Shown here: positions 1-64,000 of the stretch, piece by piece
Layout: the number at the start of each line of letters is the position of its first letter
How positions within the stretch are numbered: the stretch's first letter is position 1
Assembly: GCA_019058365.1 (NCBI GenBank)
Contig: JAHPZE010000025.1
Location: forward strand, 1 to 64,000
Direction of reading: 5' to 3'
DNA from: Promethearchaeota archaeon
GTDB taxonomy: Archaea > Asgardarchaeota > Lokiarchaeia > Sigyniarchaeales > SOKP01
DNA length: 64,000 nt
Notes under the pieces: model-generated
What the model was told of the DNA's origin: nothing
Seen by the model: the letters and a program-made list of their open reading frames with translations, nothing else
The model's database searches: none
Translations under genes and position numbers: made by a program

Positions 1-118
1 TAAGATTTAATTCAAGTTAAAGGGATTTAGACTTTAAAATCCTTTGGTACTGTCTCTTTTTTAAAACTTTCCTCACCTAGTTTTTAAATGGTTAGTATTA
101 TTAATTAATATAATTATT

Positions 119-994
119 TTAGGCAATGAATAGAATTCCAATGCCAAATCCCCCTTGATTCCAATCTTTAACTATTTCACGAAAATTATATTCTTCTCGA
201 ATCTCTCTCCAGAAATTAGGAACTTTACCAACATTGCTATATGAACCAGGAACAATGTCATGAAAACATATTAAACCACCAGATTTAACTAAGGATTTAT
301 ACATTTCAAAATCCTTTTTTACACCATTATAAGTATGTTCTCCATCAATAAATAAAAGATCTAATTTTCTATTATCTAAAATTTCTTTAATTTTTTTGAA
401 TGTGGAGAGATCATGGGAATCTCCTCTTATGAATATACATTTTTGCTTTTTTCGAATAAATTTCTCAAAAAAAGAAGGATTATTCGGAAAATTCCTACTT
501 CCAACTCTTATCTCTGGTAGATCAACAGAAATTATAACTGCATTAGCTGATGAATATCTTGATAATAAAAACAGAGTCCCTCCCATTGCTGTACCAATTT
601 CAAGTACCATTTTTGGCTTAATTTTCTTGATCAATTTTAAAAATTCAAGTAATTCAAATTTATTTTGAAAACTAACTATATGTATTTTATACTTTAGTAG
701 AGGAGGAATATCTGAAAGAGTAAATCGAAAAGATAAGCCTAGATTAATAATTTCTTCCATACTTTTTGCTTTAGCTGTTAATCTCTTCAGTTCATTTAAT
801 GCTAGGATATTTGTTGTATTCCTTGCTAAATTCTTGAGGTTTTCCCCACTAAGAGAATAAAACTTATTAATGCCGTGCCTACCTCTTAAAACAATATGAT
901 AAAAAAGAAGACTTCCCAGAAAAGTAGATGTAGCATTTTTGAAAAATTGAGTTAAAAATTTATCAATTAAAAATCTTAGTTTTAAATATAACAT
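119..994 (-). CDS. Class I SAM-dependent methyltransferase (Methyltransf_24-like), probable glycan O-methyltransferase
   Basis: VLEIGTAMGGT motif I, LDLLFIDGEHTY and FHDI; paralogue of 29968..30735. Confidence 0.8.
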   Translation of the reverse strand: MLYLKLRFLIDKFLTQFFKNATSTFLGSLLFYHIVLRGRHGINKFYSLSGENLKNLARNTTNILALNELKRLTAKAKSMEEIINLGLSFRFTLSDIPPLLKYKIHIVSFQNKFELLEFLKLIKKIKPKMVLEIGTAMGGTLFLLSRYSSANAVIISVDLPEIRVGSRNFPNNPSFFEKFIRKKQKCIFIRGDSHDLSTFKKIKEILDNRKLDLLFIDGEHTYNGVKKDFEMYKSLVKSGGLICFHDIVPGSYSNVGKVPNFWREIREEYNFREIVKDWNQGGFGIGILFIA

Positions 995-999
995 TTTTG

Positions 1000-2025
1000 T
1001 TATACATAAATAAGAAATCTATTTAATATATTTAACAACTTTCTAAAGACTTTTATTCTTTGTAAATTACCTAGTAGAATTGGATCTAATGTTTTTGATA
1101 GTTTCTGATAGGGTAAAAGTTCTCCTTCTCTTTTTGATTTTTCTCTCATGTTTTTTAAATGCTTGATATTAAATATAAGCTCTAGATAAATCTCAAGCCT
1201 AACCCTAAATTTTCTAATAAAAAACGAATGAAATATTAAGATTAACTCTACAATTATGATGATTGGTAATAATTTACGTACATCATTAATATTTCTAAGA
1301 ATAAGAAGAAACCTATTTCGTTCAAGGAAGTAGTATTGAAATTCATTTAGTGTTTGAAATTTTTTTTGATGGATTAGAAAAGGATCATTGGTTGTATATA
1401 TTTTGTATCCATTTCTTAGCAATCTTAAAGATAGATCGGTATCCTCATAATACATAAAGAATTTTTTGTAAAATCCTCCCATTTTTAAGAAGAATTCTTT
1501 TTTTATAAATAGTGTTCCCCCTGAAAATCTTTGAGTTCTTTTTATAATCTTATTTTTGGGTAATTCCTCACCAACTTCAGGTGTATAGGAGAATCCAAGA
1601 AAATGATTTTTTGCTCCAAAGTAATGAATTTTACCTGTTTCAAAAACCAATGCTGGAGATATGACAATTTCGGGACTTTTTTTAAAATTTTTATAGATTT
1701 GTGTTAGCTTTTCAAAAAAGTCAGGAGGGAACAGGACATCTTGATTTGTTATAAAGACAAATTCACCCTTGGAATTTCTTACTCCCAAATTACACGCTCC
1801 CGCAAATCCTTCATTGATGCTATTTTCAATTAGTTTGATGTTCACATCATTTTCATAAGATTTTATAGTATTCACAGTTGAATCTGTTGACATATTATCA
1901 ACAATAACGAGTTCAATTTCATCTAAATTATTTAGAGCTTTTATGGACTCTAAATTTTTCTTTAGACATCTTGCTCCATTAAAAGCAGGAATAATAATTG
2001 AAATCGAAGGATTTACTTTTTGCAT
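1000..2025 (-). CDS. GT2 family glycosyltransferase
   Basis: ISIIIPAFN, VDNMSTD, NEGFAGACNLG, FFMYYEDTDL. Confidence 0.9.
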   Translation of the reverse strand: MQKVNPSISIIIPAFNGARCLKKNLESIKALNNLDEIELVIVDNMSTDSTVNTIKSYENDVNIKLIENSINEGFAGACNLGVRNSKGEFVFITNQDVLFPPDFFEKLTQIYKNFKKSPEIVISPALVFETGKIHYFGAKNHFLGFSYTPEVGEELPKNKIIKRTQRFSGGTLFIKKEFFLKMGGFYKKFFMYYEDTDLSLRLLRNGYKIYTTNDPFLIHQKKFQTLNEFQYYFLERNRFLLILRNINDVRKLLPIIIIVELILIFHSFFIRKFRVRLEIYLELIFNIKHLKNMREKSKREGELLPYQKLSKTLDPILLGNLQRIKVFRKLLNILNRFLIYV

Positions 2026-2151
2026 AATTTTAAGATTTCCGAAAAATTCGAAGAATATACAATAAATATAAACAGTTACTTTATTATTAATTATTTTGCT
2101 AAATAAATATAGATTTAATAATTTTATGAAGGATTTCTATAAATAAAAACA

Positions 2152-4437
2152 ATGGATAGCATCTATTCCATAACGGAGAATATAGTCTATTTTATAAGAA
2201 CCAGAATTCAATTAATCACTTTTCTAATTTCATTGTTTTCTATCTTTTTTATCTTCTTAAAATTAATAAATATAGAAATTATTACATGGATTTCTATGAA
2301 TCCAATTCTTTTATTTGTTATTCAATTTTTAATAAGATCAAGTGCTAATTTTGCAATATTATTCTTGCCTACTTATCCGCTTATTTTTCTTGTACTTAAG
2401 AACAATTTATACCATTTTCGAGAAAAGTTAGGGATTGTAATTGTTTTAAATTTATCATTCTACATTATAATTGGATTTATTGGATCTTGGATTAATTTAC
2501 CTATAACTTTTGAGTATTTCTTTTTTATTATGCTCTTAACTTATTTTTCACTCGTTCTAATAACGATTTTTTTTAGTTATCGTCGAGGAACAACTTTGTT
2601 TTTTAAAAAAGCAGAAAATATTGGGTTTAAACGATTAATAGAGGAAAAATCTTCTTTATATAGATATATTATTAAATATGTCTCACTAAATGGGATTTTG
2701 TTATTTATTTTCATCGGTTTAATTTGTATTTTAAATCTTGTAAATACAAGTATTTTTGCGGGAGTTGATCCATGGCTTCATATTTCAATCGTTAGGTATA
2801 TAACAGAAGTAAACTATATTCCAATGAACGAGTATTATGGAGCATTAGGATTGCACATATTTGGAGCCGTGATTTACTTCTTTTCTGGAGTGAATCTAAT
2901 TTTATTACCAAAATGCTTTATTTTTTATACAATTCCTTTATCTTCATTAATTTTGTATAATATACTCATGAGGATATTTAAAAATAAGAATCTGGCTACA
3001 TTTGGAGTCTTTTTATTGGTATCGTCATTTGGATTTTCTTGGTTTATGATGGTTCAATTTTGGCCCTCGGGTATTGCATTAATACAAGGATTAGTTATAT
3101 TTTTTATTCTTTATGTAAGATTACAAGGTTTAATTAAGGAAGATATCCCAAAAAGGGAAGATATTTCCTCAAATATTTTATTTTCATACATTTTATCAAT
3201 ATTTATATTCGTAAGCGCTTTACTAACCCATTCGTTAATAGCAGTGCTTTTACTAATCTCCTATGTATGGATTTATTTGATATATTTTGTTAAAAATTAT
3301 AGAAGGGGTTTTGATTTATTACTTTTATTATTATTTTTCAGTATTTTTTTAATTTTTTACACTTTCCATATTAGTACTGGGCATTTCCAAGTTTTTGATC
3401 CATTTAGAATTATACCATGGTATTATCTACTTTTTGGAGCTTTAACTATTATATTTGTAGTAGCCTTAATTCTTTTACATTACCGAAAATCAATTAGTTT
3501 TACCAGAGGATTATTTACATTAATAATAGGTGGTAATAAAAAGAAACACTATAAAAAAATAGAAGATAAAATAATATTTCCATTAGTTTTTAGTTTAACA
3601 ATAACTCTTGGAATTGTTTTCACTCTCTTTACTCTAACTCTTTTCAATATATCTATAATATATATATTTTATTTTATGGATATGCTCATCCTTAGTTCCT
3701 TTGCGATATGGGGAATGTTAATTTTTCAATATAAACCAAGAGGGAAACCATTGTTTTTCTGGGGACTAGCACTTGATTTACTATTTTTATTAATGTTTTT
3801 ATATGATGCGATGATCGGATTTACTACTTTCTTTTTAAGAGTATTTTATATAACGACAATAATAATTACAATAGGGTTTGTATCTTATCTGTATAAACTC
3901 ATTAAAAATGACTCATTTCAACATAGAAAATTCAAATTTTTTTTAATTTTTATTGTTATTTTTTCAGTGTTAAACCAAAACTTATATGATTCAACTAATA
4001 TAGATTTTTTTTGTTTAAGAAAACGAGAAGTGAATTCTATACAATGGTATTCAAATTATACATCAAACAAAGATGTGATCATTTCAAAATTTGGCTGGTA
4101 TGCCATTTTTATATATTATGATTATCCTTTTGAAGATAAGAATAAAAATTTTCCTTTAGAATCAATTCATAACTTTATATTAGTAGATAACCAATTAGTT
4201 CATCCAAATTTACACATTTCTAATGGCACAAACATATTAAAAAATTTGAAATTAACTTATAATACTGATGTTGTTTTAGTATTTCCAGAAGAATATTATT
4301 CACCATTTAGCTGGACATTTTTCGATCAACTTAGTGAAGAAGAAATAGAATCTTATTATAATCTAGATTATTTAAATAGAATTTTTTCAGCGAAAGGAGA
4401 ATTTGGTGGAGATTTACCTTATTATTGGGTTATTTAA
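2152..4437 (+). CDS. Polytopic membrane protein, possible GT-C fold glycosyltransferase
   Basis: Many hydrophobic TM segments, a loop motif GVDPWLH typical of GT-C proteins, a soluble C-terminal domain, and glycan-cluster context. Confidence 0.55.
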   Translation: MDSIYSITENIVYFIRTRIQLITFLISLFSIFFIFLKLINIEIITWISMNPILLFVIQFLIRSSANFAILFLPTYPLIFLVLKNNLYHFREKLGIVIVLNLSFYIIIGFIGSWINLPITFEYFFFIMLLTYFSLVLITIFFSYRRGTTLFFKKAENIGFKRLIEEKSSLYRYIIKYVSLNGILLFIFIGLICILNLVNTSIFAGVDPWLHISIVRYITEVNYIPMNEYYGALGLHIFGAVIYFFSGVNLILLPKCFIFYTIPLSSLILYNILMRIFKNKNLATFGVFLLVSSFGFSWFMMVQFWPSGIALIQGLVIFFILYVRLQGLIKEDIPKREDISSNILFSYILSIFIFVSALLTHSLIAVLLLISYVWIYLIYFVKNYRRGFDLLLLLLFFSIFLIFYTFHISTGHFQVFDPFRIIPWYYLLFGALTIIFVVALILLHYRKSISFTRGLFTLIIGGNKKKHYKKIEDKIIFPLVFSLTITLGIVFTLFTLTLFNISIIYIFYFMDMLILSSFAIWGMLIFQYKPRGKPLFFWGLALDLLFLLMFLYDAMIGFTTFFLRVFYITTIIITIGFVSYLYKLIKNDSFQHRKFKFFLIFIVIFSVLNQNLYDSTNIDFFCLRKREVNSIQWYSNYTSNKDVIISKFGWYAIFIYYDYPFEDKNKNFPLESIHNFILVDNQLVHPNLHISNGTNILKNLKLTYNTDVVLVFPEEYYSPFSWTFFDQLSEEEIESYYNLDYLNRIFSAKGEFGGDLPYYWVI

Positions 4438-4566
4438 TCAGTTTTTACTCTAATCTAAAAAGAATCCAAACCTAATAGTAATTTAAATAAATTTTAAGAA
4501 GTTTTGTAAATATTTTTAAGAAGAAAGTCTATTTGTAATAATAGTAAGAAATACAAATTTTTAACT

Positions 4567-6249
4567 GTGGTAATTGTGGATAAAAAGCGAATCTTAAAAG
4601 AGGCTCAACGAATAGCAAAAGATTTTTCTTTTTGGATGGTTTCAGGAAATATAGCTCATTTATATGGCTATGTGCATCAAACTCCTGATGTAAAATATGA
4701 GTTAGAAATTAAATTTGAAGAAGATTTTCCAAATACTCCCCCTCAAATGATTTATCACAATGAAGTTAAAGAGCTATTAGGAGATTTTCAGTTAAATAAT
4801 ATTATTAATTGGACAGCTAATTCGGTTGTAGTTAATATTATACATGAGCTCAAAGTAAAAATTGAAGATGCTCTAAAGCCAAAAGAAGAAATACCAAAAC
4901 GACAAATGATCCCTATAGAAGAAGAGCAAATAGTTAATAATTCATCTGAAAAGGAAGATTATCTTACACCTGATCTAAATGCTTACCCTCCAGATTTTCC
5001 CTATGATGAACATGTTACTCTTTTAGATTCAGCTAGTGATTTATTTTTTACCGAAGAATCGTACGAGAGCACTCCAAATGATTCTGATTCTGCCTTTGTC
5101 GGAGATTCTGATTATGAACCTAAAATGTCCATTCAAGAAGATTTTACAGAAGAAAGAGGAGAATTAAGCGTAGCTATTAATACTGAATTAGGTTTAATTC
5201 AAGAACAATATGCTTATGATCAATCAGGATCCATGGGAGCTCAAATTAATGTGTATATCACTATCACTCTTACCAAAACATTCATAATTTCAATAGATTT
5301 CATGAATTATCCTGAAAGACCAATTATAACTTTGCCTGCTGAAGCAAAAAGCATTTTGCAAGATCCTTATAACTCATTAGACACTTTAAAGGATTGGAAT
5401 CCTAAAAAACCTTCACATATAGTAGATATATTGCATGAGTTGGAGAAAAAACTATATTTTATAAAAGAAATCGAATCTCAATCTAAAAAAATTTCAGGAG
5501 AATATCAATGTGAAAAAGTGCCTGATAGTTTAACTACATTAAAAGTTCAATTATTAACATATGGATTCAAAGAATATACATTGGAGATTGATTTAGATTC
5601 TTACCCCAAACCTCCTAAGATTAATCCATCTTCAGAATTACAGCAAATTATTAAAATTCCCGTCACAGAATTAAAAGTTTATAAAAACTGGGAAGTAAAT
5701 GAATCTGAATCAGTTGAAATCGTAAGAGAGATCTCTTGGTTAGTAGATAAAAATTCAAGAATTAACTTTGAAATAGATTTATTAAAAGATCATTATAAAA
5801 AAATAGAATATGAACCATCCACGGCAACACTGCTAGTAGAAATGAAAGGAAAAATGAAATCAGAAGATCTAACTTTTGAATTTCAAATAAAATTGCCACA
5901 TGATTATCCAATGAAAATGCCTGAACTGAAAGTTTTAAATGAATTCGAACTTGAAGCTCATGAGAAAATTAAAAATGATTTGTACACATCATTTGATGAC
6001 TTTTTTAAAGAATGGACACCCTTTAGTTATCTTGTTGATTTATTCAATCTTATATCCAAGAAAATTTTCGAAGTCTCGGTAGTCTCGTGTGTGATATGCC
6101 ATAAAATCGAATGTCCAAGCTGTTCTAAAAAAATTGCTGGTGACGACAAATGTCATGCTGAATGCCCACATTGTAATAGAGCATATCATGCCCATTGCTG
6201 GGAGCAAACGATTAAATCATTTGGTAAATGTGGTTTCTGTTTAAGGTAA
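4567..6249 (+). CDS. Tandem UEV/RWD (E2-like) repeat protein with C-terminal RING-variant zinc finger; putative E3 ubiquitin ligase (FANCL/BRE-like)
   Basis: Four [YF]Pxx(x)P...W repeats (DFPNTPP, NYPERP, SYPKPP, DYPMKMP), KRILKE N-terminal helix, C-terminal CPHCxxxxHxHC...CGFC. Confidence 0.75.
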   Translation: MVIVDKKRILKEAQRIAKDFSFWMVSGNIAHLYGYVHQTPDVKYELEIKFEEDFPNTPPQMIYHNEVKELLGDFQLNNIINWTANSVVVNIIHELKVKIEDALKPKEEIPKRQMIPIEEEQIVNNSSEKEDYLTPDLNAYPPDFPYDEHVTLLDSASDLFFTEESYESTPNDSDSAFVGDSDYEPKMSIQEDFTEERGELSVAINTELGLIQEQYAYDQSGSMGAQINVYITITLTKTFIISIDFMNYPERPIITLPAEAKSILQDPYNSLDTLKDWNPKKPSHIVDILHELEKKLYFIKEIESQSKKISGEYQCEKVPDSLTTLKVQLLTYGFKEYTLEIDLDSYPKPPKINPSSELQQIIKIPVTELKVYKNWEVNESESVEIVREISWLVDKNSRINFEIDLLKDHYKKIEYEPSTATLLVEMKGKMKSEDLTFEFQIKLPHDYPMKMPELKVLNEFELEAHEKIKNDLYTSFDDFFKEWTPFSYLVDLFNLISKKIFEVSVVSCVICHKIECPSCSKKIAGDDKCHAECPHCNRAYHAHCWEQTIKSFGKCGFCLR

Positions 6250-6326
6250 ATCTGAATGAGTTTTTAGGTATATTCATTAAATTTTTTAATTTAAACTTCT
6301 TATTATAAACATTCATATTTTTTTAG

Positions 6327-9300
6327 ATGGTTTTAGTGGAAATATTGGATAAGAAGCTGAATTTAAAAGAATTAGAAGAAAACATATTGGAATTCTGGAA
6401 AGATCAAGAGATCTATTCATTGATAAGAAAAAATGAAGAAGGAAAAGAAGTTTGGCGATTTATAGATGGACCTCCCTATACTACAGGCTCCATTCATCTT
6501 GGAACAGCGTGGAATAAAGTGTTAAAGGATTATTTAATAAAATACAAACGGATGAGAGGGTTTAAAGTTACAGATACTCCCGGTTATGATACTCATGGAT
6601 TGCCGATAGAAGTTCAAATGGAAAAGGAATTAGGAATTCAAAATAAGCAAGAAATTCAAGAATATGGGATTGATAAATTCATTAAGAATTGCAAGGAATA
6701 TGCTAAAAAGAATCTTAAAATAATGAACGAACAATTTAAAAGATTAGGATGCTACTTCTGGGACTGGGAAAATCCATACATTACCTTTAAAAATAGTTAT
6801 ATTGAAGGAATTTGGTGGACATTAAAGAAAGCTTGGGAAAATAATTTATTATATCAATTTTATAGACCTTTGAATTGTTGCCCTAGATGTGCAACAGCGC
6901 TCGCTAAGCATGAACATGAGTATAAAAATATTATAGATACTAGTTTGTTCCTAAAAATAAAATCTGTAGATATGGAAAAAACATATTTTATAATCTGGAC
7001 AACAACACCATGGACATTGGTTGCTAATGAAGCTATAATGGCAAATCCATTCATCGAATATGGTAAAGTATATATTGAAGATCTTGATGAATATTGGATC
7101 TTATCGAAAGCTTCAATAACTCATCTTATCTCGGGAGAACTTGGTTATAAATATAAAATTGTAGAAGATTTTACAGGTGAAGATCTAGAAGGGATGAAAT
7201 ATATTCATCCACTTTTAGAAGAAGTACCTTTTCAAAAAGAGTTAGAAAAGCAAAGCGATACAGTTCATTCTATTATATTATCTGAAGAATATGTTTCAGC
7301 TTCAGAGGGTGTAGGTTTAGTTCATTCCGCTCCTGGTCATGGTCCTGAAGATTTTGAAGTTGGTGTTGCTAATAATATTCCTGTTTTTACGCCAGTAGAT
7401 ATAAAAGGAGAATATACTGAAGAAGCGGGAAAATTTAAAGGAAAGTTCGTTTTTGATGCAAATGAAGAGATTTTAGGGTTGTTAAAACAAAAAGGTACAT
7501 TAATTTTAACTAATGAAATAGAACATGAATACGCACACTGTTGGAGATGTGATTCAAAATTAGTATATAGAGCTACAAATCAGTGGTTCTTCAAAACAGA
7601 AAGCCTTGTTCCAGAATTACTTGAAAAGAATGGAGAGATTTATTGGATCCCTGACTGGGCTGGGAGTAGATGGTTTAACAGTTGGTTAAGTTCATTAAAG
7701 GATTGGTGTATTTCAAGACAACGTTTTTGGGGTATCCCTTTAAGCGTATGGATATGTGACAACGAAAAGTGTGGAGATACAACTGTGATAGGCTCAGCTA
7801 AAGAATTAAAAAAGGTAGCTGGAGAATGTCCTGAAGATTTACATCGCCCTTGGATTGATGAAGTTACATGGAAATGTAAAAAATGTAATGGTGGCATAAA
7901 AAGAAGAATTCCCGATATTCTAGATGTTTGGTTAGATTCAGGTTCTGTAATGTGGGCTGCCCAAGAAGTTTATGATGGGAAGAGTCATTTTGATACGTGG
8001 ATTCCCGCGAATTTTATACTTGAAGGAAAAGATCAAATAAGAGGATGGTTTAATACACTACTATGTAGTGCAATGGTATCATCAAGACGTAAAAATTATG
8101 AAGCTTGTTATATGCATGGCTGGACTTTAAGAGAAAAATTAAAAATGAGTAAATCAAAAGGAACTCAAATTTTGCCGGAAGATCTTATAGATGGTACCTT
8201 AGATGAACTTAAGAAAAACAAATCGTTTTCAAAAATAAAAGGAATTGAAACTTTTCGCTTTTATTCGATTGGTGTAACACAACCGGGTAGAGACTTCAAT
8301 TTTGTCGTTAAAGAATACGCTGATACCTACAAAATAATTAATACAATTTGGAATGTTTTTGTGTACGCTAATGAAAAATTCAAATTAGCGGGATTTGATC
8401 CTTCAAAGGAAAAATTGCAACAGAAAAATCTGAGTAAACTAGACAAATGGATGCTTTCAAGATTACATTCTACAATAAAAAAAATTACTCATTTAGCGGA
8501 TAATTATGAATTACCTTGGATTCCGGGTGAGTTAAGAGAGTTGATTGTGAATGATATAAGTAGATGGTATATAATGCTAAATCGAGAAAGACTTGATATC
8601 TATTCTGAAGATCCTAATAAACATATTATTATGTTAGTGTTATTTAAAACATTGTTTAATGTTCTTTTAATGTTATCACCCATAAATCCGATGATAAGTG
8701 AAGAAATATTTTTGAAAATGTTCAAACCATATTTAAATTCATTAGGTTTAGATGAAACAGAGAGTATACATTTACAAAATTGGCCTAAGTTTAATGAAAA
8801 CCTAATAAATTCAGAATTGGAAAAACAGATGCATTTTATCAGAGACTTAATAGAAATTATTCGAGCGTTAAAAGAAGAAAATAAAATAAGAATGAGATGG
8901 CCAAATAAAAAAATAATTATTGAGCCAAAAGATGAAATGCCTGAGATAATTTTTCCTCAAATAATTAAGAAGATTGCTAATGTTAAGGAGCTAGAAATTA
9001 AAGAGGGTGTTCACGCAAGTGATAACTTAGTTAAAGCTGAATCAAAATACTGCAATATTTATCTAGACAAAACAGTTGATGACAATTTATTAGCCGAACG
9101 AATAGTTAATGATTTAATAAGAAATATTCAATTTATTCGTAAAAAGAATGGATATAAAGTTGAAGAAAAAATATCTTTGAAGATTGGAGCGAATTTAGCT
9201 TATTTAAAAGATTTTCTTGAAAAACATCAAGATACTTTTAAAGATAAAATTAACGTGGAAAAGCTTGAAATCATTTCTGGAGATTTGACTGAAGAAGAAG

Positions 9301-9473
9301 GTAAGATTTTTGGAAAACTAAATATATGCCCTAACAGAGAATGCTCGGCTGCATTAAAGGATAATATTATTTCAAAACTTAAGAAAAAAACAGATATAAA
9401 ATGTCCACACTGTAATTCGGGCTTAAATGAGGATGCCATTAATTCGGTTACATTTAGTTTTGAGAAAAAATAA
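6327..9473 (+). CDS. ileS: Isoleucine--tRNA ligase (archaeal/eukaryotic type)
   Basis: DGPPYTTGSIHLG (HIGH), WTTTPWT, DWCISRQRFWG, EGKDQIRGWF, KMSKS. Confidence 0.97.
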   Translation: MVLVEILDKKLNLKELEENILEFWKDQEIYSLIRKNEEGKEVWRFIDGPPYTTGSIHLGTAWNKVLKDYLIKYKRMRGFKVTDTPGYDTHGLPIEVQMEKELGIQNKQEIQEYGIDKFIKNCKEYAKKNLKIMNEQFKRLGCYFWDWENPYITFKNSYIEGIWWTLKKAWENNLLYQFYRPLNCCPRCATALAKHEHEYKNIIDTSLFLKIKSVDMEKTYFIIWTTTPWTLVANEAIMANPFIEYGKVYIEDLDEYWILSKASITHLISGELGYKYKIVEDFTGEDLEGMKYIHPLLEEVPFQKELEKQSDTVHSIILSEEYVSASEGVGLVHSAPGHGPEDFEVGVANNIPVFTPVDIKGEYTEEAGKFKGKFVFDANEEILGLLKQKGTLILTNEIEHEYAHCWRCDSKLVYRATNQWFFKTESLVPELLEKNGEIYWIPDWAGSRWFNSWLSSLKDWCISRQRFWGIPLSVWICDNEKCGDTTVIGSAKELKKVAGECPEDLHRPWIDEVTWKCKKCNGGIKRRIPDILDVWLDSGSVMWAAQEVYDGKSHFDTWIPANFILEGKDQIRGWFNTLLCSAMVSSRRKNYEACYMHGWTLREKLKMSKSKGTQILPEDLIDGTLDELKKNKSFSKIKGIETFRFYSIGVTQPGRDFNFVVKEYADTYKIINTIWNVFVYANEKFKLAGFDPSKEKLQQKNLSKLDKWMLSRLHSTIKKITHLADNYELPWIPGELRELIVNDISRWYIMLNRERLDIYSEDPNKHIIMLVLFKTLFNVLLMLSPINPMISEEIFLKMFKPYLNSLGLDETESIHLQNWPKFNENLINSELEKQMHFIRDLIEIIRALKEENKIRMRWPNKKIIIEPKDEMPEIIFPQIIKKIANVKELEIKEGVHASDNLVKAESKYCNIYLDKTVDDNLLAERIVNDLIRNIQFIRKKNGYKVEEKISLKIGANLAYLKDFLEKHQDTFKDKINVEKLEIISGDLTEEEGKIFGKLNICPNRECSAALKDNIISKLKKKTDIKCPHCNSGLNEDAINSVTFSFEKK

Positions 9474-9478
9474 ATTCA

Positions 9479-10522
9479 TTAAACTCCATATTTTTTATAA
9501 TAATTTAACCAATACTCATACATTTCTTTTAGAGTATCTTCAATAGGAATCAAAACGTCCCATCCCAATTCGTTTTTAATTTTTGAATTATCTCCTAGAA
9601 TAATATCTTCATCAGTTTTTCTTAGTTTTTCTGGAATATTTTCTTTCACTTCAATTTTCTTTGATGAAAAACTCAATGCAATATTTAAAATTTGTCGAAT
9701 TTGAATCTTTTTTCCAGAACAGACATTATAAATTTCTCCAGGAGTTCCCTTAATCGCCGCTAACCAAATGGCGTTAATTGAATCTTTTACTCCAGTAAAA
9801 TCACGATAAGAATTTAGGTTTCCAACTTCAATTATGGGTTCTGATAATCCTAACTCGATTTGGGCCACTTTTCTAATGAAATCTGAAGTAGCATCATTAA
9901 TTCTACGAATTCCAGTTTGATTGAAAAATCTAAGATTAATAATTTCAATTCCAAAGTTTAAATAATATTGGCGAGCAAGAAGTTCAGCAGCGATTTTACT
10001 AATACCATAAGGATGTACTGCTAATAACGGATCGCTTTCTCTTAATGGACTATTAGTTTTAGCAGTTGTACCAAATTCGGTACTTGTGCAAGCTAATATG
10101 ACTCTTGCTTTAATTTTGTGTTTTTTTATCGGTTCAAAAACATTTATCGTTCCAATTACATTGGTTTCAATTGTATTAACTGGATCCTCCCAAGAAGCTA
10201 TTATGTAAGGTTGAGCAGCAAAATGAAATATAAATTTAGGTTTAATTTCGCTAACAATTCTCTCTAAAAGTGAAGCATTTTTTATATCACATTCTATGAT
10301 ATTTAACTTTCTATTATTGGTTGGAATTTTAATATTTTCACCAAAAAGGTTCAGTTTTTCATTATCAGAGAATGTTAATTTATTCTCTGTGTACTGAGCT
10401 AAATTTCTATATACTTGTTCTGGCCTCTCTATAGCATAAATATCAATATCTTTTTTGATACAAAAATCAATTAAATTAGACCCTAAAAAACCGTTAGCAC
10501 CTGTAATAATTATGTTATCCAT
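9479..10522 (-). CDS. GDP-sugar dehydratase/reductase (GMD/Rmd-like extended SDR)
   Basis: ITGANGFLG, FHFAAQ, HPYGISK, EVGNLNSYRDFT. Confidence 0.8.
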   Translation of the reverse strand: MDNIIITGANGFLGSNLIDFCIKKDIDIYAIERPEQVYRNLAQYTENKLTFSDNEKLNLFGENIKIPTNNRKLNIIECDIKNASLLERIVSEIKPKFIFHFAAQPYIIASWEDPVNTIETNVIGTINVFEPIKKHKIKARVILACTSTEFGTTAKTNSPLRESDPLLAVHPYGISKIAAELLARQYYLNFGIEIINLRFFNQTGIRRINDATSDFIRKVAQIELGLSEPIIEVGNLNSYRDFTGVKDSINAIWLAAIKGTPGEIYNVCSGKKIQIRQILNIALSFSSKKIEVKENIPEKLRKTDEDIILGDNSKIKNELGWDVLIPIEDTLKEMYEYWLNYYKKYGV

Positions 10523-10551
10523 TTTAAACTATAATTCCATTCTACTTAACT

Positions 10552-11685
10552 TTATTTCAATAAACCTTTTTCTTTTAATTTGTCTAGCACAATTTCAGAT
10601 GTTTCTTTTATATATTTTGCTTGTGGTTTTATCCACTCTATTAAATCATCGATCCCTTTTTTAAAAGTTATTAATGGTCTATAACCTAACTTATTTTTTA
10701 TTTTTGAAATATCGGCAATACAATGTCTTATATCACCTATTCTATATTGTTGGTTAAATATAGGTTTTAAATCTGGACTGATTTTCCTAGTTATTATTTC
10801 TGCTACTTCCCTTATTGTGATTGGTATACTTGTACCAACATTAAAAACTTCACCGTTAGCAGCATTTTTCTCAATAGCAAGAGTTAATGCTTGACAAACA
10901 TCATTTACATTTATAAAATCACGTGATGAGTTTCCATCTTCAAAAATAATTGGAGGTTTTCCAGTGAGAGCTCGAGTACTAAATATTGCACAGACGCCTG
11001 TATACGGATTTGAAAGTGCTTGTCTTGTACCATATGTTAAAAAAAACCTTAACACTGTTGTATTTATGCCGTAAGTATTCCCAATCATTAAACCCATTTT
11101 TTCTTGAGCTTGTTTAGAGAAAGCATAAATTGAACTAGGATTCAACGGTGAATCTTCATCAGTTAGAAGAGGTTTAACCTTAGATCCACAATTGGGGCAA
11201 CTTAACTCCCATTCTTTATGTTTCAATTGATTTAATGATCTTAATTTGGGAAAAACTACCCCACAAGAATCACAATGACATTTACCTTCTCCATAAACTG
11301 TGTTAGATGATGCTAAAATAACTTTTTTCACATTATGTGGACTATTAACTAAAATATCAAGTAAATTAGCCAAACCGAGTATATTATTATCTACATATTT
11401 CTTTATATTATACATTGATTGTCCCACTCCCACCATCGCTGCTAAATGAAAGACTACGTCACTCTCTCCTACTAAATCTTCCAATTTTTTATAGTCAGTC
11501 ACAGAACCTCTATGGAATTTCGCACTTTTATTAAGATAATCTGGAGGATGATCTCTTTTTCCATGAACTTGCTCTTCTAATGTATCAATAATGGATACTT
11601 CATACCCTTTTTGATCAATTAATTTATCAACTAAATGGGAACCAATAAAACCCGCTCCACCAGTAACTAATATTTTTTTGGTCAT
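10552..11685 (-). CDS. NAD-dependent nucleotide-sugar epimerase/dehydratase with Cys-rich insert
   Basis: TGGAGFIGSH, YAFSK (YxxxK), ALSNPYTGV; CxCxxC...CPNC insertion. Confidence 0.85.
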   Translation of the reverse strand: MTKKILVTGGAGFIGSHLVDKLIDQKGYEVSIIDTLEEQVHGKRDHPPDYLNKSAKFHRGSVTDYKKLEDLVGESDVVFHLAAMVGVGQSMYNIKKYVDNNILGLANLLDILVNSPHNVKKVILASSNTVYGEGKCHCDSCGVVFPKLRSLNQLKHKEWELSCPNCGSKVKPLLTDEDSPLNPSSIYAFSKQAQEKMGLMIGNTYGINTTVLRFFLTYGTRQALSNPYTGVCAIFSTRALTGKPPIIFEDGNSSRDFINVNDVCQALTLAIEKNAANGEVFNVGTSIPITIREVAEIITRKISPDLKPIFNQQYRIGDIRHCIADISKIKNKLGYRPLITFKKGIDDLIEWIKPQAKYIKETSEIVLDKLKEKGLLK

Positions 11686-11865
11686 ATGATATTCTTAAGA
11701 CTAATTTTAGATATTTTAATAGTCCATAAGTTACTATTTAAATTAAAGAATATGATAAACCAATAAAATTGAATTAATTTATTGATAATTTATTAGAATA
11801 AGCGATCAAATTTTTTAATGATTTAACATGAACAAATTTGATATTGAAGTACATTTTCAATAACA

Positions 11866-12885
11866 GTGATTTATATGATAATTCGTTCAAAAGCCCCATT
11901 CAGAGTGAGTTTTGGTGGAGGAGGAACAGATATGACACCATATTGTATTGAGTATGGGGGGTGTGTAATAAATACAACTATTGATCGTCATGTGTATATT
12001 ACTTTGAAACCAAGACAAGATAAAGAAATTCATATTTTTTCAATTAATCTCAATAAAGAATTTCAATTTAAAATTGGAGACAGAAATTATTCTACAGAAT
12101 TTGACCTATTCAAGGGAGTTATTAATGTCTTAGAAATAAAGGAGGGATTCGATATCATAGTATATTCAGAATTACCCACAGGCTCTGGAATGGGTGGATC
12201 ATCTTCCTTATCAGTAGCATTAATAGGTGCTTTCAATAAATATTTGAATTTAGAATTGTCCAAACATGATATAGCACAAAAAGCATATAATATTGAGCGT
12301 ATTGAATTAAGACAGAAAGGAGGATATCAAGATCAATTTGCGGCTGCTTATGGGGGTTTCAATTTTATGGAATTTATCAAAGATACAAAAGTAATTCCCA
12401 TAAATGCGAGCAAAGATATGATCAATGAGCTCCAATTTCGGCTAATTTTATGTTATGTGGGGGGTTCTCATTTTTCTTCTGACATACAAGAAGAAGTACT
12501 ACAAGGGTATGATATTGAAAAGAAGTCGTATATTGAAGCGATGCAAGATCTCAAAGATGTAGCTCATTCTATGAGAAATATCGTAGAATCTAACAATTTA
12601 AATAGATTGAATGAATTTGGAGAACTTTTACATAAAGGCTGGTTAGCTAAAAAGAGTTTAAGTAATAAAATATCAAATAAAAATATAGAAAATTTTTATT
12701 TAACTTCAAGAAAACTTGGAGTTCTCGGAGGAAAACTATTGGGTGCTGGAGGAGGAGGCCATCTGTTATTATTTTCAGAACCAAATCAGAAACCTAAAGT
12801 AATACAAGAGTTAGAAAAAATAGGAGGAAAAATTGTTAATTTTCATTTTAATCCAAAGGGTCTTGAAGTATGGGAAATTAAGTAA
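11866..12885 (+). CDS. hddA: D-glycero-alpha-D-manno-heptose-7-phosphate kinase (GHMP family)
   Basis: PFRVSFGGGGTD, PTGSGMGGSSS, GGYQDQ, KLLGAGGGG; next to gmhA and gmhB; true start probably ATG 11875. Confidence 0.85.
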   Translation: MIYMIIRSKAPFRVSFGGGGTDMTPYCIEYGGCVINTTIDRHVYITLKPRQDKEIHIFSINLNKEFQFKIGDRNYSTEFDLFKGVINVLEIKEGFDIIVYSELPTGSGMGGSSSLSVALIGAFNKYLNLELSKHDIAQKAYNIERIELRQKGGYQDQFAAAYGGFNFMEFIKDTKVIPINASKDMINELQFRLILCYVGGSHFSSDIQEEVLQGYDIEKKSYIEAMQDLKDVAHSMRNIVESNNLNRLNEFGELLHKGWLAKKSLSNKISNKNIENFYLTSRKLGVLGGKLLGAGGGGHLLLFSEPNQKPKVIQELEKIGGKIVNFHFNPKGLEVWEIK

Positions 12886-12917
12886 ATTTAAAAAAGTATG
12901 ATTAAAGAGATAATAAG

Positions 12918-13484
12918 ATGGAAAGTGAAATAATCTCAATTTTAAATGAAAGTATTAAAGTTAAAGAAAAGATTAAGGAATTAACACCAATTATTGTAGA
13001 AATATCTAAGAAAATTATAAATGCTTATAAAAATAAGAAAAAAGTTGTTCTTTTTGGTAATGGTGGAAGCGCAGCAGATGCACAACATATTGCTGCTGAA
13101 TTTGTAGGAAAATTTTATAAAGATCGAGATTCACTTCCTTCTCTTGCTTTTCACACCAACGCATCAGTTCTTACAGCAATATCCAATGATTTTGGTTATG
13201 ATTTAGTGTTTGAAAGACAAGTATCCTCATTTGTAGAAGAAGGAGATATTGCTATTGGTATTAGTACATCTGGAAATTCTGCTAATGTAATAAAAGGCTT
13301 GATAAAAGCTAAAGAAAAAGGTGCTATAACTGTAGGTTTTACGGGGGAGAAAAATAGTAGAGTTGCGGATATTACAGATATTTGTTTAAAAATACCATCA
13401 AACGATACACCAAGAATTCAAGAAGGACATATAACTGTTGGACATATTATCTGTTATTTAGTTGAAAAAGAACTGTTTGGGTAA
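12918..13484 (+). CDS. gmhA: Sedoheptulose-7-phosphate isomerase
   Basis: GNGGSAADAQHIAAE, ISTSGNS, TPRIQEGH. Confidence 0.95.
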   Translation: MESEIISILNESIKVKEKIKELTPIIVEISKKIINAYKNKKKVVLFGNGGSAADAQHIAAEFVGKFYKDRDSLPSLAFHTNASVLTAISNDFGYDLVFERQVSSFVEEGDIAIGISTSGNSANVIKGLIKAKEKGAITVGFTGEKNSRVADITDICLKIPSNDTPRIQEGHITVGHIICYLVEKELFG

Positions 13485-13494
13485 CTGGTAATTC

Positions 13495-14130
13495 ATGAAA
13501 AAAATCGCAGTTTCTATTCATGCAACAGACGACTTCACAGTTGATATCTTAAAGGAATTAGAAGGGTTTGATTATATACATGTTGATGTCATGGATGGTA
13601 AATTTGTAAATAATACAAATAACAATCTAAATGTTTTTAAAATTTTAAAAGAAACTTATGAACTCCCCATAATAGCCCATTTAATGGTCATAAATCCCAT
13701 AGATTATATTGAAAAAATTGTCCATTATATTGACATTTTTTTATTTCATATTGAAATTGATAACAATAAGACTAAAATAATAAACGAAGTAAGAAAGAAA
13801 CATAAGAAAGTCGGTTTTGCTGTAAATCCAGAGACTCATATTTCTGAAATTATACCTTATCTTAAAAAAATCGATCTTGTCTTAATTATGAGTGTAAATC
13901 CCGGTTGGGCAGGTCAGAAATTTATACCAAATACAATAGAAAAAGTAAATAAATTAGCAGAATATAAAATGAAATATGACTTTCTGATTGATGTTGATGG
14001 TGGAATTAATCTTGAAAACGCAAAACTATTAAAAAATACAGATATTTTATCTAGCTCAAGTGCTATATTAAAAGCTAAAAATCCAAATAACACAATTAAA
14101 TTGCTTAAAGAATCTGATGAAAACAACTGA
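13495..14130 (+). CDS. rpe: Ribulose-phosphate 3-epimerase
   Basis: [34 protein letters not shown]. Confidence 0.93.
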
Positions 14131-14665
14131 TACAAATAAAGCAATTTTTTTAGATAGAGATGGTGTGATAAACAAAGAAGTTAGTCATCTTTCAGATCCG
14201 AAAGATTTTGAATTTATTAAGGGCTCAATTGAAGCTTTAAAATTACTTAAACAGAAAGGATTCTTGTTAATTATTATTACCAATCAAGCAGGTATAGCTA
14301 GAGGATACTTTACAGAAAAAACTCTTATAACCATCCACAATAAAATGAAAAATATATTAAAGAAAAATAATATACAGTTAGATGATATATATTATTGTCC
14401 TCACCATCCTGAATTCACAGGTCCATGTGATTGTAGAAAACCAAACCTTGGAATGATTTTAAAAGCACAATTAAAGTATAATATTGATTTAAGTAATTCG
14501 TATATGGTTGGAGACACATTGAATGATATTCAAACAGGTAGAGCAGCAAGGTGCAAAACAGTTTTAGTCTTAACTGGATATGGAAACGAGGAACAAAAAA
14601 AGATAAGCAATATAGTACCGGACATGATATTTAAAAACTTAAAAGAATTTGCTATAAGTATATAA
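14117..14665 (+). CDS. gmhB: Heptose-1,7-bisphosphate 7-phosphatase (HAD IIIA)
   Basis: [23 protein letters not shown]...CDCRKP, MVGD. Confidence 0.93.
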
Positions 14666-14709
14666 AACAAATTAATATTATAATCACTAAACTATATTCG
14701 TGAAGTGGA

Positions 14710-15366
14710 ATGAAATTTTTTATAGATACTGCTAATTTAGAACAAATAAAAGAAATGCAAGAACTAGGGATTATTGACGGAGTTACTACAAATCCTACGC
14801 TTTTGGCAAGGGAAGGTGCTGATCCTACAGAACAATTAAGAAAAATATGTGAAATGGTTGATGGACCTGTTAGTGGAGAGGTTATAGGACTAACAACAGA
14901 AGAAATGGTTAAAGAAGCTCGTGAATTAGCTAAAATCGCTCCCAATATAGTAATCAAGATTCCGTTTACGAAGAATGGGATTAAAGCAGTAAATATTCTT
15001 GAACCTGAAGGGATTAAAACCAATGTTACTCTTGTGTTTTCACAAAATCAAGTTTTAATAGCAGCAAAAGCCGGAGCTTCTTATATAAGTCCTTTCATAG
15101 GAAGGTTAATGGATAATGGTCAAAATGAAATTGATATGCTTTGGGAATCAATGGAAATTCTCAACGCTTATGATTTTAAATCTGAATTAATCGTTGCTTC
15201 TGTGAGAAATGCTAGACAAGTCATTGAATCTGCTAAGATGGGAGCGCATATTGCTACAATTCCTTTTAATGTTCTTGACAAAATGTTCAAACATCCAAAT
15301 ACAGATCAAGGATTAGAAGATTTTCTTAAAGATTGGGAAAAACTGCAAAGTAAATTAAAAAAATAA
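14710..15366 (+). CDS. tal: Transaldolase (TalC/Fsa family)
   Basis: [22 protein letters not shown] Schiff-base Lys, YISPFIGR. Confidence 0.92.
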
Positions 15367-15374
15367 TCAAAAAA

Positions 15375-16373
15375 ATGGCTCTTATTGATGAGATTTCCAA
15401 ATGGAATAATAAGAAAGTGTTAGTCATTGGTGATGCTTTAGTAGATAAGTATATAATTGGATATACTGACAGAATCTCTCCTGATGCACCAGTCCCTAAT
15501 GTAAAAATAGAGAATAGTAGTGTTTACATTGGTGCAATTGGATTAGTACTTCAATATATCCAATCTTTAGGGGGAATTCCCGAAGTTTGTACTATTATTG
15601 GTAATGATTTCGAAGGTGATTTTTTTTTAAAGAGGATTAAAGAGTTAAAAGTAGAGCCTTCTGGCATTCTTGTTGATAAAAAAATAAAAACTCCTCAAAT
15701 AACTCGAATAAAAGCTATGAATCAACAACTTTTACGTTTAGAAACGGATTATAATGGTGATTTTTCTCAAAAAATAAGAGAAAAATTTAATGATCTTATA
15801 GCTACCAGATCTCAAGATTTAGGAGCAATATTAATTTTAGATTACGGTTTAGAAGGAATTTTCGAGGATTCGTTTATCCAGAAATTATTACGTTTTTTAA
15901 AACAAAAGTATAAGAACGTACCTATAATTGCTCGTCCTACAAAATTCAATTACTTCCTCTACGAAAATGTGGATTTGATTAGAATGAATCTTCAGAAAGC
16001 ATTGGATACATTCTCAATCGACTGTTGTAATGAAACAAGCATTATTATTGCGGGAAAAAGGATTTTGAACTCTTCCAAATGTAAGAATGTCCTATTGAAT
16101 TATTTAGAAACAGAATCTTTTTTATTTTCAAGTGAAATCGAAAAAGTAGAAAAGTATACTTCTATTTTACAACAACCAGTTAGAAGTTACGTAGCCGTTG
16201 GTAGTGTTATTATGGCAGTTTTAGGGTTATCATTTGCATCTGGAATTTCGGTTTCAGATAGTGTAAGAATTGCACTTTATGCTGCTGCACTCACTGCGAC
16301 TCTTCCACCCATTGAATTCTATAAAACTGAAAAGCTTCATAATTTTATGTTAACTAAAATGAACAATAATTAA
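15375..16373 (+). CDS. RfaE/HldE-like PfkB kinase-domain protein with degenerate catalytic motifs
   Basis: VLVIGDALVDKY...RISPDAPVP N-terminus and QQLLRLE; GGAAN and GAGD motifs are replaced. Confidence 0.75.
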   Translation: MALIDEISKWNNKKVLVIGDALVDKYIIGYTDRISPDAPVPNVKIENSSVYIGAIGLVLQYIQSLGGIPEVCTIIGNDFEGDFFLKRIKELKVEPSGILVDKKIKTPQITRIKAMNQQLLRLETDYNGDFSQKIREKFNDLIATRSQDLGAILILDYGLEGIFEDSFIQKLLRFLKQKYKNVPIIARPTKFNYFLYENVDLIRMNLQKALDTFSIDCCNETSIIIAGKRILNSSKCKNVLLNYLETESFLFSSEIEKVEKYTSILQQPVRSYVAVGSVIMAVLGLSFASGISVSDSVRIALYAAALTATLPPIEFYKTEKLHNFMLTKMNNN

Positions 16374-16394
16374 TTTATTCATTATGGTATTAGA

Positions 16395-17252
16395 ATGGAA
16401 TTATCTAAAGCTGATGAGCAGTCAATCTTAACTGAGATACTGGATATTAAAAAAGATATTTTGAAAATGATATATGAAGCTCAATCAGGTCATCCAGGTG
16501 GTTCTTTATCATGTGCTAATATAATTTATCTTCTTTATAACAAGATTATGAGAATAAATCCTAAAGACCCTTCATGGAAAGAAAGAGATATATTTATTTT
16601 AAGTAAAGGGCATGCGGCTCCTGCACTTTATGCTGTACTATCCAGATTTGGTTTTATAAAAAGAGAGGACTTATTCACATTAAGACAATATGGCTCGAAG
16701 TTACAAGGACATCCGGTTAAAAATTCAAAACTTGGAATAGAAATATCAACTGGATCCTTAGGTATGGGATTATCTATTGGAGTTGGGTGTGCTTTAGCCG
16801 CTAAATTAGATAATATAGATAGATCAATTTTTGTCCTATTAGGTGATGGAGAATTAAATGAAGGGGCTATCTGGGAGGCAGCGATGTCTGCTAATCATTA
16901 TAAATTGGACAATTTAATAGCAATTGTCGATCGTAACGGGATACAAATAGATGGTTCAACTGAAGAAGTAATGGCTTTAGAACCATTAGCAGAAAAATGG
17001 AAGGCATTCGGTTGGGAGGTAATAGAATTGGATGGTTCAAATCTTACAGAGATGCTTCGGGGATTTGAAAGATCTAAAACAATTATAGGTAGACCTAAAG
17101 TCATTATCTCCTATCTAATTAAAGGATCTGATATTTCATTTATGCAACATACTAAAGAATTCCATGGTCGAGCTCCAAATGAAACAGAATATAATGCAGC
17201 TCTTAAAGAATTGGATGATATTAAAACAAAATTGATAAAAGGCGATATATAA
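16395..17252 (+). CDS. tkt: Transketolase, N-terminal subunit
   Basis: SGHPGGSLS, LSKGHA, LQGHP, GDGELNEG TPP motif. Confidence 0.95.
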   Translation: MELSKADEQSILTEILDIKKDILKMIYEAQSGHPGGSLSCANIIYLLYNKIMRINPKDPSWKERDIFILSKGHAAPALYAVLSRFGFIKREDLFTLRQYGSKLQGHPVKNSKLGIEISTGSLGMGLSIGVGCALAAKLDNIDRSIFVLLGDGELNEGAIWEAAMSANHYKLDNLIAIVDRNGIQIDGSTEEVMALEPLAEKWKAFGWEVIELDGSNLTEMLRGFERSKTIIGRPKVIISYLIKGSDISFMQHTKEFHGRAPNETEYNAALKELDDIKTKLIKGDI

Positions 17253-17253
17253 A

Positions 17254-18177
17254 ATGTCTGAACCAACTCTTAGAGATACTTTTGGGGATTATTTAGTTGA
17301 AATTGGAAAGAAAAATAATGAGATTGTTGTTTTAGACGCCGATTTATCATCATCTACAAGAACCTTTAAATTCGCAAAAGCTTATCCTAATCGTTTTTTT
17401 AATATGGGAATTGCGGAACAAAATATGTTAGGAACAGCTTTAGGTTTTGCAATATCTGGAAAAATACCAGTAGTGGGGGGGTTTACTATATTTACAACAG
17501 GAAGAGCGTGGGAATTTATTAGGTTTGCGTGCCTTGACAATTTAAATTTTAAGATTATAACAACACATGGAGGTTTAGTAGGAGAGGATGGAAGTACTCA
17601 TAATTCTCTAGAAGATTTAAGTCTAATGGCGGCACTCCCGAATTTAAATATATTAATCCCTTCAGATAATATTGAATTAACCGAAATTCTAAATTGTACC
17701 TTCAATACTGAAGGACCATTTTATGTCAGATTACCAAGAGGGGCTTTCCCTAAAATTCATCAAGATAAATACAAATTCTGCATAGGAAAGCCAGATATCA
17801 TAAAAGAAGGAAAGGATATTTGCTTAATTGGAACCGGATATGGGAGTACATTAGCTTTAAGATCTGCTAATTTAATCGAAGAGACACTAAAAATATCAAT
17901 TAAAGTAATTAACTTTCCAACTATTAAACCAATTGATGAAAATTCTCTTTTAAAAGAGATAAAATCTGTTAAAGGAATTGTTGTTATAGAAGAGCATAAT
18001 ATTTACTGTGGTTTTGGAAGCATAATCGCTCGGATTGTTTCTGAAAATGTTCCAAAAACGATAAAAATCGTTGGAATAAATAATTCTTTTGGTGAATCTG
18101 GAAAAAGAGAAGTCTTATTAAATTCTTATGGTTTGAATGTAGAAACAATTATAGAACAAATAAAAAAAATTATTTAA
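17254..18177 (+). CDS. tkt: Transketolase, C-terminal subunit
   Basis: LDADLSSST, MGIAEQN, GEDGSTH, EEH. Confidence 0.95.
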   Translation: MSEPTLRDTFGDYLVEIGKKNNEIVVLDADLSSSTRTFKFAKAYPNRFFNMGIAEQNMLGTALGFAISGKIPVVGGFTIFTTGRAWEFIRFACLDNLNFKIITTHGGLVGEDGSTHNSLEDLSLMAALPNLNILIPSDNIELTEILNCTFNTEGPFYVRLPRGAFPKIHQDKYKFCIGKPDIIKEGKDICLIGTGYGSTLALRSANLIEETLKISIKVINFPTIKPIDENSLLKEIKSVKGIVVIEEHNIYCGFGSIIARIVSENVPKTIKIVGINNSFGESGKREVLLNSYGLNVETIIEQIKKII

Positions 18178-18204
18178 TTTTTAAATTAAGTTTCTTTTAA
18201 TAAA

Positions 18205-18738
18205 TTAATGTGGTAAATAACCCATATCATTTAACGCATTCAATATCATATCTTTACTTTCTTCAATAGTTTGTTTATCTGTTTCAACTATGATATCCGC
18301 TTTATCTGGTTCCTCGAAAGGATGGTCAATTCCAGTAAAATCCTTTATTACTCCTGCGCGTGCTTTTGCATACATTCCTTTAACATCTCGATTTTCGCAT
18401 TCTTCAAGAGAGCACTTTACATAGACAAGAATATATTCTCCAATTTCATTCCGGGAATATGCTCTGATTTTGTTATATGGAGATACAAAAGATGCTAGAA
18501 CCGCAACTCCATTACGAGTCAAAAGTTTAGCTACAAATGTGACTCTTTCAATGTTCATGTTTCGGTCTTCTTCAGTAAATCCCAAATCTTTTGTTAAACT
18601 TTTCCTAACAATATCTCCATCAAGTCTTTCTACTTTCATTCCTTTTTCTTTTAAATCTTCAGCAACTGCGTTTGCTAAAACGGATTTCCCAGAACACGGA
18701 AGTCCTGTAAACCATAATGTAAATCCTTTATGTTCCAT
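18205..18738 (-). CDS. cysC: Adenylyl-sulfate (APS) kinase
   Basis: WFTGLPCSGKS P-loop, LDGDIVR, RDVKGMY, FTGID. Confidence 0.96.
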   Translation of the reverse strand: MEHKGFTLWFTGLPCSGKSVLANAVAEDLKEKGMKVERLDGDIVRKSLTKDLGFTEEDRNMNIERVTFVAKLLTRNGVAVLASFVSPYNKIRAYSRNEIGEYILVYVKCSLEECENRDVKGMYAKARAGVIKDFTGIDHPFEEPDKADIIVETDKQTIEESKDMILNALNDMGYLPH

Positions 18739-18758
18739 TTTTTTTCATTTTAATTTTT

Positions 18759-20147
18759 TTAAAAATTTATTATAGATCCTTCCATATCTTTAGGAATATC
18801 AACTCCTAAAATTTTTAGGGACGTTGGCGCAATATCAAGTATGCTCTTAATTCCTAAATTTTTCCCTAATTTTTTTTTTGGGTTAAAAATAACATAAATC
18901 CCATCCCAATCATGAACCGCATCATCTGGTCCTGTGTCATTTTCATTTAAATACATTGATTCGTAACCAACCGTTCCAGCTGATCTCCAATTTAAGTTAT
19001 CGAAATAGACCATTAGGTCTGGTGCGTCCCCCCTAATTACCTCATATAATTCTTCGGGTTTATAAACTATTGTATTCATTGGATTACCATTATTATCTTT
19101 TATCGATTTTATTTTTTTGATGATTTGATCTCTCATTTTTTCATAATTTTTTTGTTTCACAATTCCATGAGGTTCTCTACCTTCTATATTTAGAAAAACT
19201 CTTGCATAGTAACCTCCCCATCCCCACGCATAAGTCTTATTCCAATCAATATCAGCGTCTATTAATCGTGTTTTAGGTTTTGGTTTAGTTTTAAATTTTA
19301 ACAATCCTAACTCTTCAAGAGCCATATTAACGCACACTAAACCTTTCATTGCTTTAGCGCCATGATCTGACACGATCATTGTAATTGCATGTTCACCAAC
19401 AATATCTAAGATTTCTCCAACTTCTTGATCTAAATATTGGTAATATTTTCTCATTTCTCCTTCAAATTTATTTCCAGGTTCATATTTAGGGTGAGTTTTA
19501 TCATAAAACTTCCAAAATGCGTGGTGAAATCTGTCTAATCCAATAATTACAAATTTAAAATAATCCCAATCCTTATTCTGCATTAAATATTTGACTGTTT
19601 TAAATTGAACTTTAGTCATTTCATAGATCTCTTTTAATAAGATTGTTTTATCTTCTATTCTGAAGTTAGCATCTAAGATATACTTACCAATGTGTTCTTT
19701 AATTTCTTCTTTTAATTCTGGCGGATAGGTATAATTTGAGTCTATATCTGGTGTAATAAAACCAGATACAAGGCAACCATTTATTGGTTGAACAGGAAAT
19801 GTTGGGGGGATTCCTAGAATACAAGATTTTAAGCCTTTTTTCGCTATTATATCCCAAACTTTTGGTTCTTTTATTTTATAAGATGTTGCAATCCAATAAT
19901 CGTCATATGAATTCTCTTTTCTATGTCTAAATCCATATAATCCTAATGTTCCCGCTTTTTTACTTGTAGACATAACCATCCAAGCGGGTATTGTAATTGG
20001 GGGATGGCATGTTCTTAATTTTCCATGTACCCCATATTTCAACATCTTTTTTATATTTGGGCAATCCTCTAGAAAATCTTCGAATAAAGTTTTAGGTGTA
20101 GCGCAATCTAAACCAATAATCACTAATTTTTTATTGTTTTTACTCAT
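18759..20147 (-). CDS. AlkP-superfamily nucleotide pyrophosphatase/phosphodiesterase-like protein (COG3379-type)
   Basis: IIGLD, PPITIPAW (Thr nucleophile), DRFHH, SDHG, DIAPT; lies between sat and cysC. Confidence 0.88.
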   Translation of the reverse strand: MSKNNKKLVIIGLDCATPKTLFEDFLEDCPNIKKMLKYGVHGKLRTCHPPITIPAWMVMSTSKKAGTLGLYGFRHRKENSYDDYWIATSYKIKEPKVWDIIAKKGLKSCILGIPPTFPVQPINGCLVSGFITPDIDSNYTYPPELKEEIKEHIGKYILDANFRIEDKTILLKEIYEMTKVQFKTVKYLMQNKDWDYFKFVIIGLDRFHHAFWKFYDKTHPKYEPGNKFEGEMRKYYQYLDQEVGEILDIVGEHAITMIVSDHGAKAMKGLVCVNMALEELGLLKFKTKPKPKTRLIDADIDWNKTYAWGWGGYYARVFLNIEGREPHGIVKQKNYEKMRDQIIKKIKSIKDNNGNPMNTIVYKPEELYEVIRGDAPDLMVYFDNLNWRSAGTVGYESMYLNENDTGPDDAVHDWDGIYVIFNPKKKLGKNLGIKSILDIAPTSLKILGVDIPKDMEGSIINF

Positions 20148-20193
20148 TTTAAAGCATATTTTAAATTAATTTTTATGAGAGTGAGAAATAAAT

Positions 20194-21342
20194 TTAAGAT
20201 ACAAAAGGATTTTTATACTGTAAAATAACTTTAGCAACTTCAGGACGCATAACTTCTGGATCTGGAGGTTTTCCTGATTGTAGTGCTGTCCGTATTTCTG
20301 TTCCAGAAAAGTAATTATGCATTTCTGGGGGATGAGGGCAAATTTTATCATTAACCACAGCATTGCACTTGCTACATTTTGAAAATGATCTAAATTTGAT
20401 TGGTTCAATTCCTAAATCAGGAAAATGGTCAAAAATTTCGTGGGCATCGTATGGACCATAATAATCCCCAACCCCTGCATGATCTCGGCCAATAATAATA
20501 TGATCACATCCATAGTTTTTTCGTGCAATTGCATGAAAAATAGCTTCTTTCGGACCAGCATATCTCATTTCAGTTTCAAAAGTACTTAAAACAACTCTGT
20601 CTTTAGGATAATATTCATCAATTAACACTTGATAAGATTTTATTATGACTTCATCTAAGAAATCGCCAACTTTTTTCTTACCAATTACGGGATTAATAAA
20701 CAGGCCGTCAACATACGTTAGACCCGCTTTTTGTACATATTCATGACCAAGATGGGGTGGATTTCTCGTTTGAAAAGCAACTACTCTATCCCACTTCTTT
20801 TGTTTAAAAAGCACTCTAGTTTCTATAGGCTTGAGGTCCAATTCTGGAAATACTGCTTTAGGTTCATTAATCAAAAATATCTCTCCACCAATTAACTTTT
20901 CATGCATCTTAAAAACAGAATCAACACCAGGATGATCTCGATCCAGTGTACCATATACCTTTTTTGCAAATTCCTTCTTATCATAAGTATATATATCTTC
21001 TATATCCATAAGTGCAATTGGTTTTTCTGTAAGATCTGTTAAAATAACCCTATCATCAACATTAAAAGATTTTGCTTTTGTTTCTGAAACATCTAAGACA
21101 ATTGGAAAAGGCCATGCAACATTATTTTCTAAATACATGTGTTCAAGAACATATCTATAATTATTTTCATTCATAAATCCTTCTAGTGGACTAAAAACTC
21201 CAAATCCGATATTCTTGATTACTTTTATGGTTTGAGGGTTGACTTGGATTGTTTCAAATTCATCAATTTCCCTTAAAATTCTCTCTTTTTCTACTTTTGG
21301 TAAGTCTTTATTAATTAAACTACCACCATGAGGCTGTATCAT
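20194..21342 (-). CDS. sat: Sulfate adenylyltransferase
   Basis: PHGG, FQTRNPPHLGH, MRYAGPKEA, GRDHAGVG. Confidence 0.97.
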   Translation of the reverse strand: MIQPHGGSLINKDLPKVEKERILREIDEFETIQVNPQTIKVIKNIGFGVFSPLEGFMNENNYRYVLEHMYLENNVAWPFPIVLDVSETKAKSFNVDDRVILTDLTEKPIALMDIEDIYTYDKKEFAKKVYGTLDRDHPGVDSVFKMHEKLIGGEIFLINEPKAVFPELDLKPIETRVLFKQKKWDRVVAFQTRNPPHLGHEYVQKAGLTYVDGLFINPVIGKKKVGDFLDEVIIKSYQVLIDEYYPKDRVVLSTFETEMRYAGPKEAIFHAIARKNYGCDHIIIGRDHAGVGDYYGPYDAHEIFDHFPDLGIEPIKFRSFSKCSKCNAVVNDKICPHPPEMHNYFSGTEIRTALQSGKPPDPEVMRPEVAKVILQYKNPFVS

Positions 21343-21394
21343 CTTATTATCCTCTATTTTTTGTTAATATACTAATTGAATATAATTGAACTTC

Positions 21395-21634
21395 TTAATC
21401 TATATATCCCAAATCTCTTAATCGTTGTTTTACTTTTTCTTCTTCTTCCTTCGTAAATGCTTGTTTAGATCGCTCATCTTCTTCAATTGAAGATAATACT
21501 TGTCTTAATACATATGTAACATAACTTGATACTGAAGAAAACCCAGTACCTTTCATACGCTCTTTTATTTTTTCGACTAGAGGTTTTGGTATCGAAACTG
21601 TTGAATATTCAACTTTATGTTCTTCTTCATTCAT
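21395..21634 (-). CDS. CopG/ribbon-helix-helix protein with C-terminal RLRDLGY tail
   Basis: TVSIPKPLVEKI...FSSVSSYVTYVLR RHH pattern; first gene of the sat operon. Confidence 0.85.
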   Translation of the reverse strand: MNEEEHKVEYSTVSIPKPLVEKIKERMKGTGFSSVSSYVTYVLRQVLSSIEEDERSKQAFTKEEEEKVKQRLRDLGYID

Positions 21635-21739
21635 ATTTAGTAACTTTCGATTTAATTATAATCAATTATATTTAATTATTTTTAATTAAAAAAGATAATG
21701 ATTTGAATCAAAAAGAAATCGTTAATCAATAAAAAGTCC

Positions 21740-22612
21740 TTAAACTGAATTTCTTTTGTTGTTAAACATGGATAAAACAGATTCCAATTTAGTAGTATCA
21801 CCCCAAAACTCCATTGATACATAATCAGGGTAAGGATAATAACCTAAATTTAATTTAATTGATTTTTTTCTTCTTTTTACATGTTCATCTACGAGCTTCT
21901 TAATAGATAGTGGTTTTCCACTACAACAATTTATTATACCAAGTATTTTATCTTGTAATGATATCTTTATGATATATTCAGCAACTTTTTCAACTGGTAA
22001 ATAATCTCTTAATTGTTCCCCACCAGACATATTAAAGATTTCTTCGTTATTATCCAAAGCTTTATCTAATTGGGGGATTATTGATTTAAGGGATTGTCCT
22101 TTTCCATACATATAAAAAAGTCTTATCCAGTGAAACTTAAAATTATAAATTTTTGCTAATTCTTGAATAAATTTTCTGAGTGTGTCTTTAGCTAGAGGAT
22201 ATGCTATAATTGGATTTGTTTCCATATCTTCAGATAGACTACCTTTTTTTTTCCCATATTCAAAACATGTTCCCGTTATACTCAGACGCTTTAAACCATG
22301 TGAAATCATATTTTTTATGAAATGATAGTCATTAAATAAATTTCTTTCAAAATGATATAACTCTTTAAAATTCGGAAGCCCTTCCCAAGCTAAATGAATC
22401 AACAAATCGGGATTCTGAAAATATGTAAAATAGTTTTCTTTTTTTTCATATAAGTCGCAAGGAATAAATGTTACATCTGAATACCAAGGTAATTTTTTAT
22501 TACTTTCTTGATCTAGTGCACTCGCTATTATTTCATGTTCCTTTAATTCTAATAACTGCTCTATAACATAATTACCAATAAAACCTGTTGCACCAGTTAC
22601 CAGAATCTTCAT
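21740..22612 (-). CDS. NDP-4-keto-6-deoxyhexose reductase/epimerase (extended SDR)
   Basis: TGATGFIG, HLAW, GTCFEYG, YPLAK; last gene of the rfbF-rfbG-rfbC operon. Confidence 0.8.
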   Translation of the reverse strand: MKILVTGATGFIGNYVIEQLLELKEHEIIASALDQESNKKLPWYSDVTFIPCDLYEKKENYFTYFQNPDLLIHLAWEGLPNFKELYHFERNLFNDYHFIKNMISHGLKRLSITGTCFEYGKKKGSLSEDMETNPIIAYPLAKDTLRKFIQELAKIYNFKFHWIRLFYMYGKGQSLKSIIPQLDKALDNNEEIFNMSGGEQLRDYLPVEKVAEYIIKISLQDKILGIINCCSGKPLSIKKLVDEHVKRRKKSIKLNLGYYPYPDYVSMEFWGDTTKLESVLSMFNNKRNSV

Positions 22613-22615
22613 TTT

Positions 22616-23173
22616 TTAAACCTTAATCCCTTTAAAATCATTTTTTAAAAGCTCTAATTCTTTATCTTTTTTTGATATATCTGTAACTTCTAAAGGCCAT
22701 TTTATATCAATCTTAGGATCATTATATCTAATTCCACCTTCTTTTTCTGCACTATAAACTTCAGTTGTAAAATAAATCATCTCGATATTATCATTCAGAG
22801 CTTGGAAACCATGTGCAAATCCTTCTGGGATATATAACATTTTCATATTTTCAGCTGATAATATTTCACTATGATATTGTAAAAATGTAGGAGAACCTTT
22901 TCTTATATCTATTGCAACATCATGAATTGTACCTTTAATGCATCTAACAATTTTTATTTCTGCTTTAGGCGGATACTGGAAGTGCATTCCCCTAATAGAT
23001 CCTTTTTTTTTTGTAATTGAATGATTAATATTAACAATTTCTTTAGAATGCCCTATCTCTTTAAATTCATTTTTGCCAAATATTCTAGCAAACATACCTC
23101 TATTGTCAATAAAGGGTTCAGGCTCTACAATATAAATATTTTGTATTTTAGATTCAATAAATTTCATTTTCAT
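22616..23173 (-). CDS. rfbC: RmlC-type NDP-4-keto-6-deoxyhexose 3(,5)-epimerase
   Basis: DNRGMF, RGMHFQ, DIRKGSPTF, GFAHGFQ. Confidence 0.92.
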   Translation of the reverse strand: MKMKFIESKIQNIYIVEPEPFIDNRGMFARIFGKNEFKEIGHSKEIVNINHSITKKKGSIRGMHFQYPPKAEIKIVRCIKGTIHDVAIDIRKGSPTFLQYHSEILSAENMKMLYIPEGFAHGFQALNDNIEMIYFTTEVYSAEKEGGIRYNDPKIDIKWPLEVTDISKKDKELELLKNDFKGIKV

Positions 23174-23178
23174 AAAGT

Positions 23179-24270
23179 CTATTTAATCAATTTAAAATAA
23201 TCATTAATTAATTTTACATTAAAATCATAATTAACATCTTTTTCTTTGTACCAATCACAAATAAATTTTATAGATTCATCAACACTAATTTCTGGCTTCC
23301 AACCTAATAAATTAAAAGATTTCGAACTATCAAGTAATAATGTTTTAGTCTCATGGAATTTCTCGATTTTAGGAGGAGCTTCAATTGAATATGTTCCTTT
23401 ACCATAAGTATTAATAACTTTTTCCACAATTTCCTTAACTGAAAAAATGCTTTTATCATGTGGACCGAAATTCCAAGCTCCTATAAATTTCTCACCTTGT
23501 TCCCACATTTTCATAGCAAGTATTAGAAATCCTCGAATGGGTTCTAAAACATACTGCCATGGTCTTACATATGTTGGATTACGAATAATGATTTCTTGAT
23601 TTTCATTTATTGCTCTCATACAATCGGGAATAATTCGATGTTCTTGCCAATCTCCACCACCAATTACATTACCACATCTTACTGAAGACACAAACTTATT
23701 GGTTATGAATTTTTTCGGATTAAAAAAAGCATCTCTATAGGAAGATGTTACTATTTCAGAGCAAGCTTTGCTTGAGCTATATGGATCGAATCCCCCTAAA
23801 CGATCATCTTCCTTATAACCTCTCTTTAATTCTAGATTTGCATACACTTTATCTGTTGTACAATTTATCATTAATTTACAATGATTATTTTTCCTAAAAG
23901 CTTCAAAAATATTAATTGTACCCCCAACATTGATATCATACGTTTCTTTCGGTTTTAAATAGGAGTTTGTAACTATAGGTTGAGCTGCTAGATGAAATAT
24001 AATATCAGGTTGATATATTTTTACAATTGAATTTAATTTATCAAAATTTCTTATATCTACTATAACATTTACTAATTTCTCTTCAAGTTTAGATATAACA
24101 AAATTGTCTGCTTTAGTTAAAGGGGGTAACGCATATCCAATTAATTTAGAACCCCATTCATTAAGTAAAATAGCGAGCCAAGAACCAATAAATCCGGTGT
24201 GTCCAGTTATTAAAATTTTCTTATCTTCAAAAAAATCTTTAAATACCTTTATCATTACCAAACCTTCCAA
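23179..24270 (-). CDS. rfbG: CDP-glucose 4,6-dehydratase
   Basis: TGHTGFIGSW, TTDKVY, DPYSSSK, GNVIGGGDW, RPWQ; real start probably ATG 24255, coupled to the rfbF stop. Confidence 0.93.
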   Translation of the reverse strand: MEGLVMIKVFKDFFEDKKILITGHTGFIGSWLAILLNEWGSKLIGYALPPLTKADNFVISKLEEKLVNVIVDIRNFDKLNSIVKIYQPDIIFHLAAQPIVTNSYLKPKETYDINVGGTINIFEAFRKNNHCKLMINCTTDKVYANLELKRGYKEDDRLGGFDPYSSSKACSEIVTSSYRDAFFNPKKFITNKFVSSVRCGNVIGGGDWQEHRIIPDCMRAINENQEIIIRNPTYVRPWQYVLEPIRGFLILAMKMWEQGEKFIGAWNFGPHDKSIFSVKEIVEKVINTYGKGTYSIEAPPKIEKFHETKTLLLDSSKSFNLLGWKPEISVDESIKFICDWYKEKDVNYDFNVKLINDYFKLIK

Positions 24271-25025
24271 AATGCTTTATTTTCAATCCATAATTCATTA
24301 AGATAATCAACATCTCTCTCATGGTCCATACACGACCAACTCCCCTCATGGTTATAAACCATAACTTCTCCTTTATTAGTAAGTAGTTCAAGTGGTCCAT
24401 GTTCAAAATCACAATTCTCATTTGGTGTGAGATAATCCATTAATTTTTTATTAAAAACCATAAATCCTCCGTTTATCAGACCAATGGAGGTTTGAGGTTT
24501 TTCCTGAAATTTTAAAACTTTACCATCTTTTTGATTTAATTCTCCAAAACGCGATGGCGGACGGACGCCAGTAAGAGTAATTATTTTACCATGTGATTTA
24601 TGGAATTCAATAAGCTTCGGGAGATTGATATCAGCAACACCATCTCCATAAGTAAGTAAATTAATATCAGTATCAAGATATTTTTCTATTCTTTTTATTC
24701 TTCCACCTTTTTGTGTATTTAAACCTGTGTCAATTAAACTAACTTTCCAGTTCTCGTTATTATTTTTATAAAATTGAATATTTCCATTTGAGAGATCGAT
24801 TGTAAAGTCATTATTTTTCATTTCAAAGTGATAAAAATAGTCTTTAATAGTTTCCCCTTTTACACCTAAACATATAATAAAATCATTAAAACCATAATAT
24901 GAATAAATTTTCATAATATGCCATAAAATTGGTCTATTACCGATCTTTACCATAGGTTTTGGGATTAATTCAGTCAGCTGTCCTAATCTAGTACCCCAAC
25001 CTCCTGCTAGAATTATTACTTTCAT
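24255..25025 (-). CDS. rfbF: Glucose-1-phosphate cytidylyltransferase
   Basis: ILAGGWGTRL, PKPMV, GGRIKR, LTYGDG, INGGF, CMD. Confidence 0.94.
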   Translation of the reverse strand: MKVIILAGGWGTRLGQLTELIPKPMVKIGNRPILWHIMKIYSYYGFNDFIICLGVKGETIKDYFYHFEMKNNDFTIDLSNGNIQFYKNNNENWKVSLIDTGLNTQKGGRIKRIEKYLDTDINLLTYGDGVADINLPKLIEFHKSHGKIITLTGVRPPSRFGELNQKDGKVLKFQEKPQTSIGLINGGFMVFNKKLMDYLTPNENCDFEHGPLELLTNKGEVMVYNHEGSWSCMDHERDVDYLNELWIENKAFWKVW

Positions 25026-25408
25026 GTTTTTGTAAACTCTATTTTTGTTAATACTAAATTTTTAAGTTTTTAACTTCCAATAAATTACAAATTTTTTAAA
25101 TCTTAATTCTTCAAATCACTTTTTAATAAATAAACATAAGGTTTTTCGATACCATATTTTTAATATTTTATATTTTTTAAATAATAACTAATATATTAAT
25201 TGGATGCCTATAATCATAGAAAGATAGTATCTACCAATTAATGGAGAAACTTAGCGAATTATTGAACAAAAATCTTTTAAAATTCTAGATATAATCCAAA
25301 TTATTGTAAAACATTGAGATTAACTTGAAAAAAAATAAATATATCTTCAATATTTTTATACAATGGATATGAAATTAAATAATATAATAAATTCATTAAT
25401 TCAAGTGT

Positions 25409-26344
25409 GTGAGAATGGATAAAAATTCGAAAATATATGTTGCAGGTCATAAAGGACTCGTTGGGTCTGCAATAATCAGACAATTGAGAAAGGAAGGATA
25501 TGATAATCTTGTTTTTAAGACTCATATTGAGTTAGAATTAACAGAACAGCAAAACGTATTTGATTATTTTAAAGAAGAAAGGCCTGAGTATGTATTCTTA
25601 GCTGCGGCAAAAGTAGGAGGTATTTTATCAAATAATACTTATCCGGCACAATTTATTTATAGCAATTTACAAATTCAAACATCCATTATTCATGCATGTT
25701 ATAAATTTGAAGTAAAAAAATTGCTTTTTTTAGGAAGTTCATGTATTTATCCAAAATTTGCTTCTCAACCTATGTCAGAAGACGCTCTTCTTTCAGGAAA
25801 GTTAGAACCTACAAATCAAGCATATGCAATAGCAAAAATTGCGGGAATAATAATGTGCCAATCCTATAATACTGAATATGGAACGAATTTCATTAGCGTA
25901 ATGCCTACAAATTTATATGGTCCTAATGATCATTATGATTTATATAATTCTCATGTTTTACCAGCTCTTTTAAGAAAAATTCATGAAGCAAAAATTAATA
26001 ATTCTAAAACAGTTGAAATATGGGGTACTGGTACTGTTAGAAGAGAATTTCTTTATGTTGACGATTTAGCTAAAGCTTGTCTTTTTCTGATGAATAAATA
26101 TGATGCTGATGAAATCATTAATATTGGAACGGGAGAAGATATTACTATAAGAGAATTAGCAGAAACTATAGCAGAGGTTGTTGGATATAATAACGGGTTT
26201 CATTTTGATAAAACTAAGCCAGACGGTACACCCAAAAAGTTATTAAATGTTGAAAAAATTAATAAATTAGGTTGGAAAGCAAAAACTGATCTTCAAACTG
26301 GTCTTAAATTGACCTATGAAGATTTTCTTAAAAGATATAGTTAG
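25409..26344 (+). CDS. fcl: GDP-L-fucose synthase
   Basis: [37 protein letters not shown]. Confidence 0.96.
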
Positions 26345-26399
26345 TTTTAGTTAATTATCTATCAACTCTTAATTTAAATAACTGATCAATTTTTCAAAA

Positions 26400-27452
26400 G
26401 TGAGACATGTGAAGAAAGCTCTAATAACGGGAATAACTGGACAGGATGGTTCTTATTTAGCAGAGTTATTAATTGATAAAGGTTATAAAGTTTATGGGCT
26501 TGTAAGGCGTTCAAGTGTTATGAATAGACAAAGAATTGAAGATATATATTATAAAAAATATAACTATGATGAGGAGGATCTTCAAATTTTTTATGGAGAT
26601 TTAGGAGATTCAAGCTCTTTAAATCGTGTAATAAAAAAATGCTATCCAGATGAAGTCTATAACTTAGCTGCTCAAAGCCATGTTGGTGTGAGTTTTAAAA
26701 TTCCTGAATATACATGTGATGTAACGGGATTAGGAACAGTGAGATTATTAGATGCACTTAAAGACCAAGATATTGAAGCAAAATTTTATCAAGCGTCTAG
26801 TTCTGAGATGTTTGGGAACTCATTAATTGATTTCCAAAATGAAGAAACTCCCTTTATCCCTCAAAGTCCATATGCATGTGCGAAAGTTTTTTCTTTTAAT
26901 ATAACAAAGGTTTATAGGGAAGCGTATAATATGTTTGCATCAAATGGAATTCTCTTTAATCATGAATCCCCTAGGAGAGGAGAAAATTTTGTTACCAGAA
27001 AAATTACTCTCTCTCTCGCAAGAATTAAACTTGGTTTACAAGATATATTATATTTAGGAAATTTAGATGCAAAAAGGGATTGGGGTTTTGCTAAAGATTT
27101 TGTAGAAGCAATGTGGCTTATATTGCAGCACAAACAACCTGATGATTTTGTTATTGCGACCGGTGAGACACATACTGTAAAAGAATTTGTCGAAAAAGCT
27201 GCAAAGCTATTAAATTTTAATATTAAATGGGAGGGTAATGGAGTAAGTGAGAAGGGTATTGACATTAGAACTGGAAATACGTTAATTAAAGTAGATCCAA
27301 AATTTTATCGTCCCTTAGATGTTAATTTTTTAAAAGGAGATTCGACAAAAGCAAAAAAGGTACTTAATTGGGAACCAAAGATAACATTCAATAAACTAGT
27401 TGAAATTATGGTTGAAGCGGATTTAAAGAATGTAAAAAACAATTTGATTTAG
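26400..27452 (+). CDS. gmd: GDP-mannose 4,6-dehydratase
   Basis: ITGITGQDGSYL, AAQSHV, NHESPRRG, RDWG. Confidence 0.97.
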   Translation: MRHVKKALITGITGQDGSYLAELLIDKGYKVYGLVRRSSVMNRQRIEDIYYKKYNYDEEDLQIFYGDLGDSSSLNRVIKKCYPDEVYNLAAQSHVGVSFKIPEYTCDVTGLGTVRLLDALKDQDIEAKFYQASSSEMFGNSLIDFQNEETPFIPQSPYACAKVFSFNITKVYREAYNMFASNGILFNHESPRRGENFVTRKITLSLARIKLGLQDILYLGNLDAKRDWGFAKDFVEAMWLILQHKQPDDFVIATGETHTVKEFVEKAAKLLNFNIKWEGNGVSEKGIDIRTGNTLIKVDPKFYRPLDVNFLKGDSTKAKKVLNWEPKITFNKLVEIMVEADLKNVKNNLI

Positions 27453-27495
27453 TTTTTTCTTATATAAATTAATTCAAGTCAATACTAGGAAGACA

Positions 27496-28272
27496 ATGAA
27501 AAAATCTTCTAAAAAAAGTATGAGCATGTATGGTTTATTAAAACACCTTCAATCCGAGTTTTTAAATTTGAAAAAATTAAAAATACTCCTTCCAAAATTT
27601 CTAGAATATCATAAACAATGGATGTTATATTCAAATATGGAAGGAGCAGAACTTTCTGAATATACTGAAGCTTCTCCAAAAATTTATGATCAGACTGTAT
27701 CTTCCAAATTTGATAGTCACTATTTTTATCAAGATATCTGGGGTTTTAAAAGAATTTTAGAATCAAAATGTAAACGTCATATTGATGTAGGCTCAAATAT
27801 AACCTTTGTTGGATTACTTACAGCGATAACTGAGATAACATTTATTGATATTCGTCCATTAAGAGCTAATCTAGAAAATTTTAAATCAATAAAGGGTAAT
27901 ATTCTTTCATTACCATATGAAAATAATTCAATTTATTCAATATCTTGCTTACATGTTGCAGAACATATTGGATTAGGTAGATATGGAGATTCTCTTGATC
28001 CTTTAGGGACTAAAAAAGCAGCAAAAGAACTTTCAAGAATACTTGCTCCTGGAGGGAATCTACTTTTTTCTTTGCCAATTGGAAAACCTAAATTGTGTTT
28101 TAATGCCCATCGTATTCATTCTACTCAGCAGATTTTTGATTATTTTTCTGATCTGAAACTTCTTGAGCTTTCAGGAGTAGATGATAATGCTAATTTTATA
28201 GAAAATATTGATAGAAATATATTGGATTCATGCAATTATGGATGCGGTTTTTTTTGGTTTACCAAAGAATAA
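27496..28272 (+). CDS. DUF268-like SAM-dependent methyltransferase
   Basis: HIDVGS, SCLHVAEHIGLGRYGD, FNAHRI. Confidence 0.8.
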   Translation: MKKSSKKSMSMYGLLKHLQSEFLNLKKLKILLPKFLEYHKQWMLYSNMEGAELSEYTEASPKIYDQTVSSKFDSHYFYQDIWGFKRILESKCKRHIDVGSNITFVGLLTAITEITFIDIRPLRANLENFKSIKGNILSLPYENNSIYSISCLHVAEHIGLGRYGDSLDPLGTKKAAKELSRILAPGGNLLFSLPIGKPKLCFNAHRIHSTQQIFDYFSDLKLLELSGVDDNANFIENIDRNILDSCNYGCGFFWFTKE

Positions 28273-28358
28273 TTTATTTATTTTTTTATGAAAAAAAATG
28301 AATAAAAATAAAGAAACTTTCTTGAAATAAATAATGAAAAAGATGTAGTAAGAATAAA

Positions 28359-29000
28359 ATGGTTAATCTTAAAATTTTTATACGTAAATATGAAAAATTA
28401 TTGTTAGATAAATTTACAAAAAAAATAAGGAATATAAGGAATTTAAGAAAATGGATAAAAAGTGGAAAAAGTCCTCCAGGACCACATTTGTATAAAGAAA
28501 ATGTAGTTAAATATTATAATAGAAAATTTTCACCTGAAATTTTTGTTGAAACAGGAACTTATAAAGGAGATATGATTCATGCGGTAAAGAAAAAATTCAA
28601 ACAGATTTATTCTATTGAACTTAATGAAATCCTTTTTAGGAATGCAAAGAAAAGGTTTGCTAAAAATAACCATATTTCAATAATATATGGTGATAGCACT
28701 GTTCAGTTAAAAAAAGTTCTTTCAAAAATAGAAAAACCTTGTTTGTTTTGGCTTGATGCTCATTATTCTGGTGAGGGTACAGTGAAGGGTGATTTAGAAA
28801 CCCCAATTATGGAGGAAATAAATTTGATTTTAAATCAATCAAATTTAAAACATATAATCTTAATAGATGATGCAAGATTGTTTATAGGGAAAAATGATTA
28901 TCCAACAATAGAAAAAGTCAAAAAACTTGTTTTTAATTATCATAAAGATTGGTTAATTATAATAAAAGATGATATAATTCGAATTCATTCAAAGTCTTAA
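28359..29000 (+). CDS. Methyltransferase-fold protein of polysaccharide clusters
   Basis: FVETGTYKG, SIEL, GDS, FWLDAHYSG, LIDDAR. Confidence 0.75.
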   Translation: MVNLKIFIRKYEKLLLDKFTKKIRNIRNLRKWIKSGKSPPGPHLYKENVVKYYNRKFSPEIFVETGTYKGDMIHAVKKKFKQIYSIELNEILFRNAKKRFAKNNHISIIYGDSTVQLKKVLSKIEKPCLFWLDAHYSGEGTVKGDLETPIMEEINLILNQSNLKHIILIDDARLFIGKNDYPTIEKVKKLVFNYHKDWLIIIKDDIIRIHSKS

Positions 29001-29825
29001 TCATATTATTTTTTTTTTAAATAATTCATCTAAAAAATAAGGCATAGATTTTTGTGAAAGATGAACCCCATCAAAATAATAACTAACATTAGTTTCAAAA
29101 TTCTCAAAAACTAATTTATCAAAAATATTTATGAATGAAATGTTAAACTTCTCCAGTTTTTGCTTCAAATACTCGTTAAAATATTTTGAAACTTTATTTC
29201 TTTCGATATTTGTTCCATAAAATGGATATTCCTTCTCAAGAACATCATCTGTTATTCCACTAGGCATAACATTCCAAACTATAACATCAAATCCTTGTTC
29301 TTTTGTATCTTTTATAACAGAAAAATATCTATCAACACATTCTCTAATAATATTATGAATGTCCCTTTTCTGAAGTTCTGATTGTTTTAAAAGGTGTGCT
29401 CTACAATCAATCTCACCAAAACAAAATAAAACTTTATTTCCTGAAGGTATGAGGTGAGTTAGAATGTACAATAGTTTTTCTCGACCTCTCGATCGTGTTT
29501 TAAAATTACATAAGTTATATGCAAGAACAGGTCCAAGTCTATAACTTTTTAAAAAACTATATTTATTAATAGTTTTGTTAGGCCATCCAAGTTGTACTCG
29601 ATTATAACCAGAAAAGAAGCTAGCATGGCTATCTCCAATACAATATATATTAAATTTTGGTTTTTTCCTAAAAGTTAGAATTTTACGGAGAGGCACCAGT
29701 TTCCAAGCATCATCTAACGTTTTTTTAACTAAAATCTTGTTAAAATATGTTAAAACTTCTAGATAATCAAAAATCTTTACAAATATTATTAATACCAGAT
29801 ACACTAAATTCTTTAATTTGTTCAA
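29001..29825 (-). CDS. SGNH/GDSL-fold protein (putative glycan acetyl-esterase/transferase)
   Basis: IGDSHA block I, FGEIDCR, DGVHL catalytic DxxH. Confidence 0.7.
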   Translation of the reverse strand: MNKLKNLVYLVLIIFVKIFDYLEVLTYFNKILVKKTLDDAWKLVPLRKILTFRKKPKFNIYCIGDSHASFFSGYNRVQLGWPNKTINKYSFLKSYRLGPVLAYNLCNFKTRSRGREKLLYILTHLIPSGNKVLFCFGEIDCRAHLLKQSELQKRDIHNIIRECVDRYFSVIKDTKEQGFDVIVWNVMPSGITDDVLEKEYPFYGTNIERNKVSKYFNEYLKQKLEKFNISFINIFDKLVFENFETNVSYYFDGVHLSQKSMPYFLDELFKKKII

Positions 29826-29967
29826 ATTCCCAGATTTTTTTTTTTTATTTTCATAAAGCCAACAATTTGACTATAATTCTAACCTATTATTTAACTTGAA
29901 AAGAAAGGATTTTAAATATCTCAATCAATTAAATTTAATCCACTTTTACGATGAACATCTTAAGTAT

Positions 29968-30735
29968 CTAAATTTTACGCTTTAAAATACCTATTCCTGC
30001 CCCTTTTTGATTTTTATCTTCAATTATTTCAGTATAAGAATAATCTTCTTTGATTTCATTCCAAAATTTACTTACAAATATTTTTGATTCAATAGGACTG
30101 TCCGCGATATCATGTAATGATACTATTCCATTATCATCAATTAAAGGGCTATACATTTCAAAATCTTTTTTAATCCCCTCATAAGAATGATCCCCATCAA
30201 TAAATAGAAAATCTAATCTATTAGATTTTAAAACAGACTTTACTCTATTTAATGTTTCAATTGCATGAGAATTTGCTCTTATCAAATTGATTTTTTGTTT
30301 TGGAAAAGTAAATGATTTAAATAAAGGGATTTTCCATTTTGGATAACCTTTTCCAAAATTCCCTCCAGGCAAATCAACACTAATAATTACAGCATCTTCA
30401 GCTGCAATTCTAGAAAATAAAAATAGGGTAGCTCCCTTAGCAGTTCCAATTTCAAGTATAAATTTTGGTTTAATTTTTTTTACTATTTTTAATAACTTTA
30501 AAATCTCATATCTATTCTGGAACGGTATAAGCATTCCCTTACTTTCTAGATATAAAAAATTAAGTAGAAAATTTAAATTAAGATTTGGTTTTAGCTTTTT
30601 AATTCTGTGTATCAAAATTATTAAATTGAATAGCTTTTTTATTCTATGAAAAGTTCTTTTAAAAATTGACGTTATACCCTCTTCTCTTATTTTATCCATA
30701 ATACTTTTTACTGAATAATTTAAAATATTAAACAT
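29968..30735 (-). CDS. Class I SAM-dependent methyltransferase (Methyltransf_24-like)
   Basis: ILEIGTAKG, LFIDGDHSYEG, LHDI. Confidence 0.82.
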   Translation of the reverse strand: MFNILNYSVKSIMDKIREEGITSIFKRTFHRIKKLFNLIILIHRIKKLKPNLNLNFLLNFLYLESKGMLIPFQNRYEILKLLKIVKKIKPKFILEIGTAKGATLFLFSRIAAEDAVIISVDLPGGNFGKGYPKWKIPLFKSFTFPKQKINLIRANSHAIETLNRVKSVLKSNRLDFLFIDGDHSYEGIKKDFEMYSPLIDDNGIVSLHDIADSPIESKIFVSKFWNEIKEDYSYTEIIEDKNQKGAGIGILKRKI

Positions 30736-31024
30736 AATCTCACATCAATTCCATTATTCTCAACTATTTCAATTATAATAGTGATTCTTATTTTAGTGAT
30801 CTCTTTTCTTCAAATTCTTTATTGGTTAAAGAAGTATTATAAATTAGTTATCCTTTTTGCATTTTTATTTATTCAATAGATTCGTTTACACTATCTTGAA
30901 ATGTAAAAATTGTTTTCTTTTTTAAAGAAAATGACATAGAATTTATAGAGAAATCTATTAAAAACAAGGATTTTGACAGAAATGCTTTGTTAAATTTACT
31001 TTCTTTAAGATTGAATAATTTAAT

Positions 31025-32527
31025 TTAGAAAAATCTAACCAATTTCTTATATAATGGTTTTATTAATTTTCTTATCCAATCCTTATGAATTATTTTAGTA
31101 AGATTATAAAGTGTAAAATACTCATCAAAATAATATAACATTCTCAAAATAAAATAATTCTTAAAATCTAATCTTGATTTAATTACTTTTCGAGAGGGAA
31201 TTTCTCTTAACCATTTATTATATTTGAAATCTTTTATAATCCATTCATTACCGTTAGTGATTATACCAAATTGAGGTGGATTATAATCTAAATTCTCAGT
31301 TAAGTATAAAATCTCAGTTAAATTACTCCATTTATTCAGATTAAAATCTAAATCAGATGGAATGATTTTTATAACCATCATAATTTTTCCATATAATTCT
31401 ACAAAGTAAAAATCATTCAAATCAGGTTTATAATAAAAAGTTCTTTCTTTTTGTCTAATTTTAAGTTTTTTTTTTTTCTTGAGATCTCTTTTTTTAAATC
31501 CAAATTTTTTTAAAATTGGTTTAATATATTCTTTATCTGTATAATATAATTCTTGGATCTTCAAGATATCTTTTCTTTTTAGAATTTCTTCAGCTTTAAC
31601 TATAACCTTTTTAAGATTAAGGGGACTATTCTTTTTCATAATTGATTGAATCTTTTCAAATCTTATTGACCATGTATAATATTTAGTTGCCCTTTTATAT
31701 CCATTCAATGCAATTTTTTTTCGTTCATCTTCATTTTCTAAATAATACAAAATTTTTTCAAAAAGATCCTTCCTATCCTTCCAACACACAATTTCTTTAT
31801 CGATCTCAAAAAATTCTTCGACACAAGGAGTATATTGCATTAATTGAAAATTCCCAGACATACAAATTTCAAAAGTTCTTAAATTTACAATTCTTCCGGG
31901 TGATTCTTTCGGAGCAAATGATAAATTTATTTTTGCCTGATTATATCTTTCATTTATTTCATTAAAACTTAAATACATTTTGACTCCATGGGCTATTGGA
32001 AAGTTATTTATTAATTTTTTTTTTTTACTAAAATTTCTAATTAAATTTAACCAATAACTTCTTTCACCATAATGTTGACCAATAAAACTAATATCATATA
32101 CTTTTTCAATATCTAAAGGACGATATATGTAAGGATTAGCCGCCATACCCTCATAAATTAGATTTTCTTTATTAAATCTTTCCAATAATGATTTAGCATA
32201 ATATTCTACATACCATACATTAGCATAAGCCGTTAATTTTCCTAAATATGGTCTGCTAATAGCATTTGTTTGGAATATCACTATTGGCATATCAATTTTT
32301 TTTTGTTTCCATTTAATTAACTGGTATAAATCACCTCTAAATTCAAATATAAAATCGCAATCATTATTCTCTTTAACAGCCTTCTCAAGGCTTTCTAAAT
32401 TTATCAAGGAATTTTGGTTATTTGTTATTTTATAATTGTCTGGAATGATTAATTCATGTTTTCTTTTCAATTCATCATAAATTTGCCAGAACCAATCGTT
32501 GATAGAATGATTAAAAATAATTTTCAA
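31025..32527 (-). CDS. CgeB/Glyco_trans_1_2-type GT-B glycosyltransferase with extra C-terminal domain
   Basis: YDISFIGQ, NLRTFEI, FEIDKEI, YTWSIR; about 190-aa C-terminal extension containing GIITNGNEW. Confidence 0.8.
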   Translation of the reverse strand: MKIIFNHSINDWFWQIYDELKRKHELIIPDNYKITNNQNSLINLESLEKAVKENNDCDFIFEFRGDLYQLIKWKQKKIDMPIVIFQTNAISRPYLGKLTAYANVWYVEYYAKSLLERFNKENLIYEGMAANPYIYRPLDIEKVYDISFIGQHYGERSYWLNLIRNFSKKKKLINNFPIAHGVKMYLSFNEINERYNQAKINLSFAPKESPGRIVNLRTFEICMSGNFQLMQYTPCVEEFFEIDKEIVCWKDRKDLFEKILYYLENEDERKKIALNGYKRATKYYTWSIRFEKIQSIMKKNSPLNLKKVIVKAEEILKRKDILKIQELYYTDKEYIKPILKKFGFKKRDLKKKKKLKIRQKERTFYYKPDLNDFYFVELYGKIMMVIKIIPSDLDFNLNKWSNLTEILYLTENLDYNPPQFGIITNGNEWIIKDFKYNKWLREIPSRKVIKSRLDFKNYFILRMLYYFDEYFTLYNLTKIIHKDWIRKLIKPLYKKLVRFF

Positions 32528-32900
32528 ATGTTTATTCAGCTCATCATCATTATTTTTCAGAATTGTTTAAAATCAATTTTTAAATGCATAATTTTCAAAA
32601 TTTAATGAAAATCTAGTTTAATAAATAAAAAAATTATCAAAAAGATAAAAATAGAATCCTAATTCAATTTTTAAAATGTTTATTTATCATTGATTAATTT
32701 AATATTTAATAAAAATCTTTTCACATACTCCCTTAAAATTTTCTCTCTTTTAGATAGAATAATAGATTATTAAAAATTAGAAAAGAGTTAAATACTTTTA
32801 GGAAGATTTTAATGCTAAAATGTCTTAACATACAAAATATTATTAATCTTTTTGTTATCAAATTTATGACCAAATAGTTCAATAATAAATATTTAAGACT

Positions 32901-34007
32901 ATGAAAGTAATTGCTATAGTCCCAAAAAAGTCAGATTATTTGGTATCTGCAATTATAGAAGGATTATTTAAAAACAAGGTAGAAATTATTGGAACTGAAA
33001 AAAGCAATAATATTAAGAAGGTTTATTCAAAAAAAGAAATTATTAGGCATTCCAAGGATGTTAAATATATTTTAGTATTTAACGGTAAAGTAATTGGAAA
33101 TTTACCTCCGAAATATTTTCTTTTAGACAAGATTAATAAACCACATATAACAGCTTTTGTCGATGGCAGTGAATGGGATTTCTCTTTCTTACCTAAAAAA
33201 AATCAAATAATTGAAAGTTTAAAAGATTCAGGAAAAAGAAAGGGCGAAAAGTGGATAAATCAAACAATGTTCAATTATTGTAAATGGTATTTTAAAAGAG
33301 AATGTTACCATGAAGATGCTAAAAAAGGAATTATACCTTTAATATTTGCTGCAGAGGAAAAATATTTTGGAAATTATGATTGTAAGAAAGTTATTGATGT
33401 TTTTTGTTCATTTGGCCAAAATATGACAGGTCTAAGAAAGGGTGTAGAAAAAATTTGTAGAAAATTAAAAACAGAAGGATATAAAATAATAATACAAAAT
33501 AACCTCCCTTATGATAAATATTTAAAATTGATTTCATCTTCATATATAAATATCGATGCTTGGGGGGCTGGTGATTGTACTGCTAGATTTTGGGAAATTC
33601 TTGCTAATAAAAGTTGTTGTTTTGCTCAAAAATACAATATTCTCTTTCCTAATGAATTTACTGATGGAGTTAATTATGTAGAGTATTCTTCTATAAAAGA
33701 ATTTGAAACTAAATTAAGATATTATTTAGAAAATAAGCAGAAATGTATAGATATAGCAGAAAGAGGATATCAACATTTATTAAAATACCATACTACAGAA
33801 GCGAGAGCTAAATATTTAATAAATATTCTTGAAAGAGATAATAAAATTAAAGGAAAATTTGATAAGAAAAAAGTTAATGCTGGAAAAATGACTTATTTAA
33901 ACATACTTTTAAATAGTTTTAAAAGATCCCCAAAAAATGTTTTAATATATTTAAAAAATGTAATTGAAGCGTCTATTTTAAGGACCAAGAATCTTAGAGA
34001 AGATTAA
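32901..34007 (+). CDS. Glyco_trans_1_2-type GT-B glycosyltransferase
   Basis: YFKRE, GDCTARFWE, IAERGYQHLLKYHT. Confidence 0.75.
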   Translation: MKVIAIVPKKSDYLVSAIIEGLFKNKVEIIGTEKSNNIKKVYSKKEIIRHSKDVKYILVFNGKVIGNLPPKYFLLDKINKPHITAFVDGSEWDFSFLPKKNQIIESLKDSGKRKGEKWINQTMFNYCKWYFKRECYHEDAKKGIIPLIFAAEEKYFGNYDCKKVIDVFCSFGQNMTGLRKGVEKICRKLKTEGYKIIIQNNLPYDKYLKLISSSYINIDAWGAGDCTARFWEILANKSCCFAQKYNILFPNEFTDGVNYVEYSSIKEFETKLRYYLENKQKCIDIAERGYQHLLKYHTTEARAKYLINILERDNKIKGKFDKKKVNAGKMTYLNILLNSFKRSPKNVLIYLKNVIEASILRTKNLRED

Positions 34008-34118
34008 TTTCCTTTTAGACAGGAAATAATCACAAAAATAAGAATTTACAAAATATCTTATGAATTTTCGACATAGAATTTATAATAATCTAAAATTTCA
34101 AGATAAGATTAAAATCTG

Positions 34119-35258
34119 TTATTTTTTATTAGGAGCCATTTTAGTAAAAATGAATATTAGCTTTTTACCTATTTGTTCAATAGTACAATGATTTTGAAAT
34201 ATAGTAAATGCATTTCCTTTAATTTTCTTTCTTAAATTCTTATCATTTTTTAATCTAAGAATTGCTTCAGCTAAGGATTCTGAATTTGCTTGTTTGCATA
34301 ATATGATGTTTTCATTATTAGTAAATAATTCTTTTATAGCAGGAGTTTCACATGTAATCATTGGAATTTTCATAGCAATACCTTCAAAAATTTTATTTGG
34401 AATCACTAACATAGTTTTTTTAGTATTCCCAAATATCCCTAATCCTATATCGAAATTTGAGATTAATTCTGGTAATTCTTTTGTCTTTTGTCCTAAGAAA
34501 ATTTTTGGAATAAATTTAATATTTCTAATGTTTAATTTCACTGCAAGTTCTCTGTTTATTTTATATGTTTGCCCCTTTCCTGCTAACCAAAAAGATATAT
34601 CCTTTTGATCATCAAGTAATTTAAAAGCATTTATTATATATTCAACACCATGTAGAGGTATGTAAGATCCCCAATATCCTACATTAAATTGTTCTTTATT
34701 ATTTTTTCTTTTTTCTCTTGGATAATAGAGGTCTTCTCTAGCCCCGACAAATACTCTTCTAAATTTTCTAATTGGAACATTATAGACTTCATGAAAATAT
34801 TTAATATGAGCTAATGTATCCAGTATAACATAATTAGAGAGATGACACTCAAAAAAATCTAACAAATAATAATAAATCCAATAGTATAATTCAAGTTGAA
34901 TTTTTTTCTTTTTAATAATGTTTAGATTTCGATCACTATAATAAGTAAGACGTTTAGAAATAAAAAAATCATAAACAAAAGGAATCTTTTTAATAGAGGC
35001 GTAAACTTTTGTCAATATAAAACTAATAGGTGCTATTCTTATATCATAAAAAATTAATAAATCAAATTTAATACCTTTGAATTTCTTAAAATACCTTAAT
35101 AATTTTCTAATACCTTCGGATTTACTCAGATTTGCCAGATTTATTTCATAAACATTAACATTTTGCTTTTTTAATCCATTAATGAAGATATAATTACGTG
35201 AATAGTCTTTAGTATATAATCCAACATATAATACATTTTTTATTTTATTATTAATCAT
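34119..35258 (-). CDS. GT4 glycosyltransferase
   Basis: GSYIPLHGVEYI, DIGLGIFG, IPNKIFE. Confidence 0.88.
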   Translation of the reverse strand: MINNKIKNVLYVGLYTKDYSRNYIFINGLKKQNVNVYEINLANLSKSEGIRKLLRYFKKFKGIKFDLLIFYDIRIAPISFILTKVYASIKKIPFVYDFFISKRLTYYSDRNLNIIKKKKIQLELYYWIYYYLLDFFECHLSNYVILDTLAHIKYFHEVYNVPIRKFRRVFVGAREDLYYPREKRKNNKEQFNVGYWGSYIPLHGVEYIINAFKLLDDQKDISFWLAGKGQTYKINRELAVKLNIRNIKFIPKIFLGQKTKELPELISNFDIGLGIFGNTKKTMLVIPNKIFEGIAMKIPMITCETPAIKELFTNNENIILCKQANSESLAEAILRLKNDKNLRKKIKGNAFTIFQNHCTIEQIGKKLIFIFTKMAPNKK

Positions 35259-35532
35259 TTCTTATTCATGATCTTGTAAATCTTTTTAAGATTCTTAGTC
35301 CTAACCTTATCAATCGATGTATTATTATATCTTTTATAAATAATGCCTTAATATTAAAATCACTTTTTTTCTTGATAGATATCTCTCTCGTAATTATTTT
35401 TCATGTAATAAAATAATCTAGACAATTTATAATTTATAAAGCTATGAATTATTTTTTCCTAAACTTGAAAAATTAATAAGGTGCCATTTTGGGTTCATTA
35501 GTGCATCTATTTAATTGTGATTATCTATCTGT

Positions 35533-37182
35533 CTAAGAGATAAGGAACTTTTTTGAGACGGAGAATATTTTTCTTAAAATCTTATGTAAATATGAATCCT
35601 TTGTAAAGAAAGATTCTAATATTTCAATGTCAGAGACAGTCACAACTTTAAAAAGAACATTTAGGCTGAGATATAATAATAAAAATACACCAAAACTCAG
35701 AGGATTAAAATATTGAAATATCATTAAGTTCAAATTTCTTAGGATGGACAAATAAATACTTTTTAGTATAAATGCTTCTAAAATGAGAGCAGATAGTAAT
35801 GAAATAAAAAATATTGAAAATATAAGTATAGGCTTTTTTATTTTTAATTTCATCTTGAATTTATTTAAAATTATAGTGTAACTGATTAAAGTTATTATAT
35901 ATGACACTATTAAGAACAAAACACTAACAATTATGCCATAAAAAATTAAACCAATTGTAAAAAATATTAATTGGAACAACCCAAAAACTATAACGATGAA
36001 TGAAAGAATTTTTACTCTATAACTTGCAATTAGAAAACTTCCTAAAAAATAATCCTGTATATTAAAAATGATAGAAATCAAAGAAAGTTTTACTAATAAT
36101 GAATAAATTAAATAAGATTCCCCATAAATTATAATAAGAAAAAAATCTGCCAGAAAAAGGAAAAATCCAGTGATTAATAAAGAAAGTAATAACATATATT
36201 TAAAAATTGAATTATAGATTTTTTGAATTTGACCAAATTGTTTTTTACTATATAATCTTGTAAGAGATACACTTAAAGGACGATTTAACGGTGAAACTGT
36301 TGCACCCGAAACGCTTCTATAACGTGTAGCAACTTGATATCCAGTAACCATTCCACCAACTTCATAAACTCCTATCATTTGAGGTTTTATATTTAGACTA
36401 AATGTGCCAAACGCTTCAATTATACTCAAAAATGAGCCATATTTATAAATTTTTTTAGCACAATCTATAAATGTATCCCTATCTTCTTCAGTTTTTTTAA
36501 TCTTAAACTTAAATTTTAAAAAAATTATAAAGGAATTAATAATGAAAGGGATAAGAGCTGCTATTACATAAATTAATCCAATATATATCAATTTATTTGA
36601 TACAATATAAAAAAAGAGAAATAAAAGACCTCCAACATAAACTAGATTATGTGTTATAAGTAAAAAGAGATTAACCCTAAACATGTTTAAAGCTCTCGTT
36701 AGTTCACTTAAAATACCATCGAGCCCACTAATTATAATTAATGGTGATAATAAATAAAATAGGTAGTAATATTCTTTTAAACTAATTTTAAAAAATCTTA
36801 AAAAAATTGTAAATATTAAAATGCTAAGTAAAAAAATTGGAATTAGGAACAAGATCCTTAAGATTAGTGCATTTCTAGTAAATGATCTCAATTTATTATT
36901 ATAATTTAATGCATAATAACGAGAGATATAGTAAATCATTGAACCTCCCAAACTAGGAGGTAAGAAAGCTAAAACGGTCATAAAAATCCCAACTAATGAT
37001 ACGGCTAAAATTAAGTATTGCCATTCTTCTTGCGATATTGTCCTAGCGATTAAAGAAGCAGTTATTATAGAAAAGAAAAAATTTCCATAAGTTTGCATAA
37101 ATTGATAGATCGAGTTTTTAGCTAAAATCTTATGTTCTTGTGTTACTTTTTTCTTTTCTTTTGGAGCATTTTCAGTGTTCAT
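35533..37182 (-). CDS. Wzx/MOP-family oligosaccharide flippase
   Basis: About 14 TM segments, LAKNSIY N-terminus, IIYGESY, glycan-cluster context. Confidence 0.82.
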   Translation of the reverse strand: MNTENAPKEKKKVTQEHKILAKNSIYQFMQTYGNFFFSIITASLIARTISQEEWQYLILAVSLVGIFMTVLAFLPPSLGGSMIYYISRYYALNYNNKLRSFTRNALILRILFLIPIFLLSILIFTIFLRFFKISLKEYYYLFYLLSPLIIISGLDGILSELTRALNMFRVNLFLLITHNLVYVGGLLFLFFYIVSNKLIYIGLIYVIAALIPFIINSFIIFLKFKFKIKKTEEDRDTFIDCAKKIYKYGSFLSIIEAFGTFSLNIKPQMIGVYEVGGMVTGYQVATRYRSVSGATVSPLNRPLSVSLTRLYSKKQFGQIQKIYNSIFKYMLLLSLLITGFFLFLADFFLIIIYGESYLIYSLLVKLSLISIIFNIQDYFLGSFLIASYRVKILSFIVIVFGLFQLIFFTIGLIFYGIIVSVLFLIVSYIITLISYTIILNKFKMKLKIKKPILIFSIFFISLLSALILEAFILKSIYLSILRNLNLMIFQYFNPLSFGVFLLLYLSLNVLFKVVTVSDIEILESFFTKDSYLHKILRKIFSVSKKFLIS

Positions 37183-37548
37183 CTAAAAAAAAAAATAGAG
37201 TTATAGCAGTTATTTTAAATTAGATTTGTAAATGAATAAAAATTATTAAAGTGTTAGATAAATAAAATCCAATAGTGTAAAATTAAATCAAAAAATAATG
37301 GGTTTAATACCTTTTTTTTTTAAACTATTGGATTATATTTTCTATAAAACTTAATTTTTATTGGAGAACAATCTGAAAAAAAATACAAAGCTCTTAATGA
37401 AAATTAAATAAATTAAGATTTATTAACGCATAACTTTATAATCCTATAATTAAAAACTTTGAATTTCAAAATTAGTTTGAAAAGGAGTATAGATATTTAC
37501 TCAAATTTCATAAAAAAATAATAAATTAATTATTCAATTTACTTTATT

Positions 37549-38745
37549 ATGGAATTTTTTGATTTCGTTGAAAAAAGTATCAGAAATTTGTTAGCCTTTT
37601 TCAATTCTTTAAGTTTCGTAATTTTATTAGCTTTATTTGTAATCTTTTTTCACATAATCTTTTACTTATTCAGAGATAGAAAATATATTGAGGCTTTAAA
37701 GAAATTTAAGGATCCAGAAACAGTAACACTCAAAGATTTACAAGATTTTCCCTTAGTAAATATTATCATACCCGCATGGAAAGAGGGTAGGTTGTTTGAG
37801 GATTGTTTAATATCGATAACTAAATTAAATTATCCCAAATTAAAAATAATTATAAACGCAGGAGGTAATGAGGAGACAATAAAAATTGCTAATTTATTTA
37901 TAAATTATAAAAATTTTTTAATATTAGAACAAAAACCTGGAGGAAAAATAAAAGCAATAAATGATTGCCTAAAGTATACTACTGAAGGCATTATCTGCAC
38001 AATTGATGCAGATATTTTGATTAATGATGAAGCATTTTATCGTTTAATTTATCCTATAACAAATTATGAACAAAATGTAGTCGCGGGAAAAGAAGAACCA
38101 TTTGAATTCTTACGAAATAAAAATTTAGTTAAATATCTTAAAATTACCAGAAATTTATTTTTTAGACAGAAATTTGCCCGATATAAAAAAAGACAAATTT
38201 CAGGACCAAATACATGTTTTAAATATGATGTAATAAAAGCAATCGGCAAATTTACTGAGGAGGGGTGGTATGGAGCGTCTGATAGAATGAGGGGGTATGA
38301 TATAATCTCAAAAGGGTATCAGATTTATCAACTAATCGATCCCCGGTCTAGTGTTGCTACTGATTATCCTTCTCATATTAGGACATACATCAATCAAAAT
38401 AAAAGATGGATCGAAAATGGGTTGATTAGTAATGAATATGAAAAGAAAAGATTAAAAAGGATTGCCTTTTTTTTAAATACGTTATTTTTACTTTATATTT
38501 TTATTACCCCAATTTTCATATTCATAAATCTTTACCTATTTTTAACAGGTCTTCTTTTTATATTATTTAAATATTTAAAAATAATAAGACAATATATTTT
38601 TTACAAGATTTCTACTAATAAAAGATTTCAATTGAAATTCAATTATACATTTTTCATTGTAATCCTTTTCTATATCTATATCGAATTTATCACGAATATT
38701 AATGTTATTTATGACTTAATTTTTCATAGGAAAAAACTTAGGTGA
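37549..38745 (+). CDS. Membrane-bound GT2 glycosyltransferase (processive-type)
   Basis: IIIPAWKE, GKIKAIN, IDAD, QNKRW (QxxRW), flanking TM helices. Confidence 0.85.
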   Translation: MEFFDFVEKSIRNLLAFFNSLSFVILLALFVIFFHIIFYLFRDRKYIEALKKFKDPETVTLKDLQDFPLVNIIIPAWKEGRLFEDCLISITKLNYPKLKIIINAGGNEETIKIANLFINYKNFLILEQKPGGKIKAINDCLKYTTEGIICTIDADILINDEAFYRLIYPITNYEQNVVAGKEEPFEFLRNKNLVKYLKITRNLFFRQKFARYKKRQISGPNTCFKYDVIKAIGKFTEEGWYGASDRMRGYDIISKGYQIYQLIDPRSSVATDYPSHIRTYINQNKRWIENGLISNEYEKKRLKRIAFFLNTLFLLYIFITPIFIFINLYLFLTGLLFILFKYLKIIRQYIFYKISTNKRFQLKFNYTFFIVILFYIYIEFITNINVIYDLIFHRKKLR

Positions 38746-38888
38746 ATAATAACTTAATTTTAAAAGATATTCAAGGCATTTCCCATCATATAATCTTTTT
38801 TGTCCATTCTAAATAGTTTTAAAATAATAAAACCTTTTTAATTGAAAGAATAATTTATAAAGTATCTTAGAGAAGGAATTTAATATCT

Positions 38889-39632
38889 GTGAACAATATG
38901 GGTAATATAAAAACAATTTTTAGAAAATTATTAAATAGAATTTATGAAAGAGTTTATATACCAAAAGTATACAAATATTTTAGAGGCAAAGTAGATATTA
39001 CAAATGAGATCACCCAATTTCATAAACTCTATTATAATTCATGGGGAGAGGATGCGACATGGAGAAAAAACATGCATTGGTTGGGTATACCAATATTAAA
39101 AAATCCTTTTGATCTATGGATATTTCAAGAAATAATTCACAGCTTAAAGCCAGATATAATAATTGAATGCGGCACTAAATATGGTGGAAGTGCATTATAT
39201 CTTGCATCTATATGTGATATGGAAAATAATGGAAAAATTATTACAATCGACATCGAGGATCAAAAAAATAAACCGCAACACAAAAGAATTCATTATTTGC
39301 TTGGATCATCGATATCTGAAGAAATTGTTAGAAAGGTTAATAATTTAATAGAAGAAGATGATAATGTTTTAATTATTTTAGATTCGCTACACACAAAAGA
39401 CCATGTTCTTGAGGAATTAAAAACGTACAGTAAATATGTTAAAAAAGGAGGATATATAATTGTCGAAGATACACATCTAAATGGATATCCAATTGCTCCC
39501 TTTTTTGGTCCGGGTCCAATGGAAGCCGTAATGGAATTTTTAAAAATAAATAAAGATTTTCAAATCGATAAGAATAAAGAAAAATTTCTTATGACTTGGA
39601 ATCCCAATGGATACCTAAAAAAAGTAAAATAA
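38889..39632 (+). CDS. CmcI/rhamnosyl O-methyltransferase family protein
   Basis: WLGIPILKNPFDLW, KPDIIIECGT..GGSA, LDSLH, IVEDT, NPNGYL. Confidence 0.88.
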   Translation: MNNMGNIKTIFRKLLNRIYERVYIPKVYKYFRGKVDITNEITQFHKLYYNSWGEDATWRKNMHWLGIPILKNPFDLWIFQEIIHSLKPDIIIECGTKYGGSALYLASICDMENNGKIITIDIEDQKNKPQHKRIHYLLGSSISEEIVRKVNNLIEEDDNVLIILDSLHTKDHVLEELKTYSKYVKKGGYIIVEDTHLNGYPIAPFFGPGPMEAVMEFLKINKDFQIDKNKEKFLMTWNPNGYLKKVK

Positions 39633-39647
39633 ACAATTAATTTTTGT

Positions 39648-40955
39648 TTATTGCGACAAAATATCTAATATTTTTCCTTTCATATAATCTGGCTTTTTAA
39701 TTCCATATAATTTAAGAATTGTTGGTGCAATATCTTGATAATTAATTAACTCTTCTCTACCTTTCTTTATATTTTTACCAAATGCTAAAAATAAACCTTT
39801 ATTGGTATGACTATAAACTTCTGTTCTTCTTTTTATAAAGAATGATGGTTCTTTTGTTAGAATATATTTATCATTTAGGACAATTAAAAAATCTGGAAAC
39901 CCACTTTTATTGTATTCTATGATCTCTTTGACATATTTATCATTCCATAACGATTTTCTAATAATATCTATTCTGTTTCTATCATTTCCATATAAAAATA
40001 ATGCTCCCATATTGGATGTTAATTTTTGAACAAATGTACGTGGTTTATCAATATTATCAAGATCAATTCCTTTATCTTTTTTAATCTGTGTTTCTCTTTT
40101 CTCATAATTAAAATACTTTATATAGAATTTCTTAATAATATGAATTTTTATAAAAGGTCTAATGACATCATATAGTTTCAAAAAAATATTTCTTAATCTT
40201 TTTGTTCTTACATTATCAAAATATAATAATCCTTTTTTTTCAAGCAATCTAGGGAAGTTTAATACTTTTGTATAGAATTTAAGCCCATGATCACTAAAAA
40301 TGATTAAATTATCAAAATTATTTTCTTTTATAATTACTCCTAAAAACTCATCAATTTTCTTATAAGCTAATTGAATATAGTTTGAAATCATTTTTTCACT
40401 CCCTATTACTTTATGAGAAAATGCATCAGGTAATCTTATGACATAAACCAATAAATCAAAATCTTCTTTCATCTTTCTTAAAAACAATTTTGTTTTCATT
40501 TCAAATGTTTTTATGATTTCTGGTAAATTTTTCCCTTCAACAATCCAATTTTCTTCTAAGTTTTCCTTTAAATCTTTTGGAAAGCAAGAAAATGAGGGAG
40601 AAAGAATACCAGCTATCATTTCTCCATTTATTTTCCACGCAGGGTACGTACCAGGGATATTTAAGGCAAAAATCTTTAAATTTGGTATTGAAAGTATTGA
40701 TCTATCTTTCCAGACAGATGAGTTAAAAATACCTTTGATTGGATGGATGAAAGTATAATATCCTAATTGATCTACATCTTGACCAGAAAACAGGCATGGC
40801 CATGAAGGAATTGTTTGATGTGGTACAGTAACTTTTAGATGAGATGAAAATCCATTATCAATAATTTTTTGGAAATTTGGAATCAATTTCCTTTCGAGTA
40901 ATGGTTGAATACTCTCAAGACAACCCCCATCTATACCTATAATTATATTCTTTAT
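39648..40955 (-). CDS. AlkP-superfamily (COG3379-type) phosphodiesterase-like protein; probable ATA start
   Basis: TIPSW, SDHG, DIAPTIL; the frame extends 23 codons above the track's TTG (40886) to include the IIGIDG metal-ligand motif, bounded by an in-frame TGA. Confidence 0.82.
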   Translation of the reverse strand: MKNIIIGIDGGCLESIQPLLERKLIPNFQKIIDNGFSSHLKVTVPHQTIPSWPCLFSGQDVDQLGYYTFIHPIKGIFNSSVWKDRSILSIPNLKIFALNIPGTYPAWKINGEMIAGILSPSFSCFPKDLKENLEENWIVEGKNLPEIIKTFEMKTKLFLRKMKEDFDLLVYVIRLPDAFSHKVIGSEKMISNYIQLAYKKIDEFLGVIIKENNFDNLIIFSDHGLKFYTKVLNFPRLLEKKGLLYFDNVRTKRLRNIFLKLYDVIRPFIKIHIIKKFYIKYFNYEKRETQIKKDKGIDLDNIDKPRTFVQKLTSNMGALFLYGNDRNRIDIIRKSLWNDKYVKEIIEYNKSGFPDFLIVLNDKYILTKEPSFFIKRRTEVYSHTNKGLFLAFGKNIKKGREELINYQDIAPTILKLYGIKKPDYMKGKILDILSQ

Positions 40956-40961
40956 TCAAAT

Positions 40962-42131
40962 TCACCAAATTTTTTCTATTAATGATTTAAAACTTTCAAT
41001 TTCTTTTAAACTCGAATAATTTTGAAAAACAAATTCTTTGGCTAAATTTTGTAATTCACGAAATTTGGATTGGTTTTGTTTCCATAGGTTATAAACTTCT
41101 AATATTTTTTCTTTTATTGCTTCTGGAGTTAATTCATCTATAAAAAAACTAAATTTCTTGCCTTGTAATAATTCAATAGAACCTATAGTTTTACTAGATA
41201 TCACAATAAGTTTTGCTGCTAATGCTTCCATAATTGCTCTTGGAAATGGCTCTCTACGGGAAGAAAATAAGAAAACATCATTACTTTTATAATAATGATG
41301 TATTTTATCATTACTGATATATCCATAGTACTTTATAAAAGCTGGAAATCGATTTTCTAGATTAATTACCTTTGAACTTAAGGGGCCTGTACCACAAAAT
41401 TCAAAAAATAATTTTAGATCCTTCTCTTTTTCTAAAAGAATTTCAATACCTTTTAAAAGGACGCCAACGCCCTTGTGAATATCATCAATGTGGCCAATGT
41501 AACAAAATTTTATTAAATCTTTTCTTTCTTTTTCTACATTATTCTTAGAGTATTTTTCTAAATTTATACCATGGATTATGTGAATCACTTTTTCAGGATC
41601 ATAGAATTTATCTAAAAAATGTTTTGCACTTTTTGATAAAGCATGGTGGTAAAATCTCTTTTTGAATAAAGAAAAAAAAAGTATTGACAACCTATATTTA
41701 GTATTGTATAAAGAAAAAAGCTTATCACTATATAAAGGCTTTCTATATCCTATAATATACCTTCCACGTCTAAGTAATAAACTAAAAAGCATAAAAATAA
41801 TATTCTGTTTAAAAGTAGAACAAGATGTATAAATAATATCATTTTTTTTAACGATCCTATAAAATTTTATCAAATTCCAAGGATAAGGAAATGTAAATAC
41901 TAAATTAGAAATATTTATAGTTGCAAATTTCATTCGAGTCCTTATTTTAACTCCATTTAATTTATCAGCAATTGCCCTTTTGGATAACAATCTTTTTCCA
42001 ATAAATATATTCGTATGAACAAAAGACGTTTTAAAGTATTTATTTAAACCTGCTGCTAATTCCATAGATGAAATTTCTCCACCTCTACCATTTTCAAGAG
42101 CTAATGGAGAAACAATAAGAATCTTGACCAT
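40962..42131 (-). CDS. GT4 glycosyltransferase
   Basis: GRGGE, HGIN, KGV, SRREPFPRAIMEALA. Confidence 0.9.
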   Translation of the reverse strand: MVKILIVSPLALENGRGGEISSMELAAGLNKYFKTSFVHTNIFIGKRLLSKRAIADKLNGVKIRTRMKFATINISNLVFTFPYPWNLIKFYRIVKKNDIIYTSCSTFKQNIIFMLFSLLLRRGRYIIGYRKPLYSDKLFSLYNTKYRLSILFFSLFKKRFYHHALSKSAKHFLDKFYDPEKVIHIIHGINLEKYSKNNVEKERKDLIKFCYIGHIDDIHKGVGVLLKGIEILLEKEKDLKLFFEFCGTGPLSSKVINLENRFPAFIKYYGYISNDKIHHYYKSNDVFLFSSRREPFPRAIMEALAAKLIVISSKTIGSIELLQGKKFSFFIDELTPEAIKEKILEVYNLWKQNQSKFRELQNLAKEFVFQNYSSLKEIESFKSLIEKIW

Positions 42132-42364
42132 TTTTTAAACAGAATTTTGAATAAAATAATATAATTGATTCTTTAAAAATTATGATTACATTTAGTTTTA
42201 TTCAAAATTTAGTAAAAGTATATGAAATTTTTTGCTATAATTAAGAACGATATTTGAGATATAAGAATCATTAACTAAATTTTGGATAAAATATGCATAG
42301 ATTAATAAGATTTTCATCAAAAATTAATAAATAACTTAAAAATTAACTAAATATTTTTAAAACT

Positions 42365-43516
42365 ATGAATAATCTTATACCAATTGAGAAGGTAATTGAA
42401 GAAAACCCACGTGTTAAAGAACTTGAAAATCAAGGATTTATTATCAATCCTACAAAAATTTCTGAATATTTAGATGACTTTAAAAATCGAATATCTGCTA
42501 CACCCAATAGGGATTATTGGAAGGAAAAACGAGTTTTAATTACTGGTATAAGTGGTTTCGCAGGAAGCTATTTGGCGGAGGAATTATTAGATCTAGGGTG
42601 CGAGGTCCATGGAACTATACGTAGACATGCGGTCCCAATGCACGAAAATATTGAGCATTTAAGAGGTAGAGTATCATTACATGAAGCTGATATTACAAGT
42701 GCGGAAAGGATATTAGGAATTTTTGAGAAAATTGAACCTAATGCTGTATTTCATCTTGCTGCTGAATCCTTTATACCAACTTCATTTAGAGAACCCGCAA
42801 GAGTAGCTCATAATAATATAATTGGCACAATAAAAATATTTGAGGCCGTAAGAAGATTTAATAATAATTTAGATAGTATTCAAGTAGCTTGTAGTAGTGA
42901 ACAATATGGTTTAGTAGATCCAAATGAGGTTCCTGTTACTGAAGATATAAAAAAGAATCCTTTTCGACCAAGAAGTGTATATGGGATTTCTAAATGTGCT
43001 ACGGAGCAAATTGCTTGGTTATATTATAATTCTTATGGGATTCCTAGTATAATCACTCGTGGATTTAATCATGAAGGTCCACGAAGAGGAATTCAATTTT
43101 CTACTAGTGTAGTTCATCGGCAAATAGTTGAAATTTTAAATAAATTAAGAGATAATATAATAATTGGAAATCCAAATGCTATTAGAGATTATACGCATGT
43201 TAAGGATACAGTAAATGCATATATATTGGTTAGTGAAAAAAAGAGCTACGGTGAACCATATAACGTCTGTTCTGGTAAAGGAATTACTATTGCAAATTAT
43301 GTAGAATTAGCTAAAAGAATCTTCAATGTCTCTGCTGAAGTATTTGTTGATAAAAACAGATTACGACCAAGTGAAGTGCCTTTATTAATAGGCAGAAATG
43401 ACAAAATTATAAATGACATTGGATGGAAACCTATAAGATCAATAATTGATATTATTAAGGAAGGGGTTAAATACTTCCAAGAACATCCAGACCAATTAGG
43501 AATTGAAGCTCATTAA
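42365..43516 (+). CDS. GDP-sugar 4,6-dehydratase-like protein (GMD/DmhA-like)
   Basis: ITGISGFAGSYL, HLAAES, SSEQYG, YGISK, FNHEGPRRG. Confidence 0.82.
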   Translation: MNNLIPIEKVIEENPRVKELENQGFIINPTKISEYLDDFKNRISATPNRDYWKEKRVLITGISGFAGSYLAEELLDLGCEVHGTIRRHAVPMHENIEHLRGRVSLHEADITSAERILGIFEKIEPNAVFHLAAESFIPTSFREPARVAHNNIIGTIKIFEAVRRFNNNLDSIQVACSSEQYGLVDPNEVPVTEDIKKNPFRPRSVYGISKCATEQIAWLYYNSYGIPSIITRGFNHEGPRRGIQFSTSVVHRQIVEILNKLRDNIIIGNPNAIRDYTHVKDTVNAYILVSEKKSYGEPYNVCSGKGITIANYVELAKRIFNVSAEVFVDKNRLRPSEVPLLIGRNDKIINDIGWKPIRSIIDIIKEGVKYFQEHPDQLGIEAH

Positions 43517-43607
43517 TAAATTTTTCAGTTCTTCTTAACTGGTTCTAAGATTTCAACTAAATTAATCCATATCATTCCAAAATTTTATTTGCTCAACTTT
43601 ATTATAT

Positions 43608-45071
43608 ATGTTAATGAAAAAAGATCAACAAGGAAAAGCAGTAATATTACTAACTATTGATGCTTTAAGAGCTGATCACTTAAAATCCTATGGATATCAC
43701 CGAAATACAGCACCAAATATAGAAAAATTGGCTGAAAAAGGAACTATTTTCATAAACGCAATAACAAATGGACCTGAGTCACCTACTGCATTCTCTTCAC
43801 TATTCACTTCAATTTTACCTTTATTAGATGGAGGATTTAGCCCTTTACCCCCTCAAAAAATTACATTACCACAGCTCTTAAAAGAAAATGATATAAATAC
43901 TTATGCTATTCATAGTAATCCTAATTTAGGAAAATTTTTTAATTTTAACCGTGGATTTGATGTTTTTTTGGATGGAGAAAGATATAAAAAAGATTCCACG
44001 AATAGTTTAAAACACCAATTAAGTGCTTATATAAAAAAATTATTAGATTACAATAATCTATCAAATAAATTAATATATCGCCTTAAAGGATTTAATACAT
44101 TAAAAACATGGTTAAGAAAGAAAATGCCCTTTCTTACAGAAATTTTATTACCATTTACTCCTATAGCTTATAATGCTCCTTATGTTGTAAGCAAATTAAT
44201 TTCTTTTATAGAAACTTCTCAAAAACCCCTATTTATTTGGGCTCACTTTATGGATGTTCATAGTCCTTATAATCCACCTAGGCGAAATGTTCTAAATTTC
44301 AGGAATAAAGATTTTAATATTACTGAAAGAAAGTTTTTAGTAGAAAAAGTATATCTTAGGGCTAAAGGAATTGAAATAACACCTAAAATGATAGATGATT
44401 TAAAAATACTCTATGATGCTGAAATTAACTTTATTGATGAATATTGTGCAATTCTCTTTGAAGCGATTAAAAAAAAAATTCAAAGCAACTGCTTAATAAT
44501 AATAGCGGCTGATCATGGTGAGAGCTTTTATGAACATGGATTCTTTGGTCATCAAGGGAGTATTTATGATGAAGTGTTAAAAATTCCTCTAATAATTGTT
44601 GAATTAAGTAAAAAATCAATTAAAAAAAAGGTTAAAGAAACAATTCAATTAATTGATATAACACCAACTATATTAGATTATTTTGGAATAGAAGTTCCTG
44701 AAAACTTTCAAGGATTAAGCCTTCTTTCGATGACCAGAGGTGAATCTATAAAAAGAAAGGATTTTGTAATTTCTGAATGTTACCAAAAAAGCGGATATAT
44801 GAAAAGAAATCAAGAGGAAGGTTTAATTTTATTAGCAATACGAAATCAAGGATGGAAATACATTTTTGATGAAGAAAATGATAAAGAATTTTTATTTAAT
44901 TTGAACTTAGATCCTCAAGAGGAAAATAACCTAATCCATGAAAATACTAAAAAATTGTTGGAATTTAGAGCAATAAAACAACATCATATCAAGAAAATAA
45001 CTGAATCCTATGAGGAAAAATTAAAAATCATTAAATCTATTGATAAATTAAAATTAGATGGATTAAAATAA
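43608..45071 (+). CDS. Sulfatase-like AlkP-superfamily protein lacking the CxPxR motif
   Basis: TIDALRADH, HFMDVHSPY, ADHGE, DITPT, DPQE; nucleophile region GPESPTA. Confidence 0.85.
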   Translation: MLMKKDQQGKAVILLTIDALRADHLKSYGYHRNTAPNIEKLAEKGTIFINAITNGPESPTAFSSLFTSILPLLDGGFSPLPPQKITLPQLLKENDINTYAIHSNPNLGKFFNFNRGFDVFLDGERYKKDSTNSLKHQLSAYIKKLLDYNNLSNKLIYRLKGFNTLKTWLRKKMPFLTEILLPFTPIAYNAPYVVSKLISFIETSQKPLFIWAHFMDVHSPYNPPRRNVLNFRNKDFNITERKFLVEKVYLRAKGIEITPKMIDDLKILYDAEINFIDEYCAILFEAIKKKIQSNCLIIIAADHGESFYEHGFFGHQGSIYDEVLKIPLIIVELSKKSIKKKVKETIQLIDITPTILDYFGIEVPENFQGLSLLSMTRGESIKRKDFVISECYQKSGYMKRNQEEGLILLAIRNQGWKYIFDEENDKEFLFNLNLDPQEENNLIHENTKKLLEFRAIKQHHIKKITESYEEKLKIIKSIDKLKLDGLK

Positions 45072-45106
45072 AGAAAAATTACTTTATGTTTTTTTAAATC
45101 ATAAAT

Positions 45107-45835
45107 TTACAAATTTAGTTCTTTTTTTTGAATTTGAATCAATTCTAAAATGCCTTTTTCTCCTAATTCTACAATTTCTCTTAATTTATTCTTAGTAAAA
45201 GTAGCTCTCTCCGCGGTTCCTTGGATTTCCATAATTTCAGATTTCTCATTCATAACTAAATTGAAATCAACATCTACTTTTGAATCTTCACTATAATCTA
45301 AATCTAATAGAATTTGGCTATTTTTTATACCTAAAGATACTGCTGCTAATACAGTATAATCTGGAAATTCATAAATGAGTTGTTGGTTGTAGAGATGATT
45401 AATAGCATCAAATACTGCTATGAACGCTCCCGTAATTGAAGCACATCTCGTACCTCCATCAGCTTGAATAACATCGCAATCGATTTTTATAGTACGTTCA
45501 CCAAGTTTTTCATAATTAAAACCGGCTCGTATACATCTCCCTATTAATCGTTGGATCTCAACTGATCTGCCTCTGTTAGGCTCTCTTTTGTTTCTCACTT
45601 GTGTGGCTCTAGGTAACATCGAATATTCTGCGGTAATCCATCCAGTTCCTGTATCAACTAAAAAACGTGGAACAGATTCTACAACTGAGGCTGTTACAAT
45701 TACTTTCGTGCTTCCCTGAGTTATTAAAACAGAACCTTCAGGATATTTAAGGAAATTTCTCTTTATAGTAATTTTCCTTAATTCATCAAATTTTCTTCCA
45801 TCAAATCTTTTATTTCCAAGCATTTCGTAACTCAA
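45107..45835 (-). CDS. rph: Ribonuclease PH (bacterial type)
   Basis: GWITAEYSMLPRAT, EIQRLIGR, DCDVIQADGGTRCASITG, LDLDYSEDS, EIQGTAE. Confidence 0.93.
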   Translation of the reverse strand: MSYEMLGNKRFDGRKFDELRKITIKRNFLKYPEGSVLITQGSTKVIVTASVVESVPRFLVDTGTGWITAEYSMLPRATQVRNKREPNRGRSVEIQRLIGRCIRAGFNYEKLGERTIKIDCDVIQADGGTRCASITGAFIAVFDAINHLYNQQLIYEFPDYTVLAAVSLGIKNSQILLDLDYSEDSKVDVDFNLVMNEKSEIMEIQGTAERATFTKNKLREIVELGEKGILELIQIQKKELNL

Positions 45836-46017
45836 GTAATTATTATTTCAATATTATTAGAAATGAAAGAGTATATTAGTATATTTTTTGTAAAGTAAAA
45901 AAGTTTCTAAAATTAGGATCTCAATATTGGACTTTAGCATAGAATATTATCATAGGGTTGTCTGTGATTTTTTAATCATCCAATTCTTTATTCTTAGAAG
46001 ATATAGTTTTCTGAAAC

Positions 46018-46296
46018 TTATATTTTTTGGATAATTTTACAAGCATTTATAATTTCTTTCCATATAACTTCAATTGTATCATTTTTTAGTAAAACAGATT
46101 TATCTTTCATTCGTTTTATGATTTCTTTTTCCCTATTTGGTTGAGATACATCCATATCAACTAATTTTTTAAGATTTCCGATTTTCTTGGCAACCTCTAC
46201 TCTTGTATTTAAGAGGTTAATCATTTGATTATCAATTTCATCAATTTCTTTCCTATATAATTCTATTTCCTTTTTAACGGCATTAGGTTCTTTCAT
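46018..46296 (-). CDS. aroQ: Chorismate mutase type II (stand-alone AroQ)
   Basis: RKEIDEID..LLNTR..IGNLK..REKEII; follows pheT. Confidence 0.88.
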   Translation of the reverse strand: MKEPNAVKKEIELYRKEIDEIDNQMINLLNTRVEVAKKIGNLKKLVDMDVSQPNREKEIIKRMKDKSVLLKNDTIEVIWKEIINACKIIQKI

Positions 46297-46345
46297 ATAA
46301 TTACATCACCACAATTAATTAGAAATAAAAAAAAAATATATATTT

Positions 46346-48022
46346 TTAAAATATGTACTCTAAATTTAGTTCTAAAGCTGCAACAGGAAATTTTAATTTG
46401 AAATTTAACAAAACTTCTGGGTGTATTTCACCGATCTCTCCAATTTTCTTTCCTTTCAAATAAACACTCCCATATCTACCTTCAAGATAAGTAGGATTTT
46501 TGTCAGGTTTAATTTCATAATCATCATAACACCCTAATGAAGTTATAATAAAATCTAAAGTAGATCTAATCTCTGTGAAATCTGAATGTTCATGATATGT
46601 TGTTGCTGCGACATGAATTTCTCTTCTTGTCCCCGTTTCTTTACTACTATCTAGCAAAATAATATCCCCAACTTCGAAAATTCTTATAGGTTTTTCTTCA
46701 GATCTATTGTTTGAAAGAGTCTCCAGCAATTTCGGTAAGATAGTAGTTCTTGTAGTATTATATTCTTTTGATACAGGGTTTAAAATCTGTACATGACTTG
46801 TTTCTTCAAACTCTTGTTTCATGTAATTATAAAGCTTTTCAGAGTTAGATAAAATAAAGTTCAGGACTTCTAAATATCCCGCTCCAATCATTATAGTCCG
46901 AATTTTATTCGAAAAAGATTGAATCGGATGATATTTTCCGATACATCCTTCTCTAATGGTTGTAGGTAATTTATCATATCCATATCCAATTGCGCATTCT
47001 TCGGTAAAATCAACAACGTGCATTATGTCTCCTCTAAAAGCTGGTACCCAGACATCTAAATATCCTTTCTTTTTTGATTGTTTAGCATCTAGTCTAACCT
47101 TATTAAAACATTTTATCATATCTTTTGAAGATAAACTGATTCCTATATAATCATTAATATAATCAATCCCAACCTCCCACTTCTCAGGATCCAGATTTGG
47201 AGTAAGAATTTCCTTCCCTTTCTCATAATTTACCTTAACACTTTCAATTTTAGCTCCCATATCTGCTAAAGTTGTTGATAAAATATTTAAAGCTAAATTG
47301 ACAGCTTTAAAATCTGTTCCAGTTAAATCTAAAAATAGATTTTTGGTATCATCTGTAACTGTTGTCAATATTCCATTTATAACTGGAGGAAAAGATAAAA
47401 CCTCATTATTATTATCAAAAATTATAGGATACACTTCTTTTCCTTCTAAAATATGAGCATATTCAGTCCCCTTCTCATGTAATAATAAGATTTCTTCTAA
47501 ATTCATAGGATATCCATCACCATGTAATGGAATAAAACTTACAGAATCTGGTTTGACAGCTGTATATCGATAAGGAGGTGTTATTTTATCAAGATCATGA
47601 ACACCTATTGCTACTTTTTTTCTATCTCGTCCAACTGCCCAGTGTAGATGTTCTTGGATGTTCATTAAAGTTGCAACCTCATCTTCATCCAAATCAATAT
47701 TTCTAATTACACCACAGACAATATATGGTCGAACTTGATTAACTATTGAATCAACATTTAATTCAATTTCTCCAGGAGAAATTTCAAAGGAGGGTATTCC
47801 TAACTTAATTTCATAATATCCCTGAAGTGCTCTGGCAATCCCTTCGGGACTAGAAAAGTCAGGTCTATTTGGATTATATTCAACTTTAATTTTTTGCTCT
47901 TCTTCATTTATATCTTCTAAATCTAAACCAATCCATTGCAAATCATATTCTAAATTCTTAATACCTAATTTTTTTCCCACTAACCTCTCTAATCGATCTA
48001 ATTTAAGTTCTAATGTTGGCAA
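46346..48022 (-). CDS. pheT: Phenylalanine--tRNA ligase beta subunit (archaeal)
   Basis: MPT start, PNRPD, AIGVHD, RGDIMH..D..E, GEIHPEVL. Confidence 0.96.
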   Translation of the reverse strand: MPTLELKLDRLERLVGKKLGIKNLEYDLQWIGLDLEDINEEEQKIKVEYNPNRPDFSSPEGIARALQGYYEIKLGIPSFEISPGEIELNVDSIVNQVRPYIVCGVIRNIDLDEDEVATLMNIQEHLHWAVGRDRKKVAIGVHDLDKITPPYRYTAVKPDSVSFIPLHGDGYPMNLEEILLLHEKGTEYAHILEGKEVYPIIFDNNNEVLSFPPVINGILTTVTDDTKNLFLDLTGTDFKAVNLALNILSTTLADMGAKIESVKVNYEKGKEILTPNLDPEKWEVGIDYINDYIGISLSSKDMIKCFNKVRLDAKQSKKKGYLDVWVPAFRGDIMHVVDFTEECAIGYGYDKLPTTIREGCIGKYHPIQSFSNKIRTIMIGAGYLEVLNFILSNSEKLYNYMKQEFEETSHVQILNPVSKEYNTTRTTILPKLLETLSNNRSEEKPIRIFEVGDIILLDSSKETGTRREIHVAATTYHEHSDFTEIRSTLDFIITSLGCYDDYEIKPDKNPTYLEGRYGSVYLKGKKIGEIGEIHPEVLLNFKLKFPVAALELNLEYIF

Positions 48023-48040
48023 TTCTTCAAAACCTCCATT

Positions 48041-49576
48041 TTAATATGGTTGATTCCGCAACCATTTTATTGGGTTAATATATAAATCTCTAATATCCTT
48101 CCTATCAAAATACAACATAGCTATTCTCTCAAGTCCTTGACCCCATGCTAAAACACGAGTTGGATCTTTAATTCCCCAAGGATATGTAACCTCAGGTCTA
48201 AAGATTCCTGAGCCTCCAAATTCTAACCATTCACCTAATTTATCAAAGTATACAGAAACTTCCATACTGGGCTCAGTATAAGGAAAAAATCCAGGTCTTG
48301 TTATAATCTTTTTAAATCCTAATTTTCTGTAAAATTCTTTTAGTAATCCAATTAAATCACATAGTGTTAAATTATCATCAATAACTATACCTTCAACTTG
48401 AGTAAACTCCGCTAAATGTGATTTATCTACTTTTTCATTTCTGAATACTCTATCAATGCAGAACACTTTAACTGGTGCTTTTTCCTTATTTCTATAAAAT
48501 TCTGCTAATCTTCTTATTGTAGTTGCTGTAGTATGAGTTCTCAATACTGTTTTTTTTGCTATTTCAACATCCCATTCAGAACCCCAACCAAGTGACCCCG
48601 AATCACCACCATTCTCATGTGTTGCCTTAACTGCTTGTACTCTATCACTTTCTGGCAATTTAGCAACTTTAGGATTATTCAAATAGAAAGTATCTTGCAT
48701 TTCTCTGGCCGGATGATCTTGGGGTTGAAATAAAGCATCAAAATTATAAAATGCACTTTCGATTATCGGACCTCTAATCTCAGTAAATCCCATTGAAATA
48801 AATATTTCTCTTATCTCATTAACTAATCTGATCATAGGATGTAGTTTTCCTGCTTTTAATAAGGGGCCCGGCTTGGTAACATCAAAAGGTTTTAAATCAT
48901 AATTTTTCCAAGTTCCAGAGATCAACATCTCAGAAGTAATTTTACTAATTTGCTCTAATTCTTTAATTTTTGAGATTTCAATTTTTTTACCCTTTTCAGT
49001 TAAACTTATGATTCTTTCAGTTCTACGATTTTTATTAACCAACTTTCTTTTATTTAGTAGATCCAATTGTAATAATTCATTTTTAGATAATGTAGAATGA
49101 TCAATAACAGGATTTTCTTTAAATTTTTTTAGAAATTTTTCAAAATCTGTTTCAGGAAAATTTTCAGCAGTAATAAATATTTTATTTTCTCCTGAAGCTT
49201 TGCTTTGCGCAATCCATCTTTTTTTTTTTAAATTTGAAATACCTATATAAAAAATATTTCTATCTAAATGAGATTTTCTTAAGAATTCATCTAAACTTAA
49301 TTCTTTAATATTGTTTTCTAATAATATATTTATTAATTGACGTTCCGGGAGGCCATCTTCTAAGTAATCAATTCCTTCTTTATTTAAAGATATTTGATTA
49401 ACTTCTTCTTCCCTAAAATGCCCTAAATCATTCTCAATTAAATCATTAATTGCAGACATTAGTACAATATAATCTATTTTCAATTCTTTTGCCAGATCAG
49501 TAGCAAGTACCTCAGAACTCTTTTTCTTTAATACCTTTAAAATATCAATTACTTGCTTTTTAAGTCTAATTGTCAT
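48041..49576 (-). CDS. pheS: Phenylalanine--tRNA ligase alpha subunit (archaeal)
   Basis: QDHPAREMQDTF, LRTHTT, FRNE, FPYTEPS, GIFRPE, GLERIAM. Confidence 0.97.
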   Translation of the reverse strand: MTIRLKKQVIDILKVLKKKSSEVLATDLAKELKIDYIVLMSAINDLIENDLGHFREEEVNQISLNKEGIDYLEDGLPERQLINILLENNIKELSLDEFLRKSHLDRNIFYIGISNLKKKRWIAQSKASGENKIFITAENFPETDFEKFLKKFKENPVIDHSTLSKNELLQLDLLNKRKLVNKNRRTERIISLTEKGKKIEISKIKELEQISKITSEMLISGTWKNYDLKPFDVTKPGPLLKAGKLHPMIRLVNEIREIFISMGFTEIRGPIIESAFYNFDALFQPQDHPAREMQDTFYLNNPKVAKLPESDRVQAVKATHENGGDSGSLGWGSEWDVEIAKKTVLRTHTTATTIRRLAEFYRNKEKAPVKVFCIDRVFRNEKVDKSHLAEFTQVEGIVIDDNLTLCDLIGLLKEFYRKLGFKKIITRPGFFPYTEPSMEVSVYFDKLGEWLEFGGSGIFRPEVTYPWGIKDPTRVLAWGQGLERIAMLYFDRKDIRDLYINPIKWLRNQPY

Positions 49577-49724
49577 ATGCTTTAGCTAAATTTTTTTACT
49601 TTTTTATTATATCTTTTAAAATCTCTAATTTATTTAAATCTTTCGTGGATTAAATCATTCTGAATAGCCCAATCTCGAATTAGAAAGAATCTTTTTTATA
49701 TTAAATGTAAAAATTCTGGATCTT

Positions 49725-49794
49725 AATAAAAGTAAAACCAAAAATCTCCGCAGCCAAGAGCATAATTTTAGTTTAGTAATTTTATTCCCTTGGC
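49725..49794 (-). terminator. Hairpin followed by U-rich tract in the pheS leader (putative attenuator/terminator)
   Basis: Minus-strand GCCAAGGGAAUAA (49794-49782) pairs with UUAUGCUCUUGGC (49765-49753) at 12 of 13 positions including one G-U; followed by UUUUUGGUUUUACUUUUAUU. Confidence 0.55.
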
Positions 49795-49877
49795 AGAATA
49801 AAGAATTTAAAGAAAAATGAATCTTGATAGAAAAATCTGTTTAGTTTAATACTGATATTTATTAAATTCGTAATCAT
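49782..49877 (-). CDS. Putative Phe-rich leader peptide (PheM-like), MITNLINISIKLNRFFYQDSFFFKFFILPRE
   Basis: 31-codon ATG..TAA ORF with 7 Phe in 12 codons, about 200 nt upstream of pheS; stop codon lies inside the hairpin 5' arm; TTATATAA 31 nt upstream. Confidence 0.55.
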   Translation of the reverse strand: MITNLINISIKLNRFFYQDSFFFKFFILPRE

Positions 49878-49908
49878 TATCTCAAGAATTCATTTTTACT
49901 ATAATTTA

Positions 49909-49916
49909 TTATATAA
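49909..49916 (-). promoter_or_regulatory. Candidate TATA box for the leader/pheST transcript
   Basis: TTATATAA 31 nt above the leader ATG; weak evidence because the background is AT-rich. Confidence 0.3.
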
Positions 49917-49923
49917 TCATGTC

Positions 49924-50409
49924 CTAAAAAATTTTCCTATGATGCTTTTCTCGAATAGAAGTAGAACTAATTTTATTGTTATTTTTATCTTTGAGAACAG
50001 GAATTACAATTAAAACAAGAGGTTCTAATCCTTTTTTCTCTCTATTTTCATTTAATCTTAAAGCATTTTCATACGTTTCCTGGCTAACTATTAAGCCTTC
50101 ATATTCTGGATCTTGAGCATATTTATCCATATCTGCCCAATTTTTAATTTCAACAATATTAATTCGCTCTAAATCAGCAAAAGAATTAATATATGTCATT
50201 AAATTCTCTTTTCTGGTTTTGTAATCTTCCAATTTTGAGGAATATTGTTTATTTTTTAATAAATCTTGAGATGTCAGCCCAATCTCTATAAATTCAGAAA
50301 TGGATAAAGCAGTTTTTAATAAAAATTTATGTCCCTCGTGGAGATGATCGAAAGTTCCCCCTAATCCAACTTTCTTTAGAATCTGAAAAACCCCCAGCCA
50401 AAAAAACAA
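49924..50409 (-). CDS. coaD: Archaeal phosphopantetheine adenylyltransferase
   Basis: GGTFDHLHEGH, VSQET, N..R, ISSTSIR; real start possibly ATT 50382. Confidence 0.92.
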   Translation of the reverse strand: MFFWLGVFQILKKVGLGGTFDHLHEGHKFLLKTALSISEFIEIGLTSQDLLKNKQYSSKLEDYKTRKENLMTYINSFADLERINIVEIKNWADMDKYAQDPEYEGLIVSQETYENALRLNENREKKGLEPLVLIVIPVLKDKNNNKISSTSIREKHHRKIF

Positions 50410-50416
50410 ATGTAAT

Positions 50417-50950
50417 TTATTCTTTTATTTTTAAATTTTCTTTCTTACTTGTGCCTTCCTTCTTCTTTTCGGTAGGACTCTTTAATCTTACTGAATATAT
50501 TTGTTTTATCTCCATAAGGTCCTCACACTTTTCGCATTTATCTATCCTTTTAAATATAAAATCTCCTTTCTCATAATTTCTGACTTTTGTCATTCCACAT
50601 AATTTACAGATCAAAATTGTTAGAGTTTGTCTAATAGGTTCAGTAGGACTTTTTCGGATTTGGATTAATGTAGCCCCAAAACAAATAAACATAAAACCAA
50701 TTGACCAACTTGTGACTTTATCTAGACCAGTATCAAGATAGATAAATATTACTCCTACAACGATTAATATAATTAATAAAATGTTCTTTAAAACGCTTTT
50801 TAAAGTAATTCCTTTTTTGAGTATTTCCTCGTCTTCTTCGTCTTCAATCATTACAATTGTCCAAATATCTTCTTTCCTATGCTTTATAATAGAAAAGAAT
50901 AAATAAATTTTTTTATTATAAAAAGTTAATAGATTATAGATATCAAACAT
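50417..50950 (-). CDS. Two-TM membrane protein with CxxC..CxxC zinc ribbon (archaeal hypothetical)
   Basis: Two TM helices, CKLCG...R.YEKGDFIF...CEKC...IY; divergent from DUF1512; start probably downstream of the track start. Confidence 0.7.
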   Translation of the reverse strand: MFDIYNLLTFYNKKIYLFFSIIKHRKEDIWTIVMIEDEEDEEILKKGITLKSVLKNILLIILIVVGVIFIYLDTGLDKVTSWSIGFMFICFGATLIQIRKSPTEPIRQTLTILICKLCGMTKVRNYEKGDFIFKRIDKCEKCEDLMEIKQIYSVRLKSPTEKKKEGTSKKENLKIKE

Positions 50951-50969
50951 AACTTAATATAAAAATGAG

Positions 50970-52109
50970 ATGAATAATATATATCAAATAGCACAGACAA
51001 CAGATCCCATTTCTCTTATAATATCATTATTGTGGTTAGTACTTATATTTGTATCAATGTTTTATGGACAAAAAATACAAGCATGGAAAGCAGCTAAAGA
51101 CCTTCAAACTGCTTTAGAAAAATTGAAAAAGTGGAATGATGAATGCAAAGAAATTTTGATTACAAACTTTAAAGAGTTTGCTGATAAGAAGAAAACACAG
51201 AAAGATTTAATGTTCCAACTCGAAGATTTAATGACTTTTGTCACTATTGGACCTGTATCTCTCGATCCATATGGAATTATTCCTAAATTCGATCATGTTG
51301 TTGATGTTCGAGACAATAGGTATAAAGAGGAAGTAGAATTATTAGCTCCAAATGCTGATACTGTTCAAAGAGAAAATTTGGAAAATTTATTGGAAGCAGC
51401 CATGGCTATAGATTTTATCTACAGGCTAATTCGACACTATCTTATACTTGGCAAGAAATCAAAATCAATGATTTTATTACTTCAGATTTCATACCAATTG
51501 GGATTAATTATGAGTATGGCAAAAGCCTATTATCTCGCAGCTAAAGCTTTCTCAGAAGGATCTCCTATAGGAGATGGCTTAGGAGCTTTAGTTGCAGCTA
51601 GCTTTATAAGAGCTGTTACAGATGATGATATTAAAGTTGATGAAATTGCACGAGATACAATTGTCCAGGAGGTAAATTTTGAAGAAAGGACAATTTTTGT
51701 AGTACGTGCTAAGGGTCCGGGGGGAACTGTTGGAAAACCAGGAAAAGCTATCAAGAAATTAATTGATCAGCATGGAGATACTATTTCAAGAATAATTATG
51801 ATTGATGCTGGGCTGAAGCTTACTGGAGATAAAACCGGTTCAATAGCAATAGGTGTTGGTGCAGCTATAGGAGGTATAGGAATTGAAAAACACTTTATTG
51901 AAGAAGCTTCAACTGAAAAATCAATACCGATTGATGCTCTTATTTGCAAGGAATCGTTAGAAGATGCAATAACAACCATGAAAAGACCAATTACTCAATC
52001 TGTTGTAAAATTTGTTGACAACATAAAAACATCTATCCGAAAACGGACAGAAAAAGGTACAAAAATTATTATAGCTGGTATTGGCAATACAATTGGAATT
52101 GGAGTATAA
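50970..52109 (+). CDS. DUF1512 family archaeal protein
   Basis: LDPYGII, PIGDGLG, KGPGGTVGKPG, IDAGLK, GIGNTIG. Confidence 0.85.
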   Translation: MNNIYQIAQTTDPISLIISLLWLVLIFVSMFYGQKIQAWKAAKDLQTALEKLKKWNDECKEILITNFKEFADKKKTQKDLMFQLEDLMTFVTIGPVSLDPYGIIPKFDHVVDVRDNRYKEEVELLAPNADTVQRENLENLLEAAMAIDFIYRLIRHYLILGKKSKSMILLLQISYQLGLIMSMAKAYYLAAKAFSEGSPIGDGLGALVAASFIRAVTDDDIKVDEIARDTIVQEVNFEERTIFVVRAKGPGGTVGKPGKAIKKLIDQHGDTISRIIMIDAGLKLTGDKTGSIAIGVGAAIGGIGIEKHFIEEASTEKSIPIDALICKESLEDAITTMKRPITQSVVKFVDNIKTSIRKRTEKGTKIIIAGIGNTIGIGV

Positions 52110-52345
52110 TTATTACTTATTGTTTTTAACTAAGATTTATTTTTTTACCAATATTTTTAGCAATTTTTGTAAAATAACTTTTAATCTCTAAAAGCAAATA
52201 TCGATAATATCACCATAAGAAAAATAGAAATGATTTTATAATTAAGGAAATATCATTAATTAATTGAATTTTATAATCAAATGAAAAATATATTAGATAA
52301 TTAAGTCAAAATTTAAATTGAGGTGGAAAGAAAATTTACGGCTAT

Positions 52346-54196
52346 ATGGGAAAGATTCTGAGAGTTGATTTAACAAGTGGTAAAATTAGTGAAGAATTTC
52401 CTGATGAAGAAACATTAAAATTGTATTTAGGAGGAGCAGGATTAGCAACTAAATATTTACTTGAAGAAGTGCCAAAAGGAGTTGATCCATTAGGACCAGA
52501 GAATAAACTTATATTTATGACTGGACCACTTACAGGTACTCCCTCACCTAGTACTGGAAGATATAGTATAGTTTCGAAATCTCCTCTTACTGGAGGATGG
52601 GGCGAAGCTAATTCCGCTGGTTATTGGGGTGTAGACTTTAAAAGATCTGGTTTTGATGGAATTATTTTCGAAGGAGTATCCTCTAAACCTGTTTATTTTC
52701 TTACGGAAGAGGGAAAAGCGGAATTAAAAGATGCTTCAGATATATGGGGTAAAAAAACTCACGAGGCAACAAAGATAATAAAGGAGAGACACGGAGAGAG
52801 ATATAATGTTGCTTTGATTGGTCCTGCAGGTGAAAATTTAGTTAAATATGCGGCAGTTATGAATGATTGTGATAAACCTTTCTATGGGCGAGCTGCGGGA
52901 CGATGTGGTATGGGTGCAGTAATGGGATCTAAAAAGTTGAAAGCGGTAGTATCGCATGGAAAGTCAAAAATTGAAGTGGCAAAACCAGACGAATATAAGG
53001 AAGAAGCAAAGCAGAGATTTGATTGGGTAAATCAAAGTTTATTAAAGATGACTTTAGAGGTATTCGGAACAGCCACTATGGTTGACCTCGTAAATATTAA
53101 AGGAGGGCTCCCAACAAATAATTGGCAAACAGGAGTATTTCCTAAGCCTGATGTTATTAATGGAACTGCTATCAATGATAATATCCTTATAGATAGAAAA
53201 CCATGTTTTTCATGTCCAATTGCTTGTGGAAGAATTGCAGAGATTAAAGAAGGTCCATATAAAAGTGTTGGTGAAGGACCTGAATATGAATCTATTGGTG
53301 CTTTAGGTACTATGTGTGGTCTTGATGATTTAAATGCGATTACTTATGCCCACTTTCTATGTAATGAATATGGTCTTGATACTATTTCTGCGGGAAATAC
53401 TATTGGTTTTGCAATGGAATGCACTGAAAAGGGAATTTTAACTGATACAGATGGTATTAATCTAAAATTTGGGAATGCTCAAGCAGTTATTGAAATGCTT
53501 GAAAAAATTACCAAACGAGAGGGTATTGGCGATCTTTTAGCTGAAGGTGTGAAAATAATGTCAAATAGATTAGGTAAAGGTTCTGAAAAGTTCGCTATGC
53601 ATGTGAAAGGTCTTGAACTTCCTTGTTATGATCCTAGAGCAGCAAAAATTACTGGTTTAGCTTATGTAACAGCAAATCGAGGGGGAGATCATATAACTGC
53701 TTATATTGAAGGTCCAGCATTTCTAGCGATGCCCTTTATGATTGTTGATGATGCAGATGTGGGTGATCCACTCCAAGAAATACCAGAAAAGACAAGAATA
53801 GTAAAAGATTTTGAGGATTCGTTTGGTGTTTTTGATGCGATTGGTGGATGTAAATTCATGGGGATGGTCCTTACTGCAGAAGATTGGGCTGGATTAATTT
53901 CAAAGCTTATGGGTTACGATTTTACAGCTACTGACTTTAGAAAAACAGGTGAAAGAATTTACAACCTTGAAAGGGCATTTCTAGTAAGAGAAGGTTTTTC
54001 AAGAAAAGATGATACTTTACCTCCAAGATTATTAGAAGAACCCTTACCAGAGGGACCTGCTGAAGGACATACAGTCAATTTAGCCCCTATGTTGGATGCC
54101 TATTATGAATTTCGTGGTTGGGATAAAGATGGCAAACCAACTAAAGAAAAACTTCAAGAACTCGGTTTAGATTGGGTTATTAACAAAATCTATTAA
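52346..54196 (+). CDS. aor: Aldehyde:ferredoxin oxidoreductase family (W-pterin) protein
   Basis: GKILRVDL, KSPLTG, GRCGMGAVMGSK, CFSCPIAC, GPEYE, GLDTIS, YYEFRGWD; start possibly ATT 52334. Confidence 0.93.
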   Translation: MGKILRVDLTSGKISEEFPDEETLKLYLGGAGLATKYLLEEVPKGVDPLGPENKLIFMTGPLTGTPSPSTGRYSIVSKSPLTGGWGEANSAGYWGVDFKRSGFDGIIFEGVSSKPVYFLTEEGKAELKDASDIWGKKTHEATKIIKERHGERYNVALIGPAGENLVKYAAVMNDCDKPFYGRAAGRCGMGAVMGSKKLKAVVSHGKSKIEVAKPDEYKEEAKQRFDWVNQSLLKMTLEVFGTATMVDLVNIKGGLPTNNWQTGVFPKPDVINGTAINDNILIDRKPCFSCPIACGRIAEIKEGPYKSVGEGPEYESIGALGTMCGLDDLNAITYAHFLCNEYGLDTISAGNTIGFAMECTEKGILTDTDGINLKFGNAQAVIEMLEKITKREGIGDLLAEGVKIMSNRLGKGSEKFAMHVKGLELPCYDPRAAKITGLAYVTANRGGDHITAYIEGPAFLAMPFMIVDDADVGDPLQEIPEKTRIVKDFEDSFGVFDAIGGCKFMGMVLTAEDWAGLISKLMGYDFTATDFRKTGERIYNLERAFLVREGFSRKDDTLPPRLLEEPLPEGPAEGHTVNLAPMLDAYYEFRGWDKDGKPTKEKLQELGLDWVINKIY

Positions 54197-54233
54197 TATT
54201 TTTTATATATTTTTTTTTATTAAATTCTAAAAA

Positions 54234-55934
54234 GTGAGAATGTTGGGAGAGAAAAAAGTTACATATGCAGATAAACCTTGGTTAAAATCTTATAAAATTG
54301 GACCATTTCCACTTAAAAAAACAATGCAACCATATCCAGAGATAAATATTTATCAATTCCTCGTGGATTCTGCTACAAAATATCCAGACAACATTGCAAC
54401 CAAATATCTTGGAGATGAGATGACTTATAAAGAATTAAAGCTTAAAGTTGATAAACTTGCAAGTGCTCTCGTCGACTTCGGAGTAAGAAAAGGAATTATG
54501 GTTGCTTCTGTTCTTCCTTCTTCTCCTGAATTTATCTTAATTCATTTTGCTGCCTTGAAACTTGGAGCTATACATGTGCCATTAAGTATATTGCATGATA
54601 AGGTAGATTTAGAATACGAATTAAAAGAAAGTGGAGCAGAGGTTGTTTTATGTTCATATCGGCGTCTTGAACGTGTGAATGAAGTAAAACCAAATACTAA
54701 CCTAAAAACCGTGATATACACACCAATCAAATTATTTCCAGATTACAAATTACCAGATATGAAAAAGCTTACTGAACATGGATATTATTTGTTAGATGAC
54801 TTGCTAGAAAAATATGAGCCCCATACAGAAACAGTAAATATTAATCCTAAAGAAGATTTAGCATTACTTCCTTTTACAGGAGGTACAACGGGGGTACCTA
54901 AAGCAACAATGCTAACTCATTTCAACGTTACTTCTAATGTAATCCAATTATTCCATTGGATGATGGATCCCCTAAAGTCTGGTATAATAGGAAAAGCCGC
55001 AGTAACAATATGTGTTCCGCTTTTTCATGCATACGGACAAATCAGTATGCATGTTTGTGTATCATGGGGATTGAAAATGTTATTAATGGATCCAAGAGAT
55101 ATGCTTAAAATTGCAGAAGTTATTAAAGAAATTCGACCATTTATGGTTTTAGGTGTACCAACTCATTATATGTATTTACTTAAATTAGATCTTCCAAAAG
55201 CTCCAATTTTTTATATTTCTGGAGCTGCACCCTTAGCTCCTGAACTTGCTGATGAGTTTTCAAAAAAAACGGGAGTTCCTATGAGTGAAGGATATGGTGC
55301 AACAGAGACTAGCGCATCTAGCCATATTAATCTTTCTTCAATGTCGAAAGTTACAGGATTTATGGCAGCTACGAAACCTGGAGTCGGAGTACCTATAGCG
55401 GACACTGAAGTTAAACTTGTTAGTCCAGATACAGGAGAAGAAGTACCCTTCGGAGAAGCTGGTGAAGTTTGGATTCGTGGACCACAAATTATGAAAGGGT
55501 ATTGGCCAACTCCAGGCAAAGGTTTAACAGAAGATGGTTGGTTGCAAATGGGAGATATTGGAATAATGGATAATGATGGATTTTTTAGAATAGTAGATCG
55601 AATAAAAGACATGATTAATGTATCAGGAAATAAAGTATACTCACGGGTTATTGATGATATTTTGCATGAACATGAAGCAATTGATGAAGCAGGTGTGATT
55701 GGAATTCCTGATATTGAACGTCCTGGGAGCGAAAGAGTAAAAGCATTTGTCCAACTTAAAGAACCTTTTAAGGGGAAGGTATCTGAATCAGAGATTATTG
55801 AATTCTTGAAGGACAAAGTAAAACCATACGCCTTACCAAAAGAAGTGGAGTTTCGCGATAGTTTACCATTAACTATGGTAATGAAGCTTAACAAGAAACA
55901 GCTAAGAGATGAAGAAGCAGCTAAAAGGAAATAA
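54234..55934 (+). CDS. Long-chain acyl-CoA synthetase (AMP-forming)
   Basis: FTGGTTGVPK, GYGATE, GPQIMKGYW, GD, DRIKDMI. Confidence 0.92.
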   Translation: MRMLGEKKVTYADKPWLKSYKIGPFPLKKTMQPYPEINIYQFLVDSATKYPDNIATKYLGDEMTYKELKLKVDKLASALVDFGVRKGIMVASVLPSSPEFILIHFAALKLGAIHVPLSILHDKVDLEYELKESGAEVVLCSYRRLERVNEVKPNTNLKTVIYTPIKLFPDYKLPDMKKLTEHGYYLLDDLLEKYEPHTETVNINPKEDLALLPFTGGTTGVPKATMLTHFNVTSNVIQLFHWMMDPLKSGIIGKAAVTICVPLFHAYGQISMHVCVSWGLKMLLMDPRDMLKIAEVIKEIRPFMVLGVPTHYMYLLKLDLPKAPIFYISGAAPLAPELADEFSKKTGVPMSEGYGATETSASSHINLSSMSKVTGFMAATKPGVGVPIADTEVKLVSPDTGEEVPFGEAGEVWIRGPQIMKGYWPTPGKGLTEDGWLQMGDIGIMDNDGFFRIVDRIKDMINVSGNKVYSRVIDDILHEHEAIDEAGVIGIPDIERPGSERVKAFVQLKEPFKGKVSESEIIEFLKDKVKPYALPKEVEFRDSLPLTMVMKLNKKQLRDEEAAKRK

Positions 55935-56153
55935 AGTTTAGAAACTTTATACTTGAGTTATAATAAAATAAGAGGACTTAAAGGATTAGAAAATCTTGTA
56001 GATTTATCGGAATTATATCTTAATAAAAATCTATTTTCATCAGGAATATATCAAGAATTTAACTTAAAAAATGGTTCATTTGATAATGTTTACAAACCTC
56101 TCAGAGACTTGTGGAATATTGTAAAAAAATTAAATAAACAGCATACAGCCTAA
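55935..56153 (+). pseudogene. Leucine-rich-repeat (SDS22-like) gene remnant
   Basis: SLETLYLSYNKIRGLKGLENLVDLSELYLNKN begins immediately after the ligase stop; only about 1.5 repeats and no proper N-terminus. Confidence 0.65.
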
Positions 56154-56250
56154 TAAAACTAAATTCTAATTTTTTAACACTTTTTATTTACTTTTATGAT
56201 TAAAATTAGATTACCTATAAAAATCAATTAAAATTTAAAATAAATGAAAT

Positions 56251-56355
56251 ATTGAGTTTCCAAAGACTTTACCCTTAACATTAGCTATGAAAATTTTTAA
56301 AAGAAAACTAAGAGATGAAGAAATCGCAAAAATGAAAGAAAGGGGGAGAAATTAA
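56251..56355 (+). pseudogene. 3'-end remnant of a second acyl-CoA synthetase
   Basis: IEFPKTLPLTLAMKIFKRKLRDEEIAKMK aligns with VEFRDSLPLTMVMKLNKKQLRDEEAAKRK, the end of 54234..55934. Confidence 0.7.
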
Positions 56356-56483
56356 GTAAAGTTAAAATTTATACAATATTTTTTGTTTTTAATAGATAAA
56401 TGAAATATTTATTGAAATCTTAATTTAATAAAATAAGCAAATAAAAAACAGATAAAATAATAAGTTAATTAAATTGTTTAAGA

Positions 56484-56915
56484 GTGATAAAAATGAAATT
56501 TGGAACGCCAGAATGGGCTAACGCGTATTGTAAGGCAATTAATGATAATGCAAATTATAGAGATGCCGCCGGACCGGATGGATTTCCACCTGATGGATGG
56601 GAAGGAGATTTTCTCTTCATTGTAGAACCTTCTGGGAATTTAGACCATGAAATTAGGATGTTTGTGGGGCTTTACCATGGAGAATGTACAGGAGCTAGAA
56701 TAGTTGAAAAAGGCGAGGACGTCAAGACAGAATATATATATTCAGGACCTTATGATGCTTGGGTAAAAGTCTTAAAAAAGGAATTAGATCCAATTCGAGG
56801 CTTGCTCGCTGGAAAGTTTAAACTTAAAGGCGATATGGCTAAAGTTCTTAGAGCTACTAGAGCCGCACAAGAACTTGTTGTCTCTACCACTATGATAGAT
56901 ACTGAATTTTATTAG
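56484..56915 (+). CDS. SCP2 sterol/lipid-binding domain protein
   Basis: FGTPEW, WEGDF, LDPIRGLLAGKFKLKGDM. Confidence 0.88.
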   Translation: MIKMKFGTPEWANAYCKAINDNANYRDAAGPDGFPPDGWEGDFLFIVEPSGNLDHEIRMFVGLYHGECTGARIVEKGEDVKTEYIYSGPYDAWVKVLKKELDPIRGLLAGKFKLKGDMAKVLRATRAAQELVVSTTMIDTEFY

Positions 56916-56951
56916 AATACTATGTAATTTTACTATTTTTTTTCTTTTTTA

Positions 56952-57791
56952 TTGAATCTTAAAGAGCTTTTAAAAAGTATAATGGATAATACCACCAATA
57001 ATTTAGTTGAATTAACAACCAAGCAAGTCTATTTCTTTGATTTAGATGGTACACTCTACTTAGGAAACAAACTATTTAAGGGTGTTCCTGAGCTAATTGA
57101 ACTTTTGAACAAACTAGAGAAAAAATTTTATTTTCTTTCAAATAATTCAAGCAAATCAACTGATGATTACTTGAAAAAATTAAACAAATTTAATCTAAGA
57201 ATAAATCGAGATAATCTTATTTTATCACAACACCCCACAATAGAGTTTCTAAAAAAAAATAACTATAAAAAAATATTCTTATTAGGAACTCAGTCTCTTA
57301 AAAATGAATTTAAGAATGAAGGATTTGAATTAACTGAAGAAGAACCACAAATTTTAGTGCTTGCTTTTGATCAAGAACTAACTTATGAACGCTTAATGAA
57401 AGCTGCCTATCTCCTTCAAAAAAAAGACTTCCCATATATAGCAACTCATCTTGATAATAGATGCCCTACTGAAAATGGATATATTCCCGATGCAGGAGGA
57501 ATAGCTGCGCTTCTCTACAAAGCTACAGAGAGAATGCCGAAAGTTTTCGGGAAACCAAATAAAGAAATGCTTCTTTTTAAGTTGAACCCATTAGGAATTT
57601 CTCCTAAAAATGCAGTTATATTTGGAGATCGTCTTTATACTGATATAAAAATGGGAAAGGAAGCAGAAGTAATAACGTGTTGCGTATTATCTGGTGAAAT
57701 AACTATGGATATGATAAAAAATAGTAATCTTAAACCCGATTTCATTATAAGTGGAATTTGGGAACTTTTAAATGAATTCAAAAAGCTATAA
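56952..57791 (+). CDS. HAD-IIA (NagD-like) phosphatase
   Basis: FDLDGTLY, SNNSSK, GKP, GDRLYTD. Confidence 0.9.
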   Translation: MNLKELLKSIMDNTTNNLVELTTKQVYFFDLDGTLYLGNKLFKGVPELIELLNKLEKKFYFLSNNSSKSTDDYLKKLNKFNLRINRDNLILSQHPTIEFLKKNNYKKIFLLGTQSLKNEFKNEGFELTEEEPQILVLAFDQELTYERLMKAAYLLQKKDFPYIATHLDNRCPTENGYIPDAGGIAALLYKATERMPKVFGKPNKEMLLFKLNPLGISPKNAVIFGDRLYTDIKMGKEAEVITCCVLSGEITMDMIKNSNLKPDFIISGIWELLNEFKKL

Positions 57792-57956
57792 TTGCGATTT
57801 TCTGCTTTTACTCTCTACTTTTCGAAAGTTTTATTTCCTTTATGAAATTACTTTAATAATAAATGTTTTACAAGTTATCTAGGTAAAATATAAAAACTAA
57901 TACTGTTGTTTTTATCTTATCTAAATTTGGTGATTATGAGATTTTGGTAGAGTAAC

Positions 57957-60650
57957 ATGACAACCACTGAAAATAAAAAACTTGTCTATGACTTTAGTGA
58001 AGGAAATAAGGATTTAAAGAATCTCCTTGGTGGAAAAGGAGCCAATTTAGCTGAAATGACTAATTTAGGACTCAATATTCCCCCAGGGTTTACAATAACT
58101 ACTGAAGCATGCTTACTGTATTTTGGAAATCCTGAAAAAGTAATGAAAGAACTAACTCCAAGCGTAATGGATTATTTAAAAACTTTAGAGCAAAACACAG
58201 GAAAGAAATTTGGAGATAACAAAAATCCTTTAATGGTAAGCGTTCGCTCCGGAGCTCCAATGAGCATGCCAGGCATGATGGATACAGTTCTTAACTTAGG
58301 GTTAAACGATGAAAGCGTTTTAGGGTTAGCAGGACAAACTGAAAATCCCCGATTTGCATATGATAGTTACAGACGTTTTATTCAGATGTTCGGAGATGTA
58401 GTTATGGGGATTGGAGATGAAAAATTCGAGAGAATATTAAATAAATACAAACGAGCAATTGGACGAAATGCTCAGGATACAGATTTGGAGATGATAGATC
58501 TACAAAAAATTATTGCTGACTATAAAGCATTGTATGAGGAAGAAATTGGCTCCCCATTTCCACAAGATCCAATTAAACAATTATTTTTAGCGATTGAAGC
58601 AGTATTCAAATCTTGGAATAATAGAAGAGCTATAACATATAGGAAAATCAACAATATACCTGATTATGGCACAGCTGTTAACATTCAAGCAATGGTTTTT
58701 GGAAATAAAGGTTGGAATTCAGCTACTGGAGTTGCTTTTACTCGAGATCCATCAACGGGGGAGAATAGCAAATTTGGGGAATATTTAACAAATGCACAAG
58801 GAGAGGATGTTGTTGCTGGGATAAGAACTCCTAAAAAATTGGAAGAAATGAAGGATGAATTTCCTAAGATATACAAACAATTGATAAATACAATGAACAA
58901 ATTGGAAAAACATTATAGAGATATGCAAGACATTGAATTTACAATTGAAGATGGGAAATTAAATATATTGCAAACCCGAAATGGGAAAAGAACACCATCA
59001 GCAGCAGTCAAAATTGCGGTTGATATGGTTAAAGAACATTTAATTACTAAAGAAGAGGCAATAATGAGTATTGATGCTAGCAAGGTTGCTAAATTATTAT
59101 TTAAAAGTATTGATGAGAATGCCATTGTTCATGTTTTAGCTCATGGAATTAATGCGTCTCCTGGAGCGGTTTCTGGAAAGGCGATTTTTGATTCTGATAG
59201 AGCAGAAGCATTAGCAAATCAAGGAGAAAAAGAGATTATCTTAGTACGGCCTCAAACAAAACCTGAAGATATACATGGGCTTTATGCTTCAAGTGGTGTG
59301 TTAACTCAATTTGGTGGAAAAACTTCACATGCAGCAGTAGTTGCAAGGGGAATGGGCAAACCTGCTGTTGTAGGAGCTCAAGATGTTGAAATTGATGAAG
59401 AAAATAGACAATTTAGAGTTGCTGAAATGATTGTTAGCGAAGGAACTTGGATTACTATAGACGGAACAACAGGTAGGGTTATTGAGGGAAAAGTTCCCTT
59501 AGTTGAGCCTGAAATTAAAGGAGAGTTCCTTGAATTATTAGAAATAGCAGATGAGATAAAGACTCTAGGTGTGAGGGCTAATGCTGATACCCCTACTGAT
59601 GCACGGAAAGCAATAGAATTTGGAGCTGAAGGAATTGGACTTACAAGAACAGAACATATGTTCATGGATATTTCTCGTCTACCCATTGTTCAGAATATGA
59701 TTATGGCAAGAAAAACAGAAGAACGACAGGATGCATTAAATAAGCTACTTCCAATGCAAAGGGGTGATTTTTATGAAATTTTTAAAATTATGGAAGGGAA
59801 ACCTGTAACAATAAGATTGCTAGACCCGCCTTTACATGAGTTTTTACCGGAGTTATCTACTGTTATGTTAGAAAGTCAAGAACTCAAAATGACAAATGCC
59901 TTATCTAATACATTATTAGGTACAAGTCCGCTTGATGCTGAAATAAAGAAAAAGAATAAAGTTATTAGCCTGATCAGATCCCTCTCCGAAGAGAACCCCA
60001 TGATGGGCTTGAGAGGGTGTAGATTAGGAATTGTATGGCCAGAGATCAACGAGATGCAGGTGAGAGCTATTTTCGAAGCAGCTTGTGAACTCAAACAAAA
60101 AGGCATTGAAGTAATACCTGAGGTCATGATTCCTCTTGTTGGAATGCTTTCAGAGTTACAATTGGTTAAATCCCAGCTTCTTGAGATTGCCGAAGAGATT
60201 ATCAAGGATTCGGGTGTAGAGTTAGAATACAAATTCGGGACGATGATCGAAATTCCCAGAGCAGCCTTAACTGCGGATGAAATCGCCATTGAAGCGGAAT
60301 TCTTTTCATTCGGCACAAATGATTTAACACAGATGACATATGGTTTCTCTCGCGATGACGCCGAAGGTAAATTTCTCCCTATTTACTTAAACAAGGAGAT
60401 TTTAGAGAGTAATCCCTTTGAAGTTCTCGATCAAGATGGTGTTGGAAAGTTAATGAAATTAGCTATTGAATTAGGAAGAAAAACTAGACCAGATTTGAAA
60501 TTAGGTATATGTGGTGAACATGGAGGAGAACCAAGTTCAATAAAGTTCGCGCATTCTATCGGTTTAAATTATGTCTCTTGTTCTCCATACAGAATTCCCG
60601 TAGCTAGAATTGCCGCAGCTCAAGCTGCAATTGAGCAACAACAAAAATAA
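57957..60650 (+). CDS. ppdK: Pyruvate, phosphate dikinase
   Basis: LLGGKGANLAEM, VSVRSG, QGEDVVAG, TSHAAVVAR, GTNDLTQ, CGEHGG. Confidence 0.98.
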   Translation: MTTTENKKLVYDFSEGNKDLKNLLGGKGANLAEMTNLGLNIPPGFTITTEACLLYFGNPEKVMKELTPSVMDYLKTLEQNTGKKFGDNKNPLMVSVRSGAPMSMPGMMDTVLNLGLNDESVLGLAGQTENPRFAYDSYRRFIQMFGDVVMGIGDEKFERILNKYKRAIGRNAQDTDLEMIDLQKIIADYKALYEEEIGSPFPQDPIKQLFLAIEAVFKSWNNRRAITYRKINNIPDYGTAVNIQAMVFGNKGWNSATGVAFTRDPSTGENSKFGEYLTNAQGEDVVAGIRTPKKLEEMKDEFPKIYKQLINTMNKLEKHYRDMQDIEFTIEDGKLNILQTRNGKRTPSAAVKIAVDMVKEHLITKEEAIMSIDASKVAKLLFKSIDENAIVHVLAHGINASPGAVSGKAIFDSDRAEALANQGEKEIILVRPQTKPEDIHGLYASSGVLTQFGGKTSHAAVVARGMGKPAVVGAQDVEIDEENRQFRVAEMIVSEGTWITIDGTTGRVIEGKVPLVEPEIKGEFLELLEIADEIKTLGVRANADTPTDARKAIEFGAEGIGLTRTEHMFMDISRLPIVQNMIMARKTEERQDALNKLLPMQRGDFYEIFKIMEGKPVTIRLLDPPLHEFLPELSTVMLESQELKMTNALSNTLLGTSPLDAEIKKKNKVISLIRSLSEENPMMGLRGCRLGIVWPEINEMQVRAIFEAACELKQKGIEVIPEVMIPLVGMLSELQLVKSQLLEIAEEIIKDSGVELEYKFGTMIEIPRAALTADEIAIEAEFFSFGTNDLTQMTYGFSRDDAEGKFLPIYLNKEILESNPFEVLDQDGVGKLMKLAIELGRKTRPDLKLGICGEHGGEPSSIKFAHSIGLNYVSCSPYRIPVARIAAAQAAIEQQQK

Positions 60651-60733
60651 GTTTTACTTAAATTTTTATTGATCATCTTATTTATTATCGCTTTAAATTT
60701 TATAAATTTAAATGATATTATATTCTAAAGATT

Positions 60734-61291
60734 ATGATAATTAAAATGGTCACTTCAACGAAGGAACTAATTATTATCTATGGAACTGGATTGATAATAG
60801 TTATTCTTTCAGTAATATTCTTCTCTATTAGAGGTTATCCTTTAGTTAATACTGCTACCAAGACATTAAATATCTCTACCCCCCCATTATATATGATTTC
60901 AATTTTTGTTCCTTATGGGATTTTAATAGGTGAGGTAATTTGGCTCTGGAATGAGAAAAAAGAGCGAAAAATATATATATTATTGTTTTTTGAATGTATA
61001 ATCGTTGGTTTCTTTTCTTTCATTCGATATATTATAAGTATTCCGTTTAGTGGTCATGCAATTATATTATCTTTTTATTTATTTCATCAAGTTACAAATA
61101 ATCGATTTAAACATCCATTAAGATTTCTCATTGGAATAATGGTCCTTATTATAACAATTATTTATAAAATTATTCTATGGGATGATCCAATTACTTTTTT
61201 ATTAGGAGCCTTATTTGGTATGACTCTATGGCTTCCAGGATTTCTATATCGAAAAAAAATAATAACTAATTGTGAATATTTTCAATCTTGA
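60734..61291 (+). CDS. Hypothetical integral membrane protein
   Basis: About 6 TM segments, SGH motif; no family recognised. Confidence 0.6.
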   Translation: MIIKMVTSTKELIIIYGTGLIIVILSVIFFSIRGYPLVNTATKTLNISTPPLYMISIFVPYGILIGEVIWLWNEKKERKIYILLFFECIIVGFFSFIRYIISIPFSGHAIILSFYLFHQVTNNRFKHPLRFLIGIMVLIITIIYKIILWDDPITFLLGALFGMTLWLPGFLYRKKIITNCEYFQS

Positions 61292-61410
61292 AAATAGCCT
61301 ATTTAATCAATTATAATTTCCGATAATAAAATATTAAAGATAACTAATGAATTTCTAAAATCCATAAAGGTTTTATCAATCAAATAATTTACTAATTTAT
61401 AAAATGTTTA

Positions 61411-62529
61411 GTGAATGATGATATGTCTTTAACTTTAGATGAAAAAATTGCTTTATTAAAAGAAGTTGGAGAAGAAATTATCACTTTAGATGAATTAAGA
61501 GACATCATTCAATGGAAAACAGAGCATAACGAAGAAATATATGCTTACGATGGTTTTGAACCTTCTGGTAATATCCATATTGCTCAAGGGCTTTTAAGAG
61601 CTATAAATGTAAATAAAATAACAAGAGCTGGAATTAGATTCAAGTTTCTAGTAGCAGATTGGCATGCAGCAGCGAATAAAAAATTTGGTGGAAATTTAGA
61701 AATAATTAAAAGAGTTGGAGATTTTTTCATTGAATTATGGAAAGTTAGTGGAATGGATTTAACTAAAGTAGAATTTATCTATGCTTCAGATTTAGTAAAG
61801 AATCCTGAATATTGGGAATTAGTACTAAAAATAGGGATAGAAACCACTTTAAAACGAGTTAAAAGATGCACTCAAATTATGGGAAGAAGTGAATCAGATA
61901 AATTATATGCTTCTCAAATACTGTACCCCCTGATGCAAGCAGCAGATATTTTTTATCTTCCAGCAGATATATGTCAGCTTGGAATGGATCAAAGAAAGGT
62001 AAATATGTTGGCAAGAGAGATTGCAAAGAAGTTGAATAAACCAAAACCAGCTGCAATCCATCATCATATGTTAATGGGTTTAAAACCCCCCACTACAGAT
62101 TTATCTGGTATAGATAGAACTATTGATATTAAAATGTCAAAATCTGACCCTGATTCATCAATTTTTATGTTAGATTCTCCTACTGATGTAAAACGCAAGA
62201 TAAATAAAGCATATTGTCCACCTAAACAGATTGAAGAAAATCCTGTTTTAGAATATTGTAAATATATTATTTTTGAACTTATTGATGTCTTCGAAATTGA
62301 ACGACTCGAAAAATACGGTGGAGACATTAAATATAGTTCTTATCAAGAGTTAGAAAAAGATTTTGCAGAAGGTAGATTGAATCCACCCGACTTAAAGCCT
62401 GCCGTAGTTAAATATATCAACCAATTTCTAACTCCTGTCATAAAGCATTTCAATATTGATGATTATGCAAAGGAGTTATATCAATTTGTTCAAAAAGTAT
62501 ATAAAAAATATAAAGCGAATGAAAATTAA
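61411..62529 (+). CDS. tyrS: Tyrosine--tRNA ligase (archaeal/plant-type)
   Basis: YDGFEPSGNIHIAQG, ADWHA, YPLMQAAD, GMDQRK, KMSKS. Confidence 0.96.
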   Translation: MNDDMSLTLDEKIALLKEVGEEIITLDELRDIIQWKTEHNEEIYAYDGFEPSGNIHIAQGLLRAINVNKITRAGIRFKFLVADWHAAANKKFGGNLEIIKRVGDFFIELWKVSGMDLTKVEFIYASDLVKNPEYWELVLKIGIETTLKRVKRCTQIMGRSESDKLYASQILYPLMQAADIFYLPADICQLGMDQRKVNMLAREIAKKLNKPKPAAIHHHMLMGLKPPTTDLSGIDRTIDIKMSKSDPDSSIFMLDSPTDVKRKINKAYCPPKQIEENPVLEYCKYIIFELIDVFEIERLEKYGGDIKYSSYQELEKDFAEGRLNPPDLKPAVVKYINQFLTPVIKHFNIDDYAKELYQFVQKVYKKYKANEN

Positions 62530-62558
62530 ACAAAAATAACAAAGATACTATTAGAAAG

Positions 62559-64000
62559 TTGTCAAATAATAAAATAATTGATCTGTTTTTAAATCCAAAA
62601 TCCGTAGCTGTAATTGGTGCATCAAAAAATCCAATGAAAGGTGGAAATCGAATTGTAGATAATCTGGTGTCAAATAATTTTAAAGGTAAAATATATCCGA
62701 TAAATCCCACCTCAGAAGGAGAATTATTTGGATTAGAATTTAAGAAGTCAGTTTTAGATATTGAAGAAGAAGTAGATCTTGCCGTATTTTATGTTCCAAA
62801 TCGTGCAATACCACATATTCTAACTGAATGTATTCAAAAAGGGATTAAAGGTGCCATTATTGAGGCTTCAGGATTCGAGGAAGTAGGTGAAAAGGGTCTT
62901 GAGTTAAGAGACCAGATTCTAAAAATTACTGATAATTTTTCAAAAATCCGAATTATGGGACCAAATTGTATGGGGCTTACTCGGATTGATGGAGATAGTA
63001 ATGGCAAAGATAATGCAAAAGGAGGATTATTCACTAGCTTTGGTGTTTTTTACAAATATAAAACCGGTAATGTAGCTATAATCAGCCAATCAGGAATGTT
63101 AAATGGTGGATATTTGATGTATATGATGGAAAAATATCCAGATTTAGGTATCAGATATTCATGTTCAATAGGAAACAAAATGGATTTAAGCGAAATTGAA
63201 TTTTTAGAATACTTTATTGACGATCCAACCGTAAATGTTATAGCTGTATATCTTGAATCATTTAAGGATCCAAGAAAATTTATCGAATTATGCAAGAAAG
63301 CGAGAAAAATACCAAACAAAACAATTATTCTTGTGAAAGGTGGAATAACTTCACAGGGTCAAAAAGCTTCTTTAAGTCATACTGGATCACTAGCAGAAAA
63401 TTCACAATTAATCAAAGCGATAATAAAGCAATCCAGTGTAATTCAAGCGAGAAATTTCTTTGAATTATTTCAATTTGCTCGAACATTTTCAATGCTATAT
63501 CGAGAAAAAATAATAATGCCAAAACAAGGTAATGTCGCGCTAGTTGCGGGTTCAGGAGGAGTAGGAACAATTTCTGCCGATCTTATTGTTGAATATGGTT
63601 TAAAATTCCCTAATTTAGATGAGAGTATATATAATAAGCTTATTGAGATCTTTCCAGAATGGATGCCACCAAATAGATTTGCACTTGTAGATATTTGGCC
63701 TGCAATGGAAAAAGCGATGATGAATGAGATAAATCCAGGAAATATTGTGGGTTCTGTATATGAACTGCTATTAAACGATGATAAGATTGAAGGTATTCTT
63801 AACATGATGTTTTGTTCAAGTCGCTTTCGAACTTTTAATAATTATGAAAATGTAGTTGATCATATAAATAACCACTCTAAACCAATATTTTTTTGGTTAA
63901 TTGGAGAAATCAGAGAAATCCGTAAAGTTTCACAATTATTAAATGAACATAATATACCAAATTTTCCAAGTTTAGAAGATATGATTAAAAATTTTTGGAT
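62559..64000 (+). CDS. ADP-forming acyl-CoA synthetase alpha-like CoA-binding protein (3' partial, not in ORF track)
   Basis: TTG 62559 then MSNNKIIDLFLNPKSVAVIGAS...IYPINP...RIMGPNCMG...ISQSG...SHTGSLA; frame runs off the window. Confidence 0.88.
   Translation, partial: MSNNKIIDLFLNPKSVAVIGASKNPMKGGNRIVDNLVSNNFKGKIYPINPTSEGELFGLEFKKSVLDIEEEVDLAVFYVPNRAIPHILTECIQKGIKGAIIEASGFEEVGEKGLELRDQILKITDNFSKIRIMGPNCMGLTRIDGDSNGKDNAKGGLFTSFGVFYKYKTGNVAIISQSGMLNGGYLMYMMEKYPDLGIRYSCSIGNKMDLSEIEFLEYFIDDPTVNVIAVYLESFKDPRKFIELCKKARKIPNKTIILVKGGITSQGQKASLSHTGSLAENSQLIKAIIKQSSVIQARNFFELFQFARTFSMLYREKIIMPKQGNVALVAGSGGVGTISADLIVEYGLKFPNLDESIYNKLIEIFPEWMPPNRFALVDIWPAMEKAMMNEINPGNIVGSVYELLLNDDKIEGILNMMFCSSRFRTFNNYENVVDHINNHSKPIFFWLIGEIREIRKVSQLLNEHNIPNFPSLEDMIKNFW

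Follow-up and report, generated by a model that had tools for sequence, protein, structure and literature searches.

A tandem UEV/RWD–RING protein with a FANCL-like layout, a probable ubiquitin E3 ligase of Lokiarchaeia

The spread of non-catalytic RWD domains that contributed to FANCL, BRE and proteins of the kinetochore has been placed between FECA and LECA, and a single Asgard RWD-like sequence has been noted (PMC6601020). A gene in the 64,000-nucleotide stretch of Promethearchaeota DNA analyzed here (the window; contig JAHPZE010000025.1) raises the question of whether multidomain ubiquitin ligases built from such folds are encoded in archaea. A sequence-only reading had proposed that its product combines four catalytically dead E2-like domains with a variant RING in an arrangement resembling FANCL. 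No description of an archaeal tandem UEV/RWD–RING protein was found in the literature searched, most subscription papers lying outside its reach. The gene, the segments of its product and the downstream neighbor are as follows:

4567..6249, + strand: gene for a 560-aa protein with four UEV/RWD repeats and a predicted three-zinc RING (homologues, AF2)
4582..4875 (aa 6–103), + strand: repeat 1 (Pfam UQ_con; profile matches to E2s and BRE; tree and architectures)
4885..5157 (aa 107–197), + strand: acidic linker, poorly conserved and disordered (pLDDT <50)
5164..5457 (aa 200–297), + strand: repeat 2 (AF2, hhalign, profile matches)
5458..5748 (aa 298–394), + strand: repeat 3 (AF2, hhalign)
5749..6078 (aa 395–504), + strand: repeat 4, adjoining the RING, with a canonical RWD/UBC-like fold
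6079..6246 (aa 505–560), + strand: RING (conservation, profile searches, co-variation)
6327..9473, + strand: ileS, isoleucyl-tRNA synthetase (Pfam, synteny; functional link to the 560-aa gene unproven)

A chance or wrong-strand reading frame at 4567–6249 was ruled out by the closed opposite strand and by the homologues, at least 316 of which are labeled by their sources as Promethearchaeota or other Asgard groups; the related loci come chiefly from Promethearchaeota MAGs, which makes the host a probable Loki-type Asgard archaeon. One homologue record is labeled Thermoplasmata, which could represent transfer or mis-binning. The frame starts with GTG at 4567, and the start of close relatives aligns with an alternative GTG at 4576 (557 aa). 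All motifs quoted earlier from the translation were located in it. A promoter and terminator scan based on a bacterial model gave no signal above shuffles. Pfam detects UQ_con and RWD above cut-off; a beta-clamp match from the PDB search conflicts with the fold model and was discarded.

The four repeats are mutually homologous in profile–profile comparison with hhalign, both among repeats 1 to 3 (R2–R3, 4e-22; R1–R2, 3e-16; R1–R3, 2e-14) and with repeat 4 (R1–R4, 5e-13; R3–R4, 2e-8; R2–R4, 1e-8). AF2 models each of them, at high pLDDT, as a meander of four strands that comes after a helix and is closed by further helices, and the hallmarks of UBC/RWD/UEV domains are present (helix, beta-meander, YPxxxP-type motif, closing helix). 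The UBC fold, on which the sequence-only reading had staked its case in advance, is thus adopted by all four repeats in the models. Of 143 repeat instances, one has a Cys in the region of the E2 catalytic cysteine and one has HPN; the repeats of the 560-aa protein have neither, in agreement with the proposal of four E2-like domains devoid of an active site. C315, the sole Cys outside the tail, belongs to the first strand of repeat 3, away from the E2 active-site position, and was rejected as a catalytic residue.

The repeats differ in their setting. Repeat 1 is a free N-terminal, Cys-less UBC fold found in only part of the family, and the acidic stretch of about 95 residues described after it is indeed disordered in the AF2 model. 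Within this otherwise variable linker, TPDLNAYPP (window 4966–4992, aa 134–142) is a conserved short motif that, by analogy with the PxxP motifs in UEV-Vps23, may be a ligand of one of the UEVs. Repeat 2 is a short Asgard UEV module whose nearest solved relatives are UEV1 and the N-terminal UEV of BRE, and repeat 3, the module nearest to repeat 2, is connected to both flanking repeats by long helices, the one to repeat 4 spanning 382–407 in the AF2 model. The profile matches of repeats 1–3 are to E2s, to UEV1 and to BRE (its first UEV) and not to the FANCL domains. It is mainly on repeat 4 that the VIA results bear.

The C-terminal tail, the most conserved region of the protein, contains ten Cys and two His, and the ligand candidates are 100% conserved in 121 close homologues. 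Both the eight-ligand cross-brace pattern and the central helix of a RING are present in the sequence and in the AF2 model. From the residue pattern, C508, C511, C533, C536, H541, C544, C555 and C558 probably form a C4HC3 core, and C516, C519, C529 and H543 are the probable ligands of a third zinc site. Of 68 family RINGs, 53 have every element of this third set (a second CxxC, a Cys 12 residues ahead of ligand 5 and, two residues past that ligand, a His or Cys), 11 have none and 4 are mixed; the 11 include 8 related Jordarchaeia sequences and hence represent few independent events. The C4HC3-like tail with its spare ligands was therefore described correctly from the letters, as the 12 invariant residues and the RING profile matches attest, and the spare ligands co-vary as a unit in a predicted site that is absent from FANCL.

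Which of the two CxxC pairs belongs to the core can be argued either way. Ile510 and the variant P0151 favor the first pair, whereas alignments with Pirh2 and Jordarchaeia RINGs favor the second. P0151 lost the second CxxC, C529 and H543 together and retained the first CxxC; because it lies on a chimeric contig of 718 bases, it weighs little in assigning the register. At L184:79–615, on a chimeric contig, an epimerase is joined to a family tail at a shared short motif, and all third-site ligands are gone.

The best solved matches of the RING profile are Pirh2, RBX1, RBX2 and APC11; RBX1 is matched at E 6e-5 with the third-site spacing in the same register. FANCL is absent from the best 60 matches of this profile, and FANCL_C from the top 25 families matched by the RING. 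RBX1, RBX2 and APC11 share the extra CxxC, the Cys 12 before ligand 5 and the His two after it, residues that in RBX1 form the third zinc site. They differ in being RING-H2 proteins, whereas the core here is C4HC3 (ligand 4 is Cys536), in the separation of the two CxxC pairs, which is just four residues in the 560-aa RING, and in the cullin-binding N-terminal strand, in place of which the RING here follows a helix of repeat 4. RBX1-type RINGs bind three zincs (PMC3166285), and the site held in common may be convergent.

The positions by which RINGs dock E2s (loop-1 Ile, helix Trp and loop-2 Pro) are important when FANCL or a Caldiarchaeum RING binds its E2. Only the first, Ile510, is retained as a canonical residue. 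At the Trp position, four after ligand 6, the 560-aa protein has Thr548 (34 of 68 family RINGs have Thr and only 8, all from Jordarchaeia, have Trp), the Pro after ligand 7 is replaced by Gly556, and ligand 8 is followed by Leu. The docking residues are typical of RING E3s, not obligatory, and active RINGs without the Trp include RNF4 and RING1B.

The 560-aa gene, flanked by a membrane-protein gene and, 77 bases downstream, by ileS, is on the margin of a glycosylation cluster. A conserved downstream neighbor in the host's family, ileS comes next on the same strand in 25 of 26 close loci, with a variable upstream neighbor; across more genera it is downstream in 19 of 28 loci, and in L071 it is divergently oriented. 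In two genomes a 401-aa gene on the opposite strand separates the homologue from ileS (L004:7389–8594; L011:2460). By eye, a large glycosylation and nucleotide-sugar cluster surrounds both genes (window 119–45071), with an epimerase gene and genes resembling those for glycosyltransferases, methyltransferases, the heptose pathway and sulfate activation. The ubiquitin operon of the host, which comprises ubiquitin, E1, E2 and JAMM, lies far from the gene on a different contig, C34. The description of a gene standing alone next to ileS thus applies to this locus and not to the family, as relatives reside in ubiquitin operons.

In four genomes E1 is immediately preceded by a short-branched three-repeat relative, and in one of them the order continues E1–E2–JAMM. 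A 351-aa form (P0164), which is FANCL-sized with three UEVs and a two-zinc RING, heads an operon (L135:3923–9083, also L136) that proceeds with ubiquitin, E1, E2, JAB and a RING protein. The E1 encoded there is no more than 39% identical to the E1s of the 201 Asgard genomes searched. The P0154 gene overlaps a JAMM-RING gene, and a three-UEV protein without a RING precedes Ub–E1–E2 in a further ubiquitin operon. Other members adjoin a PUA/eIF2D-type gene or are near pheT. The operon positions of these relatives back the ubiquitin-system role that had been proposed. In another Asgard class, genes combining a zinc ribbon with UEVs are found beside ubiquitin-like, E1 and E2 genes (L063–L067, L072, L073, L141); the one at L141, with a zinc ribbon, three UEVs and no RING, has a BRE-like layout.

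Among 400 Asgard genomes searched, every one of the seven families in the host's class, the Loki/Hel-type Asgards, had matches to the core of three repeats plus RING (80/134, 1/1, 3/14, 4/4, 3/3, 2/2 and 2/2 genomes); the other Asgard classes searched gave just two partial matches and no full architecture. The core is not universal within the class, since some genomes gave no match, including the closed 4.4-Mb G213. Members carry three or four repeats and varied N-termini, and some genomes encode two or three paralogues; the family tree, rooted at its midpoint, does not reveal in which order events took place. Two three-UEV–RING homologues have an additional N-terminal RING-like finger (L185:2549–3850; L145:5001–6488), one of the two being the record labeled Thermoplasmata. 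Jordarchaeia and Freyarchaeia encode a two-UEV–RING protein (L058:3824–4684 on the minus strand; L059–L062) whose RING retains the canonical Trp, has CxNPxC spacing and matches FANCL_C weakly (E 1.6e-4). By these sequence features it is more FANCL-like than the RING of the 560-aa protein, and over RWD plus RING this protein aligns with listerin (E 0.004) and FANCL (E 0.07).

Considered together, these data make the 560-aa protein a probable RING-type E3 ligase, FANCL-like in layout, that would act in the Lokiarchaeial ubiquitin system. The folds, the missing catalytic Cys, the co-variation of the ligands and the operon context of relatives emerge from the analysis itself; E2 binding, activity and a role toward substrates are extrapolated from FANCL and from reconstituted archaeal cascades. 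A simple model would have the C-terminal RING, with two cross-brace zinc sites and an RBX1-like third, recruit a ubiquitin-charged E2 and promote direct transfer of ubiquitin from it. Repeats 2–4 would form a rigid, helix-linked triple RWD/UEV rod for substrate presentation, non-covalent ubiquitin binding or both, and repeat 1, on its flexible acidic tether of 95 residues, would serve as a free ubiquitin- or partner-binding arm, much like the loose ELF domain of FANCL. Against this assignment stand Thr548, Gly556 and the Leu after ligand 8 at the docking surface, as well as the distance of the host gene from the ubiquitin operon. Described archaeal ubiquitin components (small RING E3s, UEV-Vps23, Prok-RING_1) belong to the same system and share the C4HC3 RING type, but the E3s among them are small RING proteins, whereas this one is multidomain.

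A rather unlikely alternative, favored by the degenerate docking surface, is a non-catalytic adaptor whose UEVs would bind a JAMM deubiquitinase or ubiquitin chains, in the way that BRE acts in BRISC and BRCA1-A. In this reading the RING would be a partner-binding or heterodimerization module, as BARD1 is for BRCA1, and would not activate E2s. BRE (BRCC45/BABAM2) is likewise built of tandem UEVs, ranks second in Foldseek and provides, with its N-terminal UEV, the closest non-E2 sequence match of repeats 1–3 (E 5e-4 and 5e-3); Pfam BRE is weakly matched by 10 of 65 relatives (best 1.9e-5) and not by the 560-aa protein. The UEV–JAMM fusion in the host (C17:10465–11130) and the RING-less three-UEV protein of a ubiquitin operon also favor an adaptor. 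BRE itself works as a deubiquitinase scaffold without a RING. Against an adaptor, the RING here is the best-conserved part of the protein and recurs nearly unchanged on unrelated membrane proteins, as expected of a portable E3 module, and RNF4 and RING1B are active without the Trp. A sub-case of the E3 reading, a translation quality-control ligase acting on ribosomes, stalled chains or a synthetase in the manner of listerin or RNF25/RNF14, is improbable. Listerin/Ltn1 and RNF25 do place an RWD fold near or against a RING, listerin appears among the Foldseek matches and aligns with the RWD–RING tail of the Jordarchaeia protein, and the neighboring ileS, PUA/eIF2D-type and pheT genes would fit. 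Yet those proteins have a single RWD, the long HEAT-repeat, ribosome-binding arm of listerin is absent here, and neighbors differ between families, with ileS divergent in L071 and several families in ubiquitin operons; gene order is also common to close kin without functional linkage. That the tail is instead a PHD-type reader finger, also C4HC3, is hardly credible: the PHD variants that Pfam matches weakly (PHDvar_NSD, E 0.0065) are opposed by RING E3s as the best solved matches, the RING helix modeled after ligand 6, the lack of an aromatic residue two before ligand 7 and the ubiquitin-operon context.

The comparison with FANCL (ELF, double RWD and C4HC3 RING; PDB 3K1L, 7KZP) bears on the ancestry of the probable E3. 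Three Cys-less UBC folds followed by a C4HC3 RING occupy aa 200–560 here, and three-repeat relatives have the same layout in about 360 aa. Long helices connect the RWD folds, 382–407 corresponding to the long kinked helix of the double RWD. FANCL is the best Atlas match and the first in Foldseek (E 6e-8, ahead of BRE and listerin, at a TM of only ~0.25), so that the FANCL-like domain order had been recognized correctly, albeit with low whole-chain TM. The FANCL central domain 3zqs fits the model with TM 0.61 by target and rmsd 4.8, and Knl1 fits as well; for the 351-aa operon form, FANCL clusters are the best feature match (0.92, 184 shared features). The 560-aa protein differs from FANCL in its fourth repeat on a disordered linker, in three rigidly helix-linked folds instead of two, in the third zinc site and in the missing E2-docking Trp.

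Despite the order and size of the three-repeat forms and these structural and feature matches, a true FANCL orthologue in DNA cross-link repair is very unlikely. Pfam reported none of FANCL_d1, d2, d3 and FANCL_C for the 560-aa protein, and sporadic weak d1/d2 matches fall on repeat 4. The definition of the ELF includes a fifth strand (PMC5264512); repeats 1 and 2 have four in the AF2 models. For these two reasons the protein is not classed as FANCL. Since the RING is nearer to RBX1/Pirh2, repeats 1–3 are nearer to E2s/BRE, and the "FG" before the last CxxC, offered as a link to FANCL, occurs in only 26 of 68 family RINGs and was ruled out as a FANCL signature, membership is not established. 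Being the usual type among the host's RINGs, C4HC3 is no pointer to FANCL. PF14631 and PF14675 (FANCD2/FANCI) gave no match in the host, nor in the positive control.

Common ancestry of the whole architecture with FANCL is accordingly put forward as a tentative idea. It is possible, but far from assured, that three UEV/RWD domains and a RING were assembled once in the ubiquitin operon of an Asgard ancestor and led directly to FANCL, BRE (by way of the UEV array) and the RWD–RING tail of listerin being sister offshoots. If true, the radiation of non-catalytic RWD domains started in archaea with a working multidomain E3. Repeats 2 and 3 appear to be duplicate copies of the mobile UEV module, which favors assembly within archaea. 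More generally, a conserved Asgard family of tandem RWD/UEV–RING proteins in ubiquitin operons shows that this multidomain design exists in archaea. An operon with cognate E1, E2, ubiquitin and JAMM is a purifiable system in which to ask if E3s that select their substrates are older than eukaryotes, and if FANCL, BRE and a third zinc site of the RBX1 type are inheritances or reinventions; that of the 351-aa form (L135) is the best candidate for biochemistry.

The UEV module is considered a mobile ubiquitin-system module because of its operon positions and its fusions to JAMM and other domains. The JAMM domain fused to it in the host (C17:10465–11130, L084) has an HSH motif, and a truncated module copy lies at C17:8401–8613. 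By eye, eight proteins join the module to a longin-like N-terminal domain (P0193, P0205, P0216, P0217, P0219, P0223, P0224, P0229), P0224 with an additional ABC-ATPase-like C-terminus. The three-zinc RING is found at 50–62% identity on predicted membrane proteins (P0173, P0180, P0185–P0190, P0192, P0196), which from their sequences are possible receptor-type E3s; several have long, Asn-rich repeat N-termini resembling extracellular beta-helices.

What the first reader, a model, noticed from the sequence alone, without database searches (positions are those of the whole stretch)
49725..49916. Candidate archaeal ribosome-mediated attenuator: Phe-rich leader peptide, hairpin and U-tract upstream of pheS-pheT-chorismate mutase
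Seen: the ~350-bp gap above pheS holds an ORF too short for the track (49877->49782, minus), MITNLINISIKLNR-FF-YQDS-FFF-K-FF-ILPRE*. It has 7 Phe in 12 codons, mixing TTT and TTC rather than a plain T run. Its last codons and stop form the 5' arm of a comparatively GC-rich hairpin (GCCAAGGGAAUAA/UUAUGCUCUUGGC; the G-U pair favours this strand). The stem can extend by UCUUU (last two Phe codons) pairing with GGAGA, and U5-GG-U4-AC-U4 follows directly. A TATA-like box lies 31 nt above the ATG. The downstream genes are PheRS and chorismate mutase. Known: E. coli pheST (pheM) and pheA (pheL) are controlled by Phe-codon leader peptides, and archaeal termination uses U-tracts. To my knowledge leader-peptide attenuation is not established in archaea. 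Inference: a ribosome stalled on Phe codons would melt the stem and alter termination, giving tRNA-Phe-charging control. Caveats: Phe codons are frequent by chance in AT-rich DNA, and a BRE/TATA-like CGAAAGATTTAAATA (49645-49631) could be a second promoter below the leader.
Basis: partly seen in the sequence, partly recalled or inferred. Interest (0 to 1): 0.88.

Follow-up and report, generated by a model that had tools for sequence, protein, structure and literature searches.

The report
Phenylalanine-rich leader gene before archaeal pheS
A tiny, conserved, phenylalanine-rich reading frame flanked by two RNA stems opens the phenylalanyl-tRNA synthetase operon of this Asgard archaeon, and three other amino-acid genes carry matching leaders; together they look like the ribosome-read amino-acid gauges known from bacteria, of which I found no published report in archaea, though how the switch works is unproven.

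Summary
Real and conserved. The uORF (49877-49782, minus) lies above pheS in all 27 same-genus loci with readable upstream DNA; its hairpin motif occurs in 87 of 151 genomes searched, all in one Promethearchaeia family (9 genera). Its frame stays open through a 40%-identical stretch (1 stop in 792 codons against 46-74 per 552 in other frames), a start codon recurs, and all three stop codons are used. Cluster TTN codons are 97% Phe against 34% upstream. The cognate match recurs in this genome: Leu before leuS (30/30 relatives), Ile before ileS (28/29), Trp before trpB2 (30/30, and 18/20 in other families, including cultured MK-D1). Corrections: the promoter-like box is at 49936-49924; the U5 tract and the long stem extension are not conserved; no antiterminator helix was found; the second promoter-like box near pheS is conserved. 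So translation-based Phe sensing is likely (~0.8); control by premature termination is inferred (~0.55). No RNA data. This scan noted the same element, and the leuS, ileS and trp leaders, before on other DNA.

The parts
49924..49936 (-). P1, BRE/TATA-like box (A-rich then T6-A-G); predicted start of the leader RNA near 49899-49894 (inferred)
   Evidence: Fixed about 130 nt above the main stem in most of 43 leaders while the upstream gene's stop varies from -139 to -580 or is absent; kept in other genera; same type of box about 30 nt above the ileS leader
49882..49893 (-).
   Evidence: 82% of cells paired, 6 of 11 pairs with double changes, e.g. U-A 21, G-C 7 at 49887/49822; mean pairing probability about 0.6 for the core
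49782..49877 (-). Leader uORF, 31 codons here, usually about 29
   Evidence: 0 stops in 552 codons in frame against 46-74 in the five other frames at 40% nucleotide identity; 1 in 240 against 25-31 in 20 more leaders mostly from other genera; TAA, TAG and TGA all used as stop
49817..49827 (-). 3' arm of stem H1 (Gln-Asp-Ser codons)
49800..49835 (-). Phe codons; conserved core FFFxFF at 49817-49800, last Phe (49802-49800) invariant
   Evidence: Phe in 37, 30, 35, 34 and 46 of 46 at the five positions; TTN codons 173 of 178 Phe in the cluster against 26 of 77 upstream
49782..49797 (-). 5' arm of stem H2, holding the last codons and the stop
   Evidence: Core pairs 45 of 45; G-C 29, G-U 10, A-U 5 at 49788/49759
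49747..49765 (-). 3' arm of stem H2 with a 3-nt bulge (49752-49750)
   Evidence: 90% and 96% of cells paired for the main helix and its 3-pair extension
49728..49744 (-). U-rich tract, candidate termination zone; only loosely conserved
   Evidence: U fraction 0.57-0.62 at 10-20 nt after the stem; longest run 5 or more in 17 of 43; two or more U4 tracts within 60 nt in 28 of 46
49667..49685 (-). Conserved motif of unknown role at a fixed distance above P2 (factor-binding site or weak hairpin)
   Evidence: Columns at 90% or more; no conserved helix; no close second copy in the genome; decays in other genera
49631..49647 (-). P2, BRE/TATA-like box of pheS; predicted start near 49607 (inferred)
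   Evidence: Near-invariant, varying only among TATA-compatible forms; kept in other genera even where the spacer is deleted (L431)
48041..49576 (-). pheS
46346..48022 (-). pheT, archaeal type
   Evidence: TIGR00471 above cut-off
46018..46296 (-). AroQ-type chorismate mutase domain protein, 92 aa
   Evidence: TIGR01807 E 9e-16, below cut-off; follows pheT in most relatives checked

Best explanation
A leader-peptide gauge of charged tRNA-Phe that sets read-through into pheS-pheT-chorismate mutase. Shown by comparison: a selected open frame with a recurring start and stop, selected Phe codons, two conserved stems, two promoter-like boxes, and leaders with the matching amino acid before leuS, ileS and trpB2. 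Inferred: RNA starts at P1; a ribosome loads, opening H1. With Phe plentiful it reaches the stop and leaves; H2 and H1 re-form, H1 hinders reloading, and the naked U-rich RNA (the tract after H2, possibly the Phe codons themselves) lets FttA/aCPSF1 or U-tract termination end the transcript. With Phe-tRNA scarce the ribosome waits on the Phe codons, covers them and, at the last one, the 5' arm of H2; termination drops and P1 read-through adds mRNA on top of a basal supply from P2. The ribosome itself acts as antiterminator; no alternative hairpin is needed.
For: Frame, start and stop conservation. Phe rather than Leu among TTN codons. Cross-specificity in the last 12 codons: pheS F 4.0, L 1.4, W 0; leuS F 0.1, L 6.4, W 0; trpB2 W 4.0; ileS I 6.8. 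The Trp leader had the strongest Trp cluster and ranked second overall in a blind scan of 5753 intergenic ORFs. Pair counts 87% against 34-53% for slid controls. With a ribosome-sized mask, only the invariant last Phe codon or the stop opens the H2 core; a 27-nt archaeal footprint fits that mask (PMC7261190). FttA is encoded; it binds U-rich RNA, two U4 tracts being minimal (PMC8716108, PMC11616081).
Against: No conserved U run or intrinsic terminator; no conserved antiterminator; P2 could supply all pheS mRNA; ribosomes at the first three Phe codons leave H2 intact in the model, and a ribosome at the stop opens it too, so the switch would rest on timing; Phe count falls to 2 in some relatives; H2 core pairs are mostly invariant, and pairs with double changes do not exceed shuffles (233 of 500); the mask result depends on the footprint assumed.
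Confidence: 0.55

Rival explanations
1. Same Phe sensing, other wiring: P1 transcription running over P2 represses it, and a stalled ribosome promotes early termination of the leader RNA, freeing P2 (transcription interference).
For: P2 is as conserved as the leader and sits about 150 nt below it; uncoupling from a stalled ribosome is the proposed trigger for FttA (PMC11616081); no antiterminator is needed or found.
Against: I saw no comparable conserved BRE-TATA below the leuS leader (by eye); after the stop the RNA is untranslated in either state, so H2 would have to protect it.
Confidence: 0.13
2. Same Phe sensing, but the output is mRNA processing, stability or translation of pheS rather than termination.
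For: The termination signal is poorly conserved; aCPSF1 is a ribonuclease; the ileS leader pairs its own initiation region with downstream RNA.
Against: No conserved pairing reaches the pheS start, which lies about 175 nt below H2 in variable sequence.
Confidence: 0.14
3. An arrest peptide or small functional peptide: the peptide sequence, not decoding delay, matters.
For: The C-terminal eight to twelve residues are conserved.
Against: The Pro codon never varies synonymously and Leu/Pro, Ile/Asn/Thr/Ser exchanges track base pairing; the four leaders share no peptide motif, only the cognate residue.
Confidence: 0.08
4. An independent small RNA or mini-gene between two promoters that does not control pheS.
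For: Own promoter-like box and a second one before pheS.
Against: Directly above pheS wherever the downstream gene could be read; residue matches the downstream gene in four of four cases; not RNase P or SRP RNA, which lie elsewhere; no Rfam match.
Confidence: 0.07
5. Chance ORF in U-rich, AT-rich intergenic DNA.
For: Similar Phe clusters occur in 6-9 of 5753 intergenic ORFs.
Against: 1 in-frame stop in 792 codons across 66 leaders where other frames show about 10%; 87 genomes with the motif, none with the reversed control.
Confidence: 0.02

Closest known systems
E. coli pheM-pheST and pheL-pheA leader-peptide attenuators (Rfam RF01859 Phe_leader); details from my own knowledge
   Same: Short uORF with clustered Phe codons above PheRS and chorismate mutase genes; stems overlapping the end of the uORF.
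   Different: No sequence or structure match; no conserved antiterminator helix; no hairpin plus U7-8 terminator; stop codon lies inside the main stem; archaeal TATA promoters and a second promoter-like box; longer uORF (about 29 codons).
Rho-dependent uORF attenuators of bacteria (tnaC, mgtL, mycobacterial uORFs); own knowledge and PMC13675443
   Same: Ribosome position on a uORF would decide whether a termination factor reaches naked RNA.
   Different: The factor would be FttA/aCPSF1, a U-preferring ribonuclease; the signal is a cognate codon run; factor involvement is untested.
Polycysteine leaderless short ORFs of mycobacteria (bioRxiv 10.1101/834739, title and abstract start only)
   Same: Cognate-codon short ORFs at the 5' end of operon transcripts, recurring before related genes.
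   Different: Other domain of life, other residues; here a short 5' stem precedes the start.
Archaeal FttA/aCPSF1 U-tract termination (PMC8716108, PMC11616081)
   Same: U-rich tracts without need of a hairpin; FttA is in this genome.
   Different: Described at gene ends, not as an amino-acid-conditional switch in a leader; 'attenuation' does not occur in PMC11616081.
Met-Trp minigene before trpY in Methanothermobacter (from memory, not found in the library)
   Same: An archaeal upstream mini-ORF with a cognate codon.
   Different: Two codons, tied to a DNA-binding repressor; no stems of this kind.

Membership tests
Classical leader-peptide transcription attenuator | Short upstream ORF under selection to be translated | tested here: met
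   Frame, start and stop conservation; translation itself not measured
Classical leader-peptide transcription attenuator | Cluster of codons for the amino acid served by the downstream genes | tested here: met
Classical leader-peptide transcription attenuator | Conserved RNA stems overlapping the uORF | tested here: met
   H1 and H2; H2 core mostly invariant, so covariation support is modest
Classical leader-peptide transcription attenuator | Mutually exclusive antiterminator helix | tested here: not met
   No alternative helix above 5 bp conserved; none gains weight under a ribosome mask
Classical leader-peptide transcription attenuator | Intrinsic terminator: hairpin followed at once by a U7-8 run | tested here: not met
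   archaeal termination does not require this form
Classical leader-peptide transcription attenuator | Leader and genes on one transcript; termination responds to starvation | not testable with these tools
   No RNA run listed; a second promoter-like box lies between
Rfam RF01859 Phe_leader | Covariance-model match above gathering score | tested here: not met
   0 of 21 genomes above cut-off, none in this genome; no hit on the region
Factor-dependent (FttA) uORF attenuator | FttA encoded, and two U4 tracts in untranslated leader RNA | tested here: inconclusive
   FttA present; two U4 tracts after H2 in 28 of 46, in the Phe cluster in 12 of 46
T-box riboswitch | Rfam T-box match; no translated uORF needed | tested here: not met
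   No Rfam match to E 10; the frame test points to translation

The most novel reading that the evidence does not exclude
Promethearchaeia run a set of ribosome-read amino-acid gauges (Phe, Leu, Ile, Trp) in which a stalled ribosome gates FttA/aCPSF1, the homolog of eukaryotic CPSF73 and INTS11, on the nascent leader: the first leader-peptide attenuation in archaea, built without an antiterminator hairpin and apparently independent of the bacterial elements.
Probability: 0.4. Interest if true: 0.92.

Novelty: new variant of a known kind. Interest (0 to 1): 0.8.

Why it matters
Ten literature searches found no report of leader-peptide attenuation in archaea (the library lacks most subscription papers). 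If these leaders work as inferred, they show that transcription-translation coupling is used for regulation in the archaeal lineage closest to eukaryotes, and give natural substrates for testing whether a ribosome excludes FttA, which PMC11616081 states as an open hypothesis. The Trp version is present in cultured Promethearchaeum syntrophicum MK-D1, so it can be examined now; the Phe version was found only in one family.

Tried and rejected
RNase P or SRP RNA: both lie elsewhere in the genome. Rfam families incl. Phe_leader and T-box: no match. A plus-strand RNA: G-U pairs and the open frame favour the minus strand. A tRNA-like or T-loop hairpin at 49685-49667: pairing not conserved. P1 as mere terminator of the upstream gene: its distance follows the leader, not that gene's stop. 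Genome-wide positional enrichment of TATA-like words was too weak in this AT-rich genome to confirm P1 or P2. No RNA holder listed for this DNA, so no reads were laid. The metagenome pattern scan was too loose; only four hits were real leaders. The peptide is not in the protein collection by exact look-up. No cognate leader was seen by eye before the other synthetases found (Val, second Leu, Met, Cys, Ser, Pro, Thr, Gly, His, Tyr, Trp, Asp, Asn as judged from sequence); Ala, Arg, Glu and Lys synthetases were not examined. No Phe leader above pheS in 20 genomes of other families. The PheS tree shows double changes on few branches (two or three per pair), so covariation counts overstate independent events. 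Three reviews or papers wanted for prior art were not held.

Full report
Observation. The genome is a Promethearchaeota (Lokiarchaeia) one: the nearest named PheS proteins, 74-88% identical, come from that group. Taken alone the feature is weak: folding z -1.2, and 6-9 of 5753 intergenic short ORFs have an equal Phe cluster, although only 3 of 2000 shuffles of this gap do.

Conservation of the frame. Of 28 same-genus pheS loci, all 27 with readable upstream DNA carry the element (one cut short by a contig end; one masked). In 46 leaders the 12 variable codons upstream of the core are 40% identical in DNA, yet hold 0 stops in 552 codons in the uORF frame against 46-74 in each other frame; ATG stands at the same codon in 32 of 46 and most others have a start within a few codons. 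Twenty further leaders, from other genera of the family, gave 1 stop in 240 against 25 and 31. TAA, TAG and TGA all serve as stop. These genomes are kin, so counts are not independent, but the divergence makes an accidental open frame untenable. A pattern for the main hairpin occurs in 87 of 151 genomes, in 9 genera of one family, one copy each but for one duplicate, in 0 of 19 genomes of other families and in none of the reversed controls.

Selection on Phe. The core is FFFxFF; the last Phe is invariant (my anchor pattern included it, but the pheS-anchored loci all have it). TTN codons in the cluster are Phe in 173 of 178 cases against 26 of 77 in the variable part, and 73 of 78 in the other genera. 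A pyrimidine-tract constraint could mimic this, so the stronger test was other genes. The archaeal-type leuS has a leader ending in a Leu run in 30 of 30 relatives. Each leader is rich only in its own residue, and Leu, Ile and Trp codons are not pyrimidine runs.

RNA structure. H2 (49797-49782 with 49765-49747) is paired in 90-96% of cells; Leu/Pro codon changes at its base keep pairing to two G. H1 (49893-49882 with 49827-49817) pairs the RNA just above the start codon with the codons before the Phe run, 82% paired. Overall 87% against 34-53% for slid controls; cells with double changes exceed all shuffles, pairs with double changes do not, and the tree shows few independent events. No alternative helix over 5 bp is conserved. 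The U-tract is only a tendency.

Promoters. A second box at 49647-49631 is near-invariant. Both are inferred from sequence only.

Mechanism. With a mask of ribosome size (27-nt archaeal footprint, PMC7261190), only a ribosome at the last Phe codon or at the stop opens the H2 core. FttA is encoded and prefers U-rich RNA. I therefore favour conditional early termination in which the waiting ribosome itself shields U-rich RNA and blocks H2, adding P1 read-through to basal P2 transcription (0.55). Interference with P2 (0.13) and post-transcriptional output (0.14) share the sensing step, so Phe sensing by translation stands at about 0.8. All steps after sequence conservation are inference; no RNA data were available. 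The genome has chorismate synthase but no prephenate dehydratase, TrpE, LeuA or HisG match, so the controlled output is probably PheRS, and the role of the chorismate mutase is unclear.

Relation to known systems. It works like bacterial pheM-pheST and pheL, but fails two defining tests of the classical family (antiterminator, intrinsic terminator) and has no Rfam match, so I file it as a new variant, not a member. I found no published archaeal case (ten searches, limited library). This scan's earlier notes report the same pheS element in other genomes and the leuS, ileS and trp leaders; they are unchecked AI notes, not independent support, and I found the leuS and trpB2 leaders before reading those notes.

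Verdict. Real, conserved, part of a recurring set; sensing likely, output unproven. Interest 0.8.

Noticed in passing
G000:C17, about 243-159 nt above leuS (L272, L289; relatives L290-L318): Leu-run leader of about 28 codons before archaeal-type leuS, with an internal stem, a hairpin over the stop and a pyrimidine loop that can pair downstream instead. The genome's second LeuRS-like gene (C35) shows no such leader.
   Followed up: yes
G000:C26:50643-50693 (L319, L320; other families L350-L369): Trp leader before trpB2, conserved across the class and beyond; present in MK-D1 (L360), the best experimental handle. A conserved 10-bp palindrome lies further down the leader in the genus.
   Followed up: yes
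G000:C37, above ileS (L395; relatives L396-L423): Ile-run leader in 28 of 29 relatives; its initiation region is complementary to a conserved 9-mer after the stop; promoter box of the P1 type.
   Followed up: partly
window 49667-49685: Conserved 19-nt motif at a fixed distance above P2, no conserved pairing and no second copy; possibly a transcription-factor site.
   Followed up: partly
window 49882-49893: The 5' arm of H1 begins with an AUG that gives a 3-codon mini-ORF here and runs in frame with the uORF in several relatives; a possible leaderless start.
   Followed up: no
window 46018-46296: Chorismate mutase domain gene follows pheT, but no prephenate dehydratase was found in this genome; its pathway role is unexplained.
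   Followed up: partly
window 45107-45835: Bacterial-type RNase PH (TIGR01966 above cut-off) in an archaeon, next in line after the chorismate mutase.
   Followed up: no
G000:C35, just above valS (L271): A tRNA-like gene with an apparent intron lies about 35 nt above valS; ARAGORN without intron search did not list it.
   Followed up: no
window 49924-50409: The upstream phosphopantetheine adenylyltransferase ORF ends inside the P1 box here, a few codons later than in most relatives.
   Followed up: no
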